In this document: positions 1 through 64,000 of the stretch, one piece after another
Numbering within the stretch: the first letter of the stretch is position 1
Layout: each line of letters opens with the position of its first letter
Assembly (NCBI GenBank): GCA_023248545.1
Contig: JAHFEF010000011.1
Location: 162 to 64,161, forward strand
From: Myxococcales bacterium
GTDB lineage: Bacteria > Myxococcota > UBA727 > JABDBI01
DNA: 64,000 nucleotides
Direction of reading: 5' to 3'
Program-made: the position numbers and the translations under genes
The notes under the pieces: generated by a model
Told to the model about the DNA's origin: nothing
The model's database searches: none
Seen by the model: the letters and a program-made list of their open reading frames with translations, nothing else

Positions 1-2269
1 AGAACTCGCACTGACTTCCAGGGACAAAGACATCCCCATGGCGGGCTTCCCTCACCAAGCTGCCCCGGCCTATATCGCCAAGCTGATCTCACAAGGCTTC
101 AAAGTAGCGATTTGTGATCAACTCGAAGACCCCAAAGCTGCCAAGGGCCTCGTCAAAAGAGACATCACGCGCATTGTCACGCCTGGGACGGTTTTGGACG
201 ACGACAGTTTAAAACCCAGCTCAAATAATTATTTGGTGGCGTTGGTGGCGAGGGGAGAATTCAGCTTATCGGCTCTTGACCTGTCTACCGGTGATTTTTT
301 TGAAACCTCAACTTCGCAATCACAGAGTATCTTAGATGAAATCAGCAAATTGGTCCCGGCGGAGATTTTAATCGGAGGAGATCAGTGGCCCAAAGGTCTA
401 TTGGAAAAGCTCGAACAAGTTGCGAACCAAACCAAGTCTTGCCGATTCGAATTTTTCACAAAATCTTGTAAAGCTTCTGAGTTAATACTGGAGTATATCG
501 CCGAGACACAGGGTGGTGCTCTGGGCTTTTTGTCCGACCCCAAGCCATATTCGATCGATTCTGAGTTGATTATCGACGCTGTTTCCAGAGAGCATTTAGA
601 TCTGCCAGGCCTATTTAGTTTGCTCAATAAAACGTGTACAGCGATGGGGGCGCGCCAATTAAACCGTTGGCTTACAGCACCGTCCACCCATTTGACCGAA
701 ATCGAAAATCGTCAAAATAAAACTCAAGATCTGTTTGACCGGGCCAGTCATCGAAAATCTCTGCGCGATACTTTACGACACTTATACGACTTGGAGCGTT
801 TAACTGTCAAAATTGCAGCGGGTCGAGTAAACCCCCGTGAGCTCGCCAATATTCGAGACTCGCTTCAGCATTTGCCTCGCATTGCCGAGGTTCCAGATCC
901 TCTCACTGATATTCACGATCTGCTCTTCAAAGCCCTGGCCGATCATCCGCCCCTTCTGCTCAAAGAGGGCGGTGTCTTCAAACCGGGTTATGATGCCTAT
1001 TTAGACGAGCTCGTCGATTTCGCCACAGGGGGCCGAGATCAAATTGCGGCCATCGAACAACGTGAACGGGAGCTCACGGGCATTCCCAGCTTGAAAGTCA
1101 AATATACGCGGGTATTTGGTTATTATATTGAGATCACGCACACGCATTTATCAAAAGTTCCGGAGCGTTATAAACGCAAACAGACCGTCGCTTCGGGTGA
1201 GCGCTATGTGACGCAAGAACTCATGCGCCTCGAGGAAATGGTTTCAACAGCCGATATGAGACGCTTGGCCAAAGAGTCAGAACTTTTTGAGCAGTTGCGT
1301 CAGCAATTAAATACCCACTCAGCCCGGCTATTTAAAACTGCCGCTTGTATTGCCGAGCTCGATACCTATGCGGCATTTGCCGAAATTGCCGACGAGCACC
1401 GATATGTTCGGCCAAAGATACTCGACAAAGCGTTGAACCAATTGGAAATCACCGACGGCCGGCACCCCATCTTAGAAGCCCTGAATGAGAAACGCGGCAA
1501 ATCTTTTGTACCCAACTCGATCGTGCTAAACACGCATGATCGTCAGCTGCTGCTCATCACCGGCCCGAACATGGCTGGCAAGAGCACGATCATGCGCCAA
1601 GTGGCCTTGATCCAACTCATGGCTCAGGCTGGCTGTTTTGTGCCGGCACAATCAGCGACGTTAAGCCTCTGCGATCGCATTTTCACCCGCGTGGGTGCAT
1701 CGGACGATAGCCGTCATGGCCGGTCTACTTTCATGGTTGAAATGAGTGAGACAGCCCATATTTTAAACCATGCGACGCCGCACTCGCTGGTGTTACTGGA
1801 CGAAATCGGCCGTGGTACGAGTACTTTTGATGGTTTGGCGATCGCTTGGTCGGTCGCGGAATATTTGCACAATCATATTCGAGCGCGCACGCTCTTTGCG
1901 ACGCATTATCACGAGCTGACCAAACTCACAGAAACTCTTGCACACATGCACAATGTCCAAGTGGCCGTGCAAGAAAACGCCGGCGAGATTAATTTTTTGT
2001 ATACGCTTCTAGAAGGCGCTGCGGGGCGCAGCTATGGCATCCAAGTGGCCAAATTGGCCGGACTCCCCCGAGAAGTTCTAGAGCGTGCCAACGAAGTCTT
2101 AAACTCGCTTGAAAGCGAGAAGCCTACACCTCAAGTCAATCGACCTCCCAAAGAACAACTGGGTCTATTTGCAAATCCGTTCAAAGCGGCGCTCAAAAAC
2201 TTGGACTTGAACCAGACGACTCCCATGCAGGCCTTATCGCTCCTGGCTGATTTAAAGGCGCAGGCCTAG
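1..2269 (+). CDS. mutS: DNA mismatch repair protein MutS (5' partial; the gene begins upstream of the window)
   Basis: The frame is open from nt 2. Translation ...KDIPMAGFPHQA matches the MutS connector motif (E. coli GEPIPMAGIPYHA). Walker A GPNMAGKST and a C-terminal clamp/HTH region are present. ORF ends at 2269. Confidence 0.95.
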   Translation, partial: ELALTSRDKDIPMAGFPHQAAPAYIAKLISQGFKVAICDQLEDPKAAKGLVKRDITRIVTPGTVLDDDSLKPSSNNYLVALVARGEFSLSALDLSTGDFFETSTSQSQSILDEISKLVPAEILIGGDQWPKGLLEKLEQVANQTKSCRFEFFTKSCKASELILEYIAETQGGALGFLSDPKPYSIDSELIIDAVSREHLDLPGLFSLLNKTCTAMGARQLNRWLTAPSTHLTEIENRQNKTQDLFDRASHRKSLRDTLRHLYDLERLTVKIAAGRVNPRELANIRDSLQHLPRIAEVPDPLTDIHDLLFKALADHPPLLLKEGGVFKPGYDAYLDELVDFATGGRDQIAAIEQRERELTGIPSLKVKYTRVFGYYIEITHTHLSKVPERYKRKQTVASGERYVTQELMRLEEMVSTADMRRLAKESELFEQLRQQLNTHSARLFKTAACIAELDTYAAFAEIADEHRYVRPKILDKALNQLEITDGRHPILEALNEKRGKSFVPNSIVLNTHDRQLLLITGPNMAGKSTIMRQVALIQLMAQAGCFVPAQSATLSLCDRIFTRVGASDDSRHGRSTFMVEMSETAHILNHATPHSLVLLDEIGRGTSTFDGLAIAWSVAEYLHNHIRARTLFATHYHELTKLTETLAHMHNVQVAVQENAGEINFLYTLLEGAAGRSYGIQVAKLAGLPREVLERANEVLNSLESEKPTPQVNRPPKEQLGLFANPFKAALKNLDLNQTTPMQALSLLADLKAQA

Positions 2270-2621
2270 CTGGTTTTTCACGGTGTTCTCTGAGAAGTTG
2301 GCTCACCCTTCTGGTAAACTCAGCCCTGTCCCGACTTTCGAGGAAAATCTGTTGGGTCTGTTCCCGAAGTTCGGGCGGAATCTGCTCGAGGGTTGAAATC
2401 GGTTCAGGCTTTTTGACTACAGGCTTGTTTTCAGACCAAATCAATTCGTAAGTCTTATAGCGCTTCTGGATGTAGCCTCTGTGGACCAGCAACCCAGCTT
2501 TCTCAAGCTCTTTGATTAACCGAGCGATGGTCCGTTTGGAGCGTCCCATTTTTTCGGCCATGGTTTCAGGATGCAGCATGAGCAGTGGCCGCTTCGGGCT
2601 CGAGATCATGGACAGCTCCAT
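2193..2621 (-). CDS. helix-turn-helix (winged-helix-like) DNA-binding protein of unknown function; start uncertain, the ORF extends to 2732
   Basis: ORF track 2193..2732. N-proximal motif MAEKMGRSKRTIARLIKELEKAGLL is a classic HTH. The 3' end overlaps mutS convergently by 77 bp. No clear SD at any candidate ATG. Confidence 0.4.
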   Translation of the reverse strand: MELSMISSPKRPLLMLHPETMAEKMGRSKRTIARLIKELEKAGLLVHRGYIQKRYKTYELIWSENKPVVKKPEPISTLEQIPPELREQTQQIFLESRDRAEFTRRVSQLLREHREKPARPAPLNQPGAIRPAWESSGSSPSF

Positions 2622-2867
2622 CCACAGGAGCTTGGCAGACGGAGAAATGGTTGATTTGATGATATGCACAGGAATTTGAACGCAGCGGGCCATGAATGTA
2701 CTCCCATTGACAAACTTGGCCGTCGACACCACTGTGTGCCGCGACCGTTAAACTGGTTGCCGTTTCCATACCTGCTAAAAGTTAGGAAACGGCTTTTTTT
2801 ACAGACACCATGTCTGCAAAGCATCAGCGTAAATCAGGCTGGTTTTGGAAAGATATCGGGTGAATGG

Positions 2868-3341
2868 CTGACCGTAGATCACTTTTTGTGAAGTGATTTC
2901 AAATAGATAAACCTCTTGCTGTTGGTCACCCAGGCAAGATGTTAGGCGAGCTAGGGCTCGCCAAACAAAGCCTGGGCTGTCGCTGTCATATGCCCAAGGG
3001 CATGATTCGTTTGCCACATGGGGCCACTTTCGCCCATGAGACCCTGAATTTTACTCCTGTGCTATGACATTTATTATGCTTCAGGGCGATTTGGCGACGG
3101 GGTGCAATTATTGCTCCTTGCGGAGCGCAAACCCAAAACAATCGGCGGAACTGGCGTCATTGGGCAAACGGATCATGCCCTTGGGCATATGACAGCGACA
3201 GCCCAGGCTTTGTTTGGCGAGCTTCCTCGTCGACCAGACTACGGAGGATAGGGCCAAGCTCGCCTAACATCTTGCCTGGGTGACCAACAGCAAGGGGTTT
3301 ATCTATTTGAAATTGCTTCACAAAAAGTGATGGACGGTCAG
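2868..3341. repeat. ~474-bp palindromic element: imperfect inverted-repeat arms (2868-3015 and 3163-3341) around a 147-bp centre; the right arm carries a ~35-bp insertion
   Basis: Reverse complement of 2868-3015 aligns base-for-base with 3163-3341 apart from a few substitutions and the insertion ttcctcgtcgaccagactacggaggatagggccaa between GCGAGC/GCTCGC. Nested small hairpins are present (GCGAGC-tagg-GCTCGC). Confidence 0.85.
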
Positions 3342-3354
3342 GCTGACGCAGTAT

Positions 3355-3383
3355 TGCTAAAAATTGTTACTTATGTTATATTT
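3355..3383 (+). promoter_or_regulatory. putative sigma70-type promoter for the 3416 gene (TTGCTA-16-TATATT)
   Basis: AT-rich region immediately downstream of the inverted-repeat right arm. Hexamers by eye. SD GAAGGGA precedes ATG 3416. Confidence 0.3.
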
Positions 3384-3415
3384 GCTATGTATGTTATTTC
3401 GAAGGGACTGGTTCT

Positions 3416-3811
3416 ATGGAAATTATTGTGACGGCTTGGGCATTGGATTCGTACCTGGACCTAAAACATCGTGGTACTTTTACCGCAAACGATTACAACC
3501 AGATCATTCGTCCAGATGTGCTAAAGTTAAAACGCTATCCAAATGATCCTAGTTTTTTAAATGGTAAATTTTGGTCACCGGCAACTGATTTAGGCGGGCC
3601 AATACCAGGCGACTTCAAGATGAAGTGGCATAACCTTGGGTATCGCTTAATACAGTTACGTTTGCCTATCGGAATGTTTTCGAACGCAGTGCTGTGCCAC
3701 GCCTATGTTAAGACGGATTCCAAATTTGAACAACGCCAGCTTGCAAAATTCAAGACCCGTTTGGAATTGATAAGACGGGGACAATACACAGAATGCGGGA
3801 GGTTAATATGA
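3416..3811 (+). CDS. hypothetical protein, candidate toxin component (131 aa) of a two-gene toxin/HTH-antitoxin-like module
   Basis: Intact ORF with SD. Stop TGA overlaps the ATG of the downstream HTH gene (ATGA coupling). No family recognised by eye. Confidence 0.5.
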   Translation: MEIIVTAWALDSYLDLKHRGTFTANDYNQIIRPDVLKLKRYPNDPSFLNGKFWSPATDLGGPIPGDFKMKWHNLGYRLIQLRLPIGMFSNAVLCHAYVKTDSKFEQRQLAKFKTRLELIRRGQYTECGRLI

Positions 3812-4299
3812 AAGCACTGCCTTTGGAACCTGATTTAGGAGTAGAGATTGTTGAAATTGGCCACGCGATGAACCTAGCTGGGTTGCCTAAAGAGTTTGTT
3901 GCTTCAGCAGTTCATATGGCTTTTGAATTCGAAGGTGTCTACGACTTGATCAAATTGTGGGCTGAAGAACAAGATCCCATTGAACGTGAAGAACTTGTCA
4001 TAGACATCCAGGAAATGATTGATGACTATTCGGAAAATAATCTATCTACACCTATCTATGTGCGTTTCGATGACCTGGATACCATTGCAAAAAATATCCG
4101 GGCCTTCAAAGATCAACTTCGCATCATCGTGGATCAGAAGGGTGGCATCAAGCATCTATCCGAACTTAGTGGCGTGCCCCAGCCATCGCTGTCCAGATTG
4201 TTTAACTCAAGCACCATGCCCAGGCGCAACACGTTGAACAAGATACGACATGCCTTGAAACTAAACCAGGTGCAACTAAGTACTCAATGGTCGCACTGA
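3808..4299 (+). CDS. XRE-family HTH protein (C-terminal HTH), candidate antitoxin/regulator (HigA-like architecture)
   Basis: Strong SD GGGAGG 5-11 nt upstream of ATG 3808. C-terminal GIKHLSELSGVPQPSLSRLFN...NTLNKIRHAL is a typical XRE HTH. Translationally coupled to 3416..3811. Confidence 0.55.
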   Translation: MKALPLEPDLGVEIVEIGHAMNLAGLPKEFVASAVHMAFEFEGVYDLIKLWAEEQDPIEREELVIDIQEMIDDYSENNLSTPIYVRFDDLDTIAKNIRAFKDQLRIIVDQKGGIKHLSELSGVPQPSLSRLFNSSTMPRRNTLNKIRHALKLNQVQLSTQWSH

Positions 4300-4357
4300 C
4301 AAAATGATAGGCGCCTTGACTTGAAGGCGCAGGCCTAATGTGCTTTTATCGACGCCT

Positions 4358-5254
4358 ATGAGCATTTTAGTTGTCGGTTCGATTGCGTTTGATTCTGTGA
4401 AAACCCCTTTTGGCGCGTGTGAACGAGCTCTGGGCGGCGCGGCCAATTTTTTCGCCATGACGGCCAGTCTGTTTACGAAAGTTCAGTTGGTTGGCGTGGT
4501 CGGCGAAGATTTCCCCCAAGAGCATCTCAAGTATCTAGAATCTCGGGGTGTTGATACGATGGGTGTCCAGCAGACTTCTGGTAAAACTTTCCATTGGCAA
4601 GGCTATTATGGCTATGACTTGAACGAAGCGCAGACGCTGAAGACTGAACTGAATGTTTTCGGGAGCTTTAATCCCCGATTGCCGGAGCCCTACAAGCAGG
4701 CTCAGACAGTGTTCTTAGCCAATATTGATCCTGTTTTGCAACTGCAAGTTTTGGAGCAAGTCACCAAGCCCCAATTGGTTGCATTGGATACGATGAACTT
4801 CTGGATCGAGAGCAAAAATGCTGAGCTAAAACGCGTGATTGCCGAAGTGGACATCCTGTTTATCAACGAGTCAGAGCTCCGGCAGTTGGCAGATGAGCGC
4901 AATACGGTCAAGGCAGCCAAAAAAATGCAGACGCTGGGAGCCAAGACAATTATTGTGAAACGAGGCGAATATGGGGCCCTGATGTTTCATGAACAAGGCA
5001 CTTTTTTTGCGCCGGCGTTTCCTCTGGAGGATATCTTTGATCCCACGGGAGCTGGGGATACGTTTGCGGCCGGTTTCATGGCACACATCGATCAAGCCGG
5101 CAGATTTGATTTTGCGACGTTCAAAGAAGCCATGGTCATGGGGAGTGTCATGGCCAGTTTTGTGATTGAAGATTTTTCTTTCGATCGTATCAAACGCCTT
5201 GAAAAATCTGAGATCGATCGTCGTCGAAAAGAATTTAAACAGCTGACCCTCTAG
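4358..5254 (+). CDS. PfkB-family carbohydrate/nucleoside kinase (ribokinase superfamily)
   Basis: PfkB signature-2 DPTGAGDTFAAGF plus the N-terminal GG dipeptide region. About 299 aa from ATG 4358. Confidence 0.85.
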   Translation: MSILVVGSIAFDSVKTPFGACERALGGAANFFAMTASLFTKVQLVGVVGEDFPQEHLKYLESRGVDTMGVQQTSGKTFHWQGYYGYDLNEAQTLKTELNVFGSFNPRLPEPYKQAQTVFLANIDPVLQLQVLEQVTKPQLVALDTMNFWIESKNAELKRVIAEVDILFINESELRQLADERNTVKAAKKMQTLGAKTIIVKRGEYGALMFHEQGTFFAPAFPLEDIFDPTGAGDTFAAGFMAHIDQAGRFDFATFKEAMVMGSVMASFVIEDFSFDRIKRLEKSEIDRRRKEFKQLTL

Positions 5255-5299
5255 ACACTGTTTCTCGTCTGGATATATTCCCCGAAAAGGAGTCACGAT

Positions 5300-5590
5300 A
5301 TGAAAAGAAGTCTAATTTTGTTTTCTGTGTTGTTCTCACTCGGCGCTTTAGCGGATGCAGAAATTCCAGATCGGTTAAGCAACAGCATTTTGCAAACGGT
5401 TAAGCATTACAAAGAAAGTCAAGAAAAAGCAAAGAAAGCTGAGGCTAATCTACTCGCCCTCCAAGAGGCATGTAAATTTGTGGTGGAACACATGGCGCCG
5501 AAGGCCGATGCGCCGGAAATGCTTGCACATCATGTCATGCTATCGGAGGATCCAGCGCCGGCTGCCGAGTTGCCAAAGACTGATTTGTAG
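5300..5590 (+). CDS. small secreted protein, unknown function
   Basis: Signal peptide MKRSLILFSVLFSLGALADA. Helical, charged mature part. Confidence 0.45.
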   Translation: MKRSLILFSVLFSLGALADAEIPDRLSNSILQTVKHYKESQEKAKKAEANLLALQEACKFVVEHMAPKADAPEMLAHHVMLSEDPAPAAELPKTDL

Positions 5591-5604
5591 TCTTTTATAG
5601 AGGG

Positions 5605-6213
5605 ATGCGATTCTTTCTCGTGTCTTTCTTTATTGCCTGGCCTATATTGGCCGGGCTGCAAGCTGTCTATGACAAAACCTATTCTTTTGAAGCCAATTTT
5701 AAGCAAACTTATTGGAACAAGCTGTTTGATAGAACAGACCACAGCGAAGGCAGGCTGAGTTATCAAAAGCCCGGCAAAATGCGCTGGGATTATTTAAAGC
5801 CCAACCAAAAATCGTTTATCTTAAACAAAAACACACTGTGGATGGTTGAGCCCGAAGAAAAAGTCGCCACCATCAATCGCTGCTTTCAAGCAGATGCTCT
5901 AACGGCGTCATTGGTATTTTTGGGCGGCAAAGGCAAATTAGCCGAGCAGTTCAAGATCGAGACTAAGCCTGGCCATCAACTGGTTCTAACACCCAAAGTC
6001 AAAAATCCGGTTTTCGAGCAGCTGATTTTGGGGGTGGACCCTAAAACCAGTCGGGTGATTCAGAGCACGTTGATTGACGCCGATGGCAATAAAAATGAGT
6101 TTAAATTTGAAAATAGCCGATTCAACCCAAAAATAGCACCCGGCAAGTTTAGTTACACGGTTCCAAAGGGGACAGAACTGCTAGATATGCCCGGTAGTTG
6201 CGGCGCGAAGTAA
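5605..6213 (+). CDS. lolA: LolA-family outer-membrane lipoprotein carrier protein
   Basis: Signal peptide, then the F-x-A-x-F-x-Q ... W-D-Y ... L-W ... segment. The block LVLTPKV matches E. coli LolA FVLTPKA. Length 202 aa. Confidence 0.75.
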   Translation: MRFFLVSFFIAWPILAGLQAVYDKTYSFEANFKQTYWNKLFDRTDHSEGRLSYQKPGKMRWDYLKPNQKSFILNKNTLWMVEPEEKVATINRCFQADALTASLVFLGGKGKLAEQFKIETKPGHQLVLTPKVKNPVFEQLILGVDPKTSRVIQSTLIDADGNKNEFKFENSRFNPKIAPGKFSYTVPKGTELLDMPGSCGAK

Positions 6214-6564
6214 AACCAATACAGCCCCTTCGCCTCCCAGACGGGTGGGGGCGTCTTGTACTTGGGCCACCAGATCGCTGTTGCCTAAAAAGCCTCTCAC
6301 TTCATAGCGCAATACCCCGCTGCCTTTGCCGTGAATGATCAAGACACGTCTTTTTTGAAGCTCCAAGCAGCTTAATAAAAAGACTTTGACGCGCGCAATT
6401 GCCCTATCAGCCGTCATGCCATGTAAATCTAAACTGGCCTCGTAATCTTTCTGAATGCGTTTTTTAGATCTCCGACGTTTGGAGATGGGTTCTGGTTTAT
6501 AGGCAATCAGAGAGGGGTCGTTGACCGCTTTTAAAAATAACTCTCGATCTTCTAAATCAGCCAT
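6181..6564 (-). CDS. Smr domain-containing protein
   Basis: C-terminal Smr motif LDLHGMTADRAIARVKVFL...VLIIHGKGSG. Start taken at MADLEDREL; the ORF extends to 6624. Confidence 0.7.
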   Translation of the reverse strand: MADLEDRELFLKAVNDPSLIAYKPEPISKRRRSKKRIQKDYEASLDLHGMTADRAIARVKVFLLSCLELQKRRVLIIHGKGSGVLRYEVRGFLGNSDLVAQVQDAPTRLGGEGAVLVLLRAATTGHI

Positions 6565-9278
6565 TTGAACCGATTGCCATAAGATAGGGCCAAACCAAAT
6601 ACAGCGCCGACACCATAGGTCCAAGGGTTATCCATGCGTTCACCAATCGTGAGATTGGTCATGGCTGAAGCGCTGAAACCGGCAATAATTGGCACGCTGA
6701 TGCTGGCATCGGTGAGCCAAACAATGCCCATACGGCCTCTGTCGGGGTTGTCTACAATTGGAAAAAGTTTTCTGAAATTGGATTCGATTTTAAATCCGAA
6801 ATACCGCCAATTGTAGCGATAGGCACCGCCGAGTTCAAAACCAGCCCCGAAAGACTGGTTGGGCGTGTCTCGACTAAAATCATAACCTAGCAACGCACCG
6901 ATGCGAAAGAGCTCATAGCCCAAGCGAGGCTTTCTCGAGACTCCTAAAAATAGTCTCATGTCGTGTACACGACGAGGCCAGTATTGTTCGGGCAAGCCCG
7001 TAAATAATGGATTGGGCCAAAGCTGTGTTTCGTAAGTGAGTCGGGTGAGCGGAGAGACATAGGCTTGAATGGGCAGCCGTGCCTCGGCTTCTAATTTGAC
7101 CGAGTCTTTGCCGGGTCGAATCTTTTGGATTTCACCAGGGGTTCTTGCATTGGCATTGTCTTGGTTGGGTTGATAGTACTTGATGCTGCCTACCAAGCCG
7201 GTTTCAAATTTAGGCATCAGGTAATAGAGGCCTGCTTTCCCATAAAAAAGAACGTTCAGCAAATTCGGGTCCCAGAAGCGATTTTCGTCGAAAGAAGCGT
7301 TGGTATTTGTGTTCGCTTCCAGTTGCCAGTTAGACAGGTTGTTATTGACGGTGTTGAGCTTCAGACCAAAATCTAAGTCGCTGATATCGAATAATAAGAC
7401 AGAACGTTCGGGACGTATTTCCAAGGGTGTTTTTTGCTCGATTCCATGACGGACCAACTCTGCCATGGACGGCGCTGATTTTAAGAGCTGATATCTGTCA
7501 TCGAGCGAGTCAGAGCTTTTGTCTTCGCGTTTTCGCAATTCAGCTAAAAATTTATGTGCATCTTTGTTGCTTTCCAACAATGCTGTCTGGACGGAACTCG
7601 ATGGATTGCTGGTCGAGGCAAAAAGGCTTTCGCGCGCAATAAAGTCGCTAATAGCCGCCAGAACTTTTTCACTGACGACTATTTTATAACTTTCTGACTC
7701 TGAAATTTCACGTTGGAGTGTATTGGTGACAATTACTGGCGGATCAAATTGGTCTTTCTGAATGGCTTTCAAAACTTGTTTGAGGTAATAGCCACCCAGA
7801 TTAATTTCGATGCCTCGGCCTTGCGGGGCGATGAGATTTTCCGCCAAGGGCATGGGTAAACTGGAATCAATCGGCGTTGGAGAAATGCGCTTTTCAATCA
7901 TCACCAATTCGGAATTGGGGTGGGCGTTGAGCAAAATATTGGAAAGCAGGGTTTCAAAATCGCTTTCTTTCCAATTTTTTTGAGACAGGGCGGGGGTGTA
8001 AAAAGACTCCTGAACGGCGGTCTCTCCGACAATCGGGTGCCGTTTGACCAAAATCCGTCGAATTTGGCCAGGAGCACTCGACCATACAGATACTTCAGTG
8101 ACATCCGATGAAGAAATCCTGACCAGCGGCGCAACCGTTCTGACTCCAACAGCCTCATTGCCTTCTAAGTTTATATCGTCGCTGGCCGGTAGTGAGCCGC
8201 CGCGTACGGTTGATAGGGATAAAACCATGTCCAAGATCGGGTATTCAATGGCTTCGGCCGCAGAATCACGGTTTTCACTCAGGGCAATTACGAGGTCGTC
8301 TCCTTTAAACTTGATGCGTTCGATAGATTGTCGAGTGGTCAATAATTTGAGATCTTGGCCTAAAAAACCCGAGGCCAGCTCAGAGATTTCTCCAATCGCC
8401 AAAAATCGCACTTCGCTTTTTCCAATCCGGATGCGTCGAGAAGTTGGCGGTGCGTTTTCTCCGGTGAGAGCACCAATGTAGGGGGTTTGGTCAGGTATTT
8501 CAGAAAGCATATTTAGATCATAGCGCCCTAAAGCCAGCGCCGCTGGATTTCTAGCTTGGAGCAGCTGGCTCATTTCGATGGCTGTAGCAAGACTTTCGCG
8601 ATCGCTGCCAGTGAGTGCGTTGCCGAGATCAACATAACGGGTGGGTATACTGGTGTCTGTTTTTAATAGCTGGTCTACCAACTTAAAAGTCTTTTGAGTG
8701 GACCCGAAGTCACGTGGAAAAAAATAGTATTCCTGCCCCGCTGGATCAACGGCAAAAACGGCGTTCACTTTTCCAATTTCGTTTAGTTTTGAAGCCCAAT
8801 AGACACCGGTTTGCTCAGTAGAGACGTCCACTGCGTAGAGGGTGTGAGAATCCATGGTAACGGTTTCGTAAACTACTTTTCTAGAGACTCCGCCAAGTTC
8901 GCGCCGAAGAGAGTCTTCTGCAAAATCAATCAAGTTACTCGAATTTATCTTGAAGTCAAATAATTGCGAGGCGTCGATGGCATTGATGCTTTTTTTAGGG
9001 GCTGATGGGACCGCTTGAATCAGCTTATTAAGGTCTATGGGGTGGTCAGAAAAATAAATCGTATTCTTTGCAGCGTATGCTTCGAACTGAGCATTCTTGA
9101 TTTGAATCGGGCTCGTGCTGCCCAGTCGAAACAGCGGAGAGGCATAAAAAGCCTCGTGGCCAGTGTGAATACCCTGCAGCCCCCCTGTGACAATCAGTCG
9201 AAAATCAGGAGCTGGCTCGGCATGAACCAGCGAACTAAAAACAGAAAATAAAATACTAAGATAAATTAATTTTTTCAC
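6552..9278 (-). CDS. large secreted protein (908 aa), unknown function; the C-terminal ~250 aa are beta-barrel-like, suggesting an outer-membrane location
   Basis: Signal peptide MKKLIYLSILFSVFSSLVHA. The C-terminal region has alternating aromatic/aliphatic beta-strand pattern with Gly/Tyr/Asn-rich turns. No recognisable catalytic motif. Confidence 0.6.
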   Translation of the reverse strand: MKKLIYLSILFSVFSSLVHAEPAPDFRLIVTGGLQGIHTGHEAFYASPLFRLGSTSPIQIKNAQFEAYAAKNTIYFSDHPIDLNKLIQAVPSAPKKSINAIDASQLFDFKINSSNLIDFAEDSLRRELGGVSRKVVYETVTMDSHTLYAVDVSTEQTGVYWASKLNEIGKVNAVFAVDPAGQEYYFFPRDFGSTQKTFKLVDQLLKTDTSIPTRYVDLGNALTGSDRESLATAIEMSQLLQARNPAALALGRYDLNMLSEIPDQTPYIGALTGENAPPTSRRIRIGKSEVRFLAIGEISELASGFLGQDLKLLTTRQSIERIKFKGDDLVIALSENRDSAAEAIEYPILDMVLSLSTVRGGSLPASDDINLEGNEAVGVRTVAPLVRISSSDVTEVSVWSSAPGQIRRILVKRHPIVGETAVQESFYTPALSQKNWKESDFETLLSNILLNAHPNSELVMIEKRISPTPIDSSLPMPLAENLIAPQGRGIEINLGGYYLKQVLKAIQKDQFDPPVIVTNTLQREISESESYKIVVSEKVLAAISDFIARESLFASTSNPSSSVQTALLESNKDAHKFLAELRKREDKSSDSLDDRYQLLKSAPSMAELVRHGIEQKTPLEIRPERSVLLFDISDLDFGLKLNTVNNNLSNWQLEANTNTNASFDENRFWDPNLLNVLFYGKAGLYYLMPKFETGLVGSIKYYQPNQDNANARTPGEIQKIRPGKDSVKLEAEARLPIQAYVSPLTRLTYETQLWPNPLFTGLPEQYWPRRVHDMRLFLGVSRKPRLGYELFRIGALLGYDFSRDTPNQSFGAGFELGGAYRYNWRYFGFKIESNFRKLFPIVDNPDRGRMGIVWLTDASISVPIIAGFSASAMTNLTIGERMDNPWTYGVGAVFGLALSYGNRFKWLI

Positions 9279-11382
9279 CTGGCTCTTTACCTATGGCACG
9301 TTTGCGGCTGAGTCTAATCTTGCCTTCTCGGTCAATGCTCAAAACGACAACGTTTACTTCATCGCCTTCTTGCAACACATCGCTGACTTGGTTGACGCGT
9401 GTATCAGCTAGTTCGGACACATGAACCAAGCCTTCAGTGCCAGGGAAGAGTTCGACGAAAGCACCGAAATCCATCAAGCGTTTCACCAATCCACGGTAAA
9501 CGACACCGATTTCAGCTTCTTTCGTAATATCTTCGATAATGCGCATGGCTTTTTTGAGGCTTTCAGAGCCTACAGCCGCAATGCGAACGACACCGTCATC
9601 CGTAATATCAACTTTGGCGCCCGTTCTAGCCACGATGTCTCGAATGACGCGACCACCAGGACCGATAATATCGCGAATCTTGTCCGGGTGGATTCGAATG
9701 GTTGTGATGCGAGGAGCGTATTCAGACAACTGAGCGCGTGCTTCAGACAAGCCTTTCTTCATTTCGCCCAAAATGTGCAAACGGCCAACGCGCGCTTGCT
9801 CCAAGGCTTGCATGAGGATTTCGCGCGATAGACCGTCGATCTTGATGTCCATCTGAATGGCCGTAACGCCAGAGTCCGTGCCACAGACTTTGAAGTCCAT
9901 GTCACCTAAGTGGTCTTCATCGCCCAAGATATCGCTCAAGACAGCGACGCGGTTGCCTTCTTTAATCAATCCCATCGCAATGCCAGCCACTGGGGCTTTG
10001 AGCTTGATACCTGCATCCCACATGGCTAATGTTGCGCCACAAACTGAGGCCATTGACGAAGAACCATTAGATTCTGTAATTTCAGAGACAATTCGAATCG
10101 TATACGGAAAATCATCGCCCTGATCGGCCATTTTATCAACGGCGCGTTCTGCCAATGCACCGTGGCCGATCTCACGCCTGGAAGTGCCCCTGAGTGGCTT
10201 CGTTTCACCGACCGAAAATGGCGGGAAATTGTAGTGCAACATGAACTTGCGCGAAGACTCGCCCAAGAGCGTGTCCGTTCGTTGTTCATCTTCTTGGGTT
10301 CCAAGAGTGACACTCACAATGGCCTGGGTTTCACCTCGGGTAAACAGAGCAGAACCATGCGCTCTAGGCAAAACACCTGCTTCGGCACAAATGGGTCTGA
10401 TTTGGTCATAACCACGCCCGTCGATCCTTTTTTTAGAATCCAAGACACCAAAGCGCATGAGGTTAGATTTGACATCGCCAAAATAATCTCCGGCGAGTGC
10501 CAGTTCTTCTTCAGAAAAGCCAGCAAGCGCTTTTTCTTTGGAATCAGCAATGGCCTGATAACGGTCTTGTTTTTCGACCATCTTGAGGGCTTTATCCAGG
10601 CCAGCTTCAAGTGCGGATTTTTTGACGCGTTCGAACAAATCAGCGTTTTGAGTAGGTGCATCAAAGCTTAATTTTTCAACACCCATGTGTTCGCGCATTT
10701 CGTGACAAGCCTGAATCACTTTTTGGCCTTCGGCGTGCGCAAAAAACAAAGCATCTACCAGGTCTGCTTCAGAGACCTGATCGGCTCCGCCTTCGACCAT
10801 CACAATGGCGTCTTTGGAAGAAGCCACGAACATATCTATATCGCTTTTGGCCAAGGTTGACACTGTTGGGTTAGCTACCAATTGGCCGTCCACGCGGCCG
10901 ACTCGAACGCCTGCAATGGGGCCTGAGTCTGTTGCAAATGGCAAGTTGCTGACATGCAATGCCATCGAAGCACCACATAAAGCCATGACATCTGTATCGT
11001 GTTCACCGTCGTGCGACATGACAGTTGCTATTACTTGGACTTCGTTGTGAAAGCCTTCAGGAAATAGGGGCCTAATCGAACGATCGATGATTCGAGCGTT
11101 TAATATCTCAGCGTCTCGAGGTTTGGTTTCGCGCTTGAAAAACCCGCCTGGGATTCGACCCGCTGCGTAGGCTTTTTCAATGTATTCGCAGGTGAGGGGA
11201 AAGAAATCGATGCCTTCTCTGGGTTTGGTGCTGGCACAAACTGTTACCAGTACGACAGAGTCGCCCCAGCGAACCCATACCGCGCCTGAGGCTTGTTTGG
11301 CAATTTTACCCATTTCAAAAGTCATGGGTGTGTCGCCAATCAAGGCGCTGGTCGTAAAATGTTTTTTGCTGTTGTGATCCAT
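9256..11382 (-). CDS. pnp: polyribonucleotide nucleotidyltransferase (PNPase)
   Basis: Two RNase PH domains, then KH and S1 (C-terminal GLVHVSELADTRVNQVSDVLQEGDEVNVVVLSIDREGKIRLS). 708 aa. Confidence 0.95.
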   Translation of the reverse strand: MDHNSKKHFTTSALIGDTPMTFEMGKIAKQASGAVWVRWGDSVVLVTVCASTKPREGIDFFPLTCEYIEKAYAAGRIPGGFFKRETKPRDAEILNARIIDRSIRPLFPEGFHNEVQVIATVMSHDGEHDTDVMALCGASMALHVSNLPFATDSGPIAGVRVGRVDGQLVANPTVSTLAKSDIDMFVASSKDAIVMVEGGADQVSEADLVDALFFAHAEGQKVIQACHEMREHMGVEKLSFDAPTQNADLFERVKKSALEAGLDKALKMVEKQDRYQAIADSKEKALAGFSEEELALAGDYFGDVKSNLMRFGVLDSKKRIDGRGYDQIRPICAEAGVLPRAHGSALFTRGETQAIVSVTLGTQEDEQRTDTLLGESSRKFMLHYNFPPFSVGETKPLRGTSRREIGHGALAERAVDKMADQGDDFPYTIRIVSEITESNGSSSMASVCGATLAMWDAGIKLKAPVAGIAMGLIKEGNRVAVLSDILGDEDHLGDMDFKVCGTDSGVTAIQMDIKIDGLSREILMQALEQARVGRLHILGEMKKGLSEARAQLSEYAPRITTIRIHPDKIRDIIGPGGRVIRDIVARTGAKVDITDDGVVRIAAVGSESLKKAMRIIEDITKEAEIGVVYRGLVKRLMDFGAFVELFPGTEGLVHVSELADTRVNQVSDVLQEGDEVNVVVLSIDREGKIRLSRKRAIGKEPGEKINLS

Positions 11383-11386
11383 AAAA

Positions 11387-11650
11387 TTATTTGCGCAATC
11401 CTAGGGCGCCAATCAACTTCTTATACCGAGTGTGGTCAAGTTGGCTTAAATATTTAATCAGCCGACGTCGCTGAGATACCATTTTCATGAGACCTCTTCG
11501 AGAATGATGGTCTTTCTCGTGGGTTTTAAAATGGTCAGTCAAGTGGTTGATTCGATCCGTCAGCAGCGCGGCTTGAACTTCCGGAGAACCCGTGTCAGAC
11601 GCATGTTGAGCAAATTGAGAAACGATTTCTTGTTTGGGACGAAGAGTCAT
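11387..11650 (-). CDS. rpsO: 30S ribosomal protein S15
   Basis: 87 aa ending ...[12 protein letters not shown] (E. coli ...YTQLIERLGLRR). Lies only 4 nt upstream of pnp. Confidence 0.95.
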
Positions 11651-11748
11651 ATTTTTTCACCTTGTGAAGACACCCTGGAAACAGCCAAAATGGCCATTAT
11701 GACCGGGTCTTTTATAACCGCCGTTTATCCCAGGCTTATCGCATGCTG

Positions 11749-12681
11749 TCAAGACAGCGCCCGCAAAATCCTGTCTTTGATGCTTTCCCATTCTTTGCCC
11801 TCTGGTAATCTCTCGATCCAGAGGCTTTGGGTTTTCGAAGCTTCGAGCCTGTATAGCGCGGCAAAGAGTCCTTTGGCGTAGCCTTTTGGATTATTTGGCA
11901 ATATTTCATACACCCGGCTTTCGAAATACCGGGGCGTGTGTACTAAGAAGGCTGTTCCCGGGGGGGCTCGCTCGAGTTCTTCTAGACTGGCCAGCTTAAT
12001 TTCGGGGATTAGCGGCGCATAGTGTTTATCGAGTCGGCCGGGAGAACCCTGGATTTTCCCCGAAGTATCCCGGCCAATAGGATCAAGATTGAGAGCTCCC
12101 GGCCTTAAAACAACTGGCGGATTCTGGGAGATATCTATGACAGTGGATTCGAGGCCATATTCACAGGGCCCTGCATCCAAAACAGCGCTGATTTTGTCAC
12201 CCAGGGTGAGCAGCACATGATCCGCCGTGGTGCTGCTGGGGCGCCCAGAAGCATTGGCGCTGGGAGCAACTACGGGTGCGTCGATCAATCTGAGTAATTC
12301 GAGCGCAACCGGGTGCGCTGGCACGCGCACGGCGACTTTATCTAAGCCACCAGTTGCTAGCATGGGTACATGCTTGGCTTTTGGGGCGACGAGGGTGAGC
12401 GGTCCGGGCCAATATTTTTGGGCCAGCTGCCAAAAAAGTTCAGGAGATTCTAAATCCAGGAGCTCAAGAGCTTTTTGAGCTGAGTGTACGTGCAAGATTA
12501 ACGGGTTATAAGCAGGTCGATTTTTGGCTGCGAATACTTTTGAGATCGCTGCTTCGTCTAAGCCTAAAGCTCCAAGACCATAGACCGTTTCCGTCGGGAA
12601 AGCGACCAATTCGCCGGCACGAATTAATTCGGCCGTTTTCTGGATGTTGGTTTGGGTGGCAGGGAACCTTTGACAAAGCAT
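11749..12681 (-). CDS. tsaC: L-threonylcarbamoyladenylate synthase (Sua5/YrdC/TsaC family, long Sua5-type)
   Basis: YrdC motifs AFPTETVYGLG and KxR...PSAN, plus a Sua5 C-terminal domain. 310 aa. Confidence 0.85.
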   Translation of the reverse strand: MLCQRFPATQTNIQKTAELIRAGELVAFPTETVYGLGALGLDEAAISKVFAAKNRPAYNPLILHVHSAQKALELLDLESPELFWQLAQKYWPGPLTLVAPKAKHVPMLATGGLDKVAVRVPAHPVALELLRLIDAPVVAPSANASGRPSSTTADHVLLTLGDKISAVLDAGPCEYGLESTVIDISQNPPVVLRPGALNLDPIGRDTSGKIQGSPGRLDKHYAPLIPEIKLASLEELERAPPGTAFLVHTPRYFESRVYEILPNNPKGYAKGLFAALYRLEASKTQSLWIERLPEGKEWESIKDRILRALS

Positions 12682-12705
12682 GGCGCTTCATAGCACTCTT
12701 AGGCC

Positions 12706-13413
12706 GTGAACGGAATGATCCTTGCAGCTGGGCTGGGCGTGCGCCTGAGGCCCCTCACTCTTACCAAGCCCAAACCCTTGATTGAGCTCCATGGTAAGCC
12801 TCTTATCCAATACACGCTGGACTACATGGCTCAGGCCGGGGTCAAGAAAATCGCGATTAATACGCATTATTTAGCTGATCAAATTCCCCAAGTGTTGGGC
12901 GATCACTATAAAGGCATCCCTATCTCCTACCTATATGAACCTGAGATTTTGGGGACAGGTGGTGGCCTTAAAAACGCCTGCGAGCAAGTATTGGGTTTCG
13001 ACGATCCGATATTTCTGATGAACAGCGATATTGCTGTTGATCTAGACCTGCCTGGTTTTTTGGCTGCACATGAAAAAGCCCAGCCAGCAGCGACGCTTTT
13101 ATTAAAGACCGTTTCGAGACCTAAAGGTTTTGTGGAAATTGGAACTGATGCCGAGGGCTACGTGCGAGGAATGATCGGCCTTGTGCCCTATGCGGGACCT
13201 CAATTATTAGAGCGTCTATTTTGTGGCACACACGTGATTTCACCCGAGGCCTTGAGTCGGCTGCCTCAGCAAAAAAAATTTGGGATCATCGATGGCTTTT
13301 ATGTGCCACTGCTCAAAGCCGGTTTGGAAATTCTAGGTGTCGAACAAGTCGGAGCGTATTTTGACCTCGGCACGCTGGCAAGTCTTCAGGAAGCAGAGAA
13401 TTTTTTCAGTTGA
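12706..13413 (+). CDS. nucleotidyltransferase-family protein (sugar-1-phosphate nucleotidyltransferase-like)
   Basis: N-terminal MILAAGLGVRLRPLTLTKPKPL (G-x-G-t-R-L motif), 235 aa. Divergent from tsaC. Confidence 0.75.
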   Translation: MNGMILAAGLGVRLRPLTLTKPKPLIELHGKPLIQYTLDYMAQAGVKKIAINTHYLADQIPQVLGDHYKGIPISYLYEPEILGTGGGLKNACEQVLGFDDPIFLMNSDIAVDLDLPGFLAAHEKAQPAATLLLKTVSRPKGFVEIGTDAEGYVRGMIGLVPYAGPQLLERLFCGTHVISPEALSRLPQQKKFGIIDGFYVPLLKAGLEILGVEQVGAYFDLGTLASLQEAENFFS

Positions 13414-13445
13414 ATAAATAATTTTCCGTGCTAGGGGACCGGGCT

Positions 13446-14942
13446 ATGACAAATACACAACGCATCAGCACCGAAGTAACCAATTTCTTAAACCAACCCA
13501 AAAAACTCCTGATCAACGGCGAGTGGATGGCCAGCCAATCAAACAAGAATTTTGGCGTCGAAAATCCCGCCAACGGGGACACGCTGGGTCAAGTGGCCCA
13601 CGGAGAGGCGGCCGATATAGACAAAGCCGTTCGTGCTGCTCGCGAAGCATTTGACCACGGTCCGTGGACAAAAATGATGGTCGCCGAGCGTTCCAAGATG
13701 ATTTGGAAATTGGCGGATTTGATGGAGCAACATGCGGAGCAATTCGCGCAGCTCGAGTCACTCGACAATGGTAAGCCCCTGGCTGTTGCTCGGGCTGCTG
13801 ATGTGCCACTTGCTGTGGATATTTTTAGATACATGGCTGGTTGGTCGACGAAGATTCACGGCGAAACTTTTCCTGTGTCGGTCCCCTATACACCCGATAC
13901 ACGCTATTTAACTTACACCCTGAAAGAACCGGTCGGCGTTGTGGGGCAGATTATTCCCTGGAACTTTCCGTTGTTGATGGCGGCTTGGAAATTGGCACCG
14001 GCGCTCGCCAGTGGCTGCACAGTGGTTTTGAAACCTGCTGAGCAGACGCCACTGTCGGCTTTGCTATTGGGCGAACTGGTTCTAAAAGCCGGATTCCCCA
14101 AAGGCGTTGTTAATATTGTCACGGGCTTTGGAGACGCAGGCGCGGCATTGGTGCAGCATCCAATGGTCGATAAAGTGGCGTTTACGGGTTCTACAGAAGT
14201 GGGTCGCTTAATTTTGCAGGGTGCGGCCAGTAATCTGAAAAAAGTTTCGCTTGAATTGGGAGGTAAGTCACCCAATATTGTTTTTGCGGATGCCGATTTA
14301 GACGCCGCGATTGCCGGCGCAGCCAGTGCAATATTTTTCAACCATGGTCAGTGTTGCTGCGCAGGTTCGCGTTTGTTTGTCGAACACAGCGTGTTTGATC
14401 GGGTGGTTGACGGTGTATCGAAAATCGCCGAGGCCATCCAAATTGGAGATGGGTTTGACCCCGGTACCCAAATGGGGCCTTTGGTATCGCGAGAGCAGTT
14501 TGACAAAGTGTGTGGCTATATCCAATCTGGAGTCAAAGACGGCGCGCAGCTTAAAGCCGGCGGAAAAGCGTTGGAGCGTCCTGGCTATTTCGTCAGGCCA
14601 ACCGTGATGACGGATACGGCGTCACACATGAAGGTGATTCAGGAAGAAATCTTTGGACCTGTGGTGGCCGCGATGCCATTTAAAAATACCGATGACGTAG
14701 TTAAAGAAGCCAATAACACGGACTATGGCCTCGCAGCTGGTATTTGGACGCGTGATTTGAGCAAAGCACACGCCATGAGCGCCAAGTTGCGCGTGGGAAC
14801 AACCTGGGTGAACTGTTATAATATTTTCGACGCTGCGTTGCCTTTTGGGGGTTACAAGCAATCCGGTTGGGGCCGCGAGATGGGCAAACAAGCGATTGAC
14901 TTGTACACCGAGACTAAGTCGGTCTGTTTGCCTTTATCCTAA
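13446..14942 (+). CDS. NAD(P)-dependent aldehyde dehydrogenase
   Basis: ALDH catalytic motifs ELGGKSP and FFNHGQCCCAGSR (catalytic Cys), plus the Rossmann GxxxxG. Start preferred at 13446 (SD AGGGGA 9 nt upstream); the ORF opens at 13428. Confidence 0.9.
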   Translation: MTNTQRISTEVTNFLNQPKKLLINGEWMASQSNKNFGVENPANGDTLGQVAHGEAADIDKAVRAAREAFDHGPWTKMMVAERSKMIWKLADLMEQHAEQFAQLESLDNGKPLAVARAADVPLAVDIFRYMAGWSTKIHGETFPVSVPYTPDTRYLTYTLKEPVGVVGQIIPWNFPLLMAAWKLAPALASGCTVVLKPAEQTPLSALLLGELVLKAGFPKGVVNIVTGFGDAGAALVQHPMVDKVAFTGSTEVGRLILQGAASNLKKVSLELGGKSPNIVFADADLDAAIAGAASAIFFNHGQCCCAGSRLFVEHSVFDRVVDGVSKIAEAIQIGDGFDPGTQMGPLVSREQFDKVCGYIQSGVKDGAQLKAGGKALERPGYFVRPTVMTDTASHMKVIQEEIFGPVVAAMPFKNTDDVVKEANNTDYGLAAGIWTRDLSKAHAMSAKLRVGTTWVNCYNIFDAALPFGGYKQSGWGREMGKQAIDLYTETKSVCLPLS

Positions 14943-14950
14943 AAAATAGG

Positions 14951-14979
14951 TTGCATGATACGATGGCTTATCGTATCAT
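14951..14979 (+). promoter_or_regulatory. putative sigma70 promoter (TTGCAT-17-TATCAT) containing a 9-bp-arm palindrome TGATACGAT-ggctt-ATCGTATCA (14956-14978), a likely VapB operator
   Basis: Hexamers and palindrome read directly. The -10 ends 7 nt before ATG 14986 with no SD, so the transcript is possibly leaderless. Confidence 0.4.
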
Positions 14980-14985
14980 TGGACT

Positions 14986-15204
14986 ATGAAGGTAACAGCG
15001 CTGATTCCCGATGATTTAGTCCAAGAAGTTAAAAGTCTGTCTCATGCAAAGACAACTACTGAAGCATTGGTGATTGTGATGACCGAGTGGCTTTCGTCCA
15101 AACGGTTGCGTACTTTAAACGAAAAAGTTCAGAAATCTCCATTGCAATTTCGGGATGATTTTTCAGCGGACAAAGTACGCGCGTTGAACAGGCAAACCAC
15201 ATGA
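14986..15204 (+). CDS. vapB: VapB-like antitoxin
   Basis: 72-aa ORF immediately upstream of a PIN toxin, overlapping it by 4 nt. Confidence 0.6.
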   Translation: MKVTALIPDDLVQEVKSLSHAKTTTEALVIVMTEWLSSKRLRTLNEKVQKSPLQFRDDFSADKVRALNRQTT

Positions 15205-15569
15205 TTCTGGTGGATACATCTGTTTGGATTGACTTTTTTCGTGGCAGAGCTGCTGCCGCTCGGTTGAGTGATCTCATTGAGCAGCGAGAAATTGCGACCA
15301 TCGGCTGTATTTTTGCTGAGCTCCTGCAAGGAGCTCGTAGTCAGGAAGAGGTTGAGACCCTGAGTAGTTACTGGGCCGATTTGCCAAGGCTAAATGAAGA
15401 CTCAATTTGGTTTGAGGCAGGATTGCTTTCGTTTCAAAATAAATATTACACCAGAGGTGTCGGCTTGATCGACCTGGCGATCATAACAGCTGCGCGAAAA
15501 AATCAATGTCGAATTTGGACACTGGATAAGAAGCTTCAAAGCGTTTTAGAGTTGTCGGAAGTTTTTTAA
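15201..15569 (+). CDS. vapC: type II toxin VapC (PIN domain)
   Basis: MILVDTSVWIDFF (Asp-4), internal acidic residues and a C-terminal ...LDLAIITAA...IWTLD, typical of PIN. Confidence 0.8.
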   Translation: MILVDTSVWIDFFRGRAAAARLSDLIEQREIATIGCIFAELLQGARSQEEVETLSSYWADLPRLNEDSIWFEAGLLSFQNKYYTRGVGLIDLAIITAARKNQCRIWTLDKKLQSVLELSEVF

Positions 15570-15586
15570 AAAGCCTAGCCTCTTAG

Positions 15587-16672
15587 CTAAAGCCTCAGGC
15601 GTTCCGCGATATATTTTGCGAATATCGCCGACGTATCGACCACTTGGGCCTCATAGCCCAGTGCCTGATGGACGGTGCTTGTGTTCAAAGCCAACGGCAA
15701 CTCAGTGCAGGCGAGCAACACGTGAGAAACAGGTGGGTTGGCAAGTTCCCGGATGACAGTGCTGAGTTTTTGCTGACCCACTTCAATTTGACCGGACTTA
15801 ATCAGATCGATGGCTTCTTGAACCCGGGGTTGTTCATTTTCAGTGGGCGTAGCGACGTTCATGCCTAGGTTGCGCAGTGCTTTAGGGTAAAGCTCATGTT
15901 CGTAGGCACTGGTGGTGCCAAGCACCAAAATTCGGGCGGGTGCAGGGCTGCTTTGTCGCAATTGATTGGACACATAACTGACGCCGTCAAACATGCGGTT
16001 TCTAGAAAATAAATTAAATAATCCAAGCCGAATGTGTGCCGTGTTGCTTGCCAAGACAAACTCGTCGACCCCCGGTTGGCTCACGAAATTCCAAATATCG
16101 TGCAAATAGTCCAAGGCCCATAGATGGAGTGCCGCCAAAAAATTCCGAGGTGGATGTGGATTTGAATCGAGTTTGATCTCAACCGAGTGTGTCGGAGCTT
16201 TCCCGAAGTTAAATTCGGCTTCAATCTGTTTAATTAAACTTGCGTCGGCGAGGGGGCCTAGGCCCCCTAGAATGCCTATACTTTTTTCTGGCTGTGAATG
16301 GCTATTGCGCAGCGTCAGCAAAATTTGAGGCCGGTCTGACTCGTTTGGGAAGTGCTTGGCCAACTCCGTTTGCAACTCAGAATAATAAGCCCAGTTTGAC
16401 AATGGCAAATGGAGCGTGAGGGTGTCTGAAGCGGGGGCGGTACTGCTGGCCAAATATCGACCAACGATGCGGGTACTCCAAGCTTGTGGGCTTTCTCCTG
16501 GAGCAGGCTGAATACTTCCAAAAATGCTGCTTGTACCCCGAGGACGCGGAGAACACAACGTGAGCTCGCTGTGATCAATGGCGGTCTGATGTTTGGCTGG
16601 GGATACGGCTGTGCCTAAAACAGCCACAGTCGGTGAAACAGGGATTTTTTCAGTTGCGGGTTGAACCAACAT
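15587..16672 (-). CDS. aspartate/glutamate racemase-family protein with an unusual ~130-aa N-terminal extension
   Basis: The C-terminal ~230 aa carry IGILGGLGPLA and LACTELP (Asp racemase signatures). The extension has no internal Met, so the start may be a non-ATG codon further in. Confidence 0.65.
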   Translation of the reverse strand: MLVQPATEKIPVSPTVAVLGTAVSPAKHQTAIDHSELTLCSPRPRGTSSIFGSIQPAPGESPQAWSTRIVGRYLASSTAPASDTLTLHLPLSNWAYYSELQTELAKHFPNESDRPQILLTLRNSHSQPEKSIGILGGLGPLADASLIKQIEAEFNFGKAPTHSVEIKLDSNPHPPRNFLAALHLWALDYLHDIWNFVSQPGVDEFVLASNTAHIRLGLFNLFSRNRMFDGVSYVSNQLRQSSPAPARILVLGTTSAYEHELYPKALRNLGMNVATPTENEQPRVQEAIDLIKSGQIEVGQQKLSTVIRELANPPVSHVLLACTELPLALNTSTVHQALGYEAQVVDTSAIFAKYIAERLRL

Positions 16673-16755
16673 GACGAAACCTCGCAGTGTTTAGCGACGA
16701 GGCTGCGGATTTGGCCGTTTTGGAATGCTTTGACCTGTCCAGGAGTTTTTACTTC

Positions 16756-17271
16756 ATGGTGAAGACAAATGTCTGGGCTATCTTATGGGTTCTATTAAGC
16801 TGTCTTTCTGTTCATGCTGCCAATCCTTCCAGCGCTGATATTACTCAGAATACTGAAAGCATATTGGCGCTGAAAGCAAGCATCGACAACATGACCCAGC
16901 AATTGGCTGGTATGACTGAATCGCTGACATCGGTGGTATCAGCGATTTCCAACAGCAATGGAATCGCGGAAAAAATCAATACCAATGTCGAAAGAATTAT
17001 TCCGATGATTCCAGCAGTTTCAAACGTTGTGGGAGACACGGCAACGGAATTAGGGAGAGTGGCGGATAGAATTGGAAATGCAACGGAACTGCTTCAAAGC
17101 AAAACCAGCCTAGCAATTGTTGCTGAAACAGCCGGTGTGGGCGCGGGTGTCATTATTGGTGCTGCGTTTTTGGCCTGGACACTGTTTCACAATGTTCACA
17201 AGTGTCTACATAATCGCCAGAACTCGGGGCATAACGATCCAGTCGTTCCCACGGGCGCTTCGCCTGCATAG
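16756..17271 (+). CDS. secreted protein with a C-terminal transmembrane anchor, unknown function
   Basis: SD AGGAG 10 nt before ATG 16756. Signal peptide MVKTNVWAILWVLLSCLSVHA. C-terminal hydrophobic helix AGVGAGVIIGAAFLAWTLF. Confidence 0.5.
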   Translation: MVKTNVWAILWVLLSCLSVHAANPSSADITQNTESILALKASIDNMTQQLAGMTESLTSVVSAISNSNGIAEKINTNVERIIPMIPAVSNVVGDTATELGRVADRIGNATELLQSKTSLAIVAETAGVGAGVIIGAAFLAWTLFHNVHKCLHNRQNSGHNDPVVPTGASPA

Positions 17272-17278
17272 GGCTTAA

Positions 17279-18154
17279 TTAACTACCACAAGCACTCTGC
17301 GACGTTACCCATAGGCATGGTTTACCGACGAGCGTTGTCCCCGCACAGACCACCTGTGACCGAAGTTGTTGGCATTGGGTGGCTGGCGTACAAGTCGTTC
17401 CACTCCAAAAACAGGAACCGTCTGAGGCAAAAGCAACCTGGCAGGCCAGCTGGTTGGTCAAATTGGAACATTGGAAATTCTGAGTTTTGACATAACAACC
17501 TAGGCTGTCAGCCCAACTGCATCGGGTTCCTAACTGAGACGTGGCGAGGCAAGAAGTTTGGCTGGTTGCTTGGTAGCAAAAGTCTGTGGCGACGCAAGCA
17601 CCGGAACTACCTGTTTGGGAAATCCAGTAACAACCACTTCCCGAAATCGCTTGTTGGTTACAGATGGCTTGGTTAGAAATTTGTGAGCACTGTGTGATCG
17701 ACGAGATACAAGTGCTAGATATGCTGTTCCAAATACAACTAGTGGTTGGACAGGTTGCTAGGGTGAGATTGGAGCTGCAAAAATTAGAAGGTTGATTCGA
17801 GTAGATGCAGCCAGAACCCAACCAAGAACAGGTTGTGCCAGACAACGAGGTTGCCAAACAGGAGTTTCCGGTCGATGTTTGGGAGCAGGTGCTGGCTTGG
17901 ACGCAATATAAACCGGCCCAGAAGCAGCCCACACCATTAAGTGTTTGGAGCGAGCACAATACAGGATCTGTCACGTCAGAACATTGGCTGGGTGCTTCGG
18001 TGCAAATGCTTCCTGTCCAAGTACACGTCGCTGGGCAAAGATTAAATGTTGTATAGAATCTGCAGCTATTGGCGTTATTGGTCGTGCTAACGCCGCTGCA
18101 GGCCGCAAGGGTTAGAAGAACCAGTAGGACCAGTAATTTCACGCAGTTGTTCAT
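17279..18154 (-). CDS. cysteine-rich repeat lipoprotein (8 tandem ~33-aa units, 4 Cys each), unknown function
   Basis: Lipobox LTLAAC. Units follow C-x7-C-x-W-x3-5-C-x6-8-C (e.g. SCLATSLSGTTCSWLGSGCIYSNQPSNFC). Ser/Thr/Gln-rich. Confidence 0.7.
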   Translation of the reverse strand: MNNCVKLLVLLVLLTLAACSGVSTTNNANSCRFYTTFNLCPATCTWTGSICTEAPSQCSDVTDPVLCSLQTLNGVGCFWAGLYCVQASTCSQTSTGNSCLATSLSGTTCSWLGSGCIYSNQPSNFCSSNLTLATCPTTSCIWNSISSTCISSITQCSQISNQAICNQQAISGSGCYWISQTGSSGACVATDFCYQATSQTSCLATSQLGTRCSWADSLGCYVKTQNFQCSNLTNQLACQVAFASDGSCFWSGTTCTPATQCQQLRSQVVCAGTTLVGKPCLWVTSQSACGS

Positions 18155-18420
18155 GTGGGTAGCTTACCATGTAATCCAATTAAGATTTGTTCTATCTTTT
18201 CGGGGGTGCAGGCGTCATGCCAAACACCCTCCGGGTAGACAACCATGATGGGGCCATTTTTGCAGACTTGCAGACAATTGGCTTTGGTTCGGCGTACTTG
18301 ATCACCCAGGCCAAGCTCTGCAATGCGACGTTTTAAGTACTCCCAAGATTTGAGGCCTTCATCATGGTTACAGCACTTTGGCTTGGTTTGGTCCGAACAT
18401 AGAAAGATGTGTTTTTGCAT
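18151..18420 (-). CDS. thioredoxin-like [2Fe-2S] ferredoxin-family small protein
   Basis: 89 aa with Cys at HIFLCSDQ, KCCN, CLQVCKNGP, matching the pattern of TRX-like ferredoxins. Overlaps the Cys-rich lipoprotein gene by 4 nt. Confidence 0.6.
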   Translation of the reverse strand: MQKHIFLCSDQTKPKCCNHDEGLKSWEYLKRRIAELGLGDQVRRTKANCLQVCKNGPIMVVYPEGVWHDACTPEKIEQILIGLHGKLPT

Positions 18421-18494
18421 TTTGCTGAAATATCACAGAGAGTTTCTCACTTCTATCATCTCGGGGAGTGCGTTAATAGAGTGTCCGAGCAAGT

Positions 18495-18839
18495 TTATGG
18501 CACCACAGGATTCGACAAACGAACCCATGCAGTCTCCCTAAAATCGGGCAGATAGGGCTCAGCATTTCGCGCATTCGCATAGAGCTTATTTAGGTTTTCC
18601 CGGGTAACACCTCCATAAACACTCGTACACCACTCGAAATTTCCACGATAACGAAGTGTCAATGTTAACAAACTATCCGTCGTGAGTTCAACAACAAATG
18701 AAGTATATTTCGTGTCGAATGAGGCGTTTCTGAAAGTAACCGAGTTCCCAGGCCGCGGCCGAATTACTTCCTCCCAGTTGACAGCAAAAGTACTTTGAGC
18801 CGAAACCAATATAAGAGCCAGGATCACCCGTCTTATCAT
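18495..18839 (-). CDS. small secreted protein, unknown function
   Basis: Signal peptide MIRRVILALILVSAQSTFA. Confidence 0.5.
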   Translation of the reverse strand: MIRRVILALILVSAQSTFAVNWEEVIRPRPGNSVTFRNASFDTKYTSFVVELTTDSLLTLTLRYRGNFEWCTSVYGGVTRENLNKLYANARNAEPYLPDFRETAWVRLSNPVVP

Positions 18840-18912
18840 GCCACCTCCGCCTTTCTATTCACAACCACCGCAGGCCTTGACAATAATCCCATAGACTGAA
18901 AATCAAGCACCC

Positions 18913-19374
18913 ATGCTCTCCGCCGAAGAAAAATCAGAAATCGACCACGAAATCACCAAATTTCCGGTTCGACGCTCGGCATGTCTAGAAGCTCTGGCTG
19001 TCGTTCAAAGGCACCGAGGCTGGGTCTCCGATGACACCCTCAAAGCCGTCGCCGACTATGTCGGCATGTCTGCCACTGAATTGGATGGCATCGCAACGTT
19101 TTATAACCTGATCTACCGAAAGCCCGTCGGCAAAAAAGTCGTTCGAATTTGTGACAGCGTGAGTTGTTTTATCATGGGGTATGACAAGATTAGATCCAAA
19201 ATAGAACAAGAACTCGGCATTCAGCTCGGCCAAACAACACCAGACCAAGAATTCACACTCCTGCCAACACCCTGTCTTGGTACCTGTGACCATGCCCCAG
19301 CGCTCATGATCAATGACTCATTGCATCGGGACTTGAATGAAGATAACGTGGCCCAGATTTTGAGACATGAATAA
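18913..19374 (+). CDS. nuoE: NADH-quinone oxidoreductase subunit E (24 kDa)
   Basis: Cys motifs C-x4-C ... CLGTCDHAP of the NuoE 2Fe-2S site. Confidence 0.9.
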   Translation: MLSAEEKSEIDHEITKFPVRRSACLEALAVVQRHRGWVSDDTLKAVADYVGMSATELDGIATFYNLIYRKPVGKKVVRICDSVSCFIMGYDKIRSKIEQELGIQLGQTTPDQEFTLLPTPCLGTCDHAPALMINDSLHRDLNEDNVAQILRHE

Positions 19375-20632
19375 GCCACTGACAGGACATATTCGCACCG
19401 ACGGCGAAGCTATTTGGATCGATGACTATTTGAAGCTGGGCGGCTATCAAAGCCTGTCGGTTATTTCTAAAATGCTCCCGCAAGACGTCACCAAACTAAT
19501 TAACGACTCCGGCCTCATGGGCCGAGGTGGCGCAGGCGTCAGCACTGGTTTTAAAATGGCCGCCGTACCGATGGGTGAAAAAGCCGCTACGCCCAAATAC
19601 TTGATTTGCAACGCCGATGAAATGGAGCCTGGAACGTTCAAAGATCGTTGGCTGCTCGAAGGCAACCCACACCAACTGATCGAAGGCATGTTGGTATCAG
19701 CTTATGCCATCGAAGCCAGTGTGGCTTATATTTTTGTGCGCGGCGAGTACAAACTGGCCATCAAGCGCTTAGAACAGGCCGTGAAAGAGGCCTATTCGAA
19801 AGGATTTTTGGGACAGAGCCTTGACATGCATGTCCACCCCAGTGCAGGGCGCTATATCTGTGGCGAAGAGACAGCGCTCATGAATGCTCTCGAAGGCAAG
19901 CGCGCAACTCCCCGTTCCAAACCCCCATTTCCACCCGCAATTGGCGTGTGGGGCAAGCCAACACTGATTAATAACGTCGAGACACTCTGCAACCTGCCTC
20001 ATATCTTAAACCACGGTATTGATTGGTACAAAGCACTTTCAAAGGGCGTCAATGCGGGAACTAAAATTTATGGCGTCAGTGGCCATGTTAAGAAGCCGGG
20101 CGCTTGGGAGCTCCCCATGGGAACCACCGCTCGTGAACTCCTGGAAGTCCATGCCGGTGGCATGAAAGATGGCTATGAATTTAAAGCTTTATTGCCCGGT
20201 GGAGCATCGACAGACTTTTGGCTTGAAGATAAACTCGACACGCCTATGGACTTCGCCTCGACGGCTAAAATCGGCACCCGCATGGGAACAGGTACGATGA
20301 TTGTTCTCGATGACAAAACCTGCCCCATCGGAATGCTCTTGTCGCTGGAGAAATTTTTCAAGCAAGAATCCTGTGGCTGGTGCACCCCCTGCAGAGACGG
20401 CTTGTCTTGGGTGGCTGAGATATTAAGCGCTTTTGAGCGAGGCGATGGCCGAGAAGCTGATATTGCCCAACTGGAACGCCACGCCAGATTGCTCGGCCCG
20501 GGCAGCACGTTTTGCGCGCTCGCACCTGGTGCCGCCTCGCCACTTGCCACTGGCCTTAAGTATTTCAAAGACGAGTTTTTAAGACACATCCAAGAAAAAA
20601 GCTGCCCCTATGCCAACCATCTTCATCGATAA
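19367..20632 (+). CDS. nuoF: NADH-quinone oxidoreductase subunit F (51 kDa)
   Basis: GRGGAGVSTGFK (FMN/NADH site) and ESCGWCTPCRDG (4Fe-4S). Confidence 0.95.
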   Translation: MNKPLTGHIRTDGEAIWIDDYLKLGGYQSLSVISKMLPQDVTKLINDSGLMGRGGAGVSTGFKMAAVPMGEKAATPKYLICNADEMEPGTFKDRWLLEGNPHQLIEGMLVSAYAIEASVAYIFVRGEYKLAIKRLEQAVKEAYSKGFLGQSLDMHVHPSAGRYICGEETALMNALEGKRATPRSKPPFPPAIGVWGKPTLINNVETLCNLPHILNHGIDWYKALSKGVNAGTKIYGVSGHVKKPGAWELPMGTTARELLEVHAGGMKDGYEFKALLPGGASTDFWLEDKLDTPMDFASTAKIGTRMGTGTMIVLDDKTCPIGMLLSLEKFFKQESCGWCTPCRDGLSWVAEILSAFERGDGREADIAQLERHARLLGPGSTFCALAPGAASPLATGLKYFKDEFLRHIQEKSCPYANHLHR

Positions 20633-22718
20633 CAAGCCCTATAACGTGCAACCAGGTCAAAACGTGTTACACGCGGCGGTTTCACATGGCTTAAATCTGC
20701 CTTATTTTTGTTGGCACCCAGCATTGGGCTCTGCCGGAGCCTGTCGACAATGTGCGGTTCAGCACTTCAAAGATGAGTCAGACACCCAAGGCCGTATGGT
20801 CATGTCCTGCATGACAGCGGCCACAGAGGGATCCCGCTTTTCAATCAACCACCCCACGGCCAAATCTTTTAGAGCCGATATTATCGAATGGATGATGACC
20901 AATCACCCGCATGATTGTCCCGTTTGCGATGAAGGCGGTGAGTGTCACCTTCAAGACATGACCGTCATGACCGGTCACAATAAACGCCGATATCGGTTCA
21001 AAAAAAGAACTTTTGAAAATCAAGATCTAGGCCCGCATATTAATCATGAGATGAACCGCTGTATCACGTGCTATCGCTGCGTGCGTTATTACAGAGACGT
21101 TGCCGGTGGTGAAGATTTGCACGCGTTTTCAGCCAGCAACAAAGTCTATTTTGGGCGCTTCGAAGATGGGCCATTAGACAGTGAATTCAGTGGCAACTTG
21201 GTCGAAGTCTGCCCAACCGGCGTTTTCACGGACAAAACTTTTAGAGCTTATTATAGTCGTAAATGGGATTTGCAAACTGCGCCGTCGATTTGCCAAAATT
21301 GCAGCCTGGGGTGCAATATCAGCCCCGGCGAGCGTTTGGGCACTCTTAGGCGTGTCCAAAACAGATTTCATCCTGAAATTAACGGCTACTTTTTGTGCGA
21401 TAAAGGCCGCTTTGGACATCGATTTGTCAACGAGAAAAATCAAGTCAAGGTGGTCCATCCCATTGGCCCACTGATCAAAGAAGGCCTCATGATTGGCATT
21501 GGCAGCCCGCGGGCGTCGCTGGAAGCTAATTATGCGCTGCGCAAACTCGTCGGCGCCGATAATTTTTACGATGGTCATACCGAACTCGAACACAGACTGC
21601 TGTCTAAAATCATGGAGATTTTAAGTCAGCACCCTGAAACAGCCTCTCTTGAAGATGTTCGAAATGCTGACGCTGTGTTTATTTTAGGCGAAGATTTAAC
21701 TCAGACCGCCCCGATGCTGGCGTTATCAATTCGGCAGAATTTATACAAACGCGCTCAAGATGGAGCAGGCACCCAAGGCATCCCCGATTGGAATGACCTG
21801 GCCATCCGAAATGCCCAGCCTGAGTTACCCAAAGTAGTTTATTTGGCCCATGACATACCGACCAAACTGGATCCGCTGGTAACGCATAAGATCAGCACGG
21901 ACTTGGAAAGCATTCAAGATTGGATTCCGGCGTTGAAAGCCGCCAAAAACCCCGTGATTATCGCCGGGACGAGCTTAGGCTCAGAGCCGCTCATTCGCAT
22001 GAGCATCGAACTGCGCAAAATGGCGCCGCAGGCAAAGCTTTGTTATGTGCTGCCAGCAGCCAACAGCTTTGGGTTGATGTTGTTGAAACCAAAAAGTACG
22101 CCCCTCTTGACGCACAGAGGGGAGACGGCGATTGTACTGGAAAATAATCTACCCTTGAGCACACTCAGTCATTTGCATAATATCATCGCCATTGATTTTC
22201 TAGAAAGTGAAACAACTAAAAATGCCACGTTGGCACTTGGTTGTGGCAGCTTTGCCGAAACAACTGGCAGCATGGTGAACAACGAAGGCCGTGCACAGCG
22301 CTATTATTCTGTATTTGAACGTCGAGAACAGCGGCCGGAGAGCTGGCGTATTTTGAGAGATCTGGGGGATTTTAGCTGGCAGAATATCGATGAGCTTTGT
22401 GCTGAGTTTGCACAAGAATTTCCCATATTCGAACCCTTTCTGAAACAAGTTCACAACACCCAATTTAGAATCGACGGACAAAAAATCGCTAGGCAATCAC
22501 CCGAATTCAGTGGCCGAACGTCGATGTATACGAATATCAGCCTGCATGAACAAGCGCCTTTGCAAGATCCAGATTCGCCACTGGCCTACTCCATGGAAGG
22601 CTACCACGGAGACATGCCGCCGGACTTGGCTTCTTCGTATTGGAGACCCGGGTGGAACTCCGTTTCGGCGTTTAACAGTCTTTCACATGCCACCAGTGGA
22701 GTTAAACTAAAGCCGTGA
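20610..22718 (+). CDS. nuoG: NADH-quinone oxidoreductase subunit G (75 kDa)
   Basis: N-terminal 2Fe-2S CWHPALGSAGACRQC, then HPHDCPVCDEGGECHLQD and CITCYRCVRY clusters. 702 aa. Confidence 0.9.
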   Translation: MPTIFIDNKPYNVQPGQNVLHAAVSHGLNLPYFCWHPALGSAGACRQCAVQHFKDESDTQGRMVMSCMTAATEGSRFSINHPTAKSFRADIIEWMMTNHPHDCPVCDEGGECHLQDMTVMTGHNKRRYRFKKRTFENQDLGPHINHEMNRCITCYRCVRYYRDVAGGEDLHAFSASNKVYFGRFEDGPLDSEFSGNLVEVCPTGVFTDKTFRAYYSRKWDLQTAPSICQNCSLGCNISPGERLGTLRRVQNRFHPEINGYFLCDKGRFGHRFVNEKNQVKVVHPIGPLIKEGLMIGIGSPRASLEANYALRKLVGADNFYDGHTELEHRLLSKIMEILSQHPETASLEDVRNADAVFILGEDLTQTAPMLALSIRQNLYKRAQDGAGTQGIPDWNDLAIRNAQPELPKVVYLAHDIPTKLDPLVTHKISTDLESIQDWIPALKAAKNPVIIAGTSLGSEPLIRMSIELRKMAPQAKLCYVLPAANSFGLMLLKPKSTPLLTHRGETAIVLENNLPLSTLSHLHNIIAIDFLESETTKNATLALGCGSFAETTGSMVNNEGRAQRYYSVFERREQRPESWRILRDLGDFSWQNIDELCAEFAQEFPIFEPFLKQVHNTQFRIDGQKIARQSPEFSGRTSMYTNISLHEQAPLQDPDSPLAYSMEGYHGDMPPDLASSYWRPGWNSVSAFNSLSHATSGVKLKP

Positions 22719-23650
22719 CGCTATTTTTGATTCCAATTTGCATGCTCTTGGGACCCATTACGATCGCGTCGCTGTTGGTGTGGGGTGAACGACGGTTATT
22801 AGCACTGTTTCAAGAACGCCATGGGCCTAATCGAATTGGAATTCTTGGCCTCGGGCAACTGCCCGCCGATATTCTCAAAATGTTCTTCAAGCAAGATTGG
22901 ATTCCGCCATTTGCAGACAAGTTTGTATTTGTACTCGCACCGGCGATTATTATGAGCACCAGCTTGCTCTCTTTCATGGTGATTCCAGCCGCACCTGGAT
23001 TTGTCGTACTGGATTCTGAAATAGGCCTATTGATTTTCTTGGCCCTCTCTTCGTTGGGTGCCTATTCGGTTGTTTTGGCAGGCTGGTCGTCGAACAACAA
23101 GTATGCGCTCCTAGGAGGACTCAGAGCGGCTGGCCAAATGTTAGGCTACGAAGTTTTTATGGGGCTGAGTATTATGGGTGTCGCTGCCCGCGCAGGTTCT
23201 TTCAATCTCAGCAAAATAGTCGAATCACAAACTGGTTGTTGGAATATCCTGCCGCAAATACTGGGCTTCGTGATTTTTTATATTGCCGCGTTGGCTGAAA
23301 CGCATCGAACGCCGTTTGACCTGGCTGAAGCCGAAAGTGAACTGGTCGCCGGGTTTCACGCCGAATACAGTGGCCTCAAATTTGGCATGTTTTTTGTGGG
23401 CGAATACGTCGGCGTAACGCTCATGTCTGCCATGATGACCGTTTTATTTTTGGGCGGGTGGCAGGGGCCGTTGTTGCCCCCTGTTGTTTGGTTCACAATT
23501 AAAACTTGCCTCTTAATTTGCAGCTTTGTTTTAGTTCGGGGAACTTTGCCGAGGCTACGCTATGACCAGCTGATCGTGATGGGTTGGAAATACCTATTGC
23601 CACTGGCTTTGTTTAATTTGCTCGTTACCGCCGGGGTTATTTTATGGTGA
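22715..23650 (+). CDS. nuoH: NADH-quinone oxidoreductase subunit H
   Basis: Polytopic membrane protein with the conserved GERRLLA... and [21 protein letters not shown] motifs. Confidence 0.9.
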
Positions 23651-24159
23651 GCATTTTAAAAGGCCTGTGGCTCGTTTTTAAACATGCTTTTAACAAGCCT
23701 GTCACGGTACAATATCCAGAAGAAAAGCCCAAATTATCCCCTAGATATCGGGGCCGAATTATTTTAACACGGGACCCAGATGGTGCCGAGCGTTGCGTAG
23801 CCTGCTATCTGTGTTCGAGTGTTTGTCCTGTGGAGTGTATCTCGCTGCAAGCCACTGAAGATGAAACGGGTCGAAGATACCCCAAGACTTTTAGGATTAA
23901 TTTTTCACGCTGCATTTATTGCGGCCTGTGCGAAGAGGCTTGCCCAACCACGGCGATTCAGCTAACGCCTGACTTCGAAATGGCTGAATATCGGCGCGAA
24001 AACATGGTGTATGAAAAAGAGCATTTACTCATATCTGGCCCCGGAAAATACCCAGGCTATAATTTTTACAAAGTAGCTGGGTTGTCTATCGGTGGCAAAG
24101 CCAAAGGCGAGGCCTTAAACGAGAATCCTCCTGTAGACCTCAGGAGCCTCATGCCATGA
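23644..24159 (+). CDS. nuoI: NADH-quinone oxidoreductase subunit I
   Basis: Two 4Fe-4S ferredoxin motifs [12 protein letters not shown] and [12 protein letters not shown]. Confidence 0.9.
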
Positions 24160-24602
24160 GTTTGTTTTATGTGGCCTCGACAATTGCAATCGTGGCGACT
24201 TTCATGGCCATGATTTCACGCCATGCTGTGCATGCTTTGTTGTATTTTGTACTATCTGCCCTGGCCTTAAGTTTGGTCATCTATGACCTGGGTGCACCCT
24301 TTGCGGCAGTATTAGAAGTGATTATTTATGCCGGCGCTATTATGGTGCTGTTTGTATTTGTGGTCATGCTGCTCAACCCAAGTCGGGATTTGAATCGGAA
24401 AAGCTTGCTGCTGCCGGGTTTGTTGGGTTTGGGATTGGTGGCGGAGCTTTGCTGGAAGAACCTCACCCCCGCCTTCGCCAAGGCTTCGGCGGGCACGCCC
24501 ATTATGATCGCATTGTTCCAAGAATATGGGACGCTGGTTGAATTGGTGTCGTTCTTATTACTGGCTGGCCTGCTGGCAGCCTATCGCATAGGTAAAAAAT
24601 GA
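24156..24602 (+). CDS. nuoJ: NADH-quinone oxidoreductase subunit J
   Basis: Position in the operon. 148-aa multi-TM protein. Confidence 0.8.
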
Positions 24603-24871
24603 ACGAAATATTAGTGGTATCCAGTATTTTGTTTGGTTTGGGTGCGTTTGGCGTTGTGCTGAGGCGCAATTTGTTATTTATCTTGCTGGGCATCGAAGTT
24701 ATGTTGAACGCCGCTGCGTTTGCATTCGTGGGCATTGCTTGCAAGCTGGGCCAGGTCGATGGCCAGGTCATGTTTTTGCTGATTGCATCGGTTGCGGCTG
24801 CTGAAATAGGCATTGGTTTGGCGCTCTTAATGGCATATGACCGGATTTTTAAGACGATCGATTTAGGTTAA
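24599..24871 (+). CDS. nuoK: NADH-quinone oxidoreductase subunit K
   Basis: 90-aa 3-TM protein with the conserved acidic residues (GIEVMLNAA, AAAEIGIGLAL). Confidence 0.85.
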   Translation: MNEILVVSSILFGLGAFGVVLRRNLLFILLGIEVMLNAAAFAFVGIACKLGQVDGQVMFLLIASVAAAEIGIGLALLMAYDRIFKTIDLG

Positions 24872-24874
24872 CCT

Positions 24875-26698
24875 ATGCAATTGGCCATCATACCCGCGCT
24901 CCCAATTATTGTTTCAGCCCTGCTGGCGCTGTTTGGCGATCGGTTTTCGAAAAAGCTTGCGTCGTGGCTGGGCGTTCTGGGAATTGGCTTGTCTTTTGTG
25001 GCGGCGCTTGGGGTCGTCCTGTTTCTATTTACGGGTTCTAAAGACTTTCAAGCCTATCGTGAAATCTTATGGACCTGGATTCCGTTTTATTCGTCTGAAC
25101 TAGACACAGCGACGATTCAAATGGCATTTTATTTGGATGCCTTGTCAGCCGTGATGCTCATGGTCGTGACTTTTATCTCTAGTTTAATCGCCATTTTTTC
25201 GGTGGCATTTATGGAAGACGACGCTGAAGTCAGCTGGTTTTTCGCCTGCATGAACTTGTTTGTAGGCATGATGCTGATTTTGGTCTTGGCAGATAATTTT
25301 CTGGTCTTATTTTTGGGCTGGGAAGGCGTTGGGCTCACCAGTTATTTATTAATCGGATTTTGGCGCAATGATATTTTAAATGGCCGTGCGGCTACCAAGG
25401 CGTTTATTACAACACGAATTGGCGACGTGTGTTTGCTATTTGGGATTTTCTTGGTATTTTCGAGTTTTGGCACGCTGAATATTCAAGAAGTTTTGGATCT
25501 GGCCGACGCCAATTGGCCTGTTGGTTCACTGATTGCGACGCTAACAGCTTTATGTTTTCTCGGTGGAGCCGTGGGTAAATCGGCTCAGCTGCCCCTGCAA
25601 ACTTGGTTGGCTGACGCCATGCGTGGACCGACGCCGGTCAGTGCGCTGATTCACGCGGCTACGATGGTGACTGCGGGTGTGTATTTGATCGCTCGTGTCG
25701 GAACCATTTTTGCGCTGTCTCCCATCGCTTCTGCAGCAGTCATGTGGGTTGGGGCAGCAACTCTCGTGATGGCCGGTATTGCAGCATTGCTGCAAAATGA
25801 TTTAAAACGCATCCTAGCTTACTCGACGATGAGTCAGTTGGGTTACATGTTCTTAGCTCTGGGTGCGGGGGCTTATTCAGCCGCAATTTTTCACTTAGCC
25901 ACACATGCTTGTTTTAAAGCGCTGTTATTTTTAGGTGCCGGCGTGATTGGGTACTTATTTCACCATGAGTATAGCCTCACTAAAATCAGCAATCTGCGTT
26001 ATCAGTTCCCGTTGATATTCTGGGTGTTTTTAATTGGATTGGGATCTTTGACGGCGTTGCCATTGATAACAGCCGGATTTTACAGCAAAGAATTAATTTT
26101 ATCTGAGGTGTTTTTGTCGAAACAGGGCGGCCTATTGCCCTGGGCCATCGGAGCGTTTGGTGCGTTGTTGACGGGGGCCTATTCAGGAAGATTATTTTGG
26201 TTGTTGTTCGCGCCTTCTGGCCTGTCCGCCGTAGCCTCAGCGAAGGCGGAAGAGGGAAGAAGCATAGGCAGGTGTATGGGATTGCCATTGTCTATCTTGG
26301 CCATCCTGTCGCTCACAACCGGGTTTTTACCAATTGCCAGCTTTGCAAATCGCACTGTCTTGGCACCGGTCTTAACTTCCGAAAATCATATTTGGAAGCT
26401 CGAAATAATCGCCACAGTACTTGGAATCCTTGGAATCTTGATTGGCACACGCGTCAAAATCTGGAAAACCATGCCTCAGTTCGACGCTCTATACGAGGGC
26501 ATTTTTACAAAACCCTACAGCACGATCTCGCTGTTTATGCGAGCTGACCCCATTCGCGCGGTTTATAGGCTGTTTGTTTTATTGGCTGGTTTTTTCCAGT
26601 ATCTGCTTGCCAGGCTCCAGACAGGTCATCTGTCACACTATGTCACCGCGCTGGTCATCGCTGTCATATTGATTTTAGGCTATAGGATGTTTTCATGA
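24875..26698 (+). CDS. nuoL: NADH-quinone oxidoreductase subunit L
   Basis: Antiporter-like subunit with WLADAMRGPTPVSALIHAATMVTAGVYL. Confidence 0.9.
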   Translation: MQLAIIPALPIIVSALLALFGDRFSKKLASWLGVLGIGLSFVAALGVVLFLFTGSKDFQAYREILWTWIPFYSSELDTATIQMAFYLDALSAVMLMVVTFISSLIAIFSVAFMEDDAEVSWFFACMNLFVGMMLILVLADNFLVLFLGWEGVGLTSYLLIGFWRNDILNGRAATKAFITTRIGDVCLLFGIFLVFSSFGTLNIQEVLDLADANWPVGSLIATLTALCFLGGAVGKSAQLPLQTWLADAMRGPTPVSALIHAATMVTAGVYLIARVGTIFALSPIASAAVMWVGAATLVMAGIAALLQNDLKRILAYSTMSQLGYMFLALGAGAYSAAIFHLATHACFKALLFLGAGVIGYLFHHEYSLTKISNLRYQFPLIFWVFLIGLGSLTALPLITAGFYSKELILSEVFLSKQGGLLPWAIGAFGALLTGAYSGRLFWLLFAPSGLSAVASAKAEEGRSIGRCMGLPLSILAILSLTTGFLPIASFANRTVLAPVLTSENHIWKLEIIATVLGILGILIGTRVKIWKTMPQFDALYEGIFTKPYSTISLFMRADPIRAVYRLFVLLAGFFQYLLARLQTGHLSHYVTALVIAVILILGYRMFS

Positions 26699-28080
26699 TA
26701 TTGCTGCTGTTGCTGATAATCCCCCTGCTGGGCGGCGTGTTGGGCCTACTTTGGCAGCGCAGAGCGAGCTCACTCTCAGCTTTCAGCATTGCGAGCGTGT
26801 TCGCACTCACGCTGTATGCCTATTTCTGGGGTGAATCTCGGACCGGCCTTGAAGATTTTTGGCTGTTAGAGTTTAAGGCGGATTGGTTTTACTTAGGACT
26901 CGATGGTCTGTCTTTTGTGCTGTTGCTTACCTCTGAAATTATGGCCGGGCTGGCGCTGGTACTCAGCTTCGATAAACCCAAGGAGCAGTTTTTCTTACTC
27001 ACGACGGTGTCTGGCTTAATCGGATTGTTGCTGTCGATTGACTTGCTTTCTTTCTTTGTGTTCTGGGAGCTCATGCTGGTGCCCGTGTATTTTTGGGTGC
27101 TGCTTTATGGCAAGGAGCGAAAAATATTTGCAGCGCTGCAATTTATTATTTTTACGCAATTAAGTGGCCTTATTTTGCTGGCTTCTATCATTGCTTTGTT
27201 TAACTACACTGGCACACTCGATATTAATCAGCTGAGCGGCATCCAACTTCCAGCAGGGCCTGAATTCTGGATCGCGTCGGGGTTCACGCTGGCGTTTTTG
27301 ATCAAGTTGCCGGCATTTCCATTGCACACATGGATGCCGAGCTTGTTTAGAGATGCACCGATTCCGGCCATCCTAGTTGGCCTACTCATTAAGACAGGTG
27401 CTTATGGTTTATTGCGTTTTGTGTTGCCCTTATTTCCACAAAGTGCGCAAGTGCTTGCTCCATTCATGATGTTTCTGGGAGGCATCGGCGTGATTTATGG
27501 TGCTGTATTGGCTTTCTCACAAAAAAATCCACGCAAAGTCCTCGCTTTCTCGACGTTGAGCCATGCCAGCCTCATGCTCATGGGTTTGTTTAGCAATAAC
27601 TTGCTGGCGTTAAGTGGCGTGATTGTCCTGATACTTACACACGCACTGGCCAGCGCAGGGCTGTTTGTTGCGCTGGAAGCACACTTTGGGTTCAGTTTGT
27701 TTTTTGCCATGGCTCTGCTGGGGTTGCCCGGATTAGGTAACTTTGTCGGCGAGCTATTGTTGCTGTTTGGGCTTTTTCAACAGCATCCGTGGGCAGCAAT
27801 GATTGGAGCGACGAGCTTGGTACTCGGAGCTGCTTATATGCTGAGATTAATCATCCAGCTCTATTATGGGTCTGCAACCACCAACAGCCTCAAGAAATCG
27901 CCCGTACTGGCCTGTACTGGGGTTGCCATGATTTTGCTTTGGATAGGCCTGTCTCCGGCGCCGTTGCTCGACCTTGTTGTTCCAACCTGGAAGGATGAAA
28001 ACACAGAACCTAGCCAAGAGCCAGAGCCTGAACCGGGGCCTGGTGAAGAGCTTAGTTTGGAAGGAGCAGGCAACGCATGA
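26695..28080 (+). CDS. nuoM: NADH-quinone oxidoreductase subunit M (low-complexity acidic/Pro C-terminal tail)
   Basis: Antiporter-like fold. Tail EPSQEPEPEPGPGEELSLEGAGNA. Confidence 0.9.
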   Translation: MILLLLLIIPLLGGVLGLLWQRRASSLSAFSIASVFALTLYAYFWGESRTGLEDFWLLEFKADWFYLGLDGLSFVLLLTSEIMAGLALVLSFDKPKEQFFLLTTVSGLIGLLLSIDLLSFFVFWELMLVPVYFWVLLYGKERKIFAALQFIIFTQLSGLILLASIIALFNYTGTLDINQLSGIQLPAGPEFWIASGFTLAFLIKLPAFPLHTWMPSLFRDAPIPAILVGLLIKTGAYGLLRFVLPLFPQSAQVLAPFMMFLGGIGVIYGAVLAFSQKNPRKVLAFSTLSHASLMLMGLFSNNLLALSGVIVLILTHALASAGLFVALEAHFGFSLFFAMALLGLPGLGNFVGELLLLFGLFQQHPWAAMIGATSLVLGAAYMLRLIIQLYYGSATTNSLKKSPVLACTGVAMILLWIGLSPAPLLDLVVPTWKDENTEPSQEPEPEPGPGEELSLEGAGNA

Positions 28081-29171
28081 CGGCATTTGAATGGCTATTG
28101 GCCCCGATTGCACTGGGCATCACGGTTTTGCTCTTGCAGGCAGCTTTTGCTCGGTCCAACAGGGCATCGCTCGCGATCTCTGTCCTAAGTCTAGTCACCT
28201 CCTATTATTGGGGTCACAACTATTTTGATCAACTCATACTCATATCATCTGTCGCTGTTATTTTCTTCGCGTGTCTCAAAGAAGGATCCAGCGAAGAGTT
28301 TAAGATTTTGATCTTGCTCAGCACCTTGGGAGCTCTCACCTGTATTCACAGCGATAATTGGATGAATTTGTTTGTGGGCATCGAATTGCTCACACTCCCC
28401 ATTTATGGGCTGATTGCTTGGGATGCGCATAATTCTAAGAATATTCAGGCTGCGATTAAATATTTGGTCTTGGCTGGTGGGTCGTCGGCTTTTTTGCTTT
28501 TAGGCATGGCATTTTTATACGCTGAGCCAGGCTCGATGGCGTTGCAACTTGGCAGTGCCAAAGGCTCTTTGTTGCTCTTTGTAGGCATTGGCTTTAAATT
28601 AAGCTTAGCGCCGTTTCACCTGTGGACTGGCGATGTCTATGAAGACGCGCCCTTGCCAGTTACCGGCTTTTTGGCAACGGTCTCCAAGATCGCGTTGGTG
28701 GGTGTTCTTGTCCATGTAAACCCCACCCAAGCGGTCACGCCTGTCCTGAGCGCCATGGCAATTCTTTCGATGATCGCTGGAAGTTTGTTGACTCTGCGGC
28801 AACAAAACATGAGCCGATTTTTAGGGTACTCGTCTATTGCTCACATGGGTTATATTTTGGTTGCGTGGTTGGTCGGTGGAAACATAGGTTTTTACCTAGC
28901 GGCTTACACCGTGACTCTCTTGCTCATATTCTGGATGCTGTCTTGGAACCCTGAAAGCAAAGCAGGTTCTCTCGGGCTGGTTTTTGGTTTTCTGTCGCTC
29001 ATGGGCCTGCCTATTCTGCCTATTTTCTGGGGGAAATATCAAATTTTGCTCACCGCCTTTAGCAGCGAACACTGGTGGTTATTTGGCGTCTTTGTGTTTT
29101 CGAGTTTGATTGGCGTCTATGGTTATGCTCGCTTGATTGCGAGAGTTTGTTTGAGGAGTGTTCAGGCATGA
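28077..29171 (+). CDS. nuoN: NADH-quinone oxidoreductase subunit N (short, 364 aa)
   Basis: Position and antiporter-like TM pattern. Shorter than the typical ~480 aa. Confidence 0.8.
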   Translation: MTAFEWLLAPIALGITVLLLQAAFARSNRASLAISVLSLVTSYYWGHNYFDQLILISSVAVIFFACLKEGSSEEFKILILLSTLGALTCIHSDNWMNLFVGIELLTLPIYGLIAWDAHNSKNIQAAIKYLVLAGGSSAFLLLGMAFLYAEPGSMALQLGSAKGSLLLFVGIGFKLSLAPFHLWTGDVYEDAPLPVTGFLATVSKIALVGVLVHVNPTQAVTPVLSAMAILSMIAGSLLTLRQQNMSRFLGYSSIAHMGYILVAWLVGGNIGFYLAAYTVTLLLIFWMLSWNPESKAGSLGLVFGFLSLMGLPILPIFWGKYQILLTAFSSEHWWLFGVFVFSSLIGVYGYARLIARVCLRSVQA

Positions 29172-30043
29172 TGCGCGTTTTAGGCTTAGGCCTCGTGTTG
29201 ATTTTTGGGTGTTCGAGCAAAAAAGAAGCTCCCGCATCAACCACCCCAAAGCCACAAATTACTCACTTCCAAGCTGTTTCAGTAGCTGGATTAACAGCCG
29301 AGCAGCAATCTGGCTTTGTGAAGTTGGTCAATGACGAAATTTGTCCCTGCAATTGCCCACAATCTTTTGCAGCTTGTCTAGACACCTGCAAACCCGCAAC
29401 TCTTCTGGCGCGCTGGATCATTGAGCGCCTCAAAGAGGGTGTTCCTATGGAGCTCATGGCCCCTGCGCTGAGCCAAGAGATCAACTCAGGTTTTAGCTCC
29501 AATCCCCAAATCATTGATTTAGAAGGCTTCAGCTCAAAAGGCTCGGTCAAAGCTCCATTCACGGTGATCGAGTTTGCAGATTTCGAATGCGCTCATTGCA
29601 AAACAACAGCCCAGTCGCTGGATGCGTTTTTAAAAAAATATCCCAAAGAAATCAGATTGGTTTACAAACACTTTCCATTGGAAGCCCACCCCTTCGCCAA
29701 AGGCGCTGGTCTTGCTGCTGAAGCCGCCGGAATGCAAGGTAAATTCTGGCCCATGCATCAAGCGCTTTTTGAATCCAATACACCTCTGGACGGGCCCCAA
29801 ATCATGGCTCTGGCCCAAAAAATCGGGCTCAATCCAGCCCGTTTTAAGCAAGATCTCAGCAATTCTAAAGTAATCGCTCGGGTAGAGCACAGCTTAAGAG
29901 AGGGCCAACTCCTTGGAATTACAGGAACTCCAGCCCTATTTTTCAATGGTCGGCCCTATTATTTGTCTACCGATATCAAGGGGTTAGAGCTGAGACTGGC
30001 CATGGAAAAAGCACGGGCACAGGCAACTTGTGATAAACTCTAA
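29168..30043 (+). CDS. DsbA-family thiol:disulfide oxidoreductase lipoprotein with an extra N-terminal Cys-rich segment
   Basis: Lipobox LIFGCSS. Thioredoxin CxxC FECAHCK, then ...FFNGRPY. N-terminal CPCNCPQSFAACLDTCKP. Start ATG overlaps the nuoN stop. Confidence 0.75.
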   Translation: MMRVLGLGLVLIFGCSSKKEAPASTTPKPQITHFQAVSVAGLTAEQQSGFVKLVNDEICPCNCPQSFAACLDTCKPATLLARWIIERLKEGVPMELMAPALSQEINSGFSSNPQIIDLEGFSSKGSVKAPFTVIEFADFECAHCKTTAQSLDAFLKKYPKEIRLVYKHFPLEAHPFAKGAGLAAEAAGMQGKFWPMHQALFESNTPLDGPQIMALAQKIGLNPARFKQDLSNSKVIARVEHSLREGQLLGITGTPALFFNGRPYYLSTDIKGLELRLAMEKARAQATCDKL

Positions 30044-30048
30044 TATGA

Positions 30049-31992
30049 GTGAACTATTTATTTTTATTACTTATTCTAGCAATGAGCTGTGGCGATATGA
30101 GCTTGCGCCGAAAATCAGGTTCACCCACTGAGCCACCTTCCGATTTAATACAAAAATTTGCTAATTTGGTCAACCATGCCATCCATTTGGACTATACGGG
30201 TGTTCTGGAGGACTTTACAGGCGGTGAGGCACTGCCCCAGTTTGATCCAGCCCATCTTACAAAACTCGATCATTTTGTGACCGAATTACGAGAAGATAGA
30301 TCGACTCAGAACCATATTATTCTCTTGAAAAATGAGCTGCTTAAACTGGCATCGAGCGATATGAGCCTCTCGAGCACGAAGCAGGCAGAGTTTTTTGAAA
30401 CCCTCGCCAACAATCCACAAGCCATCGCACTCTTGATCCACATTCGAAATGACCTCTATGGCCCCGATGGCCAATTGCTCAAAAAGATTCTTTTGGGGGC
30501 CGCCCATGAGCCTGTCAATCGAAAAGCTTTCTTAGCTGGCCAAGACTTGGGGAGCTGTATCAAAAAATATCCAGATACCAAAGACTGGTGGCACTGCGTC
30601 ATCGCTGAACCCACACATGTCAAAACCCTCTTTTCGAGCGATGCCTACGGAACCCTGCTGCTTCGCTTCAGCCAAACTAAACTCAAACAACACCTGGATC
30701 AATTTTCAGAACTCACGGGCCAGGAAGGGCGCTTGGTGGAAAACGAGGTCATTTGGGCATCTTTGAGACTTATCTCTCTGGTCGATTACGCATCACTCAG
30801 GGGGTTCCACCAAACTGTCAAAAATCTGACTCCAGAAGACCTCAAACAAAATTTATTGACGCTCGCGAAATATCTCAAGGCTTCAGACAACGGAAAATTA
30901 GCCCAAATTGTTGCAGAGTTAGGACCCGACTTGAAAGCATTTGGTGAAGCTTTGATTAAATCCTATTCAGGAAAAACATTTGCAGAGTTAAACAGTGAAG
31001 ATTTGCATCAAATGCTGGTGGATTTGAGCTTAGTTTTGTCCAAGTATGCTCCTCCGGAAACCGGCCCTGTCATACCCTTCGAAACCCAGACTCAGGTCGA
31101 TCCACAGCGGGATATTTTCGACGAGATTCAGGATATTCAGCGACAAGCTACTCAAATCATTACAGAAACCCACATTCGCCGGCTCAGCGCTTTGATTGAA
31201 GAGCTCATGAAAGACCCTGCGAGTGAGGAAAATCTGATTCAAGTTAAAAACGCTTTTTTAGATGCTCCGCCTGAAATTCAACCTTGGTCAACCAACCGGT
31301 TGGAGCACCTCAATTCAAAAACCATTCGACTGCTCTTAAAAATCAGGGACAGCCTCTATGGGCCTGATGGGCAATTGCTCAAAGAAATTCTCTTAGGCGC
31401 TGCCAACAACCTAGATAACCGAGAGGTTTTTTTTGCGGGTCAAATCATGGGCGATTGCACCAAGCAATACCCCAAAGAAGAAGGCTGGTGGTTTCCCATG
31501 GGGCGCTGTGTCGTTCAACACCTGCATTCGGCTGTTAGCCTCTATTATTTTGCGGGTCACTATGGAACGCTGCTCATTAATTTCGCAGATACCCCACTCA
31601 AGCAACAGCTGGAAGAGTTTGCTAAGTTAACCGGACAAGACACGCGCCTAGACGCAGCCGAAGCCCGTTGGACTGCCGTCAAACTGATCAAGATCGTTGA
31701 TTATGAATCGCTTGACTGGCTGCACGAATATCTCCAAGAGATTGATTATAAGACTCTTCAAGAACTCATCCGCACACTCGTCAGCTATTTAAAAGATTCC
31801 AAATCCGGAAAGATTCAAGCACTTTTATCTGAGTTTGGCCCCAGGCTTCAAAAAGAAGGCCTGGCTCTGTTTGAATCGTTCACTGGGCAATCCCTACGCA
31901 ATCTAGATGCCCAAGGGCTCCATCAGCTGCTTGAAAAGCTGGATGCGTTCCTGCTGAATGAAGAATATGGGGCGATTACGTACCTCCGTTGA
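30049..31992 (+). CDS. lipoprotein of unknown function with an internal tandem duplication (two ~300-aa modules)
   Basis: Cys-containing lipobox-like N-terminus LILAMSCG. The two halves share the blocks L(I/L)(H/K)IR(N/D)(D/S)LYGPDGQLLK(K/E)ILLGAA ... FLAGQ.(L/M)G.C.K.YP...WW. Confidence 0.6.
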   Translation: MNYLFLLLILAMSCGDMSLRRKSGSPTEPPSDLIQKFANLVNHAIHLDYTGVLEDFTGGEALPQFDPAHLTKLDHFVTELREDRSTQNHIILLKNELLKLASSDMSLSSTKQAEFFETLANNPQAIALLIHIRNDLYGPDGQLLKKILLGAAHEPVNRKAFLAGQDLGSCIKKYPDTKDWWHCVIAEPTHVKTLFSSDAYGTLLLRFSQTKLKQHLDQFSELTGQEGRLVENEVIWASLRLISLVDYASLRGFHQTVKNLTPEDLKQNLLTLAKYLKASDNGKLAQIVAELGPDLKAFGEALIKSYSGKTFAELNSEDLHQMLVDLSLVLSKYAPPETGPVIPFETQTQVDPQRDIFDEIQDIQRQATQIITETHIRRLSALIEELMKDPASEENLIQVKNAFLDAPPEIQPWSTNRLEHLNSKTIRLLLKIRDSLYGPDGQLLKEILLGAANNLDNREVFFAGQIMGDCTKQYPKEEGWWFPMGRCVVQHLHSAVSLYYFAGHYGTLLINFADTPLKQQLEEFAKLTGQDTRLDAAEARWTAVKLIKIVDYESLDWLHEYLQEIDYKTLQELIRTLVSYLKDSKSGKIQALLSEFGPRLQKEGLALFESFTGQSLRNLDAQGLHQLLEKLDAFLLNEEYGAITYLR

Positions 31993-32025
31993 CACCCCTG
32001 GCCGGCATTGTATAGTCGGCCTTGA

Positions 32026-33162
32026 ATGAATTTAAATAGCGTATTATGCGGTTATTTATTATTGAGTTTTATTGGTTGCGGCTCTGCTCAACCAGAGCAA
32101 CCTGAGAACCAGACTGCTCAATCATACTCAAAATCGCCCGATGCAACCAAACGTCAAAGAGTCAAAGAGCCAGAGTTTTTGGCGCTGATACGAGAATTCG
32201 CCCAGGAGCTTCGCGCCTCAGGGATAATAGGTTCGACGAACACGCTGGATGTCTGGGGTCTTATGGAAGACTTTCACGAGACGGCCATGCTGGTGTTGAC
32301 CGAACAAAACGTTCATCGATTGGATGCTTTTATCACCGAGCTTTCCAACGATGAAGCTGGCCTGGAAAATATCATCGCTGTTAAAAATGCCTTTCTGGAA
32401 CCTTCCAACGAAGGCACCTGCCTGTACCCTGCCGGACAGGCAGCTTTCCTAGAAAAACTAGCCACTCCAGAGGGTATCGAACTCATTTTGACGATTCGAG
32501 ATGGACTGTATGGGTCTGATGGGCAGCTGCTGAAAGAAATCCTGTTATGGGCATCTCAGGACGAATTCAATAAATCTGACTTTTTAGCTGGTCAAATCCT
32601 TGGGAAATGCATCGATGAATATCTGGATACGTATGGCAATGAAACTCAGAATTGGTGGATATCACCGGAGCACCACTGCGCCAGCCAGCATCTAGCTGGT
32701 GTCTTCATGATCTCGCTCCGTGGTCAATCAACAAATCTAAGAAAATTGGGGGCCACCACGCTCAAACAGAATTTACGAAAATTAGCGAAGTTCATAGGTG
32801 AAGAGGGTGATCTCGATGACAAAGAGTTAACTTGGGCAATGCTCAAACTCATACCGGTTATGGACTATCAATCTCTTGATTTTTTACGTGATCTCGTAAA
32901 AAACCTGACAGCGAAGCAACTCCAAGACTATTTGTTAAAACTGGCCATATATTTGAGAGAACCAAGCCAGGAGAAATTTCAAATATTGCTTTCGAAATCA
33001 GAAGAAAACATCCACAGGCTCGTCCCAGAATTATTTGAATATTACACAAACATGTCCTTAAAAAATCTAGATAAAAACCAGCTTCGTGAGCTTCTAAGAC
33101 AGCTTGGCTCCCATAAAAAATCCGCGCTCTTGTTTGTAGAACAAGCCACATACAGAGAGTAG
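32026..33162 (+). CDS. paralogous lipoprotein (single copy of the same ~300-aa module)
   Basis: Signal/lipobox LLSFIGCGS. Contains ILTIRDGLYGSDGQLLKEILLWAS...FLAGQILGKCIDEY...NWW. Confidence 0.6.
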   Translation: MNLNSVLCGYLLLSFIGCGSAQPEQPENQTAQSYSKSPDATKRQRVKEPEFLALIREFAQELRASGIIGSTNTLDVWGLMEDFHETAMLVLTEQNVHRLDAFITELSNDEAGLENIIAVKNAFLEPSNEGTCLYPAGQAAFLEKLATPEGIELILTIRDGLYGSDGQLLKEILLWASQDEFNKSDFLAGQILGKCIDEYLDTYGNETQNWWISPEHHCASQHLAGVFMISLRGQSTNLRKLGATTLKQNLRKLAKFIGEEGDLDDKELTWAMLKLIPVMDYQSLDFLRDLVKNLTAKQLQDYLLKLAIYLREPSQEKFQILLSKSEENIHRLVPELFEYYTNMSLKNLDKNQLRELLRQLGSHKKSALLFVEQATYRE

Positions 33163-33168
33163 AAAAAT

Positions 33169-34161
33169 ATGACCGTGAAATTAAAATATTATATAGCTCT
33201 TGTTGTTTTGTTGGCCGGTTGCGGTGATGCCAAGTTTAGCAAACTCGATAAGCCCACCAAAAGCGCTGAAGATTCTATCCTGGAAGGTGTCAAGAAGACA
33301 GCAGCCTCTGCTTACCAATGCAAAGAACAAAGACTCGCTTTGATTCATGAGAACGAAGGCTTGGTCAGAAGTTTGATCACACAATTTAAGAACACGTTGC
33401 CAAAAAACGACGGAAATGTGCCGAAAATAGATCTCAAGCCTTTGGCAGAACAATACTACGAACGTGCTCCAGATGCTGACTTGGTGGATGATATTTGCGG
33501 GATTTTAACCAGCCAGGGTTTTAAAACGGTCCTCCAAGAAACCGCTGAATTGATTGAACAAGTCGCCAATAACAACAATGTCATGGCCAACATCATGGGT
33601 ATCCACAACTCATTAGGCAAAAAACCAGGTGACAAGATTGCCGAAATGGTTTCGATGCTTGCCGAAGATGCTTCCAAAAGAGACATGTTATTTGGCGTAG
33701 CCAAAACTGCGCTATGCGAGAGTGCTTCGAATGAGAATATTGTGGACGCTTTAATGTCCTACAGCGTTTTATTGGAACTGGGTCAAAACGCCCTGTTTCT
33801 GATAGGTAGCCCTGTCAAAAAGCACGCAAAATCGTTATACAACACGAAGATCGCCATACCGGAAAATCTCAAGAAATTCGTCATGTTGGCCCAGGGTATC
33901 GCGCCTAAACAAGATTTCTGTTCTATGGAAAACTTGGACGCTTATCAGAAGCATTTTCAGCTGGCCGCAACCTTGTTGAAAGCCCCAGAAAATCCTGAAC
34001 AACCGAGACCCCTACGAACTCTGCTCAATACGACCATGAGATTGTATACCATGGCAGACACGAATGAGTGCAAAGGGTTATCCTATGATAGTATCCAACA
34101 AGAGGATCTTCAGGAAACGCTCTTCAGGCTCGCAAGAATCGTCAGAAAATCCTTACTCTAA
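33169..34161 (+). CDS. lipoprotein, unknown function
   Basis: Lipobox LLAGCGD. 330 aa, helical. No similarity by eye to the two upstream paralogues. Confidence 0.55.
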   Translation: MTVKLKYYIALVVLLAGCGDAKFSKLDKPTKSAEDSILEGVKKTAASAYQCKEQRLALIHENEGLVRSLITQFKNTLPKNDGNVPKIDLKPLAEQYYERAPDADLVDDICGILTSQGFKTVLQETAELIEQVANNNNVMANIMGIHNSLGKKPGDKIAEMVSMLAEDASKRDMLFGVAKTALCESASNENIVDALMSYSVLLELGQNALFLIGSPVKKHAKSLYNTKIAIPENLKKFVMLAQGIAPKQDFCSMENLDAYQKHFQLAATLLKAPENPEQPRPLRTLLNTTMRLYTMADTNECKGLSYDSIQQEDLQETLFRLARIVRKSLL

Positions 34162-34599
34162 TGCAGCTATCTTCTGAAGTCGCTTCAGGTGCCTTGCTTC
34201 TTGCGATTCTTTCGCCTCCAAATAAGCCATCGCCAGATCTTTGGCCAGCTCGATCCCAATCACACGTGCCCCGAGTACCAAGACGTTCATGTGGTCATGT
34301 TCGACACCCTGGTGCGCCGAGTAAAAATCATGACACACAGCCGCCCGAATGCCCTTCTGTTTGTTCGCTGCAATGCTGGCTCCGACACCACTGCCGCAGA
34401 GCAAGATTCCCCGTTCAGCCTGTTTTCCAATAATTGCTTGGCCAATTTTTTCGGCGTAATCGGGGTAATCAACAGGCTCGGTGCTGTGCGTTCCGAGATC
34501 CAAAATTTCGTAACGATCTTGTAAGAACGCTTTGAGTGTTTCTTTGAGGTCAAACGCTGCGTGATCACACGCGAGTGCTATTTTTCTTAATTTGCTCAT
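34153..34599 (-). CDS. rpiB: ribose-5-phosphate isomerase B
   Basis: MSKLRKIALACDHAAF...GILLCGSGVGASIAANK aligns with E. coli RpiB MKKIAFGCDH...GILICGTGVGISIAANK. Confidence 0.85.
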   Translation of the reverse strand: MSKLRKIALACDHAAFDLKETLKAFLQDRYEILDLGTHSTEPVDYPDYAEKIGQAIIGKQAERGILLCGSGVGASIAANKQKGIRAAVCHDFYSAHQGVEHDHMNVLVLGARVIGIELAKDLAMAYLEAKESQEARHLKRLQKIAALE

Positions 34600-36568
34600 G
34601 AGCTGCCTCTCTAATATGTTCGGCCGTAAAACCAAAATGCTTTTGCAATACTCCATACGGGGCTGATTGCCCAAAATCATGCATGCCTATTACGGCGCCG
34701 TTCATGCCGACATAGCGTTCCCAGCCCAAGGTGCTTCCTGCTTCTACCGCGATGCGGGCATGAATAGCTGGCGGCAATATTGAGTCTTGATAAGCTTGTG
34801 TCTGCCGGGCAAATAACTCCCAAGAGGGCATGCTGATCACGCGGGCCGCAATGCCATCTTTCTTAAGTTGCTCGTAGGCTTCTAAACACAAATACACTTC
34901 GCTGCCGGTTCCGATAATTAAAACCTGCGGGTTACTGGAATCTGCTAAAATATATGCGCCTTGGGCCAGGCCTTTGGCAGCACCTAAATTAGACCGATTG
35001 AAGGTTGGCAAGTTTTGCCGGGTGAGCATCAAAGCAACAGGCCCTGATTCTTGCATCAAGACACGCCAAGCTTCTGTCACCTCGTTGGCATCGGCAGGTC
35101 TCAAAACAACCATGTGTGGGATTGCACGCATGGCCATGAGATGTTCTATGGGTTGATGCGTCGGGCCGTCTTCGCCCACCCCAATCGAATCGTGTGTGAA
35201 AATATAGACGGCATGCGTATGCATCAGTGCTGAGAGTCTCAGGCTGGGTTTTAAATAGTCAAAAAAAGTGAAGAACGTCGAGCCATAAGGCCGCATTTTT
35301 GATACGCTGAGGCCATTTAACACGGCGCCCATGGCATGTTCTCGAATTCCAAAATGTAAGTTTCGGGCACCCAGATTTCCGGCTTCCACAGAAGGTTCTT
35401 TGTCAATGAGCGTCTTGGTCGACGGTGCCAAATCAGCGGAGCCACCCAGTAACCAAGGAACTTTTTTGGCAATGGCGTTTAAGACTTTCGAAGATGCGAC
35501 ACGGCCGGCCATGCCCTTTAAGTCGGCTTCAAATACAGGAAGCTCGGCGTCCCAGCCTGCCGGTAGCTCGCCAGCTTGCATGTGCAACAGCTGTTTGGCG
35601 AGCTCGGGGTAAGCAGCCTGGTAGACTTTGAATTTGTCCTGCCAGGCATTGAACAAGCCCTGGCCACGGGCGCCGATGCCGGCTTTGAAATCTTCAAATA
35701 CACCCTCGGGTACTAAAAATTGCGCATCTTCGGGCCAGCCATAGAATTTTTTAGCCAACTTAACTTCATCGGCGCCGAGGGGTTCGCCATGCGCTGACGC
35801 GGTGTCTTGCTTATTGGGGGCGCCGTAACCAATGTGACTGTCTAGAACGATCAAGCTCGGCTTTTTTTGTTGCTTGGCAGCGTTGAGCGCCTGCTCAATA
35901 CCCATCAAATCATTGGCATCAGTAACATGCTGCACGAACCAGCCGTAGGCTTTGAATCTGTCGGCTGTATTTTCGCTGAAAGCCAAGTGGGTAGAGCCTT
36001 CGATTGTGATGTGATTGTTATCATAGATCCAGCACAAATTGGGCAGCTGTAAATGTCCAGCCAGCGAAGCGGCTTCGGAGCTGATGCCCTCCATCATGCA
36101 ACCGTCGCCGCAAATGGCATACACACGGTAGTCAATAATCTCATGACCCGGCTTGTTAAAATGGTTGGCCTGCCACTGACTGGCGAGTGCGATTCCGACG
36201 CTGTTGGCCAAGCCTTGACCGAGTGGCCCTGTCGTGACTTCGACACCGGCCGTGTGACCATATTCCGGGTGTCCTGGGCACTTGCTGCCGAGCTGTCTGA
36301 AAGCTTTGATGTCGTCTAGAGTCACGCTGTTTTTGACTTGAGTTAAGTATAACAGGGCATAGAGCAGCATCGATGCATGGCCATTGGACAAAACAAACCT
36401 ATCTCGATTGAACCAAGTTGGGTTCTGCGGATCAGTGCGCAAGATTTTTTGCCACAGTGTATAAGCCACTGGGGCGAGGGCCATGGGTGTGCCGGGGTGA
36501 CCTGAATTGGCTTTCTGGACGGCGTCCATGGACAGAGTTCGAATCGTATTGATGCTTAAGTTCGTCAT
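34565..36568 (-). CDS. tkt: transketolase
   Basis: N-terminal SGHPGTPMALAP (ThDP) and GDGCMMEGIS motifs. 667 aa. Confidence 0.95.
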   Translation of the reverse strand: MTNLSINTIRTLSMDAVQKANSGHPGTPMALAPVAYTLWQKILRTDPQNPTWFNRDRFVLSNGHASMLLYALLYLTQVKNSVTLDDIKAFRQLGSKCPGHPEYGHTAGVEVTTGPLGQGLANSVGIALASQWQANHFNKPGHEIIDYRVYAICGDGCMMEGISSEAASLAGHLQLPNLCWIYDNNHITIEGSTHLAFSENTADRFKAYGWFVQHVTDANDLMGIEQALNAAKQQKKPSLIVLDSHIGYGAPNKQDTASAHGEPLGADEVKLAKKFYGWPEDAQFLVPEGVFEDFKAGIGARGQGLFNAWQDKFKVYQAAYPELAKQLLHMQAGELPAGWDAELPVFEADLKGMAGRVASSKVLNAIAKKVPWLLGGSADLAPSTKTLIDKEPSVEAGNLGARNLHFGIREHAMGAVLNGLSVSKMRPYGSTFFTFFDYLKPSLRLSALMHTHAVYIFTHDSIGVGEDGPTHQPIEHLMAMRAIPHMVVLRPADANEVTEAWRVLMQESGPVALMLTRQNLPTFNRSNLGAAKGLAQGAYILADSSNPQVLIIGTGSEVYLCLEAYEQLKKDGIAARVISMPSWELFARQTQAYQDSILPPAIHARIAVEAGSTLGWERYVGMNGAVIGMHDFGQSAPYGVLQKHFGFTAEHIREAAHEQIKKNSTRV

Positions 36569-37623
36569 ATAATGCTTCTCTTGGCTCGATAGTTTGCCTC
36601 ATCATATTCGGTTTCTAATTTTACACAACGGATAGGTCCACGGACCAGAGAAAGATTTTTGAGCACGACTTTGCCATCTGAAAAAGACACGAGCTGCCCG
36701 TATTGCTTGGCCAACACAGCTTGAACTGAGGCGACGCCAAAAGCAAATCCCATGCGGCGATCATAAGCAACCGGCGCGCCACCCCGTTGCAAATGGCTTA
36801 AATTAACGGACCGGCATTCTAAGTTGCCCTGTTTGGCGATAGAATCTGCCAGATATTCTCCAATGCCGCCGAGCCTGATATGTCCAAACGCGTCTTTTTC
36901 TCGTCCAGCGAGATTTTCTTGTTGGCCTACCGCTTTGGCGCCTTCAGCGACCACAACAATGCTATATCGATTGCCCTGTTTCTTGCGTTCTTGCAGCAAA
37001 CTCACCACGCGGTCAATTTCGAAGTCATATTCTGGGATTAAAATCACTTGGGCACCCGCCGCAATGCCGCCTTGTAACGCCAAGTGCCCAGCATGACGAC
37101 CCATAACTTCCACGACGAATATTCTGGCGTGTGATTCGGCGGTGCTACGCAGTCTGTCAATGCTTTCCATGATGACATGCAGGGCGCTTTCGAACCCGAG
37201 CGTGTAGTCAGTACCGGGCAGATCAAAATCGATGGTTTTAGGGACGCCCATGACGGCCAGCTTTTCTTCATCGAATAATCGCGCTGCAACACCCAGCGTA
37301 TCTTCACCGCCAATGGCAATCAGGGCTTCAAGCTTAAGCTTTTGCCAATTAGTTTTGAGTTGTTCAATACCGTGGTCGAGTTTGTACGGGTTGGTTCGGG
37401 AGGTGCCTAAAATAGTTCCCCCTTGGCGATCAATATGGCAAACCTGTTTTGAATCCAGTGAGATAGATTGTGGAGCTGGAGCACTGAGGCCTTTCCAGCC
37501 ATCTTGAATACCCAAAACTTGATAGCCGAATTCTTCGGCCATTTGTGTGATGGCCTTGATGGCTGGGTTTAAACCTGGGCAGTCGCCGCCGCCGGTGAGA
37601 ATTCCGACAAATTTTGTTTGCAT
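36565..37623 (-). CDS. pfk: 6-phosphofructokinase, PfkA family, with pyrophosphate-dependent-type substitutions
   Basis: GILTGGGDCPGLN. The residues equivalent to E. coli Gly104/Gly124 read GGEDT and PKTIDFD (Asp and Lys), as in PPi-PFKs. Confidence 0.85.
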   Translation of the reverse strand: MQTKFVGILTGGGDCPGLNPAIKAITQMAEEFGYQVLGIQDGWKGLSAPAPQSISLDSKQVCHIDRQGGTILGTSRTNPYKLDHGIEQLKTNWQKLKLEALIAIGGEDTLGVAARLFDEEKLAVMGVPKTIDFDLPGTDYTLGFESALHVIMESIDRLRSTAESHARIFVVEVMGRHAGHLALQGGIAAGAQVILIPEYDFEIDRVVSLLQERKKQGNRYSIVVVAEGAKAVGQQENLAGREKDAFGHIRLGGIGEYLADSIAKQGNLECRSVNLSHLQRGGAPVAYDRRMGFAFGVASVQAVLAKQYGQLVSFSDGKVVLKNLSLVRGPIRCVKLETEYDEANYRAKRSII

Positions 37624-37653
37624 GAGTGACTCCTAACATGCGACCAATAAGTT

Positions 37654-38340
37654 ATGCCAGTGACTTTAGCCATTGATATCGGTGGAAGCGGTATCAAAAT
37701 GATGAAAATTAATGAGCGCGATAAACCGGTTGGGGAACGCACCAAAAAAGCAACGCCAAGGCCAGCAACGCCGCTTGCTGTGGTCAAATGCATCAAATCG
37801 ATGTTGCCTGAACAGGGCAAGTTTGATCGTGTGTCAGTTGGATTCCCAGGGGTCGTCCACGAGGGCGTGATCAAAACCGCGCCTAATTTAGACGGCGAAT
37901 GGGCCGATTTTAACTTGCAAAAAGCCCTCACGAAAATTACCAAAAAGCCCACGCGTGTGGCCAATGACGCCGATATTCAAGGCTATGGGCTGGTCAGTGG
38001 CAAGGGCTTAGAGATGATAATTACCCTGGGAACGGGAATGGGCGCGGCGCTGTTTATCAACGGCCAACTGGTTCCAAATCTCGAGTTGGGCCATCATCCG
38101 TTTAAAGGCAAAAAGACTTACGAAGATTTGCTGGGCAAGAAAGGCCTGCAAAAAAATGGTGCCAAAAAATGGAATGCTCATCTTCATGAAGCGATCTCGC
38201 TCATGCGGCAGATCTTTAATTTTGACCGGCTTTATATTGGTGGCGGTAACGCCGAGAGAATTAGCTTTAAGCCAGGCCCAGATGTCATCCTGGCTCACAA
38301 TATTGCTGGCTTATTAGGCGGCTTGAAGCTTTGGAGGTAG
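37654..38340 (+). CDS. ppgK: ROK-family glucokinase, polyphosphate/ATP glucokinase (PpgK)-like
   Basis: N-terminal IDIGGSGIK and a central ...ANDADIQGYG... ROK pattern. 228 aa. Divergent from pfk with a 30-bp gap. Confidence 0.65.
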   Translation: MPVTLAIDIGGSGIKMMKINERDKPVGERTKKATPRPATPLAVVKCIKSMLPEQGKFDRVSVGFPGVVHEGVIKTAPNLDGEWADFNLQKALTKITKKPTRVANDADIQGYGLVSGKGLEMIITLGTGMGAALFINGQLVPNLELGHHPFKGKKTYEDLLGKKGLQKNGAKKWNAHLHEAISLMRQIFNFDRLYIGGGNAERISFKPGPDVILAHNIAGLLGGLKLWR

Positions 38341-38394
38341 ACGCAATTGATCTGCGCAGCCACTTTGCCGTAGAATCCCAATACGGGGGTTCTT

Positions 38395-38811
38395 GTGCGC
38401 AAACTCATACTGATTTTAGGCTTCCTGAGCATACCGGCCTATGCGACATTGGGCCAACATGTGAGTTCGATCGATGGCGATCGAAAATTTTTCAGTCACC
38501 CCCTCTATTCCGTTCATGAAATCTCGGACCCATACACGAATATTCGGGAATATGTGGCCAATGGGATTGTTTTTGCCGTGAGCTGGACGGGCCAAATACA
38601 CCCAGATTTAGCACAGCTCTTCGGGACTTATTATCAGAATTACCACGAGGCTTTTCTGCGGACCAAAAGAATCAAGGGGCAACGCTCACATGGGCGTGTA
38701 CAGGGCAAAGACCTCGTTGTTGAACAATGGGGGCATATGAGATGGATGCAAGGAATGGCTTACATACCCTCGTTGCTGCCCATTGGAATGACACCCAATG
38801 AAATTAAATAA
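38395..38811 (+). CDS. secreted protein, unknown function
   Basis: Signal peptide MRKLILILGFLSIPAYA. Confidence 0.5.
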   Translation: MRKLILILGFLSIPAYATLGQHVSSIDGDRKFFSHPLYSVHEISDPYTNIREYVANGIVFAVSWTGQIHPDLAQLFGTYYQNYHEAFLRTKRIKGQRSHGRVQGKDLVVEQWGHMRWMQGMAYIPSLLPIGMTPNEIK

Positions 38812-40009
38812 CTATTTGGCATCGATTTTGCTGATTTTGTTCCTTAATGCCTGCGGCGCTAATTCGTCTAAGACACCTGGTCCACCTGCACAGAAAGTCA
38901 CCTGCCCAACGGGCGATAACGTCATGAAAGTGACAATCAATGGATCTCTTTGCGGAACCACCCAATACCCCAATGAACCGTGTACCAGCGTCACAGTCTG
39001 TTCAGCCACCGATCCATCGAACTGTCAAACCATTACAGATATACTGGTGGATACAGGAAGTTATGGGTTGAGGGTATTCAGAAGTGCTCTGACGGTGCCT
39101 GTCACTCCCTCAAAGGTAGGCACTCAAGACCTTTTCGAATGCGCCCAATTTGGTGATGGAACCAGCCTGTGGGGCCAAGTCGAAACCGCTTGGGTAAAAC
39201 TCGGAAATGAACCGCCTGTGTCGACCCCAATTATGGTCATCGACCCCATTGCTCCTAGCACGAGTAATTGTCCAAAAGTTGGAACGGACCCAAAAACTTC
39301 GGGATTCCATGGCATTTTAGGAGTTGGGCTTTTCAAGCAGGATTGTGGCTCGGCTTGCTCACGAAGTAATAATTTCCCCAAGCAATATTTTGCGTGTACT
39401 GGCTCTAGTTGCTTAGCAACAGCCGTGAGTCTCACGTCACAAATCCAAAATCCTGTTGCTCTGCTCCCAAAGGACAATAACGGGGTTATTTTGCAGTTTC
39501 CATCCGTCGACTCTGGGGGTGCTAAATCAGTAGATGGCTGTTTAATCCTGGGCATTGGGGCCATTTCTTCGACGGCCACGGTCTACCCCGTCGACAACAA
39601 TGGTAATATGACCACTGTTTTTGCTGCTTATAGCTCTAAATCGATGCATGGATATATCGACAGCGGATCGAATGGCTTGTACTTTCCAGCCCCTGCTGAC
39701 GGAAGCTTGCCTGCATGCAAGAGCAATCTGTCACAGTTTTATTGCCCAGCAGCCATACAATTTCTCCAAGCTACCAATGCGGACACTTCAAGAAATGCCA
39801 TCGCGGTACCCTTTCAAGTTGGGAATGCGGAGACTCTGAGTCAATCTGATAACATCGTATTCAGTAATTTTTGTGGTCAGGCTATTGTGACGTCCTCATC
39901 GGGCGCCTATTTCGACTGGGGACTCCCGTTTTTCTTGGGCAGAACCATCTATGTAGGCATTGAAGACACCACTTCAAGTTTAGGAACAGGCCCCTATTGG
40001 GCGTATTAG
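38798..40009 (+). CDS. lipoprotein, unknown function (Cys/Gly/Ser-rich, 403 aa)
   Basis: Lipobox LFLNACG. Overlaps the upstream gene by 14 nt, so the two are probably co-transcribed. Confidence 0.55.
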   Translation: MKLNNYLASILLILFLNACGANSSKTPGPPAQKVTCPTGDNVMKVTINGSLCGTTQYPNEPCTSVTVCSATDPSNCQTITDILVDTGSYGLRVFRSALTVPVTPSKVGTQDLFECAQFGDGTSLWGQVETAWVKLGNEPPVSTPIMVIDPIAPSTSNCPKVGTDPKTSGFHGILGVGLFKQDCGSACSRSNNFPKQYFACTGSSCLATAVSLTSQIQNPVALLPKDNNGVILQFPSVDSGGAKSVDGCLILGIGAISSTATVYPVDNNGNMTTVFAAYSSKSMHGYIDSGSNGLYFPAPADGSLPACKSNLSQFYCPAAIQFLQATNADTSRNAIAVPFQVGNAETLSQSDNIVFSNFCGQAIVTSSSGAYFDWGLPFFLGRTIYVGIEDTTSSLGTGPYWAY

Positions 40010-40034
40010 GAGATTGATGCTACACACGTAGTTT

Positions 40035-41054
40035 ATGAAAACTACGCCGCTGTACCATCGTCATTTAGAACTGGGTGCACAGATGACCGAGTTTGCCGGT
40101 TATCAAATGCCCGTTCGATATACGGGCGACAAGCTCGAACATATGGCCGTTCGCCAAAAAGCAGGCATTTTTGATGTCAGCCACATGGGAGAAGTCTGGG
40201 TCACTGGCCCCCATGCTGAGCAAGCTATGTCACAGCTGAACACCCAAGACCCCAGTCGATTTGCGCCAGGGCAAGCTTATTACGGCCTGCTTTTAAATTC
40301 ACAAGGTGGAATTATCGACGACGTGATTTCCTATAAATTTTCGCCGGAAAAATTCTTGATCTGCGTCAACGCTGCCAATCGCGAGAAAGATTTTAACTGG
40401 ATCAAATCTCACTGCGATGCCGAAGTCGAAGATGCCAGTGACAGCTGGTGTCAAATAGCGATACAGGGACCAGAAGCTGTGGGCATTACGGCGCGTTATC
40501 TGGGCGATCAGGTATTGGCAATCAAGCGCTTTGGATTTGCACAAATCGGCGATATGATTGTCGCTCGAACAGGTTACACCGGTGAAGATGGCTTTGAAAT
40601 TTTTGTACCCAATGCCCAAGCCGTGAAGCTCTGGGACGCGCTGGCCAGTCAGGCTACGCCATGTGGACTGGCAGCACGTGATACGCTGAGATTAGAAGCT
40701 GGCATGTGTTTGTATGGCCACGACATCAATGACCACACGAATCCTGTCGAAGCCGGTTTGGGGTGGTGCGCAAAAAATTGGAAAGCCCCGGGTGAAGTTC
40801 ACCGACGTTTGGTGGGGCTCGTGATGCAAGGCCAGGGCATTGCACGACCAGACTATGAAGTCTGTAATCAGGTGGGCCAAAAAATCGGCCAGGTGACTTC
40901 TGGGACGAAAACGCCGTATTTAAACCAGGCCATTGCCATGGCTTATATCGACCGTCCCTATTGCGATGGGGCCTCAGAAGTGTACGTAAAGATTCGCGGC
41001 CGCCTGGAGCCTGCAAAGATAACTCAGTTGCCATTTTACCGGAGACCTCAATGA
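40035..41054 (+). CDS. gcvT: glycine cleavage system T protein (aminomethyltransferase)
   Basis: TPLYHRHLELGAQMTEFAGYQMPVRY...FDVSHMG N-terminus typical of GcvT. 339 aa. Confidence 0.9.
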   Translation: MKTTPLYHRHLELGAQMTEFAGYQMPVRYTGDKLEHMAVRQKAGIFDVSHMGEVWVTGPHAEQAMSQLNTQDPSRFAPGQAYYGLLLNSQGGIIDDVISYKFSPEKFLICVNAANREKDFNWIKSHCDAEVEDASDSWCQIAIQGPEAVGITARYLGDQVLAIKRFGFAQIGDMIVARTGYTGEDGFEIFVPNAQAVKLWDALASQATPCGLAARDTLRLEAGMCLYGHDINDHTNPVEAGLGWCAKNWKAPGEVHRRLVGLVMQGQGIARPDYEVCNQVGQKIGQVTSGTKTPYLNQAIAMAYIDRPYCDGASEVYVKIRGRLEPAKITQLPFYRRPQ

Positions 41055-41425
41055 TCTATTTTACCAAAGAGCACGAGTGGGCTTTCATCGAGGGCAATGT
41101 CGCCAAAATCGGCATCACAGATCATGCCCAACATAGTTTGGGTGATGTTGTCTATTTGGAACTTCCAGAACCTGGCAAAAAATTAGAGAAAGACAAGATT
41201 TTTGGTGTGGTCGAGAGCGTTAAAGCTGTGAGTGATTTGTTCTCACCCGTGTCTGGTTCGGTGCTCGAAACAAACCAGCAACTGGTTCAAAATCCAGAAT
41301 GGGTCAACCAGGATGCCATGGGCAAGGCTTGGATGATTCAAGTTGAGATGGGGAACAAAGCGGAGCTCGGTAGCCTCATGACCCAGGAACAATACGAACA
41401 CTATCTCAAACAGGAAGTGAAATAA
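41051..41425 (+). CDS. gcvH: glycine cleavage system H protein
   Basis: Lipoyl-lysine motif ESVKAVSDLFSPVSG. ATGA overlap with gcvT. Confidence 0.9.
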   Translation: MIYFTKEHEWAFIEGNVAKIGITDHAQHSLGDVVYLELPEPGKKLEKDKIFGVVESVKAVSDLFSPVSGSVLETNQQLVQNPEWVNQDAMGKAWMIQVEMGNKAELGSLMTQEQYEHYLKQEVK

Positions 41426-41785
41426 ATGCTGACACGTTGGATATTAAATTCCGCTGGTTTTTTAACCGCCATTTTGATTGTGCCGGGCATACATGTCATG
41501 AGCACGGACCGGTGGCATTTGGTTGGGATTGCGTTGGTGGCTGGATTTGCCAACACGGTAATGGGGCCGATTTTTAAGTTTTTCACGTTTCCGTTTATTT
41601 TTCTCACGTTAGGACTCTGGATTTGGATTGCGAACATGTTGCTCTTTTGGTTTGCCGGTTACGTGGGGCAGCAATTCGGTTTCGGCTTTACTTTGGATGG
41701 CTTTTGGGCGACTTTCTTTGGCGCGCTGATTGTCAGTGGCGTGAACCTGTTTTTTGGATTCTTGTTTAGGAGCATTCGCGAGTGA
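41426..41785 (+). CDS. small 4-TM membrane protein (phage-holin-4-like family), unknown function
   Basis: 119 aa, hydrophobic with Gly/Phe-rich helices. Sits between gcvH and the large fusion gene, with overlapping stop/start codons. Confidence 0.5.
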   Translation: MLTRWILNSAGFLTAILIVPGIHVMSTDRWHLVGIALVAGFANTVMGPIFKFFTFPFIFLTLGLWIWIANMLLFWFAGYVGQQFGFGFTLDGFWATFFGALIVSGVNLFFGFLFRSIRE

Positions 41786-44700
41786 AGATCCAGAGTCATA
41801 ACCCCGCCCGGAATTACGAGCCTGTCTATGAAGTCGACGGTGGTTTGGAACAGGTAGACAGGGCTGTGCTCGCCGCCGAAAAAGCATTGCCGGCGTGGCG
41901 AGCTCTGGATATGTCTGAACGTGTTGCAGCGCTTAAGTCTTTAGAAGCTGTTTTTAAAAAACACGAAGAAGACATGGCCAAAATAATTACGCTGGAGATG
42001 GGCAAAGTTTGGTCCGAGAGTTTATTCGAGGCCAAAAATTTGACTGGTCGAATCGAGTTGATTGCTCAAGAAGGCTTAAAGCGCATTGAAACAGAATTTC
42101 CAGCAGGTGTTCACGGCGAGACGCGATATCATTCACAGGGTGTCATGGCCGTGCTGGGGCCCTATAATTTCCCAGCGCACCTCATGAATTCGCATGTTAT
42201 TCCAGCCTTGATGACCGGCAATACGGTTGTGGCAAAGCCCAGCGAGTTATGCCCGGGCGTGGGTCAGCTCTATGCGCAGTGTTTTGAAGAGGCTGGGTTT
42301 CCTGCCGGTGTGTTTAACTTGGTACAGGGTCGTGGTGACGTTGGAAAAGCTTTGGCCACACACCCAAAAGTTCGAGGCGTTTTATTCACAGGCAGTTACC
42401 CAACCGGTCGAGCTTTGGCCGAAGCGCTGTTGGACCAGCCTCATAAAATACTCGCTCTCGAAATGGGCGGAAAAAATATTGCAGTTGTTTTGGAGGATGC
42501 TGACTTATATCAAGCGTTGGTTGAGATGACACAAGGTGCCTTTCAGAGTGCAGGCCAGCGTTGCACGGCGACCAGCACGGTTTTGATGCACCGCGCAGTC
42601 GCAGACCAATTAATCCCAGCCTTGGTTCGCGCAGCCAGAGAGATTAGACCGGGTGATCCGATGGAACCCCTTACGGCCATGGGGCCACTGGCGAGCCAAG
42701 CAGCGTTGGAACGCTATTTGTCTTTGTTGGCTCAAGTTCGAGCGTTGCCGGGCTGCAAAGTATTACTCGATGCCGAAACACTGCCCGGTGGAGCATTTGT
42801 GACGCCGTCGATTTATCAAGTGGCCAATACACTCGACGCTGAGCTTTTCGGTCCGCATTTAGATATTCAAGTGATAGATAGTTTAGACGAGGCCATAGAG
42901 ATTACCAATCAAAGTCCGTATGGGCTCTCCAATGCTATCTTTACGCAGAGCGAGGCCAAGTTTGAACGCTATTTCAGAGAAACCTATTCAGGGGTCTTAA
43001 ACTGGAATCGCAGCACCAATGGCTTATCGGGGAAGGCACCTTTTGGAGGTGTCGGCAAAAGTGGCAATCATCGCCCGGCGGGTATCGACGCTGTTCGCAA
43101 TGCGACTTATCCTGTGATGGTGCAGAGGCAGCCCTATGGTCATGTGGAGCCGCTTAAACCCCTGGCGCCGATTTTTGAACGAGAAAAAGCTTTTTTGTCA
43201 CTGTCTTTTGAAGACCTGCTCAAAAAACACGAACAAGAATTCGCTGAACAGCGCTATCGCTATTTTGACCAAGTTCACGTGCCTAATCACGTGAAATTAC
43301 CAGCATCTGAAGCCATGTTGGACAGACTCTATCGAGATGACTTAGTGCCCAGGGAGAAGAAAGAGCCGGTGGTCGATCTCAATGCTTCGCAAGGGCCTTA
43401 TTTGGTTTCCATTGACGAAGAGCCACTGGTTTTATTTGATGCAGCGAGCCAGATTGCGTCGTTGGGTTTGGGCTTTAGCTCGGGCGTTTTTCAAAAGTCT
43501 CTCGATGAGGGTTTGTTTACAGAGGGTTTGTTGTCGAATGCGGCTGGGTCCGTAGACGCCTACAAGCAATTGCTACTTTCTCGAGCGGGGCCGGGCTTAA
43601 AGCACGTCACTTTTACCACCAGTGGTGCTGCTGCGAACGAGAAGGCTTTTGATCTGTGTCGCGTCAATGGACCCGGTGGAACACGGATTATTGCTTTTCA
43701 GGGTTCTTTTCATGGCCGAACCATGATGTCGTTGCATGCGACGTATAATCCAGAAAAACGCGCCGGATTTGAACTGCCAGGTTATGAAGCAACTTTCTTA
43801 CAATTTGGTGAGTTGGATGGCATCCGAGAAGAGATTCAAAAAGGCAATGTCTGTTGTGTGATCGTCGAGCCTGTTCAATGTGAGGGCGGCGATAATTTTG
43901 CAGATCTAGAATTTTTTAGAGGTTTGCGCAAGATTACCCGCGAGCTCAGTGTTCCACTGATCTTTGACGAAGTGCAAACAGGTTTTGGGCTGTACGGACC
44001 GTTTTATTATCACACGGCATTTGGGCTCGAAGATGGCCCAGACTGTGTGACGCTCTCGAAAAAAGCACAGCTTGGGGTCGTATTGTCGGCGTGGGAAGAT
44101 ACGCGTCCTGAACAGCCGCACCAGATTCAAATTCAAAAAGGTTTGTTGCAGGCTGAAGCAATTTTGCACGCGCCTTACCAAGAGCTCGAACGTGAAACTC
44201 GAGAACGCCTAGAAAAACTACATGCGGCATTTCCAGAATTAGTGTTGAATCCCCGCAATGCTGGTTATGCGTTTGCGTTTGACATGCCGAGCCCGGTCTT
44301 GGCCAACAAGATTGTGAATCAGAGATTTCACCGAGGTTTTATGGTCTATATTGCAGGCACAAAAACACTGCGATTTAGGACCAATATAGATACGACGTCG
44401 AGAGAGCTGGCATTTTTATTTGATGCGTTGCATGCGGCTTTAAAAGGAGATCCGGCACCGAGCTTTTTGCAGACTTCTCACCGGGTGATGCCACTCATGG
44501 CTGGCGTTGTGATTGAACAATTAGATTCCAATAACTGGGCCCGATATGTGGGTGAAATCCAGCGATTGGAAGAAGCAGCCTATGAACCCAGCCGTCAAGA
44601 TACGATGGAATTTTTACGAAGCTGGTTAGAGCAGCCTAAGTCGCTGGGCCTCATGATGGTCTACAAAGGTGAAATCATTGGGTTTACGGTGGGTGGGCCT

Positions 44701-46065
44701 TTGGAACATTCTGATAAAGATGGCCCCCTGCAAGATGCCATGCGTGGTTGTCAGAATACTTTTTATTCGACCGATATTGTGGTCGACGAAAAATTCAGAG
44801 GCAAAGGCCTCGGGTATCACTTAAAAGAGGCTCAAGTCAAAGCAGTCAAAGCGCTTGGGTATAGCTACATGACGGGTCGTAATCGCGTCGGATTTACGTC
44901 GGAAATGCAGAAGATTAACCGTGTTTTTGGGGCTTACACGGTGGGCATCTATGCAAACCAATATGGTGGACCTGGACAGGCTTTGTATTACCGGATTCCG
45001 TTATTAAGGCCGAAAATCCCCTGCCTACGCCAAGGCTTCGGCAGGCAGGCCCCTCACCTCCTCGACTGGTCCAATTCTATCCAAGCACCCCTGGGTGCCC
45101 ACTCGCCAGAAATTCTCACCGACATTCAAAAGGGCGTTTTCACGTCGGCAGTCGGAACCAAACTCACGCTGTCCAATTGGGCCACACCAGACATGGTGCG
45201 CTACACAGAATTACTTCGATACCTGATGCCAAAATCTTGTAAGCATTTATATTTTACTTCTGGCCGTGACGAGATGGTCGATAAAGGCCTGCGCTGTTTG
45301 AAAGTCACCCGGCCACAAGCTGAAATCGCCATTGGGCTGAAAGGCCAGTATGTCGGCCACACGACGGCTGCTGCTCGAAGTCTGACAGACCCCAATTACT
45401 TTCAAAAGCCCTTTGGGTGGTTTGATTGGCCTTTGGTGGACAGCATTGAACAAATCGAAGCTGTGATTTCGAAATATTCGCCAGATAAGATTTTTGGCAT
45501 TGTGGTCGAGTTAATTGGCGAAAAAACAGGGCGCGTTATCTCGCCGGAATTTTTAGACAAGCTGAACCCAATTCGAACGGCTACGAAAATCCCACTGATT
45601 TTTGTTGAGACAGCGTCAGGTCTTGGGCGAAATGGCGAAAGCTTATTTATGAGTGATAGCTTGGCTGTGCAGCCCAACATGGTTTGGTGGTACTCGGGGG
45701 CTCAGCTCGGCCATATATTTGTCGATGACGCGCATTATGTGGCGAAGCCACTCACGCTAATTTCAACCTGGGATGGCGATGAGATTTCGATGCGTCGAAA
45801 TTACAGACATTTGGTAGTGGCGCGGGAAGCGCTTAACAACAAGACTGCTCAGTATTTCGAGAACGAGTGCCAGAAATTAGGCTGTGTTGGCAAAGGGTTC
45901 TGGCAAGTCTTGGATTTTAAACAGCCAGAAAAATTAGCTCAGGCAGGTTTGCTGCTAGGCCAGGGTTTCGATCATAAGCTCATTTTGAGCCCACCCGTGA
46001 ATAGTTCACAAGAGCAGATTGACCAAGGGTTAGCAATATTAAGAAGGTGTTTGTCTCATGCTTAG
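41782..46065 (+). CDS. 1427-aa multidomain fusion: AstD-like (succinylglutamate-semialdehyde) dehydrogenase / class-III PLP aminotransferase / GNAT acetyltransferase / degenerate class-III aminotransferase-like domain
   Basis: aa 1-470 match E. coli AstD block for block (GPYNFPAHL, KILALEMGG, QRCTA, VLNWNRS..APFGGVGKSGNHRP). aa ~475-885 carry DEVQTGFG...TLSKK (PLP Lys). aa ~890-1075 are GNAT (FRGKGLGYHL). aa ~1085-1427 are aminotransferase-like (FVETASGLGRNG) but WWYSGAQLG replaces the Lys. Confidence 0.8.
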   Translation: MKIQSHNPARNYEPVYEVDGGLEQVDRAVLAAEKALPAWRALDMSERVAALKSLEAVFKKHEEDMAKIITLEMGKVWSESLFEAKNLTGRIELIAQEGLKRIETEFPAGVHGETRYHSQGVMAVLGPYNFPAHLMNSHVIPALMTGNTVVAKPSELCPGVGQLYAQCFEEAGFPAGVFNLVQGRGDVGKALATHPKVRGVLFTGSYPTGRALAEALLDQPHKILALEMGGKNIAVVLEDADLYQALVEMTQGAFQSAGQRCTATSTVLMHRAVADQLIPALVRAAREIRPGDPMEPLTAMGPLASQAALERYLSLLAQVRALPGCKVLLDAETLPGGAFVTPSIYQVANTLDAELFGPHLDIQVIDSLDEAIEITNQSPYGLSNAIFTQSEAKFERYFRETYSGVLNWNRSTNGLSGKAPFGGVGKSGNHRPAGIDAVRNATYPVMVQRQPYGHVEPLKPLAPIFEREKAFLSLSFEDLLKKHEQEFAEQRYRYFDQVHVPNHVKLPASEAMLDRLYRDDLVPREKKEPVVDLNASQGPYLVSIDEEPLVLFDAASQIASLGLGFSSGVFQKSLDEGLFTEGLLSNAAGSVDAYKQLLLSRAGPGLKHVTFTTSGAAANEKAFDLCRVNGPGGTRIIAFQGSFHGRTMMSLHATYNPEKRAGFELPGYEATFLQFGELDGIREEIQKGNVCCVIVEPVQCEGGDNFADLEFFRGLRKITRELSVPLIFDEVQTGFGLYGPFYYHTAFGLEDGPDCVTLSKKAQLGVVLSAWEDTRPEQPHQIQIQKGLLQAEAILHAPYQELERETRERLEKLHAAFPELVLNPRNAGYAFAFDMPSPVLANKIVNQRFHRGFMVYIAGTKTLRFRTNIDTTSRELAFLFDALHAALKGDPAPSFLQTSHRVMPLMAGVVIEQLDSNNWARYVGEIQRLEEAAYEPSRQDTMEFLRSWLEQPKSLGLMMVYKGEIIGFTVGGPLEHSDKDGPLQDAMRGCQNTFYSTDIVVDEKFRGKGLGYHLKEAQVKAVKALGYSYMTGRNRVGFTSEMQKINRVFGAYTVGIYANQYGGPGQALYYRIPLLRPKIPCLRQGFGRQAPHLLDWSNSIQAPLGAHSPEILTDIQKGVFTSAVGTKLTLSNWATPDMVRYTELLRYLMPKSCKHLYFTSGRDEMVDKGLRCLKVTRPQAEIAIGLKGQYVGHTTAAARSLTDPNYFQKPFGWFDWPLVDSIEQIEAVISKYSPDKIFGIVVELIGEKTGRVISPEFLDKLNPIRTATKIPLIFVETASGLGRNGESLFMSDSLAVQPNMVWWYSGAQLGHIFVDDAHYVAKPLTLISTWDGDEISMRRNYRHLVVAREALNNKTAQYFENECQKLGCVGKGFWQVLDFKQPEKLAQAGLLLGQGFDHKLILSPPVNSSQEQIDQGLAILRRCLSHA

Positions 46066-48244
46066 TCCTGAAGTCGAAGATATTATTCAAGATTCGTTTC
46101 GCGAAGCACATGAACGGGGCCATGATTTGGCGACGGTTGAACACTTGGCTTTCGTGTTGCTGCAAGACGATGATATTCGGCATTTGTTGCTGACCTGCGG
46201 GGTGGATCTAGAGCAACTCAAGGCTCAGCTGGGGCATTATTTGGACACTGAGCTCGAAAAAATAGTGTTCGATGAAAACCATGCCAAAATAGAGGCCAGT
46301 TTGGGTTTCCAGCGTGTGATCGAACGCGCGACCTTGCAGGCTAAGTCGTCCGGTCGGGGCGAAGTTTGGCCCTCTCATGTTCTGGTATCTATTTTTGAAG
46401 AAAAAGAATCGCCGGCTTTGTATTTTCTAGGCAAAGCGGGTCTCAGTCGCTTGGAACTTGTTTCGAATATTAGCGATGATATCGACGACGATGACGAAGA
46501 CTCTCTAGAAGGCGACCCGTTGGATGTCTTCACCCTTGATTTGACCGAGAAGGCCCGAAACAAAGAGTTGGATATTTTGGTGGGTCGCGAAGACGAACTC
46601 ACGCGGGTGATTCATATTTTGCTCCGTCGACGCAAGAATAACCCCTTGTTGGTGGGTGAGGCCGGTGTGGGAAAGACAGCCATTGCAGAAGGCTTGGCTC
46701 AACGCATTGTGGATGGCCAAGTCCCGGAGGCGCTCAAAAACAGCTCAGTGTATGCCCTGGATATGGGTTTGCTGTTGGCTGGAACCAGATATCGAGGCGA
46801 TTTTGAAAATAGATTCAAGGCCGTGATGCGTGCCCTTGAAAACGAGCCTGGGTCTATTTTGGTGATTGACGAGATTCATACCATGGTGGGCGCTGGTTCG
46901 AGTACCGGCGGTGGCCCGGATGCTTCGAACATGCTCAAGCCCATTTTGGCGGGTGGAAATATTCGCTGCATTGGGACAACGACGTACAAAGAATATCGCG
47001 GTTATTTTGAAAAAGACCGAGCACTGGTGAGGCGTTTCCAAAAAGTTGATATTGAAGAACCCAATGAAAAAGACTGCCTAACAATTTTGCAGGGCCTGAA
47101 GAACAAATACGAAGAGTTTCATCAAGTTAAAATCAGCCCAAAGGCGCTTTTAGCTGCTGTATCTCTTTCTGTCAGATATCTTCAAGACAAAAAGCTGCCT
47201 GACAAAGCCATAGATTTGATTGACGAGGCGTCTGCGGGCTTGAAGCTCAAGGGCAAAAAGAACGCAGTGGTTTCCGAGCGTGATATTGAAGAGACGGTTG
47301 CTCGCATGGCGCAAATCCCGCCGAAGCAAATTAGCCGCAATGACAAGACAGTCTTGTTGGATTTGGAAACCCAATTAGCTCAGGTGGTTTTTGGGCAAGA
47401 TAAAGCCATTGCAGAAGTGGCGTCGGCGATTAAGCTTTCTCGGGCAGGCCTGCGTGAACCCGAAAAGCCCATGGGGTCGTTTTTATTTATGGGTCCCAGC
47501 GGTGTGGGCAAGACAGAGATTGGCAAGCAGTTGGCCAAAGCATTGGGAATTTCTTTTGTGCGCTTTGACATGAGCGAATACATGGAGCGTCATACGGTGA
47601 GTCGTTTGATTGGAGCACCGCCGGGTTATGTGGGTTTCGATCAGGGCGGTTTATTAACAGACGCGATTCATAAAACGCCACATGCTGTTTTGTTGCTTGA
47701 CGAGATTGAGAAAGCACATCCCGATGTGTTTAACATGCTTTTGCAAGTCATGGATTATGGCAAACTCACGGATAACAATGGCCGCGCAACTGATTTTAGA
47801 CATGTGATATTGATCATGACCAGCAACGTCGGTGCACAAGAACTCGCCCAGGCACGCATTGGATTTGGCGATAGCTCCAACTGGGGTGCTGATGAGAAAG
47901 CATTCAAGAGATTATTTACACCCGAGTTTAGAAATAGACTGGATGCCAAGATTTCATTTGAGCCTTTAAAGCCTGAAGCCATGGCACAGATCGTCCAGAA
48001 ATTCTTGAAAGAGCTTGAATCTCAAGTAGCCGAGCAAAATATCAAACTGGAAATCTCAGAGGCAGCCAGAACTTATTTGAGTACCAAAGGCTACGACAAG
48101 GCTTTGGGAGCTAGGCCACTCAGCAGGCTGATCCAAAACGATATCAAGAAGCCATTGGCTGAGATTATCTTGAAGCTAGAGGATAAGGCTGAGAGGACGA
48201 TTCGGATTGATTTGAATGGCTTGGGTAAGATTGAGATTAGATAG
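46058..48244 (+). CDS. clpA: ATP-dependent Clp protease ATP-binding subunit ClpA
   Basis: ClpA N-domain (MLSPEVEDIIQDSFREAHERGHDLATVEHL), two AAA+ modules (GEAGVGKT and GPSGVGKT), 728 aa. No clpS upstream. Confidence 0.9.
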   Translation: MLSPEVEDIIQDSFREAHERGHDLATVEHLAFVLLQDDDIRHLLLTCGVDLEQLKAQLGHYLDTELEKIVFDENHAKIEASLGFQRVIERATLQAKSSGRGEVWPSHVLVSIFEEKESPALYFLGKAGLSRLELVSNISDDIDDDDEDSLEGDPLDVFTLDLTEKARNKELDILVGREDELTRVIHILLRRRKNNPLLVGEAGVGKTAIAEGLAQRIVDGQVPEALKNSSVYALDMGLLLAGTRYRGDFENRFKAVMRALENEPGSILVIDEIHTMVGAGSSTGGGPDASNMLKPILAGGNIRCIGTTTYKEYRGYFEKDRALVRRFQKVDIEEPNEKDCLTILQGLKNKYEEFHQVKISPKALLAAVSLSVRYLQDKKLPDKAIDLIDEASAGLKLKGKKNAVVSERDIEETVARMAQIPPKQISRNDKTVLLDLETQLAQVVFGQDKAIAEVASAIKLSRAGLREPEKPMGSFLFMGPSGVGKTEIGKQLAKALGISFVRFDMSEYMERHTVSRLIGAPPGYVGFDQGGLLTDAIHKTPHAVLLLDEIEKAHPDVFNMLLQVMDYGKLTDNNGRATDFRHVILIMTSNVGAQELAQARIGFGDSSNWGADEKAFKRLFTPEFRNRLDAKISFEPLKPEAMAQIVQKFLKELESQVAEQNIKLEISEAARTYLSTKGYDKALGARPLSRLIQNDIKKPLAEIILKLEDKAERTIRIDLNGLGKIEIR

Positions 48245-48301
48245 AGACAATGGACAAAAATACAATTTGACCATTTTTTCGTCTACCGCTAAATTAGTCA
48301 A

Positions 48302-56700: not shown

Positions 56701-57765
56701 ATGCCTAATTCGCGTGTCACGCTTGCTGTTTTTTTGATCCTATTGCTCTTTACGCTCTATTTGGTTGTAGACTTATTTTGGATCTTTGTGACGCCGATTG
56801 TCCTAGGCCTGGTTTTGGTGTCGATTTTTTACCCGTTGTATGCTCGCGTTTTGGATGGTTGCGGGGGCCGGAAATACTTGGCGGCAAGCCTGGTACTGCT
56901 CGTGATTATTTTATGCGTGAGCTTGCCATTTAGTTTTTTCTTGAGTCAGCTGTCCAAACAAGCATTTGAATTTTACCAGAGCAAGAATGTGAGTAATTTG
57001 CTGGGCGGATCTATCTCAGCTTTTTCAAGTCAACATCCGTTAATTGCGCAGATTCATGATCTGGCCGCTCAGTTTGGATTAGATATTTCAGCCGAAAAAA
57101 TAGTTGAAAGCATCACGCAGCTCATGAGCTCTTTTGGATTGATGCTCTATGACCGGCTGAGCGAATTGGCTAGCAATGCCTTATTAATCGCCTTTAATTT
57201 TGTGATCACCATGCTGATCGTCTTTACGTTCTTTGTCAGCGGCAGCGAACTTAAAAAATATATTATGGAGATGTCGCCACTGCCTGAAGATGAAAAAGAA
57301 TATCTGGTTCGGCAATTTAGCGAAATCAGCAAAGCCGTGTTCGTCAGCAACGGCCTCGTGGGACTTCTGGAAGGCATTTTAGGAGGCCTTGGGTTTTATT
57401 TTTTCGGTCTGGGTCCCGCTTTCTTCTGGGGCGTTGTAATCGGCCTATCAGCCTTTTTACCCGTAGTTGGCTCTTGGATTATTATTTTACCAGCAACAGT
57501 GATCTTATTCAGCGACGGGCATCCGATCTTGGCCTGGGTCTATCTCTCATACAATGCGCTTTATTTGGGTATTTGCGAGCTGGTAATAAAGCCTAGACTG
57601 ATCGGTGGCAAAAGCCGGGTGCATGTTGTGCTCGTATTGCTGTCTGTATTAGGGGGCGTAAACTTGTTTGGCGTATTGGGGATTTTTTATGGTCCACTCG
57701 TCGTCACCATGTTCTTGACCCTGATAGAAATCTACAAACAGCACTATCGGCAATTAAGCGCCTAG
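56701..57765 (+). CDS. AI-2E (UPF0118/PerM) family transporter-like membrane protein
   Basis: 354 aa, about 8 TM helices, the overall pattern of AI-2E family members. No diagnostic motif verified. Confidence 0.5.
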   Translation: MPNSRVTLAVFLILLLFTLYLVVDLFWIFVTPIVLGLVLVSIFYPLYARVLDGCGGRKYLAASLVLLVIILCVSLPFSFFLSQLSKQAFEFYQSKNVSNLLGGSISAFSSQHPLIAQIHDLAAQFGLDISAEKIVESITQLMSSFGLMLYDRLSELASNALLIAFNFVITMLIVFTFFVSGSELKKYIMEMSPLPEDEKEYLVRQFSEISKAVFVSNGLVGLLEGILGGLGFYFFGLGPAFFWGVVIGLSAFLPVVGSWIIILPATVILFSDGHPILAWVYLSYNALYLGICELVIKPRLIGGKSRVHVVLVLLSVLGGVNLFGVLGIFYGPLVVTMFLTLIEIYKQHYRQLSA

Positions 57766-59156
57766 AACGCGATTTGCGTGCCGACGTCTTGTTCAGAGTG
57801 CTTGGCTTTTGCGCGCTCTTTTTCAAGGGCTCTGACCTCAAGCTCAAGGCTTCTGAAGCGATAGAGTGTCTCTCCGGAATCTTCGTTCAGCTCTAACTCA
57901 CCGCCGAGTTTAATCACTTCGCGCGTGAGTTCGTGTTGTGATGGTTTGACGCCGGCATTGTTTTCCCAGGCGCGCTCTAACACTGGCTCCTGGACTCCAT
58001 GACCAGTGAGTTTGTTGAGCACCGTGAGCAACAGACCTTTGCGGCCATTTTCGCGGTTCACTTTGGCTTGCTCTCTTGGGCGCGTCGCCATTCGAATCAA
58101 GGGTAGCGCAAACAACACGGCCGAAAACCAAAATGGAATCCAGCCTAACACCACGGGTGCACCAAAATCGGGTGGCATCATGTGTGGCGGTACGCCTCTC
58201 AAAATCCAAGATAACTTTTCAATCGTCCAGCCATTTTGAATCGCCACGGTGCTCATGATGAAGTTAAAGCCATTTAAGCCGGCGATCAGCATATTGGAAC
58301 CCACGGGGTTACCTGTCAGAGGCCCCAAGATTTTTTTCTTGAGCCAACCCGGTTCGCTGCGCATTGTAAAACTGGTCTGTGTGGTTTTTCGGAGCTCTGG
58401 GAAAGAATATGTAATTCCGCCGAACTCGGAGACTTTTACATCGCCATTGTATTCGAGCATGAGGGCGGCAATAAATGGGTCGGCCTGTTCACGCGTCATG
58501 CCTGTCACGCGCAGCACATCGAGTAACCCGATTCGGCCTTGCTGAGCACGAATCTCTTCTAAAACGCGCTTCTTATTTTCCAAGGGATCGACTGGCGCTT
58601 CTTCAGGTCCAAAGAAAAAGCGGTTCACTTTCTCATAAAAGGGTGTCTCCGAATTGCGCTGTCTGGGAGGTGCATAACGAGATGCATAATAGGGTGAGAA
58701 CGGATGAAACGTCCAAAAGAGCGAGTCTAAGATTACCCGAAATAAAACGTCAAACATCAAGAAGCCGCCCAATGAGTTGCCACCCCGATCATCTCGGTCT
58801 GAGCTTTTGGCAAATGATAACGCGATCAAGATCGCCGCGAAAATTGCCACATAGCCAACCATCACGATGGTGATCCAGGCTCTGACCACAAACTTGGCGA
58901 TGCCTAATGCGCCTTTTTTAAGTTTCTTGAAAAATAAATCTAAAGCTTCCTGAGTTTCCCACGGTTTTGAAAACCCGGTTGGGAACCTAAATAAGAGGTC
59001 ACCCTTTTCAGTGGGAATCAACTCACCCCTGTATTCTGCCACCAGAGCGTATAAGCCTCGCTCTGTTTGCTCAAAAGACAGCCCGCTGGCCGTGGACGCA
59101 TCGGCGATGGTAAAAGCGTTCTTGGGGGTTTTAATGGCCTTTTGTAAAACATCCAT
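57762..59156 (-). CDS. membrane protein, unknown function, with internal duplication of a soluble module
   Basis: Two similar modules (..GELIPTEKGDLLFRFP.. and ..GELELNEDSGETLYRFRS..) flank TM segments. Confidence 0.5.
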   Translation of the reverse strand: MDVLQKAIKTPKNAFTIADASTASGLSFEQTERGLYALVAEYRGELIPTEKGDLLFRFPTGFSKPWETQEALDLFFKKLKKGALGIAKFVVRAWITIVMVGYVAIFAAILIALSFAKSSDRDDRGGNSLGGFLMFDVLFRVILDSLFWTFHPFSPYYASRYAPPRQRNSETPFYEKVNRFFFGPEEAPVDPLENKKRVLEEIRAQQGRIGLLDVLRVTGMTREQADPFIAALMLEYNGDVKVSEFGGITYSFPELRKTTQTSFTMRSEPGWLKKKILGPLTGNPVGSNMLIAGLNGFNFIMSTVAIQNGWTIEKLSWILRGVPPHMMPPDFGAPVVLGWIPFWFSAVLFALPLIRMATRPREQAKVNRENGRKGLLLTVLNKLTGHGVQEPVLERAWENNAGVKPSQHELTREVIKLGGELELNEDSGETLYRFRSLELEVRALEKERAKAKHSEQDVGTQIAF

Positions 59157-59200
59157 ATTGACTTCCTACACTAGGCTTTTATGTTGAGAGCATCAAGTGG

Positions 59201-59273
59201 GGTCCTGTAACTCAGTTGGTAGAGTGCCACCCTTACAAGGTGGAGGTCGCAAGTTCGAGTCTTGCCGGGACCA
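59201..59273 (+). tRNA. tRNA-Val (anticodon UAC)
   Basis: Manual fold: acceptor GGTCCTG/CGGGACC (one G.U), D-arm ACTC/GAGT, anticodon arm CCACC-CTTACAA-GGTGG (TAC), variable loop AGGTC, T-arm GCAAG-TTCGAGT-CTTGC, discriminator A. CCA is not encoded. Confidence 0.9.
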
Positions 59274-59280
59274 TCAATAA

Positions 59281-59322
59281 AAAAAGCCTTTCGGGAAATA
59301 AACCGAAAGGCTTTTTCGTTTT
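59281..59322. terminator. bidirectional rho-independent terminator between tRNA-Val (+) and hupB (-)
   Basis: Stem aaaaagcctttcgg / ccgaaaggcttttt with an 8-nt loop. A-run upstream, T-run downstream. Confidence 0.7.
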
Positions 59323-59326
59323 CTAA

Positions 59327-59599
59327 CTATAGCTGGTCTTTGAAAGCACGAGCTGGTTTGAAACCAACGGTGCGGGAAGCTTTGATTTTGATTTCGCTGC
59401 CGGTACGTGGGTCACGGCCGGTGCGAGCTTTGCGGGAGCGGACAACAAAAGTACCAAAACCTGGGTAGGCGAATTTTTCATCTTTCTTAATGCTGTGTTG
59501 CATTGCATCAAACACGGCATCAATGATTTCAGCGCCTGTCTTCTTGGTAAGGCCACTTTGGTTCTTGCATACGAAATCGACGAGTTCTTGTTTTGTCAT
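59327..59599 (-). CDS. hupB: DNA-binding protein HU
   Basis: MTKQELVDFV...GFGTFVVRSRKARTGRDPRTG is a canonical HU/IHF fold. 90 aa. Confidence 0.9.
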   Translation of the reverse strand: MTKQELVDFVCKNQSGLTKKTGAEIIDAVFDAMQHSIKKDEKFAYPGFGTFVVRSRKARTGRDPRTGSEIKIKASRTVGFKPARAFKDQL

Positions 59600-59686
59600 T
59601 GTTCATCCTTTTCATTTGTAAAAGCCCAATTCGGCTTTTGCTAAGACATTTGTTGTCTGATATGCGATCAAAGGTCAACTAAAATC

Positions 59687-60505
59687 ATGAAATTTGGCAA
59701 AATTAAAGCACATTTCGGGGTAGAAGTCCTCGTCCAAGACCGCCTGGGGGCTGTGTCCCGGGTCAAGATCGGTCGAAAGTCAGGTCACGTTGTGGGCGAT
59801 GAAGTCCAAATTATGGACGGCCGATTAACCCGGTTGGAACGCCATAATGAGTTAATTCGCAAAACACAATTTGGCGATCAAGTTTTGGCATCTAACTTGG
59901 ATTACGTCGGTATTGTTGTCTCGATCATGCCTAAAACACCCGTGTATTTTGTCGATCAAGTGATCATCGCTTGTCGTGCGCAGCAGATTGAGCCGTTTAT
60001 AATTGTCACCAAGTTAGATCTTCCCGGCTCCGAAGAATTCGCACAAAGTCTTCGCCAAGATTATTCTGGAAGCGTTCAAATAGTTATTGGGCTTCAGCAA
60101 CTTCAAGCGTTTTTGAATCAGAAAGCACGATTTATTTTTGTCGGGGTTTCCGGGGCTGGAAAAAGCACGCTTATGAACCAACTGATCCCCGACGCAGGGC
60201 AAGCCACAGGCGATTTGAGTGAACACGGAAATACGGGCCGCCACACGACATCAGGTTCTGTTTTGTTCGATCTGCCATCGGGCGGTGAACTCATAGATAG
60301 TCCGGGCGTCCGAGATTTTGCTCCGGTCGATTTAAGTCCAGAACAAATCGCACACTATTTTCCAGGATTCGAAAAATTGGCTGAAACGCCCTGCAAATTC
60401 CGAGATTGCAAGCATTTACAAGAACCCGGGTGTTTGGTGCGCGAGCAAGCAGACCCTAGGCGTTATGCGCAGTACTTAAGTATTCGCGCATCTATTCAAG
60501 TCTAG
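59687..60505 (+). CDS. rsgA: ribosome small-subunit-dependent GTPase A (short form, no N-terminal OB extension)
   Basis: Circularly permuted GTPase motifs TKLDL...GVSGAGKSTL, and the Zn cluster CKFRDCKHLQEPGC. Confidence 0.85.
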   Translation: MKFGKIKAHFGVEVLVQDRLGAVSRVKIGRKSGHVVGDEVQIMDGRLTRLERHNELIRKTQFGDQVLASNLDYVGIVVSIMPKTPVYFVDQVIIACRAQQIEPFIIVTKLDLPGSEEFAQSLRQDYSGSVQIVIGLQQLQAFLNQKARFIFVGVSGAGKSTLMNQLIPDAGQATGDLSEHGNTGRHTTSGSVLFDLPSGGELIDSPGVRDFAPVDLSPEQIAHYFPGFEKLAETPCKFRDCKHLQEPGCLVREQADPRRYAQYLSIRASIQV

Positions 60506-61163
60506 CCCTTCTTTGTCCAACTTCGGCCAAAACCCCATTTAATCTAGCGGCAAGTTCTGTGTCGCGCGGGTCTGTGCTTATGCCTACGTTCACTGAAAAT
60601 ACAGTTCTGCCGCGACGATTAGGTCGTGCTTGTTCAATAATCTGCACCCCGTAACCAAGCCGGCTTAAGTTGAGATTAAATGCACGAACTATGCGCCGAC
60701 GTGCTCCTATCTCGCCACCTGGAAAAACGTTCTGCAGGAATCCGATAGAAGTTTCCAAATCGGGTCTAGAATTGTATCGTTCTAGAGGCTCTTCCCCTTC
60801 TGTGTCAGCGTCTGCGAAATAGTCCAGATCTTCAGCCACAGCCATCGGTCTTGGAAGTGGCAAGGCCAAGCGGTACTTTCCAAGACTCAGTCCAGGATGA
60901 CGAAGCAGCTGTAAAATAGAAAAACCAATTCGTCTCAAGATTCCATCTTCGGATAGCGCATCTCGTCCATCTCTCGCATTCTCGTGCTGTGGATTTAATT
61001 GGAACGCTTGGTTATAAAAACGGAGTGCTGATTCGCGATCGCCCAAACGTTCAGCTTCTAAGCCCTGAGCATATGCCTGATTGGCGGCAGTGCGCTGCTC
61101 TTCTGCCCCGGCAAGCAAGTTGAAGGAAAAAATCAAGAAACATATTTTGCAAATAGATCTCAT
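60492..61163 (-). CDS. secreted protein with an N-terminal TPR-like helix pair, unknown function
   Basis: Signal MRSICKICFLIFSFNLLAGA. Confidence 0.45.
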   Translation of the reverse strand: MRSICKICFLIFSFNLLAGAEEQRTAANQAYAQGLEAERLGDRESALRFYNQAFQLNPQHENARDGRDALSEDGILRRIGFSILQLLRHPGLSLGKYRLALPLPRPMAVAEDLDYFADADTEGEEPLERYNSRPDLETSIGFLQNVFPGGEIGARRRIVRAFNLNLSRLGYGVQIIEQARPNRRGRTVFSVNVGISTDPRDTELAARLNGVLAEVGQRRARLE

Positions 61164-61166
61164 GTT

Positions 61167-61679
61167 CTATTTCATCTCCTTGAGGCGCTTAGCCCTGATT
61201 TTGCTGACACGTTCTGCCTCTATAACTGCATATGTTACGAATGCAAATGTCATCAACGTGACACCACCGATTATCCATACATGCTCTTGAATAGCCCTTA
61301 TGACAGCACTGGGCAACCCTACCAATGTGACCATTGAGTGATCAATCATTTGAAGTCCAGGGCCAATCTCACACTGGCCAGGGCCTCGAGTCACTGGGGT
61401 TATGTCATCAATTTTTGGCTTCCAAGCTTTCATCTCCGATTCGATATTTTCCTGAGTTTGGCTCGTGCATTTTCTAAAACCCTGGCCAACACAAACTAAG
61501 ATAAAACCAGACTTTGCTAAATTTTTTGAAGGAACGATTTCACACTTTTCTTCCAGTTGTCCATTGCCGTCGAGTTTTCGATAAATTCGTGTTTGCCCAT
61601 CAGTACAGGGAGATCCCGCTATACAGTAAGTTGAAACAAATAATAGACTCAGAAAAAATTTTAATTCAGAATTTCGCAT
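61167..61679 (-). CDS. secreted Cys-containing protein with a C-terminal TM anchor, unknown function
   Basis: Signal peptide, 8 Cys, and a C-terminal hydrophobic helix IIGGVTLMTFAFVTYAVI. Confidence 0.45.
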   Translation of the reverse strand: MRNSELKFFLSLLFVSTYCIAGSPCTDGQTRIYRKLDGNGQLEEKCEIVPSKNLAKSGFILVCVGQGFRKCTSQTQENIESEMKAWKPKIDDITPVTRGPGQCEIGPGLQMIDHSMVTLVGLPSAVIRAIQEHVWIIGGVTLMTFAFVTYAVIEAERVSKIRAKRLKEMK

Positions 61680-62053
61680 TGAATATCGTCAAGATTAAAC
61701 TCACTCCCACGGACCAATTGCCTGAGGTTTGTTTCTAAGAACGGCTCCTGTCGATCGACATCCAAGCAGACCTTTGTGACTTCTTCTGAACACTGCACGA
61801 GAACTCGATCACTGTCTAATTTGGGATCAGCCGGATTTTGACATGTTTCCAATGGTTTAATCCGGGGCAGAGGATTTTTATTGGCAGCCTGCAAGATTTT
61901 GATATTTAAAAATAGCTCCGATGGTTTTGTTTCATCGATCAAATCTCGAGCCCTGATTGCCTCACGTAAGGCATTAACACCCCGAAGTTGAAGCGCGCAC
62001 AGGTCTAAGTGCAACGCAATGACTACAAAAAATAAAAACCTCTGGCTCATCAC
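61661..62053 (-). CDS. small secreted protein (paralogue of 62102..62392 over the N-terminal helix)
   Basis: Signal peptide, then ALQLRGVNALREAIRARDL (compare AALKLRGEEALRRAREAAAL in the neighbouring gene). Confidence 0.45.
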   Translation of the reverse strand: MMSQRFLFFVVIALHLDLCALQLRGVNALREAIRARDLIDETKPSELFLNIKILQAANKNPLPRIKPLETCQNPADPKLDSDRVLVQCSEEVTKVCLDVDRQEPFLETNLRQLVRGSEFNLDDIQCEILN

Positions 62054-62101
62054 AGTCCTCCAAAAAACCCTGTGGAGTATCTACGCCACAGGGTTTCACG
62101 C

Positions 62102-62392
62102 TTAGTTTTTTCTTGCTAGCTTCGTGATTTGATCGCTGTTGATACGAGAGGCCTCTTCTAATTCTCCAAGCCCTCGATCTAATACGTCTACATCATTTTG
62201 GGCGGCCGTAATATTGGCTATCATCGCATTGATGATTTTGTTGACCGTATTGATGCCATCCGCTCTGACAATTTCTAAGGCTGCGGCTTCGCGAGCTCGG
62301 CGCAGTGCCTCCTCTCCTCGTAGCTTAAGAGCTGCATTGGCACTTACCGAACCGACCAAGGTCAGAACAACTAGCATATTTTTTACTTTCAT
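62102..62392 (-). CDS. small secreted helical protein
   Basis: Signal MKVKNMLVVLTLVGSVSANA. ATGA-type overlap with the upstream gene. Confidence 0.45.
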   Translation of the reverse strand: MKVKNMLVVLTLVGSVSANAALKLRGEEALRRAREAAALEIVRADGINTVNKIINAMIANITAAQNDVDVLDRGLGELEEASRINSDQITKLARKN

Positions 62393-63027
62393 TTTTTCTC
62401 CTCATTTCTTTTTATTTGCATAATCGCCTCACTATTCAGAATAATAGCTTCAGCAAGATTATCCGAATTTTGCTTTTCAGATTCAAATTCTTCACGGGTT
62501 ATAAAATCCGAAGTTCCAAATGTCTTCTTAGGTTTTTTATGTTCAATTTCAACAACGACCCGATAGTCTTCGATCGCTTTCCAGTCGATCGGAGCGCTTT
62601 TTTCGTCACGCATAAAAAACACGGTATTTTCGGTTTGATTGCGTTTCAAAATCTCTTTTAATAAAGATCTAATCTCGGTAAAACCAAAACCTCGATGATG
62701 AACATCTTCATACAAGGCAGCTAAGTCGACTTGAACAACATGAATATTCTTAGCCATTGCCGAGACTCTTGCGAATACATCTTCGGCTAAAACGCCAGCT
62801 ACAATGAGTTGTTTCGGTTTGCCGTCTTCGAAATGCTGAATCATGTGATGAGCATCATCTGAGACAGGAGTGCTATTGGGCTCGGATGTCGACGGGGTCT
62901 CGCTTAAATTAATTGCATATCGATTTAAATCGAAAGAATTGATGTTGAAACTGTCTTCGTCACAGGACATAGCAAAAACAAATGTAAATATAAGCACAGA
63001 AAACTTCATAATAGTTTCTGCACTCAT
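62389..63027 (-). CDS. secreted/lipo-protein, unknown function (alternative start at 63009, MKFSVLIF...)
   Basis: Hydrophobic N-terminus ending in Cys (FVFAMSC). Confidence 0.45.
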   Translation of the reverse strand: MSAETIMKFSVLIFTFVFAMSCDEDSFNINSFDLNRYAINLSETPSTSEPNSTPVSDDAHHMIQHFEDGKPKQLIVAGVLAEDVFARVSAMAKNIHVVQVDLAALYEDVHHRGFGFTEIRSLLKEILKRNQTENTVFFMRDEKSAPIDWKAIEDYRVVVEIEHKKPKKTFGTSDFITREEFESEKQNSDNLAEAIILNSEAIMQIKRNEEKK

Positions 63028-63114
63028 ATCAAAATTCGAATTTGTGTCAACAAGTATTATTTTGCTGGCTATTTTAAGACCCTAAAAACCGAGCATTGTA
63101 CCGTCGTGATTCTA

Positions 63115-63279
63115 CTAGTTATGATGATGTTCGTGCTCGTGTTCGTGCTTACAATTTTCATCGTGCTGATGATCTTTTTCTTGCATCTCTCGTTCAAGTC
63201 GGTTGGCTTCAGCTTGGTTTTCAGCCATGTCACCACAGCCAGACAGGATCAAAATCCCCAATAAAATAAGTGCTTTCAT
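63115..63279 (-). CDS. 54-aa mini-lipoprotein with a His/Glu-rich tail (possible metal-binding peptide)
   Basis: Own translation: MKALILLGILILSGCGDMAENQAEANRLEREMQEKDHQHDENCKHEHEHEHHHN. Below the 60-aa cutoff of the ORF track. Lipobox ILSGC. Confidence 0.35.
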   Translation of the reverse strand: MKALILLGILILSGCGDMAENQAEANRLEREMQEKDHQHDENCKHEHEHEHHHN

Positions 63280-63291
63280 AGTTCAAGCTTC

Positions 63292-64000
63292 TTAGTCTTT
63301 TAAATCGCTCAGCACAAGGCCTATGCGGTTCAAGCCATCTGCCAGCTCACTTGCAGTAATGCACAGAGGCGGAGCCAGTACGAGCATCCCAAATCGCACC
63401 GTACAATATACGCCTGATTCCCAGAGGCGTTCATGGAGTCGGGAAGCTTTTTCTAATTCTTTGCCTTTGGCTCGATAGGTTACAAAGTTTTCTAGGTCTA
63501 TCGCCGCCATCAACCCGATTGAGCGCACTTCGGCGATGCGGCTATTTTTGGCTTGCATGCTCTCAAGTTGGGCTTTTAATTCGAAGCCGCGTTGAGTCGC
63601 ATTTTCTAGCAAATGCTCCGATTCATAGGCGGAAATCGCGGCATTGGCCACGGCACAGCAAAACGGATGTGCATAATGGGTCAGGCCACACCAAAGCATC
63701 TCGTTATCAAACCGAGCCGCAATTTGATCGCTGACGATCACACCAGCCAGGGGCGCATACCCTCCTGCAAGCCCTTTACCAACAGTCATGATATCGGGGA
63801 CGATGCCAAAGTGGTCAATGCCAAACCACTTGCCCGTACGCCCGAATCCGCTCATGACTTCATCAGCAATTAACAAAATTCCGTGTTTGTTGCATAAAGC
63901 CCGAATGCGGGGCCAATAGTCTGCCTCGGGTACAAATACGCCATTGGCGCCTGTGATTCCCTCCAAAAGCACGCAAGCAATTGTCTCGGGGCCTTCTATT
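63292..64000 (-). CDS. class-III PLP aminotransferase (C-terminal part; N-terminus beyond the window end)
   Basis: DEVMSGFGRTGKWF and the PLP Lys context DIMTVGKGLAGG. The frame stays open to the window edge. Confidence 0.85.
   Translation of the reverse strand, partial: IEGPETIACVLLEGITGANGVFVPEADYWPRIRALCNKHGILLIADEVMSGFGRTGKWFGIDHFGIVPDIMTVGKGLAGGYAPLAGVIVSDQIAARFDNEMLWCGLTHYAHPFCCAVANAAISAYESEHLLENATQRGFELKAQLESMQAKNSRIAEVRSIGLMAAIDLENFVTYRAKGKELEKASRLHERLWESGVYCTVRFGMLVLAPPLCITASELADGLNRIGLVLSDLKD

What the first reader, a model, noticed from the sequence alone, without database searches (positions are those of the whole stretch)
2868..3341. 474-bp element with ~150-bp inverted-repeat arms and nested hairpins in a non-coding gap
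Seen in sequence: the reverse complement of 2868-3015 matches 3163-3341 almost perfectly. The right arm has an extra 35 bp that is itself a hairpin (CCTCG...CGGAGG) inserted inside a GCGAGC/GCTCGC hairpin. The element sits in a 680-bp gap between an HTH gene and a toxin/antitoxin-like pair. Possibilities: a MITE-like mobile element (no transposase, no clear target-site duplication), a long structured antisense or hairpin RNA, or a recombination site of an integrated element whose other genes are the flanking HTH and TA-like genes. The small ORFs predicted across it (2664-2891, 2799-3017) are probably artefacts.
Basis: seen in the sequence. Interest (0 to 1): 0.65.

Follow-up and report, generated by a model that had tools for sequence, protein, structure and literature searches.

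The report
Long inverted repeat inside mini-island
A real 474-bp inverted repeat lies in the middle of a 2.07-kb piece of foreign DNA inserted into the end of the mutS gene. It looks like a non-coding foldback repeat left by mobile DNA, not a gene, and no function could be shown for it.

Summary
Arms 2868-3037 and 3141-3341 are 90-93% complementary around a 103-nt spacer. The right arm carries a 31-nt insertion (3223-3253) at the tip of an arm-internal hairpin. It is the only long inverted repeat in the 64-kb window, and two independent assemblies contain it whole.

The context is new. A 21-nt direct repeat, consisting of the last codons plus stop of mutS (2248-2268 and 4317-4337, 19/21, both differences synonymous), brackets a 2,069-bp island with no integrase. 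The island holds three parts:
- an HTH_36 gene with a conserved structured leader;
- the hairpin;
- a HigBA-like toxin-antitoxin pair.

Homologues of both gene cassettes occur elsewhere without the hairpin. Their homology stops at its two ends.

The outer 42 nt of the arm has a third, solo copy at 52586-52627 with the same sharp outer edge. It also ends 12-13 nt upstream of the promoter of a toxin-antitoxin operon.

There is no match in Rfam or in genome, metagenome, viral, plasmid or phage collections. There is no target-site duplication and no coding capacity.

Best reading (confidence about 0.4): a foldback, MITE-like repeat relic. Main rival: a gene-upstream repeat module. Copy number in the host genome could not be tested. 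Interest is low to moderate.

The parts
2868..3037 (.). Left arm of the inverted repeat
   Evidence: 90-93% complementary to 3141-3341; sharp outer end at 2868 (CTGACCGT...)
3038..3140 (.). Unique 103-nt spacer (loop); contains one weak promoter-like site at 3050-3077 on the + strand
   Evidence: 103 nt between the arms; 9/12 promoter match, number of sites not above shuffles; spacer fold z = -0.84
3141..3341 (.). Right arm of the inverted repeat
   Evidence: outer end ...ACGGTCAG at 3341
3223..3253 (.). 31-nt insertion present only in the right arm, at the tip of the GGCGAGC/GCTCGCC hairpin; itself a weak hairpin
   Evidence: alignments; fold
2929..2976 (.). Arm-internal palindrome CCCAGGC..GGCGAGC-TAGG-GCTCGCC..GCCTGGG (mirror copy at 3202-3280)
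   Evidence: sequence; single-arm folds (z = -3.5)
52586..52627 (+). Solo third copy of the outer 42 nt of the arm (36/42 identical to the right arm; outer 23 nt identical), ending 13 nt before the -35 of a Phd/YefM-PIN operon
   Evidence: (nhmmer E = 1.9e-11)
2248..2268 (+). Left copy of the 21-nt direct repeat: the present 3' end of mutS (attL-like)
   Evidence: 0 of 300 shuffles reach 19/21
4317..4337 (+). Right copy of the direct repeat: a displaced mutS 3' end (encodes DLKAQA*), just before pfkB (attR-like)
   Evidence: homology to a relative starts at 4339; contig L004 starts at 4318
2193..2693 (-). HTH_36 winged-helix gene; its last ~25 codons are read from the antisense of mutS, across the island junction
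   Evidence: start as called in L001
2696..2867 (.). Conserved structured region upstream of the HTH_36 gene. On the + strand: TTGACA at 2708-2713, and a stem-loop plus T7 at 2761-2800. Candidate small antisense RNA
   Evidence: 4 homologues, 6 pairs with compensatory changes; homology ends at the hairpin boundary
3354..3397 (+). Promoter/operator of the toxin-antitoxin pair, starting 12 nt after the right arm
   Evidence: TTGCTA-17-TATATT with TG; conserved in homologous cassettes L087 and L088; direct repeat D4
3416..3811 (+). 131-aa toxin candidate with a HigB/RelE-like predicted fold
   Evidence: pLDDT 89; best matches are HigB toxins, TM 0.54-0.58
3808..4299 (+). 163-aa antitoxin candidate with a C-terminal Xre-type HTH
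   Evidence: conserved as a pair with the 131-aa gene

Best explanation
The 474-bp element is selfish, non-coding repeat DNA. It consists of two inverted copies of a lineage-specific unit of about 175 bp around a 103-bp spacer, that is, a foldback or long-TIR MITE-like element. It is probably now an immobile relic.

It lies between two self-contained small cassettes, an HTH_36 gene with a structured leader and a HigBA-like toxin-antitoxin pair. All three sit inside a 2.07-kb integrase-less island that integrated into the last 21 nt of mutS.

Proposed mechanism (inferred): a transposase or recombinase encoded elsewhere recognises the terminal 23-42 nt (CTGACCGTnnATCACTTTTTGTG...). The rest of each arm is passenger sequence.

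The hairpin potential is a consequence of the inverted duplication, not a selected RNA structure. Likely side effects are cruciform or hairpin formation, and separation of the two divergent promoter regions.

Shown: the repeat, its sharp ends, the third terminal copy, its absence from homologous cassettes, and the island boundaries. Inferred: mobility and the trans-acting enzyme.
For: - The inverted repeat is real, unique in the window and reproduced in independent assemblies.
- All three copies of the terminus end at the same base (...ACGGTCAG), after which the sequences diverge. Conservation is graded as at a transposon end: the outer 23 nt are identical between the right arm and the solo copy, the next 19 nt are about 68% identical, and nothing is similar beyond that.
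- The element fills exactly the space between two modules. Homology of HTH_36 loci L090, L091 and L094 to the window stops between 2837 and 2872. Homology of the toxin-antitoxin cassettes L085-L088 starts at 3354-3364. None of those loci has a long inverted repeat.
- It has no coding capacity, no Rfam family and no protein homologues of the arm ORF.
- The arms have drifted (14 substitutions plus a 31-nt indel), as expected for an unselected relic.
- It lies in demonstrably horizontally acquired DNA (direct repeat 19/21; a relative is collinear only from 4339 onward).
- Its size, terminal repeats, lack of a transposase and ability to fold into a long stem-loop match the published description of bacterial MITEs (PMC3184786).
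Against: - There is no target-site duplication. The flanks are GGTGAATGG and GCTGACGCA. The only direct repeat is a 6-nt GCTGAC that overlaps the left terminus (sequence).
- Only one full element and one 42-nt fragment occur in 64 kb. There are none in about 18 kb of contigs that probably belong to the same genome (L091, L094).
- There are no real matches in GTDB genomes, JGI metagenomes, IMG/VR, plasmids or phages.
- No transposase or recombinase is recognisable among the window's ORFs. This rests on visual inspection of the first 110 residues of each ORF.
- Arms of about 175 bp are far longer than typical bacterial MITE terminal repeats.
- The right arm and the solo copy both end 12-13 nt upstream of the -35 of a toxin-antitoxin promoter. 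That fits a promoter-upstream module at least as well.
Confidence: 0.4

Rival explanations
1. Gene-upstream repeat module. The unit is a single arm placed just upstream of small selfish cassettes, and its conserved outer 42 nt is a protein-binding site for a regulator or a cassette-capture recombinase. Two units lie head to head because the HTH and toxin-antitoxin cassettes diverge, so the hairpin is incidental.
For: In all three copies the outer end points towards a downstream gene or genes that read away from it. The right arm ends 12 nt before the -35 of the HigBA-like promoter (TTGCTA-17-TATATT). The solo copy ends 13 nt before the -35 of the Phd/PIN promoter (TTGACA-17-CATACT). Both promoters have an extended -10 TG. 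The conserved part holds a palindrome, TCAC-N5-GTGA, centred about 65 nt upstream of both predicted transcription starts (sequence). There is weak similarity beyond the terminus. Precedents exist in Neisseria REP2 and Borrelia IR-A/IR-B (PMC3184786).
Against: The left arm has no promoter-like site at the corresponding distance. It lies about 175 nt from the HTH start, beyond that gene's own conserved leader, and three HTH homologues lack any arm. Similarity drops abruptly after ...GGTCAG, so the promoters are not part of the repeat. Homologous toxin-antitoxin cassettes elsewhere have the promoter but not the arm. There are only three copies.
Confidence: 0.22
2. A functional long hairpin RNA or antisense RNA, transcribed on the + strand and processed by RNase III, that regulates the flanking HTH or toxin-antitoxin genes.
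For: The fold is extremely stable. All 6 transition differences between the arms give G.U pairs in the + strand RNA and A.C in the - strand RNA, and the + strand fold is 23 kcal/mol more stable.
Against: The stability follows from the repeat alone. The 6/6 G.U bias (two-sided p about 0.03, tested post hoc) is also what leading-strand C-to-T mutation bias would produce, and GC skew is positive across this region. Eight transversions break pairs without compensation. No + strand promoter-like site lies upstream of 2868. A conserved stem-loop plus T7 lies at 2761-2800, just upstream on the + strand. There is no Rfam match and no homologue for covariation.
Confidence: 0.1
3. A cis-acting DNA site of the island, such as a single-strand origin, transfer origin or recombination hairpin. 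It would work with the replication-initiator-like HTH_36 protein, and the toxin-antitoxin pair would act as an addiction module of a former mini-plasmid.
For: The HTH_36 protein matches the N-terminal winged helix of phage replication initiators (PHROG 270, E = 1.6e-8). Its leader looks like a counter-transcript control region. The layout of rep-like gene, large palindrome and toxin-antitoxin pair is plasmid-like. The arm-internal palindromes would give a branched cruciform.
Against: The protein is only about 150 aa, a single winged helix with no HUH or helicase-loader domain. Its three homologues lie in ordinary chromosomal contexts without any long repeat. The hairpin is not at an island junction. 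No plasmid or phage carries similar DNA.
Confidence: 0.1
4. An invertible switch. Homologous recombination between the arms flips the 103-bp spacer and its promoter-like site towards either the toxin-antitoxin pair or the HTH gene.
For: A promoter-like site (TTTACT-16-TATTAT) lies in the spacer and faces the toxin-antitoxin pair. Repeats of 170 bp are ample substrate for RecA.
Against: The promoter match is weak (9/12), and the number of such sites is not above shuffles. All assemblies that cover the spacer (the window, L001, L002) show the same orientation. The arms are not homogenised (14 substitutions plus an indel).
Confidence: 0.05
5. An assembly artefact (a fold-back chimera).
For: Metagenome contigs L002 and L003 begin inside the element.
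Against: The arms are imperfect (93%, with an indel). The element is internal to a long contig, and independent contig L001 spans it completely at 100% identity.
Confidence: 0.02

Closest known systems
Bacterial MITEs (e.g. Correia, ERIC, Chunjie; review PMC3184786)
   Same: Small, intergenic and non-coding, with terminal inverted repeats and no transposase. They fold into a long, stable stem-loop and can sit next to promoters.
   Different: There is no target-site duplication. Multi-copy status is unproven. The arms are about 175-205 bp and make up almost the whole element, whereas typical MITE repeats are about 10-40 bp. At 474 bp it is at or above the upper size limit quoted for MITEs. No parent insertion sequence is known.
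Eukaryotic foldback elements and hairpin-forming MITEs (from my own knowledge)
   Same: The architecture matches: two long inverted arms around a short unique middle, with internal sub-repeats in the arms.
   Different: Those are eukaryotic, with a different transposition machinery. This is a structural analogy only.
Neisseria REP2 and Borrelia IR-A/IR-B gene-upstream repeats (PMC3184786)
   Same: They are repeats of about 150-180 bp with internal stem-loops, placed immediately upstream of genes and oriented towards them.
   Different: Those repeats contain the promoter, ribosome-binding site and ATG. Here the promoters lie just outside the conserved part, and only two of the three copies sit next to a recognisable promoter.
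CIME-type islands: att-flanked elements without integrase, mobilisable in cis (from my own knowledge)
   Same: This applies to the 2.07-kb island around the hairpin. It has direct repeats that duplicate the 3' end of the target gene, no recombinase inside, and accessory or addiction genes.
   Different: This island is much smaller. No cognate integrative element is known, and excision has not been shown.
Folded single-strand DNA sites (integron attC, CTXphi attP, rolling-circle plasmid sso; from my own knowledge)
   Same: They are imperfect palindromes that act as hairpins in single-stranded DNA of mobile elements.
   Different: attC is 57-141 nt with RYYYAAC at the 5' end and GTTRRRY at the 3' end. 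Here the matching heptamers are in the opposite order, and no integron integrase was recognised. No HUH Rep is present, which an sso would need. The hairpin is internal to the island, whereas a used attP would be split between the island's ends.

Membership tests
Bacterial MITE | Terminal inverted repeats with defined ends | tested here: met
   arms 2868-3037 / 3141-3341, 90-93% complementary, sharp ends
Bacterial MITE | Small and without a transposase or other real coding capacity | tested here: met
   474 bp; ORFs across it have no Pfam match and no real homologues among 1.84 billion representative proteins
Bacterial MITE | Flanking target-site duplication | tested here: not met
   Flanks are GGTGAATGG | element | GCTGACGCA, 4/9 identical. 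The only direct repeat is a 6-nt GCTGAC that overlaps the left terminus.
Bacterial MITE | Multiple dispersed copies in the genome | tested here: inconclusive
   One full element and one 42-nt terminal fragment in 64 kb. None in L091-L095, which are probably from the same genome. The rest of the host genome was not available. No real matches in public collections.
Bacterial MITE | A parent insertion sequence with matching terminal repeats | not testable with these tools
   No transposase is recognisable in the window (visual inspection only). There is no ISfinder-type library and no access to the rest of the genome.
Integron attC site | 57-141 nt, with RYYYAAC at the 5' end and GTTRRRY at the 3' end of the folding strand | tested here: not met
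   Sequence: GTTAGGC (2941-2947) precedes GCCTAAC (3262-3268), the reverse order. The element is 474 nt.
Integron attC site | Integron integrase and attI nearby | tested here: not met
   No recombinase-like ORF was seen in the 64-kb window (visual inspection of N-termini; not a profile search).
Any curated RNA family (Rfam 15) | Covariance-model match | tested here: not met
   only a chance-level mir-72 hit (19.3 bits against a gathering score of 60, E = 0.52)
Site-specifically integrated island without integrase (CIME-like): the surrounding 2.07 kb | Flanking direct repeats, one being the 3' end of the target gene | tested here: met
   2248-2268 and 4317-4337, 19/21 identical. Both mismatches are synonymous in the mutS frame. 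0 of 300 shuffles reach 19/21.
Site-specifically integrated island without integrase (CIME-like): the surrounding 2.07 kb | An empty site in relatives | tested here: inconclusive
   The nearest retrievable relative (PfkB 86% identical, L096) is collinear from 4339 rightwards but has different genes, not mutS, on the left. Contig L004 starts at 4318, which is only a hint.
Rolling-circle plasmid single-strand origin (sso) | An associated HUH-type Rep protein | tested here: not met
   The neighbouring protein has only an HTH_36 winged helix. No His-hydrophobic-His motif is visible in the alignment.
HigBA-type type II toxin-antitoxin module (the neighbouring gene pair) | An upstream toxin with a RelE/HigB fold and a downstream antitoxin with an Xre-type HTH, conserved as a pair | tested here: met
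   The AF2 model (pLDDT 89) best matches HigB toxins 6af4, 5jaa and 7nbu (prob up to 0.99, TM 0.5-0.58, but E about 0.02). HTH_3 lies in the C-terminus of the second protein. The pair is conserved in unrelated contexts. Toxicity was not tested.
REP2 / IR-A type gene-upstream repeats | The repeat contains the promoter, ribosome-binding site and start codon of the downstream gene | tested here: not met
   The promoter-like sites start 12-13 nt outside the conserved repeat.

The most novel reading that the evidence does not exclude
The ~175-bp arm, through its invariant 23-nt terminus CACAAAAAGTGATGGACGGTCAG, could be a lineage-specific boundary or capture site. An unknown recombinase would use it to insert small selfish cassettes (two unrelated toxin-antitoxin operons and an HTH-plus-sRNA unit) at a fixed distance from it. 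That would be a cassette system analogous to, but unrelated to, integron attC sites. The 474-bp hairpin would then be two such sites back to back.
Probability: 0.1. Interest if true: 0.65.

Novelty: new variant of a known kind. Interest (0 to 1): 0.3.

Why it matters
If it is a foldback repeat relic, the main value is practical. It explains why short-read assemblies break here, and it marks a tiny integrase-less island at the 3' end of mutS in a poorly sampled Myxococcota-like lineage. It would matter more if the conserved terminus proves to be a recognition site that places toxin-antitoxin cassettes at a fixed distance. That would point to an undescribed cassette-insertion or regulatory system. 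The side findings may be more useful than the hairpin itself: a conserved structured leader or candidate small RNA upstream of the HTH_36 genes, and a widespread HigB-like family that has no Pfam model.

Tried and rejected
**Searches that found nothing useful**
- Rfam search at permissive E-value: nothing.
- Exact-pattern scan of GTDB genomes with the 23-nt terminus: no hits.
- MutS-based locus search: only relatives at 57% identity or less, because the conserved peptide patterns saturated the search. None has pfkB or island genes nearby.
- JGI metagenome scan: one hit (L089), a chance match inside a coding region with no repeat around it.
- IMG/VR scans with the outer and inner arm patterns: nothing.
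- blastn against plasmids and phages: nothing.
- Search of 1.84 billion representative proteins with the arm ORF, hoping for spurious ORFs called in other copies: two tandem-repeat junk proteins only.
- nhmmer profiles of the 42-mer and of the whole arm against the window and all 98 loci: no new copies.

**Ideas considered and rejected**
- Integron attC: rejected because the core heptamers are in reverse order, the size is wrong and no integrase was seen.
- G.U bias as evidence for a + strand RNA: downgraded, because positive GC skew predicts the same bias.
- Invertible switch: the spacer has the same orientation in all assemblies, and the promoter match is at chance level.
- A second att-like repeat around the Phd/PIN locus (16 nt, family D4): rejected as A-rich and not significant.
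- Compensatory change within the arm-internal hairpins, comparing the two arms: uninformative. The only stem with substitutions (2878-2897) is broken in the right arm.

Full report
**1. The observation**

The inverted repeat is real. The repeat finder gives two collinear blocks: 2868-2955 / 3254-3341 (88 nt, 93%) and 2956-3037 / 3141-3222 (82 nt, 90%), with 103 nt between the inner ends. The two blocks are separated only by a 31-nt insertion in the right arm (3223-3253). It lies at the tip of the arm-internal GGCGAGC/GCTCGCC hairpin.

The arms differ by 14 substitutions over about 170 positions. Both strands fold into one long hairpin (z = -28.6 and -31.4). That is a direct consequence of the repeat.

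Nothing comparable exists elsewhere in the 64-kb window. Independent metagenome contigs reproduce it at 100% identity. L001 spans the whole element, and L002 and L003 start inside it. It is therefore not a fold-back assembly artefact.

The ORFs across it have no family and no real homologues.

**2. The surroundings: a 2.07-kb island**

A 21-nt direct repeat brackets the region. The left copy, TGATTTAAAGGCGCAGGCCTA (2248-2268), is the last codons and stop of mutS. The right copy, TGACTTGAAGGCGCAGGCCTA (4317-4337), lies just before pfkB.
- The two mismatches are synonymous in the mutS frame; both copies encode DLKAQA*.
- None of 300 shuffles of the region reaches 19/21.
- A relative with 86% identical PfkB (GCA_037134495.1, L096) is collinear with the window for more than 7 kb, starting at 4339, the second base after the right repeat. 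To the left it has unrelated genes.
- The HTH gene's last ~25 codons are read from the antisense strand of mutS. Its closest homologue ends about where the junction lies.

I conclude that roughly 2269-4338 is one insertion into the 3' end of mutS. It carries no integrase or transposase.

**3. The island's modules**

(a) *The HTH_36 gene.* A winged-helix gene (2193-2693, minus strand) resembles the N-terminus of phage replication initiators.
- It has only three homologues among 5.8 billion proteins.
- Two of them come from the same samples, on contigs whose tetranucleotide profile correlates at 0.91-0.93 with the window, so they are probably paralogues in the same genome.
- All four share about 175 nt of conserved upstream sequence, with compensatory changes in several stems.
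- On the opposite strand they share a conserved TTGACA box and a stem-loop followed by a T-run. This is a candidate ~60-nt antisense RNA.

(b) *The 131-aa / 163-aa pair.*
- The 131-aa protein has 248 homologues and no Pfam model.
- Its AF2 model (pLDDT 89) best matches HigB/RelE-type toxins.
- The second protein has a C-terminal Xre-type HTH.
- The pair recurs in unrelated contexts with the same promoter/operator.

(c) *The hairpin* lies between them.

**4. The hairpin belongs to neither cassette**

Homology of the HTH loci to the window ends between 2837 and 2872. Homology of the toxin-antitoxin loci begins at 3354-3364. None of those loci has a long inverted repeat. The element therefore fills exactly the gap between two independently bounded modules.

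**5. A third copy of the terminus**

The outer 42 nt of the arm recurs at 52586-52627 (36/42 identical to the right arm; the outer 23 nt identical; nhmmer E = 1.9e-11). All three copies end at ...ACGGTCAG, and the sequences diverge after that.

The solo copy lies 13 nt upstream of the -35 of an unrelated toxin-antitoxin operon (Phd/YefM plus PIN). The right arm ends 12 nt upstream of the -35 of the HigBA-like operon.

No other copy exists in the window or in any of the 98 loci fetched.

**6. Searches elsewhere**

There is no Rfam family. The terminus has no match in GTDB species representatives. JGI metagenomes gave one chance hit inside a gene. IMG/VR, plasmids and phages gave nothing.

The host lineage is poorly sampled. 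PfkB has no relative above 88% identity, and NCBI labels the nearest ones Myxococcota or Myxococcaceae MAGs. I could not reach the rest of the host genome, so copy number, the key test, remains open.

**7. Interpretation**

The best-supported reading is a foldback, MITE-like repeat relic, with confidence of about 0.4.

In favour:
- long terminal inverted repeats with sharp ends;
- graded conservation that is strongest in the terminal 23 nt;
- no coding capacity;
- drifted arms;
- a position inside horizontally acquired DNA, between two cassettes that do not need it.

This matches the published description of MITEs in every feature except two (PMC3184786). There is no target-site duplication, and dispersal is unproven. 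I therefore do not file it as a MITE; I only say that it is built like one.

The main rival, at about 0.22, is a gene-upstream repeat module. It rests on the equal spacing to two toxin-antitoxin promoters and on a TCAC-N5-GTGA palindrome about 65 nt upstream of both predicted transcription starts. This would resemble Neisseria REP2 or Borrelia IR-A. Against it, the left arm lacks such a promoter, and the promoters lie outside the repeat.

A functional hairpin RNA is weakly suggested. All six transition mismatches give G.U pairs on the + strand. Positive GC skew predicts the same bias, the transversions are not compensated, and no upstream promoter-like site was found.

Three further readings have little support:
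- An origin or single-strand-origin-like site working with the HTH_36 protein. Its homologues lack any such repeat.
- An invertible switch. The spacer has the same orientation in all assemblies, and the promoter-like site is at chance level.
- An assembly artefact. An independent contig spans the whole element.

**8. Novelty and verdict**

The hairpin is a lineage-specific oddity of a known general kind. Its arms are unusually long for a bacterium, and no function is demonstrated. Interest is low to moderate (0.3).

The most novel reading not excluded is that the conserved terminus marks a fixed-distance insertion or recognition site for small selfish cassettes (probability about 0.1). Reading the complete host genome and the raw reads would settle most of this.

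Noticed in passing
window 2248-2268 and 4317-4337: A 21-nt direct repeat (19/21, differences synonymous) duplicates the 3' end of mutS. It brackets a 2,069-bp integrase-less island made of the HTH_36 gene, the hairpin and a HigBA-like pair. A relative is collinear only from 4339 onward.
   Followed up: yes
window 2696-2867; L090 180-352; L091 9575-9729; L094 3572-3740: About 175 nt upstream of four HTH_36 homologues is conserved, with compensatory base changes in several stems. The opposite strand has a conserved TTGACA-17 nt promoter-like box and a stem-loop plus T-run. This is a candidate ~60-nt antisense or counter-transcript RNA that is not in Rfam.
   Followed up: partly
window 2193-2269 (minus strand): The HTH_36 ORF runs across the island junction. 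Its last ~25 codons are the antisense of the mutS 3' end and are not conserved in homologues, so the gene appears truncated or extended by the insertion.
   Followed up: partly
window 3416-4299; L085-L088: The 131-aa protein belongs to a widespread family (248 hits at 57-84% identity) with no Pfam, PHROG or PADLOC model. Its AF2 model has a HigB/RelE-like fold. It is always paired with a 163-aa protein carrying a C-terminal Xre-type HTH, often on mobile-looking DNA near resolvase, Tn5-like transposase, AbiE or PIN genes.
   Followed up: partly
window 49342-50868 vs 50982-52523; 52117-52542: A eukaryote-like leucine-rich-repeat gene is tandemly duplicated (89% identity over 1.5 kb). It contains 81-nt (27-aa) internal repeats.
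   Followed up: no
window 52690-53350: A Phd/YefM-PIN toxin-antitoxin operon lies here. The stop codon of the PIN gene overlaps the start codon (ATGA) of the tlyA-like S4/FtsJ methyltransferase gene (53347-54093).
   Followed up: no
L096 5576-7051: The closest retrievable relative (GCA_037134495.1) encodes a TLC-family ATP/ADP translocase near the syntenic block. This hints at an energy-parasitic or host-associated lifestyle for the lineage.
   Followed up: no
window 4340-4358: The pfkB start is probably the ATG at 4358, not the GTG at 4340. All close homologues are 297-298 aa and align from residue 7.
   Followed up: no
L004 (= window 4318-5421); L002 and L003 starts at 3010 and 3265: Short-read metagenome contigs break inside the hairpin and exactly at the start of the right att-like repeat. 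This may reflect strain heterogeneity (an empty site) in the sampled population.
   Followed up: no
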